Source: Parasitella parasitica NRRL 2501 (Eukaryota > Fungi > Mucoromycota). Taken from it: 34,134 nucleotides of DNA. The notes beneath the pieces were generated by a model. The model did not search any database. It was not told the origin of the DNA and saw nothing but the letters and a program-made list of their open reading frames with translations. A program made the position numbers and the translations under genes. The stretch lies in assembly GCA_025201805.1 (NCBI GenBank), contig MU619330.1, forward strand, positions 93,641 through 127,774, given 5' to 3'. Positions 1 through 34,134 of this stretch are shown piece by piece; the stretch's first letter is position 1, and each line of letters starts with the position of its first letter.

Positions 1-1184
1 GAAACTTTGTTTTTTAGGCCAGAATGTCCGATTTCTCATACTTTATTTATTGTAGGAACAAAAATTGTGGATGACATACTTCTAAATCTAATAATGTAGG
101 TAATGTGCAGTATGCTCTAGGTTTTTTTTACTAGTGTCTTTTTACACACTTTATTAACCGAAGATTTGTTCGGTTCATTAATAAATCGAGTGGAGCAAAA
201 ACAACAAAATATGTCTCTAATCATCACAAAAAGATTTTTTTTGTTTTTTTTTTACTACATACCAAACGCTTTCTTCTCCTATTGATAGATCGAGTTGTTC
301 GTGATCCTGAGTTTGACAAAGCTAGCGTTGCGATTATATATATAATCTTTTTTAAGAGAACATCTTTTCCCGTATAATTTGGATTGTGTTCTCTTTAAAT
401 ATGGAAAATCATCTTCGTTTTCCCCAAAACCGTAAAGCGCAGAGCAAAATGTTGTGTAAATGTGTTATTTTAACGTGATAAAAAATTTCCAAATAATATC
501 TCTATTTACTGTATACCAAAGCCAAATCTTGCTTAATCACTATCCGTATAGCTTGCTATAAAATATATCTGCAAAATCTTGTTTTGGCAGTATCTCGACA
601 ACTAAGAAGATAGATATTGGCATTCAGAGAGCGTGGTGACGTACAGTTATTGTACTAGTAGTAGGTTGTATACTTGCCTTGGACCCCAAAATCGTACCTA
701 AAAACGACCCTAAAGATTGACCCAAAGTTGAAAATTGAAAATCGAATATGAGGTTTGGGGTCCAAACATAGCAAAATCTGAAAAATGGCCATACGTACAT
801 AAAACTCGGACATGTTGTAGAATGGTGCAAAAAAAGAAGATTTTGGCTGAAGGTTGTGTTTCTATCACTTAATAGTTTGCAAAGATATCAGAAATTGCAT
901 TATAGGTGTTAAAGTGGGAAAAGAGGTAATATTTCAGATATGGTGGTAATTTCTTCATCAAAAAATGAAGGTATACAGAGATGGTTTTTGAGCTCGTATT
1001 ATATACTATCTCAGCTATCGATTCATACTAAGACATAACCAAGCTACCTAATAGAATTATACTTTGCTCTTAAAATGAAAATAGTTGGTGCCCTCATTTT
1101 ACAGCAAAAAAATAGGCAGTAGATTGAATCTCAGCACTGTGTTTCCATTTGAGCCAAAGCAGTTTCGAGCTTTTTTTTGCGTAG

Positions 1185-1549
1185 TTCCTTGCTGGATATC
1201 TCAAGAACGTAATAGGTATATTCGATATGCATACTAAGTGGTTTATTACAAAGAGTAAATTCCGCATCGAGCCATATAAATTACAACATTACAGAAACAC
1301 CTTTTCTTATTACCAATTTTCAAATATTCAAAAAACGCCTTTTTTGATAGTTTTTGAGTAAAATCAAGCATATTTTAAGCATATTCAGCTCTATAAAGTT
1401 AACAAAACAATCCTCCATGTCAATACCTACGCATTAATATTTTGTTTACAACTGTGGCTTTATTTTTTCTCCCAAAAATCAAAATCTTGTCTCGAACAAA
1501 ATGAATTTACGATTTTCCGGTCCTATGTTTAGAGGGCCAAAATGAAGCC
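1185..1549 (+). repeat. Dispersed AT-rich repeat, copy A (inverted partner of 4353-4700)
   Basis: 1291-1400 'acagaaacaccttttcttattaccaattttcaaatattcaaaaaacgccttttttga...ttcagctctata' matches the reverse complement of ~4505-4610 ('acacaaacactttttcttataacaaattttcagatattcaaaaaaacgccttttttga...ttcagctctata'). Colinear similarity continues to 'gggccaaaatgaagcc' (1549) vs 'gggccgaaatggagcc' (4353). Outer boundaries are approximate. Confidence 0.85.
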
Positions 1550-1851
1550 ATTCAAAAGCGTAAAAATCAATTCCGTTTTTCGAGATTTTCTCGCCCAAAA
1601 ATTTGTATTTTTTGGCCAAACAAAAACCATTACGTAGCTATGTTGTAGCTTTATTTTTGTATTACTATATCATATATCTTTAAATACCATTTATTGCTCT
1701 GAAAGTTATGAAAATAAATTAAGCGTCTGCTAAAAACATAAGAGAAAAAAATTTTTTTTTACCCATTCATTTAAAAACTAATACATCTACTAGAGAATCA
1801 AGTTTTAAAAAGATTTTAATAATACCTCAAGCCAAAGTGTCTTAGTGGTTT

Positions 1852-2346
1852 NNNNNNNNNNNNNNNNNNNNNNNNNNNNNNNNNNNNNNNNNNNNNNNNN
1901 NNNNNNNNNNNNNNNNNNNNNNNNNNNNNNNNNNNNNNNNNNNNNNNNNNNNNNNNNNNNNNNNNNNNNNNNNNNNNNNNNNNNNNNNNNNNNNNNNNNN
2001 NNNNNNNNNNNNNNNNNNNNNNNNNNNNNNNNNNNNNNNNNNNNNNNNNNNNNNNNNNNNNNNNNNNNNNNNNNNNNNNNNNNNNNNNNNNNNNNNNNNN
2101 NNNNNNNNNNNNNNNNNNNNNNNNNNNNNNNNNNNNNNNNNNNNNNNNNNNNNNNNNNNNNNNNNNNNNNNNNNNNNNNNNNNNNNNNNNNNNNNNNNNN
2201 NNNNNNNNNNNNNNNNNNNNNNNNNNNNNNNNNNNNNNNNNNNNNNNNNNNNNNNNNNNNNNNNNNNNNNNNNNNNNNNNNNNNNNNNNNNNNNNNNNNN
2301 NNNNNNNNNNNNNNNNNNNNNNNNNNNNNNNNNNNNNNNNNNNNNN
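1852..2346. other. Assembly gap (495 N)
   Basis: Run of N. Smaller gaps lie at 20796-20805 and 27761-27790, each next to a poly-T tract. Confidence 1.
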
Positions 2347-2509
2347 GTGGTATTTATGATTAAGAGGCATTTATTTAACCAAGTCATGAAGCTACATAAA
2401 AATAGCTTCTGAAGTTATATTTTACAGCATCTTGGCTATTGATTTATGTTAAGACATTACCACATTTCTTAAGGAGTTCATGTTTTGCTCCTCAATTGAA
2501 ATAGGTGTT

Positions 2510-2900
2510 TCACTGCTAAAGGCTAGTATTTGCAGTGGTGAATTCAAGCTCAGAAATATGTTTCCATTGCAACTTGCGCACATCCCAGAAATAAGAAGTA
2601 TAATATTGCACATGTTTCCTTAATTATTTTTTTGAGTGTTTAAATTTTGCATCAAACAATAATATACAGTGTATTAGGCTTTAAAAACACCTTTTCATAT
2701 TCCAAATAGCCGTCTTTTTGCATTTTTGGACCTTTTTGTTTCGCATTAAATACTAACGCATTGAGTTGACCAAACAATCCATCACATCAAAATTTTGATT
2801 ATATCCATAGTTTTACTATTTTCAAAAATAATAACTGAAATCTCGTGCTGACTGAAATGAAAATCCCGTCTGTTTTTTTTCTTATGATTGTAGTGGTGGA
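2510..2900 (+). repeat. More diverged third copy (direct orientation) of the same repeat
   Basis: Shares colinear anchors with copy A: 'gtttccatt', 'aaacaccttttc(a/t)tat', 'tt(g/a)ac(c/a)aaacaatcc', 'aaatgaa'. Confidence 0.5.
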
Positions 2901-3149
2901 ATAGGTCATAAACTTAATTCTGGAACGTTTTAATGGAATAAAAGTTGAAATATACGTTTATTAACACAAAAATTGATTGGATATGCTGGATCAAAAAAAA
3001 GATAATAAAACCAAAGGTTAACGAGATACGACAACTTGAAGATACTTTATTTAAGATCTGCTGTTTATACTTTTTACAGCTACATAAATTTATGGTGACT
3101 TATTTGGATTACTAATTGACAAGACTAATTCACAGTGGCAATCTACTTG

Positions 3150-4170
3150 ACAGGGTACGATATGAGGTTATACAACAAGGGCTACACGTCTTTGATCTGA
3201 CAGTGTCTTAACCTCTATCCTGGTGCTCAGATCTGTGTTACTTACAGGAATAACCTTCTTGATTTGAAACAGAGACTTTATTCTCCAATTTACACAAGCG
3301 TATCACATCACATCATTGGACAATCTTCAATCTTCAATTGAAGTACATTGCCATGATCTCCTGTCTATAATTATGGCAGATCACATTGGCTTTTAGCCCC
3401 TTGATCTTGCTACAAGGTCTCTGGCATGTTATTGATATAACACATTATTTATGTAATAATACTTTCGTTTATCTCATCATCGTCCACTCTTACCATTCGT
3501 TAAATCAGCATTGACCTATCAATTCTTCCGGATAACAATATAATAGGGGTATTCAAATAGCAAAATAAGACCGTTTTGCTTCTTCTTAAATTCTTCAATT
3601 AAATTAAAATAAAAACAAAATGTATGATTGGCCAGAACATCCGTATACATCTAATCACGAAAAGGTTGTTGTCAAAACTAGGGTCCTCGTCTAACCTGCC
3701 CTCTCCACTCTGCTTCCACAAAGCGTGGGCAGTAGGGTGTTGCTCACTCAGCAACTTGAGAATCCTTGCTGACATGACCGGCACTGCCCTGTGCGTGGCA
3801 TTGACAGAACCAAATTAGGCTACCACCATGCTAGCAATGATGCTGCCAGTGAGTTGAAACGCCTTGCCGTCAGCATATCTCCCGGATCTCTGTTGTATCC
3901 CTATAAAGGCTACATATGTCATATCTAACTTAGTCATAATGCGCGGATCATGATATTAATTGTTGGTAATTTTTTTACACAAATAAGGAATAACCAATAG
4001 TTGTAATTGGACCTCTTACAAGATTCAAGGCTTATTCAAAGAATACATCAAGATCAGATCGCGGGATGTCGGGAAGACATCCTACAATCTTCTCCTTAAT
4101 GTAAAATAAAAAGATAGGTCTGTCCTGGAAATCCTGTGATTTAATAAGGTTTGGCACTTCTTGTCAAACA
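3150..4170 (-). pseudogene. Decayed multi-exon protein-coding remnant of unknown family (possibly transposon-borne)
   Basis: Minus-strand frames read through single stops: QEVPNLIKSQDFQDRPIFLFYIKEKIVGCLPDIPRSDLDVFFE*ALNLVRGPITTI, then after a TTTATAG acceptor (~3901) GIQQRSGRYADGKAFQLTGSIIASMVVA*FGSVNATHRAVPVMSARILKLLSEQHPTAHALWKQSGEGRLDEDPSFDNNLFVIR, then IEEFKKKQNGLILLFEYPYYIVIRKN**. Exon-like blocks are GC-richer and separated by AT-rich intron-like spacers. Confidence 0.5.
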
Positions 4171-4352
4171 TCAGATGTTATGTAAATAAACATTGATTGG
4201 GATATATTTTAGTATAAATACAGTAGAGATCATATCTTATGTCAATAAAAGTCTTCAGTTTTTTATCTAATTTTATTCAGAAAGGTCTTTATTACTTTAT
4301 ACAAACAACATTTACACAACATCATGCTGCGCCCTTTGACACTGGCACAACA

Positions 4353-4700
4353 GGCTCCATTTCGGCCCTATAAGTCTAGGGACGAAAATCCGTAGTTTCA
4401 TTTTAGTCGAGACAATGTTTCGATTTTTGGCAGAAATAATAAAGCTACAGTTGTGAATAAGATATCGATGTGTGGGTATCGACACGGTAATTTTTTTGGT
4501 CAAGTCTATAGAGCTGAAAGTGTTCAAAATATGTTTGCTTTTACTCAAAATCTCAAAAAAGGCGTTTTTTTGAATATCTGAAAATTTGTTATAAGAAAAA
4601 GTGTTTGTGTAGCAGAATTTTGCAGCCGCCAAAACACGCTTACTCCACGTATCAATATAATTATTTCTCATTAAAGATATTAAGCAGCGAAACTGTTGGG
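4353..4700 (-). repeat. Dispersed AT-rich repeat, copy B (inverted relative to 1185-1549)
   Basis: Reverse-complement similarity to copy A as described there. Confidence 0.85.
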
Positions 4701-5187
4701 ATGTAAACAAGTTCAAATAGCAACATACGGTGGAGGCTTAAGGTACTCCCACAGATAATTGTGAAAGACTGCAATGTACCCACCATACACACTTTTGATT
4801 CAACAAGGCCAGAACTATTTTGCAGCAATTACTTTATACCTATTTGCTAACACTTTGTTTCTGGGAAAACTATATAATTTTTTCTCTATTTGTTTTTCGT
4901 TTGTTGTTTTGGAACTGTTATCTTAAACAGACAGATAGGTTGTTTTTAATATTTAATATCCTGAAGTAGGTGATTATGCAATTCTGTTTTCTGTGCAACG
5001 TCATAAAACGACTGGTGTAGTTTTCAAGGCATATAATATTATGCTTTCAGTGCTTTTCTCAGTTATGTAAATAGATTTTAACAAATGGAAAAAGTATAAT
5101 GTGGCAATTTCACTCAATTACGTTTAATGTATAAACGGCAAACCACTACTGACTAATGGAGGTATGGTAAAATTTATTCTAATATAT

Positions 5188-7169
5188 TTAATTATTTGCA
5201 CCCAGCTCTTCCATATCTTGTTCAGAGTAGCCAAGTAATGTCAAGACATATTTCAGACTCTTTTGATTAATTCTAGCCCTTGCTTGCTCTTGTACACGAG
5301 GTTTGGCATTGAAAGCAATACCGAGACTAGCCTTATTCAACATCCACAAATCATTGGCACCATCACCAACAGCAATAACTTGTTTCAAAGACAATCCTTC
5401 GGCTTGTGCAATGACATCCAATAACTCTGCTTTGCGGACTCCGTCCACAATGGGGCCAATTGTCTTACCAGTAAGCGTAAGCCCATCTGATGAAACCTCC
5501 AACTGATTAGCGAACGCATAATCCAAGCCCAATTCAGCTTTTACATAATGCGCTAGCGGCATAAAACCACCACTGATCACTGCTAATTTGAATCCAAGTT
5601 TCTTCAAAGCACGGCAAAGGAAACGTGCCCCCTCGGTAAATGTAAGTATTTGCTTGACGTTCTCCAGCACGCCTACACTTGTACCATTTAGAAGAGCAAC
5701 ACGACGACGCAAAGATTCTTTGAAATCAATTTCACCATTCATGGCAGCTTCAGTGATAGCCTGTATTTCACGTAAAAATGAACCTCGTTTCCCCAAACTC
5801 TTTAAAAATAATTACTTACAGAGACCTGATCGACTACACCAGCATATCTTGCAATCTCATCAATAACTTCTTGATAAATCAGCGTAGAATCCATATCAAA
5901 CACCACCAGTCTCTTGTTTTTTCTGTACACATCATCCCGTTGGAAAGCAATGTCAGTGCCATAACTTGTAGATAGGCCAATTAATTCTGTACGCAGTGCA
6001 CTCATATCCATCCCACGAGGCACACTTAAGCGAAGATCAGCACAGGAAAGCTTGTCGTTGTCTCTATTTAAACGAATCATCTTTTCCACGGAGATACGGT
6101 GCTTCAGCAAGAGATGCGTCCATTCGCTCAAAAAGGTGGAATTGAGGCCATTCTGATTCAAGATAGTTGCAGCATACTTGATGCGTTCAGAGTAGGGAGC
6201 CTCTTCCAAGGAAGAGGGGATATAAACAGGTGTGTTTGTGGTAGACGAAGCGGGTGTATGTTTCTCTTTCTTGATCTTTTCCTTTTGCTCACGGATCAAT
6301 GGCTCTGTTGCTTGTGAATCGGGGATATCGTATGTTAAGGTAGCATCCCACTTTTGAGCAGCCTCAGCCAAATCACGGAATACAGCCACATTATCAGATT
6401 GCAGTGTAATCAGCACACCAAATGTAACATTGTGATAAAGACGAGAGAGCATGAAATCATCAATGCCACAAGGATGGCGGGCAAGGCAATCAAGCACAGC
6501 TCCTACAATATCTGTACCATGAGGGCCAGATAAAGATACCAATACTTTTTGATTTGGGCCAAGAAATGTGGGGGGTAAAGCAGAAGAAGGATTGACTTGA
6601 GATGAACGACTTCTGACCATAATGGGAGATGGTTTACTGACAGGAGGTTGGTTGTTCAACTTGTTCATGACACTGCGTTTCAATAGAGTCAATGCTTCGG
6701 CTTTCACCAAGGGTGACGCAGCTACTCGTTGAAGGTAAGGTTCGGATAATGCCAAGCCTGAATGGCGGTCGTTTTTCTTGAGAATTTTAGCGATGCCAGT
6801 GTAATTTAAAAAGACAAATCTCTCCAATGTGATGATTTTTTTGAGCAAATCCATTGCTGCTTCATTTGTTGAGTCATTGGTTGCTGACGATGTGAGGGAT
6901 TGAGTCTCTTTTTCAAAAAATTTAGTGGCTCTCTCTACCTGAGCATCTAGCTTTTCGATAAATACAACCTCGCACTTCTGCAGTTGGCCAAGTCTCTCGG
7001 AAACTAGCTGTGCAAATGGCTGTTGTTTTTGTGAATTTTCTAGTTTAATCGAATGCGAATACACTTCTGATTTCAAAAAGGATTTCAGGCTGTTGTAGTC
7101 GATGCAGTTCTCCGAATACTCTGCTGGCAATTGAGATTTCCTCTCTTCAAGATAGTTGCCAAATTTCAT
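5188..7169 (-). CDS. serB: SPX-domain / tandem-ACT / HAD phosphoserine phosphatase (SerB-type) fusion, 640 aa; exons 7169-5820 and 5760-5188
   Basis: ATG at 7169 gives the SPX-typical start MKFG, then CIDYNSLK and LNYTGIAKILKKNDR (SPX ligand-binding clusters). ACT-like segments KVLVSLSGPHG...VTFGVLITL and KYAATIL...DIAFQ follow. HAD motif I FDMDSTL (5883-5897), motif II ISGGF, motif III K (RKAELL) and motif IV GDGANDL are present. A 59-nt GTAAGT...CAG intron (5819-5761) joins VDQVS|AITEAAMNGEIDF in frame. Confidence 0.93.
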
Positions 7170-7254
7170 GCTGTTATAACGAGCAAAGGGGAAAGATGAG
7201 TTTGCTCCCAATTTCTTTTTATGGCGATGGAGATAAGATATGGGCAGTCCCCAA

Positions 7255-7261
7255 TGAGTCA
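7255..7261. promoter_or_regulatory. Candidate Gcn4/CpcA (AP-1-type) element TGAGTCA upstream of the SPX-SerB gene
   Basis: Perfect TGA(C/G)TCA core (ATGAGTCAA) ~90 bp upstream of the ATG at 7169. It is appropriate for an amino-acid biosynthesis gene, but function is not demonstrated. Confidence 0.45.
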
Positions 7262-7545
7262 ACAGAGATGCGGATCTCTGTGTGCTCGACCTGTCCTTAA
7301 TTGGGTGAGCCTAGAGTATCTCATCGCATAATGAATAAACATTTGTGCATCTTTGGAGATGAGCCTTCTTTTTTTTTCAATACAGATAGTTGAAAATGAC
7401 GATTTTTTATGAAACGCAGCCGAGTACAAAATCATACTTTTAATGCATACAAACAACAATGCAAGAAATCACCAATGATATCCGTCACGGATATAGCAAA
7501 TATGTCAGAAAATTGATCATTATCATCTGATTAGACCCGAGCACT

Positions 7546-8171
7546 TTATTCTTTGAATTTAAGACTAATGCTGTTGACGCAATGTCTTTCATCAGTAGGG
7601 GTAGGGAAGCGCTCTCCTTTGAAAACATGACCAAGATGACCCCCACATTTGGCACAGCATATCTCGATCCGTTGCATACCAGCCGAATTGTCTTCATGTC
7701 GGACTAGTGCTCCAGGGATACTATCAAAAACTGCACAGTATTAATAAACATGATAAGAATGCTTGAACTATGAAATCACTCACACGCTGGCCATCCACAC
7801 CCGCTGTCAAACTTGGTATCCGAAACATAAAGTGGTGCATCACACCCAGCACAATGATAAACGCCTAAAAGATAAGGTCAGCAGAAACGCAAAACTCATC
7901 AGTATAGTATTACCCTTCTTGTTGAATTTGTTATATTCACCTGTTCCGGGGGGTTCCGTTCCTATGAGACATACAATGAGTAATCTATTGTCATTTCGAC
8001 AACAAATAATTTACCTTTTTGACGAAGCACGCGGAACTGCTCTGGAGTTAAAACGACTTTCCATTCCGTGTCAGTTTTAGTAGACATAAGTTTTGTTGTA
8101 ATCAAAGGCTTAATAATAGGTTGTAGAGCAAGTACGTGTAATGGTAATCTTTTTGCAAACCGCAATAACAT
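7546..8171 (-). CDS. msrB: Peptide methionine-R-sulfoxide reductase MsrB (SelR family), 156 aa; exons 8171-8015, 7961-7914, 7864-7784, 7730-7546
   Basis: Spliced translation: ...[121 protein letters not shown]. It has two CxxC zinc ligands, GCGWP, HLGHVF and the catalytic RHCVNS. All three introns are GT-AG and the exon total (471 nt) is a multiple of 3. Confidence 0.96.
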
Positions 8172-8335
8172 GAGAAAGAAAGGAAAAATGAACCCCACCC
8201 CCAACGAATTGTTTGTTATTTCTAGTGCAACATAACTAGTAAGATTTATTCAGCCAACAGCGCTACATAGGTCACAATATTTGAATGGCGAGAAATACGT
8301 ATCTATAATACAAGAAATGAAACATTTTATTTATT

Positions 8336-8878
8336 TTATAGCGATGTGCTGTTGATGCGTAAAGAGCTAGTACGACCCCAGACAAAGTCATCTTGCCTTT
8401 TGGATAAACAAGAGCGTCTTGGTCTAAGTGATCTTGTGATTTTAGAAGCACGGATCATGTTCAGTTCCGTTGATAGAATTCGCAAAGTGCTTCCATTGGT
8501 TCGTGAGCCTCTCAGGTATGCATGCGACTCTGTCCATGCTGGTCTTTTGGGCTGTTGTGCAGCTGGTGGATCCTTTATTTCAATTGCATTTGGGATGCTT
8601 GGTTGGAGGGGTCCGATCATGCAACAGTTATTTTGGAGTAGTAGTGACAAATCGATAGGTGGTTTTTGTCGCAGTGGTAATATACATGGTTGGGTGTTAG
8701 ATAAAAGTAGCTGTGTTGTAGTTTGTGCGGGTGTGATAGTTGCCATGGTGATGCTTGACGATTTGATTGGATTTAAGTTGGTTATCGACGCCACGGAAGA
8801 TGATTTTTTGAAGATAAATGAAGAGAGCAACTGCAAAGTGTTTGTATGTACATTGATGTAAGAAAATAAAGGGTCCAT
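8336..8878 (-). CDS. Hypothetical small basic protein (true start may be the ATG at 8746, 136 aa)
   Basis: Open 180-codon ORF with TATA-like ATATAAATA at ~8951-8959 on the minus strand. Low-complexity N-terminus and an Arg-rich C-terminal block (YLRGSRTNGSTLRILSTELNMIRASKITRSLRPRR...RQDDFVWGRTSSLR) that resembles, from memory and unverified, small Mucorales hypothetical proteins. Confidence 0.65.
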   Translation of the reverse strand: MDPLFSYINVHTNTLQLLSSFIFKKSSSVASITNLNPIKSSSITMATITPAQTTTQLLLSNTQPCILPLRQKPPIDLSLLLQNNCCMIGPLQPSIPNAIEIKDPPAAQQPKRPAWTESHAYLRGSRTNGSTLRILSTELNMIRASKITRSLRPRRSCLSKRQDDFVWGRTSSLRINSTSL

Positions 8879-10064
8879 GATAATTTCTTTTAATTATTAT
8901 TGTGTAGAGAGGAGTGAAAAGGGCAAAATTTTCCTTCTAAACTCATGGCGTATTTATATGATTCGGACTAACATATTCGCAATGTCAAATATCATCAGAT
9001 ACAACAGTGAATTCAGGATTTTTAAAAATAGAAATCAAGCTTTATTTTGACCAATCAAAACATTTTTCACTCACTCAAATTGTTCTGTATTAATTTACCA
9101 AGACAGGACATTGCGAGGTACATCTTTGCTTGCTGCGAACGTGCTTGTATTGCTTGCCCTTCTTCCTGAGGAGGCGGCCGATTCCTTTTGCAAGATTGGT
9201 GGCGTATTCTCTCTATATGCCTTTTGCTTGTGTTAGGTAGCAATTACAGCATGGCACTATCCCTCATCAAGAACTTAAGTGAAGTATCTTACAAATTGAT
9301 TGATTGATAACACTCTTACTTCTGCTAATTGATGATAATTTTGTAGGCTATAAAATATATGTTACAATCCTTGTTGAATTACTCTCCAATGCAGCTCCTA
9401 TATAGGACTGAGATCGTCTTTATGCTATACGAAAAGGCATTGCATATAACAAATCACGTTTACTCTGTTCTTCCTAGTATTTGTAAGAAGCATTAAACAA
9501 AAGGTAAAAGGGATTACAGCAAAGATTATATTGTCTTTTAATGCTTATTCCGTTATTTACGGTTTTTAGCTATACATCAAGGTCAAGAAATGTAAGCTCA
9601 AGAGTAATATTAAGGAAAATAGAAGGGTTACGATAAGAAATAATTTGAATGTCTTGCTATGACACACGCTAAAATGCAGCATAGTCAAATCCTGAATAAA
9701 GAAGGCTATCATAGTACTCTCTCTGCTCTTTGTTTTACATCCAACCTATAAAGCTTAAAGTCTCCGAGTGTTCACATGCTGCTAATTCTTTCTTCTAATA
9801 GTGGGAGAATTGCCTGCGCTATGTCAACAGGAAAGAAATCCTGTTAATGCGATCCTATTGCTCTTTCAAACGCGATGTATTATATTTTCGTTATGTCTGT
9901 CGATAATGGGTTGCTTTTCCTTTGGTTATCTTTTTTATTGCATTGCAACGGAAAAGCATGACATTTATTCCTTAATAGCCCCCCATCAGCCTCAAAAGGT
10001 AGATATGATTTCCAAAAAAATTGGTTGAGGTTTTATTAGACATCAGTAAGTCATATAATTAGGG

Positions 10065-10094
10065 CCAAGGCCCGTATTACACCAAGGCCCGTAT
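10065..10094 (+). repeat. 13-bp direct repeat CCAAGGCCCGTAT x2 (17-bp period)
   Basis: Exact copies at 10065-10077 and 10082-10094, GC-rich within AT-rich flanks. Confidence 0.8.
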
Positions 10095-10449
10095 AAGGTC
10101 TCGTTAGCATCAGTTTATTTTTTCGGTGTTTGTGTAAATATAGGTAAAATCATCAATTATTATAATAAAAAAAAGTTTGAAACATTTTGAAGAATTAGCT
10201 ACTGTACGAAAAACGGCACCTTTTTTTTTTTGGAATTTGGTCCGTTGTTTGTGTGTTTACAGATGCACAGCATGAGAAATCGATAAAGCCTGCCAATAAT
10301 AAAAAGCGATAAAATTAAATGATCTAATTTATAAATATCTATTACCTTATCTGTATTCAGAATATCATTGGATTCGGCTCTGTTCATTCAATATGCATAT
10401 GGTACCAAGTGTGCAGTTGACATTAGATCAGACATTAAAATACACACTA

Positions 10450-10903
10450 GTACAGTGCTTCCAACAAGTGATGTCAAAGCCGATTTTTATTCTATTGAAC
10501 ACAATGTCTAAATTGGACGCTATCTCAGGGTGATTGATATTTTATTCAGAAGCTGTAACAGGCCACTACATTAATGGCCCTCGATGAAATGAACAAACAT
10601 TCATATCCGAAAGATCACTATGTTGTTATGGATTATGCACCCATTCACAAGCATAAAATTATAAAAAAAGTGTAGGAGTATCGAGGGTACAAATGTTTGT
10701 ATCTATCTTCCAACTTACTCTCCACAACTTGACCCGATAGAACAATTTTCGGCAGTGACAAAGAGTAAGATAAGGCGACAGGAAGACACTCTACCAAAAA
10801 GAATCACAGAAGCTTGCAGTAGTGTAGAGAAACCCCATTTCAAAGGTTTCGTGTCGCATCTTACAGGTGCTGGGATAAATGTCGAAACAAATAACCTATG
10901 TAA
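10450..10903 (+). mobile_element. Degenerate Tc1/mariner-IS630 (DDE_3-type) transposase remnant
   Basis: Translates, with stops and frameshifts, as GHYIN..ALDEMNKHSYPKDHYVVMDYAPIHKHKIIKKV*EYRGYKCLYL/PTYSPQLDPIEQFSAVTKSKIRR..TLPKRITEAC. This matches the MDNAPIH and LPPYSPELNPIE motifs of IS630/Tc1 transposases. An 8-bp inverted repeat (10925-10932/10948-10955) follows. Confidence 0.88.
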
Positions 10904-12534
10904 TAATCGCTAACGATTTTGTCAACACCAGTAATACAGTGGTCCTCACTGGTGTAAGAAGTCAAAAAAATCGTATGAATAATGTGATTTTTTAATTACG
11001 GGAACTTCTCATCATGAAAAAAGAATATCGCTATGCCGTTGCGAAAACGAGATGCCACCATGAAAATGGGATGCCAACATAAACAAGAAAAAGAACTTGG
11101 GGTCGAGTACAATAAGAATGTAGTGTGCAGTACTAGCTGTATAAAGTACAACTGAAATGAAGATAACATGGAAGGCGGTCAGTATGCTGGCACGAAATCT
11201 GCTGCACGTCGCACGATCAGTGAACTCTTACATGTCCGAGCGTAAGCGTCCAGATTTGAGCGTACGCTCCTCAATCGTCAATGGTGCTTGTAAATGCTAT
11301 GCGCTTCGCTTTTTGAAATAAGTAAAATTGCTCTGCAATCTCCAATTGTTCAAAAAAGACTGTTTCGATTATCGCTTCAATAACAATTGACTTCAAATAA
11401 TCGTCCGGTGATGTGTAGGCGTAGAAGGTGAAGGGGTAGGTATAGTAGATGTGAATCCCAAAGGAGTAGAAGTTGGGATGTCCAATGGCGTAGTACAAGA
11501 AATGCAAGTGGGTGTCAAAGGTCCTAATGGTTTTCGAAATTTTGGAGCCAAAGGTACTATACCATTTTAGTATACGCTCAATCAGTAAACCATCTAGATG
11601 CAAACAATATCAGCTTAAACCCTCCTGTGTATAATGATTCACATTGGATGATATCTCATTTACATGAAACATCCAATTAATATAAATAGGCCCAGGTATT
11701 GAAAGCTTAATGAAAATATTAGGTTCTTCTTATTGCGATCTTCATTATTATTTTAATTAAAAGCCTAAATAGTTTTCACTATTACACTTCTGATCAGCAT
11801 CTATCATAAAAGAGTTTATGCAATGCTAGCAACTTGACATTAAGATAGTACAACATTCTATCTTTACTGCTGGAAAATTGTACTTTTTCACATCCTGTTC
11901 AAATATTGATCCGTTGACCTACCAACCATCAAGTGATTGTTGTGATCATTACGCACATGTGTGTCTCTTTTTCCTTTCGTTTAAAAAAACCTACCACAAT
12001 GCAAACAAGGTACACGGTCTTTTGCAGTCTTCATAGTTGGCCAGACAATCATTACAATTCAAAGCGATGTAGGGAACAAAAAAACAAAAACAAAAAAAAG
12101 AAAAAAGAAAAAAGAGGAAAGAAGAATGAAAGCATTCATGCAGACAGATCCTTTTTTTTTTTTAACATGGGGCAACTGCGCCTGGATTGACTTTATAAAA
12201 TCTGATATTCCTATTGTCCACATCGCATTTAATATAAAAGTTTTACTTTTAGGAAAAGGCTTGCAACATCCAGGTAGGTTGAGACTCCCACCCGAAGTGG
12301 GAAAGACTCATTTTCATCAAGTTATTTGCCAGTATCAGTTTTTATTTTGTTGACAGATGCAGATAACCATTATGCACATTTGTACTGTCTCTCTGCCAAA
12401 TTTGACTTTTTTACTTTATAGATTTCAGGATGGATACAAATCGTGGCTGCATCTAGTTGCCCTGATGATTTAATGTCTTGGTTATTGCTAAATTAGTCGA
12501 AACGTCAATCTTATTTAACGCATAAATGTGGCCA

Positions 12535-12964
12535 TTAGCTGATTGATGTGTAGTTTTTTAACTTTCGCTTGCCATGGTAAAAACATGAGCGTATTATACA
12601 CATCAAATGTCTCGTTTTTGTCCTTGCTTTGCTACGGATTTGCCCATCAGCCATCTAATCATTTTAAGGCGTTTATACTATACGGTTCGGTGCATCCCAA
12701 CAACAATCATTGTGGTGAGCCTTTAGTAACTCAAACAAACAATCGGAAACCTACCCTTTTTGATAGAATAGCCATATTAGCTTGGTTTTTATGATAATCA
12801 TTATGTCTGAATGATCTTCTCTCGAAATTCTGTTTCGAAAGTTGGACTGTAAAGGGTTCTATATTATTGGCAATAACTAAAGTGTCTCCATCGCTTGGCA
12901 GGAAACCAATACCAGCCCCAATATATTTCAAAACAGCACAATACAACTCGTGTTCAGCACTCAT
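12535..12964 (-). CDS. Possible small spliced gene or gene remnant divergent from the 13349 gene
   Basis: Plausible GT-AG junctions (introns 12912-12859 and 12754-12655) give MSAEHELYCAVLKYIGAEPFTVQLSKQNFERRSFRHNDYHKNQANMAILSKRMADGQIRSK...KLKNYTSIS*. No recognised homology. Confidence 0.25.
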
Positions 12965-13348
12965 ATCTAAAGACGGGAGTGCGATCGATTTTGTGCTTGC
13001 CAAGGAGACATCTCTGGTTTTTTTTCTCTTACGAAATCATTTCTATCAAATCTTACTGCGTGTATGTGTTGAAAATAAATGCTAAAGAATATGTGTAATT
13101 ATAGATACGTGGGTGCCCACTGGTTCTAGAAGTTCAGGCTAGTGGCATTTCCGGAAGATTTTGGAAAATATAACAAACAAGATCTGTTTCAGCATTGTAT
13201 CCAAATAAAGAAGCACCACAGCGTAGTGAACGTCATGATCTGAAGCCACAAGATCAAGAGAGCATGATATTTAGCAACATTATAAAATCGAGAACCCCTT
13301 TCTTTCCCTTTTTCATTTTCTCTCACATTTTTCATCCTATTTCAAATA

Positions 13349-16300
13349 ATGGCATTCAAGTTAAACACAATTGAAATCAGGTTCGATAAAGTATACAACA
13401 ATGGATTCCACTCGTTGCAACAATTCGAAATAAGCAACTTGACAAACCAAAATCAACACATACGACTTGATTCAGGTGCTTTAAATGAGCAGGTCGTTTT
13501 TCAGCTTCAAAACGAAAATATCAACGAGACAACGACTAAAGCGTTTGCAACAAACACAGCAACCACGCCGCAAGACTTTTCTCGATTTAATCAAGTATTC
13601 AATTACGTAAATCATATCGATAGCATTGACTTGGAACCACTGCAAACATTGCCTTTTATTATCGCATTCATACCCGAGGTAACCAAGAAGCAAATATATA
13701 CCAAAATATCTGGAAATGTTCAATTTACTGCGATGGATTATACTTTGGACATTGATTTTCATGCTACCGTGTGTCAATCTGTTTTAGTAGCCGACGAACT
13801 AGATACAGGACTTATCTTTGAGGACAGTATCGTTGGAGAAACCTATATCAAAGATGTTACCATCCGTAATCGTTCGGCTATCGATCTTCACTGGCGATTG
13901 AATACATTGGATCTGAATCGACAACAACAACAATATGGCATTGGCGCTGATGATTGGCTGCAGTTTGTAGATGCATGCACATTCACAACTCTGGGATCAC
14001 CAATGTCGATCGCCCCTTTTTCAATATATACGTTTAGAGTTGTATTCACACCAAAAGAAGTGGGAAAGTTCAACTACGACCTTCAGATTGAAAACATCAA
14101 CGACGTTCAAAATATCGTTCAGACCAAAATTCATGCAACGACAAAGAGATTCATGCACAGAGAGACCCTGGTGGTTAAAAGTGGTAATATTTTGGATTTT
14201 GGGGATTGCATTTCTGGAAATTGGTCAATGCAGCAGATAGTGTTGAGTAACGTAAGTGAAGCATCGATTGAAGTACATTTTAGTGTTGAAGGAGGGGTCG
14301 AAATGGCATTCAATGTGAAAGCGAAACCAGAGGACGGGGAGGACGAGCGTGATGATGTGATAAGAAGCAACATGGCAAATATAGCGACCAACACCAGCAT
14401 TTTTGAAAAACACTTACCGATACCGCAATCGTCTATTACGCCAGAGAGCTTATTCACAAGACCAGATTCACCCAGCATATCTCACAAGACTTTTTCATCT
14501 CAGGAAGATGCATCGTCTACTAATTCCTATGCTTCGACAGGTACTATACACGACATTAAATATACCAAGTGCACATAGTCTAACAATTTGGCAAACTATA
14601 GATGTAGACATTGATATGTGGACAGCTTTCAACGAAATGTATTCGTACAATACCAGTTCCTTATCAGTGACAAGACAAAGCCAAGAATTAGAAGGAAATA
14701 CTACCAATATCGAAGACATTGTCCTGAAACCTGGTTCTGAAAAGACCATTCAAGTCTCTTACCGGCCATCAAAATCAGAGCTCAAGAGTGTCAATGCAGG
14801 TCAATTAATTGCACAAAACAATTTCGGCATCTTACTAGTATATCGCCCCAATAAAACGTCCAAGCCCAAAGAGCTCAAGTTGATTCAGTGCAAAGCGAAA
14901 ACATGCACCTCGTTTGTGAGCGTGACGCCTCAGACGGTTGATTTTGGAGACACCAACGTTGGGGCGCAGAAATCACAATCTATATCCATAACAAACCTAT
15001 CAGAAATATGCGCACACGTCGAGTTAGTGTTTGAATCCAAAGTTATCAGTTGCACTCAGGGCGAGTTGCTGATCCAACCGAAAAGTACGATGGAACTTAA
15101 ACTAGACATTTACCCAAGAAAAATCAACACTTCCTACAAAAGACAGATCAAGCTGGTCAACTACCTGAATCGAGACAACGACCAAATTATAGAGGTCTAC
15201 AGCAAAAACGTCGATAACCATAAAGTTACTTTTCATTCATTGTTCTATCAGCTATTGACTCCCACTGGTGCCAATTTTTTAGATTTCGGTCCTATTGCAC
15301 TCAACTCACCAGCTATTCGCACCTGCACTTTGATCAATGTCAAAGATGCACCCTTATTACTAGGCATTTCGACGTCGTTACCCGAGGAAATTGTGATATA
15401 CACAAAGAAGAAAAGATACAATCCGAGAAAACTACTGTCTATTACGCCCTCATCCTCAACTCTTCAGTGTTTTGAAAAAGATATAGAGAAGCAATCGTCA
15501 GTCGTGACCAACACTTTGATTGCGATGAACCACCGCACCCGCATGACAAACGTACAGTATACTTCCACTGCTTATTTGGATCTAGCTACTGTGCCACATG
15601 TTAGGTTGACATCTACCAAACAGCAAAGAATGGCTGTAGCAAGACGATTGTTGCAGGGCAAATCCATATACGAGGCATCAGCTTCAACAGACGCTCCAGC
15701 AACCGAGGAAACAGAACTATCGGCTGAGACTGCCCCCAACAAGCCGTCTTTTGCTACTAGCCAAGAGTTACTGGCTCAAAAACACAACAAAAAGAAAAAA
15801 GAACAACAACACTACCATCGTGATCAGCAAGGCCTAGAACGTAACTGTACAGGCATAACAGGAACTGCTCACCATTTGAAAAAGAAGCAAAAGAAGATCG
15901 ACTGGCCTGATATTGCAGGCAAATCGCAAGTACCTTTAGATGACCTCATTTCAATCCTGGAGTATGGCTCATTATCTAGGACGCCGCTGTTTGCAAAGCA
16001 ATCATCAGAAGAGCAGTTTGTGAGATACCAATTAGCCTGGCGCACAGAATTGGACAGACTGATTGAAAAGGGGGAACTAGTGCCGACATCCCTTCTACAA
16101 CTAGACGCTAAAGAGGAAATCGAAGTCGTCATTGTATATACGCCAAACCAAGACCATTGGCAATCCTCTTTAACAACCAAAAAGGCAGCAGCTCTATCGA
16201 TTCGTCTGATTGATTTTGACCATTCGTCGGACGATGATGAAGAGTCAAACGCTGGTAGAAAAATCCCTGTTGTGCGAAAGGTGATTGTGCGTGCTCAAGT

Positions 16301-17291
16301 GTGCAAATCATCCATGGAGGTTGGTCAGCGCAACATCAACTTTGGGATTGTCGAAAAAGGGGAAAGACACCATAAAACGATTGTGCTTCACAATAAATCA
16401 GAAACGCCATTGCTGTATACTATTAAGAAATCAGGCTCGATTGCGTCCGGTACCATTCATTTCGATGTAGGAAAGCATGGCGTAATTCGAGCATTTGGAA
16501 AACGAGAAATCAGCTTTGTATTTGTGCCGACGCTACACGGTGCATTCATGGAGCAATTGACTGTAAGTAATATTCGAGATAAAAAAGACACCAATGTGAT
16601 TTCCCTCAAGGCAATGGTGCGTCGTTCCGAGTCCTTTCTCGTCAAGGCTTTACACGAGCCGCTGAGTATCCATCCTTATTGCATGTCTACGAGCTTTGAA
16701 GTACTGCACATTACAAATACAAATCCGCAATCTAGGTCTTTTGAAATACGAATCGATAATAATGAAGGGGTTGAAGATTATCATGTGGAATTCGGTGTTG
16801 TTCGTCAAAACGCATCGTTGATGCGTAGCGAAGAACTCGAAGAGGAGATAGAAACAATCGAACAAAAACTGAAAATAGCTTTGCGCAAAGCACAGCCGGA
16901 TAAGGTCAAAAAGTACAACAAAAAGCTGGCTAAATTGAGGCAAGCTGAGCAGATTGTTCAAATCAAAGATGATACCGCGCAACAAATAGAGGATATCGAA
17001 GAAAAGCGGTTCGATAAAAAAGAAAATGCCGAGTTATTAGAATTGAATGAATCGGACACATCGACATTAGCTTTGACTACGAAAAAGCTAGATGACTATA
17101 GCATGCTGTTTACAATTGAATCTAATACCTCGATCCATGTTATAATGTGTTTCAGAGCTTATAAATCAACTGCAACAACTAGCCGTTTACTCGGCCGTAT
17201 CTTGGTCCATGAGCACAAGAATCTAGATATTATTAAATCGTTTCCATTCTCTGCCATCTTGTGCACAACCCATGGATCCTGTCTCGTATAG
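13349..17291 (+). CDS. Large protein with tandem Ig-like ASH (ASPM-SPD-2-Hydin)/PapD-like domains, 1293 aa; exons 13349-14540 and 14602-17291
   Basis: Two long ORFs are joined in frame by a 61-nt GTACTA...CTAAC...TAG intron (ST|DVDIDM). Recurrent motif [IVL]-[DN]-F-G followed by x-[IL]-x-[IL]-x-N: LIFEDSIVG..VTIRN, ILDFGDC..IVLSN, VDFGDT..ISITN, FLDFGPI..TLIN, INFGIV..IVLHN. Each is followed by V-x-F/Y-x-P strands. Confidence 0.88.
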
Positions 17292-18287
17292 TATACAATT
17301 AAAATTTCTAATAAATATTCATCTGAATAGTCAATTGTGTATATTCGCTCAGTATGTTTGGAGGTTTTGTTATTTTGGTAACGGATTTTCTATTAACCAT
17401 CCGAGCTCGGATTGCGTGAATATACTATTAATGATAAGCCATGTTTAGCATTTATTTATATAAACGATTGTATTAAATCTTGGCATCTGTACGAGTCTAG
17501 TTGCAGGGATCCTGCATTTTATTAAATTTAGCATGCGTGCGGGAAACCTAATCATCCGCTTCATTTTAGCATCAAACCTTAACACCAGCCAAGGTAGTGC
17601 AATTCTATAATATCAACAATTATAAGGGATGAAGTCATCTTAATTATACCATATTTGTGATTTTTATTTTGCTATTTCTGCCTCACAGAATAAAATAGAA
17701 AAATGAAAATAAATGGATTTTTCGGGTGGATTTTTCCAACAAACTCATATACACTAATTAGCATTGAAGTCCTGATTTACAACATTGAAACATCCTTGAT
17801 TGACGTAAATTATCATACCGAGGCTCACTTATTCGGGTGGTTGCATAATCTTCTATTTTAATATATGATTTAGTAAGATTAAGAATATACTGCTCATTAT
17901 CATCTTTCGATAAAGCCGATGCAAATATACTATTGCCAACAGCAGGCAATCGTATACTTTATTTTCATAAGCGGCTAATGGGTTCACCATTCATAATTGA
18001 TTGTTGTGGTGAAGATTATCACTATATTCTGATGCACATGTGAGCTTCCTTTTGCAAAATAGATCGAATCTACAACTAAAGTGCTGTCAAAAAATCTATT
18101 TTAGGGTAATTTTTCCAAATTTGATACAAAAATACCAAGCACGTTTTCTATTAATATCCCAATTGTTTCATCGCATATCCTCAAAGCGCTTGATTCTGTC
18201 TCTTTTCATTCTGCAAGCAAAAAGGTACAAAAATAACCCACAAAACGGAAGCAGAACATGGCAGGATTAGAGCAGCGAAGTTAAGGG

Positions 18288-18297
18288 TATAAATATA
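18288..18297 (+). promoter_or_regulatory. TATA box of the chitin deacetylase gene
   Basis: TATAAATATA ~65-70 bp upstream of ATG 18360, followed by a pyrimidine-rich stretch. Confidence 0.55.
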
Positions 18298-18359
18298 AGG
18301 CGTCAATTGCGAGATATCTCTCCTTTTGTTTTGTCATATCGCTCGTCATTACAACAACC

Positions 18360-19752
18360 ATGAGATTTTCTATTCTCGGTGCAATTACACTCGCTGCTGG
18401 GATTTCTGCAGCTCCTACAGCTACTATTAGCAGTGCTGCTACAAGTACCAAGTCTTACATTCCCCAGCACTCTCCTTCATTCTCTAATGTACCGGCTGCT
18501 ACTGGTGTTGTATCCGAATACAATTATGGACCTTACAACTTGAGCGCCAGTCTTCCTACGTATACCTTGACAGGCTATCCTGATACCTGGGTTACGCCAC
18601 CTACTGATAGTGAGGAAGTCAAGGCAGCTTACAATGCGATCGATTGGTCTTTGGTTCCTGATGCTAAAGTTAGATATCAAAACAAGAATGGTGATTTTGA
18701 GCCTGATACTGATGGTGACGATGATCCCTATTGCTGGTGGTCAGACACCAACTGTCTTAACCCCAAGATCAACATTCCTGCCGATTTCCATTCTTGCCCT
18801 CGTGAAGGCGATTGGGGCCTGAGCTACGATGATGGACCATTCAATTTATATACAGGCAAAGATGCAAAGACTGAAAACGCATATGCCGAACCAGCTCTTT
18901 ATAATTTCCTGGCTGAGCATAACAACCAAAAGGCCAACCTCTTTGTAAATGTCCAAGCAAATGTTTGACTAAAACCTGCACTAACAACTTTATTTTTATC
19001 GAATATACATATATATATTATATTTACAATAGTATATAGGTAGCAATGTCGCGACCTATCCAGAAGCTGCCAAGCGTGCCCTTAATGATGGTCATTACAT
19101 TTGTGTTCATACTTGGAGCCATCCTGCTATGACGACTATGACTAACAAACAAGCTGTTGCCGAGTTTTATTGGACCCTCAAAGCTATCAAAGAGGCCACT
19201 GGTGTTACGCCTAAATGCTGGAGACCTCCTCAAGGTGATGTAGATGACCGTATCCGCTCAATTGCTTGGCAGGTAAGTATTCGACAAAATTGCCCTTACA
19301 AACTAACAAGACTGACTTGGACGTTAGATGGGTATGCACACCGTTATGTGGGATTGGGATACTGTAAGTTGTTTCTTCTTCTATAACAGTTATTTTGTAC
19401 AGTAAGACTTATTTTAACTTTTATTGCACAGAACGATTGGGACATGCCTGCTCCTGGAGGTGGAGACCTCAGTCCATCCACAGTAGATGGCTACTTTGAG
19501 AAATGGATTGCCAGCGAAAAGGCAGGAAAAGAAAAGACCGGTCATATCGTTCTTGAACATGAATTAAACCATGCCACTGTCAACATGTCCATGAAATGGT
19601 TACCTAGTCTTCAAAATGTATTTAACGTGCTTCCTGCCTTGGCATGTAATGATGTTACTGAGCCCTATTGGGAAGATATGGTGTATCCTTTGACTAACCA
19701 ACCAGCCAACACAACGTCCTTATCTAACACTACTGCTGATATTGCTCTTTAA
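18360..19752 (+). CDS. cda: Secreted chitin deacetylase (carbohydrate esterase family 4), 393 aa; exons 18360-18944, 19033-19272, 19328-19363, 19432-19752
   Basis: Signal peptide MRFSILGAITLAAGISA and Cys-containing CWWSDTNC. All five NodB motifs appear after splicing: SYDDGP, HTWSH, WRPPQGD, DTNDW, LEHE. All three introns are GT-AG, phase 0. Confidence 0.95.
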
Positions 19753-20740
19753 GATATATGTGGATTGCTGTCTAGAATAAACATTTTTTTGTACCATCAT
19801 GTATAGATTTGTATCTTTTAAGCTATAAAAGTGTTTGCTTCACATCAATAATCGTTTCCAATGCCTGTACCTCAAATAGCAACGTCTCGATCTATTTTTA
19901 CTTTTGACATTGCTGCAAGAATCGATGCAATCTGAGGGTGCACACCAATGAACACAGCGGATGTAGGTTCACCTATTGCAAAAGGAAACGCAATGTCATT
20001 GATAGCCATTCAAGAAAATTATACCCTCTTTTTAATTTTAAACCATTTTGGACATGTCAAGAGTAATTTATGTTGATACAGTACAAAAGGGTATTTTATT
20101 CATGCAGACCAAAATATAATGTGATGGGAATCATTACACCTCGCGGGCCATTAGTGTCCTCACTGTACATTATCGCTGGGCGCCTCCTGTTTGTAAATGT
20201 ATGGTGGAGTACATGACTTCAATTACATCTACTTGCAACTTCATTTCCATGATATATATACCTGTATGATGAACCACCCGTATATTTATAAATCACGATC
20301 CAACAACCAAAGAATATGATCTTTTGGCCGTAAAATACATGAACCTCCACTACATTTTTTATGCACAGCATTGATATCATCCATCAACTTGAATTTTGAG
20401 TGTAGATTACAAGATGGTTTAAATTTAAATCGAATCACAGAGGCAATAATTTTAAATGCATACACACATAATTTATAGTGATACATGTCTCTTTTTTTTT
20501 TAAAAAAAAAAAACTAAATGATGACTCCTGCCCATCATCTATCCATTCGACAGATGCATAAAACAGACGGCAAATGAGATAAACATCTTGTTGTTTGTCC
20601 GAGCAGAAAGGGGATCTTGTCAAAGATAGGTTACACTCCTGCATTCGCCCAAGAGACACGCGGCTGTTTGTTGATGAAGGTCTACCTCCGTGTAACATAA
20701 TTGTGGTTTAATAGCAATTCAATTGAATTGGCCATTCTTT

Positions 20741-20744
<4 letters not shown>

Positions 20745-20795
<51 letters not shown>
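20745..20795 (+). repeat. Poly(T) tract (at least 51 nt) running into an N-gap
   Basis: Direct observation; true length is uncertain because of the adjacent gap. Confidence 0.9.
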
Positions 20796-21138
20796 NNNNN
20801 NNNNNGTGAAGAGCGAGAATAGCAAGGAGTTGGTTTAAAAAGGGGGATGTTTGTTTTATTCTTCTCTTCTTTATCCTTTTTTTTTTTCTCTCTCTCTCTT
20901 TCTGTCTATTTCAAGCATAAGATCAGTCATACATACTATCCAAGGTATACATTCAAACACGACATGACATCATGTGTGGTTCCTTTGTCTTGTCTTTTTT
21001 GTGGTGGGCGTGTGCTGGAAGGCCCCTTTAATTTTTTCCCTATTTATATATTGTTCCCTAATTTTTTTTTCTTTTTCTTTCTTTTTACACAATACAATAT
21101 TTAATACCATTTACTCATTATAGGATATTTTTTTTTGA

Positions 21139-23436
21139 ATGTCTGTAGCCATGGCAACCACACCTATAGATCAAGTTGGTCTTACAGATAATGAAACTCA
21201 AAAATTATTTCAATCTCACAGCTCTCTATCAGAGACAGATCTACTCCATCTGTTTACAACAATCACCCAGCAAATTTCAAATTGGCTGCAGTCGATCCAT
21301 CTATCTGTATTTACTCTAAAGCAAAATGTACAGATGCAGCATGTGCAAATGCAAGATCTGGAGCCTTTGGAATCAGCAATGGAAAGGCTGGAGCCGTATA
21401 TTGACACATTGCTGGAAATCAGAGAGCTAATATCGACCAGCAATGCCTACATGACGACCACCAAAATCCAGTCGGAATGGTCAAGTTTACAGCATTTTTT
21501 GGAGGCTGTGAAGAAGCTAGTAATAACATCTCAGGAAACACACTCTGTAGCATTAAATTTGAACCAGCTCCTTGTCCAAATGGATGATGTATCAATCCTG
21601 CTGTTTGAATTTCAGGAGAAGAAACATCATGCAGCTGTGCCGACGTCATCTCTATCGGAAAAGGCCGGTAGTGAAAGCACAAACAGCTTCTACAGTGATA
21701 GCGAGCCCACAAAGCATAAAGACGACCAAGCAATGGCGGATCTGGAAGCAGTATTTGAGCCCTTATTCAACGCTATGGAACACATGTACCACCGCATGGC
21801 GCAACAGGATGATCCGGTTTTACAAAAGCGGTTCGAGAAAGTGAAAGCGAAATGGGAATCATTGCAGTTCGACCGGGACGAGCTGAAATGGGAGCACAAA
21901 GAAGATCGCTGGCTGACGGTATTCAGAAAAGTGTCGGATCAGGTTGATGTGATGATTGATGGGTTAGACCGCTCAGTAGTGCAATGCTACTCTTTAATCC
22001 AGCATGTACGAGATTGGCAGGCTACCCACTTTCCAGCAACGCCTACATCCACCTTTGACAAGTTTTCCAAATCGCTTCGCTTGCATCCCAACATAACCCC
22101 ACCAAACTCACCCCCACCAGTTGACAAAGACAAATTCAGATCGGTTGAAAAGAGCTTTGAGGCCAAATACAAGTACTACACGCCTAGCATTGACCGCATG
22201 CTAGGTATGCTTGGCAACGGCATTTCCGCTAGAGCATCACGAGACAATCAGACATCACAACGCCATGAATCCATGCTGCAGAGATGGCATCATCTAAAAG
22301 AAGTAATGGACGAGCTACGGATGCGAGATTTAATAGAAACCAAGCGCATGTTGGCGTCATGCTCATCCATGTCATCAGCATCCAGCAGCCCAACTGACAC
22401 CAATAGCAACGACAGTCGGTGGCGCGGTGTCCGCTACCGCACACCAGAACCGTCTAGTGAAAGACAAGAATGGGGGCGTGTACGTAGTGTTACTCCAAAT
22501 CATGCGTTTGGTCGCTCCTCGCCCCGGAAGAGCATACCAAACAGCCCACAAACAGAGTATTATCAGCAATCTCTGCTAAGGGGCAGTGTATCCGACTCGT
22601 CATCTGTTGGATCATCCCCACCGCCCAAACGCCAAACTAAAACCCCAAGGCCCACAAGAAACAGCAGTACGTTAACAGCACGGAAAGAAGATTTCTACGA
22701 TGCAGACGAAAGAGATTATGGCATAGATATAATGAAACTAAGCCGAGGCAATACAACTACAAACAAAAGGCCACCCAGCAGCATAGGAGCGCGACCAGCC
22801 ACAGTTGCTGCCGCTGCCGCAGGGCCAAGGTCCAAGACGCCTAACCCACCCACTTACAAACGCCCAGCAGTAGGAGCAGGTGCTGCAAGATGTCGAAGCA
22901 GTATGGGAGACATATCCACACGGTCAATGTCACCTAGCCTCAGCAAACGCTCTGTCACACCGTCATTGATACCCAGGCCAAAGACACCCACCAGCCGTTA
23001 TAGTCAGCAACAAAGACCACCACCTGTCCCACCTCTACCCAAATATGCCAGCCATAGAAAACCAGAAATAACCATTCGAGAGGATTATACTTACTTTGCA
23101 GATCCAAAAGATGCTCTGGACGTGGAAGTAGCGGCTATTGTAAACGCAAGCCCGATATCCATAGAGTGCCAACGAGCGCAGCCTGGACGCTATTATTTTG
23201 GCAGTGAGCTGAGCATGTCGACTATGGGAGGTAAAAAGATGTACACTTGCAAACTAATGACTTATGAGGACCGGAGGGGAGGCAAATATAAGAATAACAA
23301 GGTCCTGATTCGTGTTGGTGGAGGGTGGCAAGATCTGGAGTTCTTTTTACTAGAGCATAGTTCGTTGATGGCCAGTGATGTCGTTGTACGATCTTTTGGT
23401 GCAACGGGTAACACAAATCATGGCTGGCGAAATTAA
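21139..23436 (+). CDS. Kar9-like coiled-coil protein with C-terminal GAS2/GAR microtubule-binding domain, 765 aa
   Basis: Intronless ORF. Helical N-terminal half with EDRWLTVFR..DQ and SFEAKYKYY resembling fungal Kar9/MigA family motifs, an S/P/R-rich disordered middle with SLIP (SxIP), and C-terminal GRYYFG...KVLIRVGGGWQDLEFFL, the GAS2 signature. Confidence 0.88.
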   Translation: MSVAMATTPIDQVGLTDNETQKLFQSHSSLSETDLLHLFTTITQQISNWLQSIHLSVFTLKQNVQMQHVQMQDLEPLESAMERLEPYIDTLLEIRELISTSNAYMTTTKIQSEWSSLQHFLEAVKKLVITSQETHSVALNLNQLLVQMDDVSILLFEFQEKKHHAAVPTSSLSEKAGSESTNSFYSDSEPTKHKDDQAMADLEAVFEPLFNAMEHMYHRMAQQDDPVLQKRFEKVKAKWESLQFDRDELKWEHKEDRWLTVFRKVSDQVDVMIDGLDRSVVQCYSLIQHVRDWQATHFPATPTSTFDKFSKSLRLHPNITPPNSPPPVDKDKFRSVEKSFEAKYKYYTPSIDRMLGMLGNGISARASRDNQTSQRHESMLQRWHHLKEVMDELRMRDLIETKRMLASCSSMSSASSSPTDTNSNDSRWRGVRYRTPEPSSERQEWGRVRSVTPNHAFGRSSPRKSIPNSPQTEYYQQSLLRGSVSDSSSVGSSPPPKRQTKTPRPTRNSSTLTARKEDFYDADERDYGIDIMKLSRGNTTTNKRPPSSIGARPATVAAAAAGPRSKTPNPPTYKRPAVGAGAARCRSSMGDISTRSMSPSLSKRSVTPSLIPRPKTPTSRYSQQQRPPPVPPLPKYASHRKPEITIREDYTYFADPKDALDVEVAAIVNASPISIECQRAQPGRYYFGSELSMSTMGGKKMYTCKLMTYEDRRGGKYKNNKVLIRVGGGWQDLEFFLLEHSSLMASDVVVRSFGATGNTNHGWRN

Positions 23437-23894
23437 AAAATTCTGTACTTTATATACTTATACTATTACTTCTACATATGCAACTGTAAATCATATTCAT
23501 CTATGACAATAAATTTTTTCGTGTAATACCTGCCTGCTTCCTTCAGGAATTGTTTGGCGTCCTAAAATTCAAGTTGGTTATATACAAACAAAACGTAAGC
23601 AAAAAACGACTAGTAGCGTCTGCCATGCATCCAGACATCATTTTGTGGGAAAAAAATAAACATTTGTTATTCATGCTTATCTTTCATGTCATCCCAAATA
23701 ACACCACTGATTAAAGCAGTTGTGAAACAAGTTTCGTCTTTGACTTGTACTTAAACTCCTCTGAAGCTCTTTTTCTCTCTCCTCTTCTTTCTCTCCTTCC
23801 TCCTTCTTCAAACTCTACATCTTGAATTTCCAAACGGTACGCACTGCCTCTTTGTGGCGAACCAAAACAACTAACGCAATAGCACGTAGGCAAC

Positions 23895-26800
23895 ATGTCG
23901 CAGCCTCAATCACAGCAGCATCTGCAAACTCAACAGCCCGTCCGCGAGCACTCTGTTGAGACTATTCGGAGAAATAGCGAGGTGATGGGTAACCTTCGCA
24001 AACTGATGGTTGCAAACCGTGGCGTAAGTATTGCGCATCAGTCCGGATGTCAGATCGAGATAACAATTGTGCTGTTACACTAGGAAATTGCTATTCGTTG
24101 TTTCCGCACAGCACACGAGCTGTCCATGAGAACCGTCGCCGTCTTTTCTAATGAGGACAGATTGTCTATGCATCGTTACAAGGTAAGTCCAAAGAATATG
24201 TGTGTGTTTGTGTTTTTTTTTTTTCATTAATGCATATGCTTACAAAGGCCGATGAATCCTATCAAATCGGTCAACTAGGCCAGTTTACTCCTGTAGGCGC
24301 CTACTTGGCTCAGGATGAAATCGTAAGAATCGCAAAGGAAAGAAACGTATCCATGATCCATCCAGGCTACGGCTTTTTGTCTGAAAATGCCGAATTTGCG
24401 CGTAAAGTCGAAGCTGCTGGCATCACATTTATCGGCCCTTCTGCCGACGTGATTGACAGTTTGGGTGACAAAACCAAGGCACGAACAATCGGTAAGTCGG
24501 GAGAATTGCGTGTATAATCGATGTGTCCTAAATGCGCACACACACACACACCTGTTAAATAGCCATGAATTGCGATGTACCTGTGGTACCTGGCACTCCT
24601 GGACCCGTTAGCGATTATGCACAAGCAAAGCAATTTATCGACGAATACGGGTTCCCCATCATCATCAAAGCTGCTATGGGCGGCGGTGGCCGCGGCATGC
24701 GTGTTGTGCGTGATTTTGAATCGTTTGAAGACTCCTTCAACAGAGCTAAATCCGAAGCCCTGTCTGCATTTGGCGACGGCACTGTCTTCATTGAGCGTTT
24801 CCTTAATAGACCTCGCCACATTGAGGTGCAACTGTTGGCTGATCGTGCCGGTAACGTTGTCCATTTGTTTGAGCGCGATTGTTCTGTTCAACGTCGCCAT
24901 CAAAAGGTAGTTGAAATTGCCCCTGCCAAAAACTTGGACAACAAATGTCGCGAAGCCATTCTGGCCGATGCTATCAAGATTGCCAAGGCTGTCAAGTATA
25001 AGAATGCAGGCACCGCTGAATTCTTGGTCGACGACCAAAACCGCCATTACTTCATTGAAATCAACCCTCGTATTCAAGTCGAGCACACCATCACCGAAGA
25101 GATTACGGGCATTGACATTGTGGCTGCCCAAATTCAGATTGCTGCTGGTGCTCTGCTGCCTCAACTAGGTTTGACCCAACAGCGTATTCGTCAAAGAGGT
25201 TACGCAATCCAGTGTCGCGTTACCACAGAGGACCCTGAAAAGGGGTTCCAGCCTGATACAGGTAAGATTGAGGTGTATCGATCTTCAGGCGGAAATGGCG
25301 TGCGTTTGGATGGTGGTGCTGGCTTTGCTGGTGCTGTCATTACCCCTTACTACGATTCCTTACTGGTCAAAGTTACCTGCACAGGTTCGACTTACGAAGT
25401 CGCCCGTAGAAAGGTTGTGCGTGCCCTAGTGGAGTTCCGTATACGTGGCGTCAAAACCAACATTCCGTTCTTGCAGCGTTTAGTTACGTACCCAACCTTT
25501 ATGACGGGCAACTGCTGGACTACCTTTATCGATGACACTCCCGATCTGTTTGAGCTTGTGCAGTATCAGAATCGTGCTCAGCGTATGTTGGGCTACTTGG
25601 GTGATGTTATTGTCAATGGGTCTCAGGTAAAGGGCCAAGTAGGCGAGCCTACATACAAGCATGAGATCGATGTCCCTGTGCTGGTTGATGCACAAGGAAA
25701 TGACATCGACCCAAGTACGCCTGCTCCCGAGGGCTGGCGCAAGGTTTTGCTGGACCAAGGTCCTGACGGTTTTGCAAAGGCTGTCCGTGCTCATCCCGGC
25801 GTCTTGATCATGGATACTACATGGCGTGATGCTCATCAAAGTTTACTAGCTACTCGTGTTCGCACCATCGACTTGTTGCGCATTGCTCCGACTACTGCTC
25901 ATGGTCTTTCTAACGCTTTTTCACTGGAATGTTGGGGTGGCGCTACCTTTGACGTCTCTATGCGTTTCTTGCACGAGGATCCCTGGGACCGTCTCATGAA
26001 GCTGCGTAAGGCCGTGCCCAATATTCCATTCCAAATGTTGCTCCGTGGCGCCAATGCTGTGGGATACACATCCTATCCAGATAACGTTGTCTACGAGTTT
26101 TGCGACAAGGCCGTCAAGGCCGGTATGGACATCTTCCGTGTGTTTGATTCTCTTAATTATGTCGAAAACATGAAGCTGGGTATTGATGCTGTCAAGAAGG
26201 CTGGCGGTGTTGTTGAGGCCAGCATCTGTTACACTGGAGATGTGTCGGACAAGACTCGTACAAAGTACACACTGGAATACTATGTCGATTTGGCTCAGCA
26301 ATTAGTTGATGAGGGTATCCATATATTGGGCATTAAGGACATGGCAGGTTTATTGAAGCCTGCGGCTACAACGCTGTTGGTCAGCACATTGCGTGAAAAG
26401 TTCCCTGAAATCCCTATCCATCTCCATACTCATGATACTGCTGGCACTGGTGTTGCTTCAATGATGGCTGCTGCAGCTGCAGGTGCCGATATCGTTGACG
26501 CTGCCATTGACTCCATGTCTGGCATGACTTCTCAGCCTGCCATGGGTGCACTTGTAGCTGCTCTAGAGCAAACCAATATGGGTACCGGCATCAGTATGGA
26601 AAATGTGCATGCTCTCAATTCATACTGGGAACAGGCTCGCCTCTTGTACTCTTGCTTTGAAGCCAATGTTAAATCTGCGGACTCTGGTGTTTATGATCAT
26701 GAAATGCCTGGCGGTCAATACACCAACTTGATGTTCCAAGCTCAACAATTGGGCCTAGGCACTCAATGGATCCAAATCAAAAAAGCGTATGCTGAAGCGA

Positions 26801-27720
26801 ACAAACTATGTGGCGATGTTGTCAAGGTTACTCCATCCTCTAAGGTCGTTGGTGATTTGGCCCAATTCATGGTATCCAATGGTCTCTCAGGCAAAGACGT
26901 TGAGGAGCGTGCTTCCTCCTTGTCATTCCCTACGTCCGTCATAGAGTTCTTCCAAGGTTATTTGGGCCAGCCTTATCATGGTTTCCCAGAGCCATTGCGA
27001 TCCAATATCATCCGCGATTTACCTCCCATCAACGGTCGTCCTGGCGCTACTTTACAACCCTTGGACCTTGGACAACTTAAAGCTGAATTAACCGCCAAGT
27101 ACGGCAATAATATCCGAGATTACGACGTTATCTCTGCTGCACTGTATCCTCGCGTGTTTGCTGATTATCGCGATACTGTCAGTCAATTTGGTGATTTATC
27201 AGTCATCCCCACTCGCTACTTTTTATCCAAGCCTGAGATTGGAGAAGAATTCCAAGTAGAGATTGAAGAAGGCAAGACTTTAATCATCAAGATGTTGGCT
27301 GTCGGTCCATTGAATGCCACTGGTAAGCGCGATGTCTACTTTGAGTTGAATGGTGAAGCGCGTGTTGTTGGTATCGTTGATACAAATGCTGGTAAGCTGA
27401 GGATATTTGCATATAATACCTGCGCTATTAACTCACTAGGGCATTTTTCTTTTTTAGCTGTTGAGGTTGTTACTCGTGAAAAAGCTAATCCTGGAAAGCC
27501 TGGTGATGTTGCAGCTCCCATGTCTGGTGTAGTTATCGAGGTCAAGGCTAAAACAGGACAATTGGTCAAGGCTGGCGAACAACTTGCAGTGTTGAGTGCC
27601 ATGAAGATGGAAACTGTTGTCACTGCTCCTATTTCAGGCAGAATTGATCGTGTTGTCGCTCAGACTGGGGATTCTTTGAATTCTGGTGATCTAGTTTTCC
27701 AAATCGTCAAAGAAGAGTAA
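23895..27720 (+). CDS. PYC: Pyruvate carboxylase, 1187 aa; exons 23895-24023, 24084-24182, 24248-24491, 24563-27391, 27458-27720
   Basis: Biotin carboxylase motifs VANRG|EIAIR, HPGYGFLSEN, GGGGRGMR, ERDCSVQRRHQK. Carboxyltransferase motifs DTTWRDAHQS, ECWGGATFD, HLHTHDT. Biotinyl motif AMKM. All introns are GT-AG and the exon total (3564 nt) is a multiple of 3. Confidence 0.98.
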
Positions 27721-27908
27721 TTCTGATTGCTCTTTTTTTTTTTCTTTTTTTTTTTTTTTTNNNNNNNNNNNNNNNNNNNNNNNNNNNNNNTATTTCACTA
27801 CTTTATTTTACTATTTACGCATTTTGGACTCTTTCATAAAGTAACATTTGTCATATGTTATGTACATTTTTACAATGATATTTGGGTTTTATTCGTCTTT
27901 TCTACTTC

Positions 27909-30900
27909 TTATAGAGATAGAGATTGAGCACTCAGCCAATTTACTTCATCAATGATACGGGTGGCAATTGTAAGTGGGTTCATAAATAAAAAGTGATAAT
28001 CGCTTATAGATCTGTTGGAGTCAAGTCCCAAATATGTTGGTATCTATAAACGCACGAGTCAAAAATCTACATCTGCATGCGTAAATGCAAAAAAAATTAC
28101 CTTTTCTAATGTGGACTCAGTGTTTGAATCATCAGGGAAATATGTAAACAAGATGGGGATTTGCTTTCCAAGGTTATATTTTTGTAAATCTGCAATTAAC
28201 TTATCCAACCTTTGCTTGTTTTCGCACCAGTAGTTGGCACTAGTAATCATGTGTGAGTTATGTGTACAAAACTGGGCAAGAAAATATAAAATACAAAAAC
28301 CTACATTTCCTGGGGAGATTTGCAATGTGTTGATTCAGGTAATGAAAATATAATAGCTCCTGTTTCATCAACCCATTTGCTAGGCAGATCAGACTCTGGT
28401 GTAATCATGCGAGAGGTGATAATGAGGTCTTGGTATCTGTCTTTTCTACTATGGAATTCATCGTCTAGGCCAAACTTTTTACAGAACCACTTGGAGGAAT
28501 CGAGCTGAATGTCAGCTACGTGCACAAGCAATTGCCATTCTTGTTTCTGATTTGGCTGAGCTATTTTGTCATGTATACGAGGGTAGATGTTTAATGAAAA
28601 GTTTTCAGTCTGCCAAATGGATGATTGATGGTCCTGCAGAGGCTTTGAAATAGTATGAGACGACACAAATCATGGAAGACAGATTCATGTCCAAGTTACC
28701 TGCTCTACATGCTCTAGCGCGTATTTCTCGGCGAGCATACACTGACTCACTCTTTTTTTGATTCCTTCATGCGTGGAATGCAAAGGCCGTAATTGAGACA
28801 CGCTCAAAGATGAGTAAGGGTTTAGCGTACCCACACACAAATCGAAATGCCACATACGATGACGTTCCAGAGCCTTTGTGTTTCGTTTCTCAATGCGTTC
28901 ACGTACACGATGGATGCAAGGTGTCATTTTTTGCTTGATGAAATCGTTAGTCTTTGCCACTCGATGACGATGAAACTTTTCCGCAAGCTCTGCAAGCTTT
29001 TCGCGTTGTAATTTATCTCGTCTTGCAGCTTCAGCAGCTTCATTTTCCTTGCGCAAACGTTCTTCTAGCTGCTTTTGCTTGAGCCTCTCTGCTTCTTCGC
29101 GCTTGATGCGCTCTTGCTCTTTTCTAGCTCGTTCTTGCTCCTCACGTTTCAGTATTTCATTTCTAGTCTTTTCGATTTCATGGCGCTTTCGCTCTTCCTC
29201 TTCTTGTTTTTTCAAAGCCCTTTGTTGCTCTTCACGTACTGAAGCTTGTTTTGCAGCCTCTTCTTGTCGCTTCTTCTCCATGGCAACCTCCACTTTTTGT
29301 CTTTCACGCAATAGGAGTGCCTCGGCTGCAGCAGCTCTTGTGCGCATTGTCTCTAGTTCCAACAGCTTCTGCTTTTGCTCTGCAGTTTGCTGCGGTTTGT
29401 CAATTTTTTTGACCATTTGAGGGGTACTGGTGTTTGTCCATGCTTTGAAAGGCGAGGTATTCGCTGCAGAAATTGAATTTAAATGATTCCCAATTGCCTT
29501 GTTGGTATTATCACCGTTGACTATTTCACGGAATGATCGGCCATGTTTTTTGGGTTCAACTAAAATCAATGATCTTGTCTGGGCAGGGTTAGACAACGGC
29601 TCTATGTTTGTTTATACTCAGTGACATGTAAATCAGCGCAATTGAATGAGAAATGTACCTCTGAACACGGGAGTCTTGATGCGATAATGCTTTTGACCGA
29701 AGCAGATAGTAGGTTCTCCTAATGACATGTCCAAAGGGATGCCGTACAAAGTTACTTCTTCCAGTAACTGTTTAAGAGTATCGTATGCTAAAACTTGACG
29801 AATATGCTCCGCTTCAACACCACCGGCTTTGATCATGTAGGATGTGTTCATAGCCTTTAAAGCGCCTTTACGGATATCAGAAAAGTGGCATTCCATCATG
29901 CATGCCATCAGAAAGGGTGTGCTTTCATCAGCAATCAGCTTGAACAGTTTAGAATAGCAATTTTGGCTTGCTTCGACATTTTCAGGCTTGTTGCGTCTCG
30001 ATGAAGTCTCCATGATTTCGTTGTTTCGTTGTGATAATGCACGCAGTTTAAGAGCTTGAGTCATGTAGGGGTGTCTAAAAATGTGAACAGGCAGTGTTTG
30101 CACCTGACGTGCAATATCTTGATCTCGAAGATGGCTCAGTAAATGGTATGCGCGGAATTCTGCTTCGTTTTCGCTTTCAATGCCTTCCTGTCGCAAATCA
30201 TCGTAAAATTCGATCAGACTTAATAAGACTGCAATCATGACTGTTAGAGAGAGAGAGAGAGAGATTCCAACACGGATCACGCTAGTAGTAACAAACCTTT
30301 GTTTAGTTGTTCCAATTCTTGCTGCATACTAAATTGACTGACTTCACACATTTCATGGACACAGAGAATATGAAACCTGGCAATGCGCTCATGTGCAGCA
30401 ACAGCCGTAATATCTCGTAGATTCTGAAGGGTGAAATCTTGACGAATCGAACGAGTACGATCACGGAGAAAGGCGTGGCGTTGCTCCAAAAGATTGTCGC
30501 TCAATATTTCATCAATCAAGTAATCCAGTGTTCTCTAAGTATATCAACTTGAGAGAGTGTTGCAATGGGCAGTTTTGATTCTACTTACAGTCAGGGTTTC
30601 TGGGGTTCTAACATCTGATGGTAATGGCTGATCAACGCCAGCGGCTGATCTTCTGTAGGCTTTGACACACTTTTCAGGATCTACATTCCCTTGTTCATCC
30701 TTTTCGAATGGTTCCAAAATGTTTTGGTAATCTCTTTCGGCTATTTCAAATTCTGGACATTTGTAGGTACAGGTGCCACGAAAAGAGATGGCTTCATTCA
30801 GCGTAGTGGGATTGTCAGGATCTGGGAGAAGACCGTCTTCAATGGCTTGCTGTCGTTCTTCGACTCGCATCTTCCTCAGCTAATACATATATATATATAA

Positions 30901-31863
30901 AAAAAAAACAGATCAAAGGTTAGTTAATAAAAATTGTCAATAGCGGGTGTAGCCCTTTTTTTTTTTCCACTTCAAATCTTCTTTTGTTATATGTTGGTTT
31001 CAATGTTCAGTTATAATCTACAATAGCGTCTCATCCGAACGATAGAAAGTGAAGGGGAGGTGCATTTGAAGAAGCAACAGTTGAAATGCAACGAGAAAAT
31101 TTGAGGAAAGAAATGTAAGAAAGGTATTACTAACTTGGTCATAAAGATCACTCTTGTCAGTGCTGCCAAAACGCTTTGCTCTGTCTGCTGCAGTAACCTG
31201 CTCCACATCGGATTGCTCTGCTGGCCTGTGTTTAGCTTTTTGGGGCTGAAAATGAAGTTCAGATTGGTGCAAGCGTTTTTGGCGAAGTTGTTTAGGTTGT
31301 CGCTGTTGCTGCTGTTGTTGCTGTTGTTGCTGCTGAAATGCAGCTTGCTGAAATGATCCTTTGTTGAATGTTCCTTTGTTGAGCGCTCCTTGGTTAAATG
31401 CTCCCTGGTTGAATGTTCCTTGGTTAAAAGATCCTTGGTTGAGCTTTCCTTGATTGAAAACTCCTTGGTAGTTCACCCTTTCTTGACTAACCGTTCCTTG
31501 GTCAAACTCTGGTTGGCCAAACGCTAATTGCTTAGGTTGCTGTTGTGCTTGTTGGACTTGTTGGCCTTGTTGGAAATGATTGAAACCAGTTTTGTTGGCT
31601 TGACCCCAAGTTTTTCGGCCTCTATTATTTGTATTGCTGTTGAATGTGTTTCCTCGACCACGACCTCTACCACGTTGATTTGGAAGCATACGATTCTGTC
31701 CCATATCTGTTAGCTGACCAAAAAATACTGAATTTTGGTTGTTGTTATCAGTGTTTTGATTGGAAAATGTAGATTTTTTTTGGAAATTGTTGATAGGTTT
31801 GTTTCCAAACACACTGTTTTGATTGTTGAACATTTGGTTTTGATTAGACTGTTGCGCAAACAT
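27909..31863 (-). CDS. SAC3: Sac3/GANP-family nuclear mRNA export factor (TREX-2 scaffold), ~1110 aa; exons 31863-31135, 30879-30589, 30534-30297, 30228-29659, 29601-28700, 28633-28305, 28239-28101, 28043-27909
   Basis: FG-containing Q/N-rich N-terminus and Sac3 motifs FRGTCTYKCPEFE..ER, VKAYRRSAAG...PSDVRTPETL|RTLDYL, FLRDRTRSIRQDFTLQN, HERIARFHILC, ENEAEFRAY, followed by a coiled coil. Seven GT-AG introns give a continuous frame (3333 nt). The 3' exons are less certain. Confidence 0.92.
30246..30263 (+). repeat. (AG)n microsatellite in Sac3 intron 3
   Basis: Direct observation; a (CA)n run also lies in PYC intron 3 (~24536-24551). Confidence 0.9.
31354..31458 (-). repeat. Seven tandem 15-bp coding repeats, (F/L)-N-(Q/K)-G-x, in Sac3 exon 1
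   Basis: FNQGK LNQGS FNQGT FNQGA FNQGA LNKGT FNKGS, then FQQAA and poly-Q. Confidence 0.9.
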
Positions 31864-34134
31864 GTTGAAAACAAATAGAGAAGAAAGAAAACGCTTTAAA
31901 CTACTTCAGTGATGCCCGCAAATTATCTTTCTCCTTGTTTTATGACGCAGTCAATGAACGACAATCCGGCATCTTGCCAAGATGATTTCGGTAAAGATAT
32001 CGGCTTTACCGGACAACTCTTTGCACTTCATTTACGACGTTGGACTCTTGCCAATGGCTAGAGGAATTTACTTCTCCATTCAACATTCCCATTCTGTAAA
32101 CTGAAGCTAGACTATCGGTTTGTACGGTGTTATATGGCTTAAACTTATGATGGTAAAGAAAAATTTTCCTGTAATAATCGACATTATACAAGATTTTGGA
32201 AAATTAAGCTAGAGTAATCTCCAGTTTAACCTTCTGCGACTTGATTCTCTGAAAATCCTGCTGACGAATAGATTGTAAATATTTGGTATCACTGTGCGTG
32301 AAGCTATTGCGCAGGATTTTAATCCACTACAAAATGAGCTTTAACACTATTAGCCTATCAACTGATTTCTCACCTTACTAATTGAGTACTGATATCCGTA
32401 CTAGCGACTAAATCTTTTTACCTGCTGATGTGCAGAGGCTTAAAGATGTAAATTTGGTCACTTTTATTCAGTTCAACTTCACTTTATATTATATTTCGTA
32501 TATGATGATTAACTTTGGTGAGATATGATTCACAGATGAAAATGCGCTCTCCACGAAATCTCTAAAATGAAGCCTTCATTATAAAAAAAAAAAAGACATT
32601 TGTGAACGGGAAGATATGAGTTACAAGTTACGCTCAAATGAACGGCTAGCTTTTCGTAGGGGAGAATAAGTCTCGACAGCAGTTGAGCACATCTTAAAAA
32701 CTTGAGCCGTGGTCAAATTATGCCGGTCGTATACGACATTGCATGTGGTAGATTTGCCCTACGAAATAGGTTTATTAACAGAAGACAATACTCGACGAAG
32801 TCTCCTAAGCTTAGTGAAAATTATTATCTCTTGTCTGACAAACCAGTCTTCCATATCTACGCTTCTTGCCAAGCCAAAACCTAAAATATATGAACCACTC
32901 ACTAGGATTTACAGAGGCGAGGGTGCAGGAAAGCTTTGTTTGCTTTTTATCATTAAAACTATTAATATTGATTTCAGAGCTTTTTTTTTGGTCCTACGTA
33001 TCATTTTATGGTCGAAATGCCTTCAATGAGAAGGTTAAATCACAGGGTGTAAATCGCTGAATTATCATTATTTCACTCTTCGGATAAAATAAATGATGGA
33101 ACTGCGTAGCTTTTGTATATTGCTGAACTAATACTTTTTCTGGAAACTGATAGCACTCCTGTTCAAACAGTCAGAAGATTGAATAGACTGCAATGCCATA
33201 GATATGCTCATGACATGCTACATTTACAGATATATGCTAAGGTGATGAACATCAAATGATATACTATAGACTAAATAAAATTATACTAGAAATAGTATAC
33301 ACTTTATGGATCGATATTAATAATCTTCGTATGGGAGATATACCAGGCTACCTTGCTTACAGTCTATCTATTCACTTAGATAGATCTAAGTTATCTTTAG
33401 TCTGCTGAGATGTCGTTTAGCACTAAATCGAAGATGCTAATTAATCAGAATTGTTACCGTACACGCTAATTTATGATAGTAAAAGTCATTCGTAGCTTAT
33501 AAAGATTTATTATCTGCCTGGCCAGTTGATGAGCAGCAGCTTCACGCATCTATTGATTTGATATTAAAACCTATACTTTTATTTTAGTTTTTTTTCCATA
33601 AATCATATAACATCCTAAATCGATTCCACAAACATTGCAAACAGTAAGTCTCCAATTATCCAATATTATAGTCTTCAGATATATTTGAACTGATTTGAGA
33701 TCTAGCCTATGATCAATGATGATACACAGTGATAAATCACATATCATGGCTTCAGTGCCAATAATACCACAACAGTATATACCTACACACACACCAGAAA
33801 AATCACGTGATTTTATTTCAAACTCCGATAAAGAAAACCAAAAAACGTTTGAAATCAAGTTATGCTCATATAGCGATGATCATGCCTGTACTTATGGCGC
33901 ATAAGACAGGAATTAATTTGCTCTTTATCGAAGCCTATCATTGATTATATGCAATTCTGATATGTTAATTTGTGATATCATCTGATAATTTTATAGATAT
34001 CAATGAAAACATGGATATCAATGTTGTTTCCAGATAGAGGTGAGTCAACGCTAAGTTTTCCAAGTTAGATCTCGGTTCTACGGTTATTTTAGCACAAGTT
34101 ATGAGCAAATATCTGATATTCATGATCAATATTG

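What the first reader, a model, noticed from the sequence alone, without database searches (positions are those of the whole stretch)
5188..7169. SPX-ACT-ACT-phosphoserine phosphatase fusion: candidate inositol-pyrophosphate control of serine biosynthesis
Seen: SPX hallmarks (MKFG start; Y25/K29 in IDYNSLK; K-x-x-K-K-x-D-R cluster with only a conservative K-to-R change) lie in the same exon as two ACT-like domains and HAD motif I, so the fusion is not a gene-model artefact. All SerB catalytic motifs are intact. Established: SPX domains bind inositol pyrophosphates and report phosphate status in Vtc2/3/4/5, Pho81, Pho87/90/91, Syg1/XPR1 and Gde1, while SerB releases Pi in the last step of serine synthesis. 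Inference: this enzyme could couple Pi release and serine/one-carbon flux to phosphate status, integrating PP-InsP (SPX) and amino-acid (ACT) signals in one polypeptide. I know of no characterised SPX-SerB protein, though such architectures may exist uncharacterised in databases.
Basis: partly seen in the sequence, partly recalled or inferred. Interest (0 to 1): 0.82.

Follow-up and report, generated by a model that had tools for sequence, protein, structure and literature searches.

The report
SPX-sensor fused phosphoserine phosphatase, Mucor
This Mucor gene encodes the fungus's only detectable phosphoserine phosphatase, fused to an intact SPX domain (the module that senses cellular phosphate status); the fusion is ancient, conserved across almost all non-Dikarya fungi, and unstudied, and it points to direct phosphate-status control of serine synthesis.

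Summary
A two-exon gene on the minus strand (exon 1 7169..5820, 59-nt GTAAGT..ACAG intron, exon 2 5760..5188) encodes a 640-aa protein. Its order is SPX (1-170), disordered linker, ACT1, disordered insert, ACT2, then a SerB-type HAD phosphatase.

- **SPX domain:** it passes Pfam's cut-off, matches solved SPX structures by sequence, and folds confidently (pLDDT 94) into a model whose listed PDB matches (E below about 0.1) are all SPX domains.
- **Ligand-binding residues:** the six inositol-polyphosphate-binding positions (Y25, K29, K128, K131, K132, R135) are nearly invariant across 85 full-length orthologues. The rest of the domain is only about 59% conserved.
- **Range:** the architecture occurs in Mucoromycota, Zoopagomycota, Chytridiomycota, Neocallimastigomycota, Blastocladiomycota and an aphelid. 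It is decaying in Taphrinomycotina (Saitoella, Neolecta) and was not seen in other Dikarya.
- **Transcripts:** intron-less, transcript-sized contigs from a relative carry SPX through HAD in one ORF.
- **Genome context:** this is the only SerB homologue found, and IPK- and PPIP5K-type kinase genes are present.

Databases already list these proteins as "phosphoserine phosphatase". I found no paper on the fusion. Regulation by inositol pyrophosphates is well motivated but untested, and its direction is unknown.

The parts
5188..7169 (-). Whole CDS of the SPX-ACT-ACT-SerB gene (640 aa plus stop; two exons)
   Evidence: The splice junction is identical to the annotated M. circinelloides orthologue P0001.
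5820..7169 (-). Exon 1 (residues 1-450): SPX, linker, ACT1, insert, ACT2 and the start of the HAD domain including motif I
   Evidence: Single open frame. Pfam SPX and ACT_6 hits.
5761..5819 (-). Intron, 59 nt, GTAAGT...ACAG, phase 0
   Evidence: Gene calls on relatives' contigs stop just after VDQVS, reading into the same intron. Contigs L002/L003 lack the intron.
5188..5760 (-). Exon 2 (residues 451-640 plus stop): the rest of the HAD phosphoserine phosphatase domain
   Evidence: Pfam HAD 60.9 bits and Hydrolase 58.7 bits. In G000 it matches only its own locus.
6660..7169 (-). SPX domain (residues 1-170)
   Evidence: Pfam 34.6 bits, above the 27.8 cut-off. OsSPX2 7d3y E=3e-9 and ScVtc4 E=6e-6. 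AF2 pLDDT 93.9; Foldseek top hits are all SPX domains, XPR1 SPX TM 0.80.
7083..7097 (-). Y25...K29, equivalent to ScVtc4 Y22/K26 of the phosphate-binding cluster
   Evidence: Alignment to Vtc4. Y25 82/82 and K29 82/82 in full-length orthologues.
6765..6788 (-). KILKKNDR (residues 128-135), equivalent to ScVtc4 K127/K130/K131/K134, the lysine surface cluster plus the third phosphate-binding residue
   Evidence: K128 84/84, K131 84/84, K132 85/85, position 135 R or K in 84/85.
6555..6659 (-). SPX-to-ACT1 linker (residues 171-205), with a flexible core
   Evidence: AF2 pLDDT below 50 for residues 174-195. Column conservation 0.51.
6324..6554 (-). ACT1 (about residues 206-282), beta-alpha-beta-beta-alpha-beta
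   Evidence: Pfam ACT_6 at 209-278. Secondary structure. Foldseek match to M. avium SerB2.
6192..6323 (-). Disordered Ser/Thr/Pro/Lys-rich insert between the ACT domains (about residues 283-326)
   Evidence: pLDDT below 50 for residues 285-325. Conservation 0.47.
5934..6191 (-). ACT2 (about residues 327-412), beta-alpha-beta-beta-alpha-beta
   Evidence: Secondary structure. Its C-terminal part (from residue 377) aligns with M. avium SerB2 by sequence. Foldseek aligns the whole model over 439 columns.
5191..5933 (-). SerB-type HAD phosphatase domain (residues 413-640; interrupted by the intron)
   Evidence: The orthologue P0001 matches 3p96 at E=1.4e-60 and M. jannaschii PSP at E=1e-48. Catalytic motifs are invariant in 54 sequences.
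5883..5897 (-). HAD motif I DMDST (residues 425-429; nucleophile D425)

Best explanation
This is the genome's single phosphoserine phosphatase, the last, Pi-releasing step of the phosphorylated serine pathway. It is built on the mycobacterial SerB2 plan: two ACT domains followed by a HAD catalytic domain. A complete SPX domain is tethered to its N-terminus by a disordered linker.

Shown here:
- The fusion is real, and in a relative it is transcribed as one mRNA.
- The fusion is ancient, reaching from an aphelid through nearly all non-Dikarya fungal phyla.
- The SPX part has the SPX fold.
- The six residues that bind InsP6/PP-InsP in solved SPX domains are nearly invariant, although the rest of the domain drifts.
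- The catalytic and substrate residues are invariant.
- The genome encodes IPK-family and PPIP5K-family kinase genes, the families that include the PP-InsP-synthesising kinases.

Inferred: the SPX domain binds InsP7/InsP8, which reports cytosolic Pi sufficiency. Through the adjacent ACT domains, which in SerB2 set oligomeric state and serine feedback, it changes PSP activity. One polypeptide would then integrate phosphate status and serine level.

The direction is not determined. My lean is weak, about 55:45. By analogy with the general logic of SPX proteins and with Gde1, another Pi-liberating hydrolase carrying SPX, I expect PP-InsP binding to restrain the enzyme. Loss of PP-InsP under Pi starvation would then release it, freeing Pi from the 3-phosphoglycerate pool. 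The opposite logic is also possible: PP-InsP could license serine supply for the P-consuming synthesis of nucleotides and phospholipids.
For: - Gene model and junction.
- Domains: Pfam SPX above cut-off, ACT_6 and HAD.
- SPX identity: sequence matches to solved SPX domains, and the alignment that maps Y25/K29/K128/K131/K132/R135 onto Vtc4 Y22/K26/K127/K130/K131/K134. The SPX-only AF2 model has pLDDT 93.9 and pTM 0.87, and every listed Foldseek PDB hit (E up to about 0.08) is an SPX domain, including InsP6- and InsP8-bound ones.
- Selection on the binding site: the six positions are at least 95% conserved in 85 orthologues, against a 0.59 mean for the domain. They also hold in Blastocladiomycota, Kickxellomycotina and the aphelid.
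- Enzyme core: SerB2-like, E=1e-60 and Foldseek 1.6e-34. HAD motifs are invariant.
- Genome context: only one SerB-type locus in the 32.8-Mb genome; about 15-20 other SPX loci; three IPK-family and two PPIP5K-type loci.
- Transcripts: L002/L003, from two sequencing runs, are about 2.0 kb and lack the intron. One ends in adapter sequence. Each carries the uninterrupted 650-aa SPX-to-HAD ORF. Gene calls of relatives (jgi and Logan contigs) break at the intron.
- Concept: serine synthesis is described as a Pi-releasing 'source' reaction in PMC7864628.
Against: - No biochemical or genetic data exist for any member, and none was found in the literature searches.
- Position 135 is R rather than the canonical K. 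This is conservative, and K occurs in Glomeromycotina and others.
- The AF2 full-length model (pTM 0.60) gives no confident SPX-enzyme interface, so an intramolecular allosteric route is not demonstrated.
- PSP is not the committed step of the pathway in many organisms, so control at this step may matter less for flux than assumed.
- Most Dikarya evidently manage without the SPX part.
Confidence: 0.6

Rival explanations
1. The SPX domain acts outward rather than on the enzyme. As in plant SPX1-PHR, it would bind a partner (a transcription factor, kinase inhibitor or membrane complex) in a PP-InsP-dependent way. It would thereby localise or sequester either the partner or the phosphatase, and PSP catalysis itself would be insensitive to PP-InsP.
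For: The best sequence matches among solved structures are the stand-alone plant SPX1/SPX2 proteins, which work by binding PHR factors. The long disordered linker and the low inter-domain confidence (pTM 0.60) fit a domain that is free to reach other proteins.
Against: A fusion kept for the whole history of Fungi in the sole PSP gene is more simply explained by regulation in cis. No partner is known. The ranking of PDB hits reflects only which SPX structures happen to exist.
Confidence: 0.2
2. The SPX domain is a structural or oligomerisation appendage, or an evolutionary relic. It would stabilise the enzyme or assemble multimers without carrying a phosphate-status signal.
For: Taphrinomycotina show that the domain can decay. 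Saitoella has K29 replaced by T and falls below the Pfam cut-off. Neolecta has lost the N-terminal hairpin and part of the lysine motif. Other Dikarya were not seen with SPX. SPX domains do dimerise in some solved structures: entries titled with asymmetrically dimerised SPX domains appear.
Against: The ligand-contacting residues specifically are the most conserved positions of a domain that otherwise drifts. A scaffold role would not select for an exposed Tyr/Lys cluster across the whole family (five fungal phyla plus an aphelid).
Confidence: 0.12
3. The HAD domain has a different or additional substrate, such as phosphoproteins, as claimed for M. tuberculosis SerB2 (my recollection, not checked here), or inositol pyrophosphates. 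The SPX domain would then recruit the substrate rather than sense it.
For: HAD phosphatases are often promiscuous. SPX would bring PP-InsPs close to a phosphatase active site.
Against: The catalytic domain is highly similar to bona fide SerB enzymes (E=1e-60 to 1e-48). The PSP-type motif and substrate-pocket residues are invariant. It is the only SerB homologue in the genome, so it must supply PSP activity if the phosphorylated pathway operates.
Confidence: 0.05

Closest known systems
Mycobacterial SerB2 (M. avium 3p96/5is2; M. tuberculosis SerB2): ACT-ACT-HAD phosphoserine phosphatase
   Same: It has the same three-domain enzyme core. The sequence match is E=1.4e-60 over the end of ACT2 plus the HAD domain. 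Foldseek gives E=1.6e-34 and TM 0.73 relative to the target, over 439 columns. The catalytic motifs are identical.
   Different: SerB2 has no SPX domain and no disordered insert between the ACT domains. The fungal protein adds about 205 N-terminal residues (SPX plus linker).
Gde1 (S. cerevisiae / Chaetomium): SPX-ankyrin-GDPD glycerophosphodiesterase
   Same: It is the one well-known case of SPX fused to a soluble hydrolase of organic phosphate metabolism. Its SPX domain (5ijj) is a structural match (TM 0.65).
   Different: It has a different catalytic fold (GDPD rather than HAD) and ankyrin spacers instead of ACT domains. It acts in phospholipid-derived P scavenging, not amino-acid biosynthesis.
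Vtc4 (SPX-TTM polyphosphate polymerase)
   Same: SPX is N-terminal to a catalytic domain whose activity PP-InsPs switch. The six binding residues align one to one.
   Different: Vtc4 belongs to a membrane complex and is a Pi sink. PSP is soluble and a Pi source, so the sign of regulation may be opposite.
Plant stand-alone SPX1/SPX2 (7e40, 7d3y)
   Same: They are the best sequence matches among solved SPX domains (E=3e-9 and 1.5e-7).
   Different: They have no enzymatic domain. They act by PP-InsP-dependent binding of PHR transcription factors.
S. cerevisiae Ser2 / human PSPH
   Same: They catalyse the same reaction with the same HAD subfamily. The orthologue P0001 matches human PSPH at E=6e-19.
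   Different: They are short enzymes without SPX (from my own knowledge; yeast Ser2 is about 309 aa). The model fungi therefore gave no hint of this regulation.

Membership tests
SPX domain (Pfam PF03105) | Profile match above the curated cut-off | tested here: met
   34.6 bits against 27.8, two stretches covering the N-terminal hairpin and helix alpha4.
SPX domain (Pfam PF03105) | SPX fold: N-terminal helical hairpin plus a long three-helix bundle and C-terminal helices | tested here: met
   AF2 pLDDT 93.9, with helices 3-12, 16-20, 25-39, 52-98, 102-137, 142-150 and 158-169. All listed Foldseek hits are SPX domains; XPR1 SPX TM 0.80.
SPX domain (Pfam PF03105) | Phosphate-binding cluster (Vtc4 Y22, K26, K131) and lysine surface cluster (K127, K130, K134) | tested here: met
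   Y25, K29, K132; K128, K131, R135 (K replaced by R, conservative). Nearly invariant across 85 orthologues.
SPX domain (Pfam PF03105) | Binding of InsP6/PP-InsP | not testable with these tools
   Needs ITC or MST with purified protein.
SerB-type phosphoserine phosphatase (HAD superfamily) | HAD motifs I-IV (DxDST, S/T, K, GDGxND) | tested here: met
   D425-M-D-S-T429, S513/G514, K560 and G582-D-G-A-N-D587 are all invariant in 54 sequences and align with M. avium SerB2.
SerB-type phosphoserine phosphatase (HAD superfamily) | Close homology to experimentally solved PSPs, including the substrate-pocket residues | tested here: met
   E=1.4e-60 (3p96) and 1.3e-48 (M. jannaschii 1f5s). E434, M457, F463 and R470 are invariant. 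Their mapping to MjPSP E20/M43/F49/R56 is from my memory of that structure.
SerB-type phosphoserine phosphatase (HAD superfamily) | Phosphoserine hydrolysis, or complementation of serB/ser2 | not testable with these tools
   Only circumstantial: it is the sole SerB homologue in G000.
SerB2-type ACT-ACT-PSP architecture | Two beta-alpha-beta-beta-alpha-beta ACT domains N-terminal to the HAD domain | tested here: met
   Pfam ACT_6 at 209-278. Both beta-alpha-beta-beta-alpha-beta units appear in the AF2 model. Whole-core Foldseek match to SerB2. ACT2 is not detected by Pfam in this protein.
SerB2-type ACT-ACT-PSP architecture | L-serine binding at the ACT domains, with feedback inhibition | not tested
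   The serine-contact residues of 5jlp were not mapped.

The most novel reading that the evidence does not exclude
Inositol-pyrophosphate/SPX signalling directly gates an amino-acid biosynthetic enzyme. In the common ancestor of Fungi and aphelids, the sole phosphoserine phosphatase became a phosphate-status-controlled valve between glycolytic 3-phosphoglycerate, free Pi and serine/one-carbon metabolism. This valve persists in most fungal phyla, including mucormycosis agents and arbuscular mycorrhizal fungi. It was lost on the way to the Dikarya model fungi, which is why it was never noticed.
Probability: 0.5. Interest if true: 0.75.

Novelty: new variant of a known kind. Interest (0 to 1): 0.62.

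Why it matters
To my knowledge, every characterised SPX protein moves, stores or signals phosphate: Vtc, Pho81, Pho87/90/91, Syg1/XPR1/PHO1, Gde1, and plant SPX, SPX-MFS and SPX-RING. An SPX domain with an intact binding site on the only phosphoserine phosphatase would extend PP-InsP control into central carbon and amino-acid metabolism.

It would also give a simple, soluble, assayable read-out for SPX allostery: a colorimetric Pi-release assay.

The fusion is present in the AM fungi that feed phosphate to plants (Rhizophagus) and in Mucorales pathogens. It is absent from humans: the human PSPH structures hit are 220-225 residues, too short to hold an SPX domain. It therefore bears on mycorrhizal P economy and could offer a fungus-specific regulatory site. 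Its decay in Taphrinomycotina and its absence from the other Dikarya examined give a natural comparative experiment.

Tried and rejected
- **Literature.** Seven full-text searches found nothing on this fusion: SPX domain with phosphoserine phosphatase, SerB, haloacid dehalogenase, ACT domain, serine biosynthesis, Rhizophagus, and Rhizophagus plus phosphoserine. One search was badly framed (min_terms 2) and was uninformative. The AM-fungus nutrient-signalling survey PMC8401276 lists SPX transporters and VTC but not this protein.
- **Earlier findings of this scan.** Blank by place and by words.
- **Whole-protein Foldseek.** It returned only SerB/HAD hits, because those domains dominate. I therefore folded and searched the SPX part alone.
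- **ESM Atlas.** It returned only two fungal PSP clusters and bacterial ACT-SerB clusters, with no structure search.
- **Promoter motifs.** There is no CACGTK (Pho4/NUC-1-type) site in the 5' region of the gene. One TGAGTCA lies about 90 nt upstream of the ATG, but the window total of 5 equals chance (5.35 expected), so no regulatory claim is made.
- **Gene-model artefact.** Rejected. SPX, both ACT domains and HAD motif I lie in one exon, and the architecture recurs in independently annotated genomes.
- **Relic SPX.** Rejected as the main reading, because of the selective conservation of the binding residues.
- **Sanchytrium homologue (P0155, 652 aa).** It has a long N-terminal extension, but neither phmmer nor Pfam detects SPX in it. 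This is unresolved.
- **Exon-by-exon rule.** The joined 640-aa model of the window gene was never sent to any database tool. Exons were searched by reference, and full-length work used the annotated orthologue P0001. One local script did concatenate the last 35 residues of exon 1 with exon 2 as a local phmmer query, to label HAD presence in fetched proteins. That departed from the exon-by-exon instruction. No conclusion depends on it, because HAD presence is shown independently.
Full report
**1. What is in the sequence**

On the minus strand, one open frame runs from the first ATG at 7169 (MKFG...) down to 5820. It continues, after a 59-nt intron with canonical GTAAGT...ACAG ends (5819..5761), in a second exon from 5760 to 5188. 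This gives 450 + 190 = 640 codons.

The exon junction (VDQVS|AITEAAM) is identical to that of the annotated Mucor circinelloides protein P0001. P0001 is 640 aa, is 94% identical to exon 1, and is named 'Phosphoserine phosphatase' by NCBI. The window therefore comes from a Mucor close to M. circinelloides. The assembly is 32.8 Mb in 450 contigs.

I did not submit the joined model to any database tool. Full-length analyses used the natural orthologue P0001. One local script did join the tail of exon 1 to exon 2 for a local domain-labelling phmmer run. That was a lapse against the instruction, and nothing below depends on it.

**2. Domain anatomy**

Pfam finds SPX (PF03105, 34.6 bits against a 27.8 cut-off, two stretches) and ACT_6 (residues 209-278) in exon 1. 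It finds HAD/Hydrolase (about 60 bits) in exon 2.

AlphaFold2 on P0001 with 54 orthologues (mean pLDDT 82.6) gives this layout:
- an all-helical N-terminal domain (residues 1-171);
- a disordered linker (174-195, pLDDT below 50);
- a beta-alpha-beta-beta-alpha-beta unit (208-281, ACT1);
- a disordered insert (285-325);
- a second beta-alpha-beta-beta-alpha-beta unit (329-411, ACT2);
- a Rossmann-like HAD domain (about 413-640).

The C-terminal 430 residues superpose on Mycobacterium avium SerB2, the ACT-ACT-PSP enzyme (Foldseek E=1.6e-34, TM 0.73 of the target). They match it by sequence at E=1.4e-60. HAD motifs I-IV and the pocket residues are invariant in 54 orthologues: D425/D427, S513/G514, K560, GDGAND 582-587, plus E434, M457, F463 and R470.

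**3. Is the N-terminus really an SPX domain with a working binding site?**

- *By sequence.* Residues 1-160 match solved SPX domains: rice SPX2 (E=3e-9), rice SPX1, Chaetomium and yeast Vtc4 (about 1e-6 to 6e-6) and human XPR1 (1e-4).
- *Residue mapping.* The Vtc4 alignment places Y25, K29 and K132 on the phosphate-binding cluster (Y22, K26, K131). It places K128, K131 and R135 on the lysine surface cluster (K127, K130, K134).
- *By structure.* Folded alone with 38 orthologues, the domain gives pLDDT 93.9 and pTM 0.87. Every hit Foldseek listed (E up to about 0.08) is an SPX domain: XPR1 (TM 0.80, including the InsP8 complex 8tyv), OsSPX1, CtVtc4-InsP6, CtGde1-InsP6 and ScVtc4.
- *By conservation.* Across 85 full-length orthologues, the mean conservation of the commonest residue in the SPX region is only 0.59, against 0.87 in the HAD domain. 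Yet the binding positions barely vary: Y25 is 82/82, K29 82/82, K128 84/84, K131 84/84, K132 85/85, and position 135 is R or K in 84/85. M1-K2-(F/Y)3-G4 is likewise kept. This pattern is what selection for ligand binding predicts. A relic or a mere scaffold would not show it.

**4. How widespread, how old**

The word-indexed search with exon 1 returned 1,619 hits. The top 120 are SPX+ACT_6+HAD proteins of about 620-725 aa, or truncated calls of such proteins. They come from:
- Mucorales, Umbelopsis, Endogone and Jimgerdemannia;
- Glomeromycotina (Rhizophagus, Diversispora, Ambispora, Geosiphon);
- Mortierellomycotina;
- Basidiobolus and Thamnocephalis;
- Spizellomycetales and Rhizophlyctis chytrids;
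- Piromyces.

The exhaustive search of 50%-identity representatives found only 25 clusters below 1e-30. Naming them added Coemansia and Smittium (Kickxellomycotina), Catenaria and Sorochytrium (Blastocladiomycota), Caulochytrium and, unexpectedly, Saitoella (Taphrinomycotina, Ascomycota).

A search seeded with the Saitoella protein added three things:
- Syncephalis;
- a 653-aa SPX+ACT+HAD protein whose EukProt record prefix 'Partr' I read, from memory, as the aphelid Paraphelidium tribonemae;
- Neolecta.

Apart from Saitoella itself and Neolecta, that search listed no Dikarya protein among its best 120. The Saitoella enzyme is thus closer to those of AM fungi than to any other ascomycete PSP in the listing.

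In Saitoella the lysine motif survives, but K29 is T and Pfam falls below its cut-off. In Neolecta the N-terminal hairpin and part of the K-I-L-K-K motif are deleted.

The simplest history is a fusion before the fungal radiation, retention with an intact site in all the major non-Dikarya phyla sampled here, and decay or loss within Dikarya. The absence from other Dikarya is inferred from ranked lists, not from an exhaustive census. The Sanchytrium homologue has an N-terminal extension without detectable SPX.

**5. Is it expressed as a fusion?**

Two Logan contigs from different runs (SRR14532558 and SRR14532556; L002 and L003, 2,058 and 2,014 nt) carry an uninterrupted 650-aa SPX-to-HAD ORF that is 81% identical to ours. 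Each has only 37-49 nt before the SPX ATG and a short 3' tail, and L002 ends in Illumina adapter sequence.

At the position of our intron they read straight through (...GTATCT|GCTATT...). In contrast, about a dozen gene calls from relatives' contigs (jgi and Logan) end a few codons after VDQVS, reading 'VS...' into a GTAAGT-type intron. One of these is 93% identical to the Logan protein.

These contigs are therefore most likely spliced mRNAs that begin upstream of SPX. I could not check the library type of the runs, and I have no RNA data for this species itself.

**6. Genomic context relevant to function**

Exon 2 (the HAD part) finds only its own locus in the whole genome, so this is the only detectable SerB/PSPH-type enzyme. 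The genome holds some 15-20 other SPX loci, three IPK-family kinase genes and two PPIP5K/Vip1-type loci. The kinase families that make InsP7 and InsP8 are therefore represented.

The neighbouring genes are unrelated: an ASH/Cep192-like Ig-repeat protein, a KAR9/GAS2 protein and pyruvate carboxylase.

**7. Mechanism**

Shown: the points in sections 1-6.

Established from the families (my knowledge, plus the entry titles):
- SPX domains bind InsP6/PP-InsPs on the basic surface formed by these residues, and they transmit Pi status to the attached or bound effector.
- SerB2's ACT domains control oligomeric state and serine feedback.
- PSP releases Pi in the last step of serine synthesis. PMC7864628 describes serine synthesis as a Pi-releasing reaction among its examples of metabolic Pi sources.

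Inferred: PP-InsP occupancy of the tethered SPX domain alters PSP activity, probably through the adjacent ACT module. The enzyme would then integrate phosphate status and serine level.

I put 0.6 on this. The direction is open, with a weak lean towards inhibition by PP-InsP and activation on Pi starvation, by analogy with other Pi-supplying SPX proteins.

The rivals are:
- SPX as a partner-binding or localisation module (0.2);
- a non-signalling structural or oligomerisation role (0.12);
- a different substrate (0.05).

**8. Comparison and novelty**

The enzyme core is a member of the SerB2-type PSPs. The N-terminus is a member of the SPX family. All the defining features that I could test for either family are met.

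The combination is recorded in sequence databases: NCBI and UniRef name it 'phosphoserine phosphatase', and SPX, ACT_6 and HAD are precomputed in Pfam. Seven literature searches and one targeted reading found no description or experiment.

I class it as a new variant of a known kind. The sensor is known, and it is attached to a new class of effector, an amino-acid biosynthetic enzyme. The nearest precedent is Gde1 (SPX plus a soluble hydrolase).

Interest is moderate to high (0.62). The finding is solid, ancient and directly testable with a simple assay. However, it is visible to anyone browsing domain architectures, and its regulatory meaning is still hypothetical.

Noticed in passing
P0125 (Saitoella), P0286 (Neolecta); Two early-diverging ascomycetes keep the SPX-SerB gene, with the SPX part visibly decaying. 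Saitoella has K29 replaced by T and falls below the Pfam cut-off. Neolecta lacks the N-terminal hairpin and half of the KILKK motif. This is a natural series for studying loss of SPX control.
   Followed up: partly
P0308 (record prefix 'Partr', which I take from memory to be Paraphelidium tribonemae); What appears to be an aphelid protein (the sister lineage of Fungi; the organism is read from the EukProt record prefix) has the same SPX+ACT+HAD protein, with Y, K and KILKKHDK intact. The fusion would then predate the fungal radiation.
   Followed up: partly
P0155 (Sanchytrium tribonematis, 652 aa); This homologue has an N-terminal extension of about 190 aa before ACT1 in which neither phmmer nor Pfam finds SPX. 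It may be a highly diverged SPX or a different domain.
   Followed up: no
L002:2035-2058: The Logan contig ends in Illumina TruSeq adapter sequence (AGATCGGAAGAGCACACGTCTGAA), so untrimmed adapter is present in a public assembly. The 5' ends of L002 and L003 also differ upstream of a shared ATATAATC just before the ATG.
   Followed up: no
window 7255-7261: A TGAGTCA (Gcn4/AP-1-type) site lies about 90 nt upstream of the start codon. The window-wide count equals chance (5 against 5.35 expected), and there is no CACGTK site in the 5' region.
   Followed up: partly
window 13349-17291 (+): Two overlapping large ORFs carry ASH / Cep192-D4 / HYDIN-CFAP65-like Ig domains. These families are usually tied to centrosomes and cilia, yet this is a non-flagellated Mucor. 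They are probably one intron-containing gene.
   Followed up: no
window 24565-27720 (+): This is a pyruvate carboxylase gene (CPSase_L_D2, Biotin_carb_C, HMGL-like, PYC_OADA, biotinyl domains). The N-terminal biotin-carboxylase part must lie in upstream exons.
   Followed up: no
window 21139-23436 (+): A KAR9-like protein with a C-terminal GAS2 domain. The 22-23 kb segment is unusually GC-rich (0.51) with a strong AT skew (0.275).
   Followed up: no
window 1816-2387 and 2001-3000: A very AT-rich stretch (GC 0.197), with ORFs of about 180 aa open on both strands. It is probably low-complexity intergenic DNA. ORFs are similarly open on both strands at 8336-8878.
   Followed up: no
window 6192-6323 (-), residues 283-326: The disordered Ser/Thr/Pro/Lys-rich insert between ACT1 and ACT2 is absent from bacterial SerB2. 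It varies in sequence and length among the fungal orthologues and could be a phosphorylation or interaction site.
   Followed up: no
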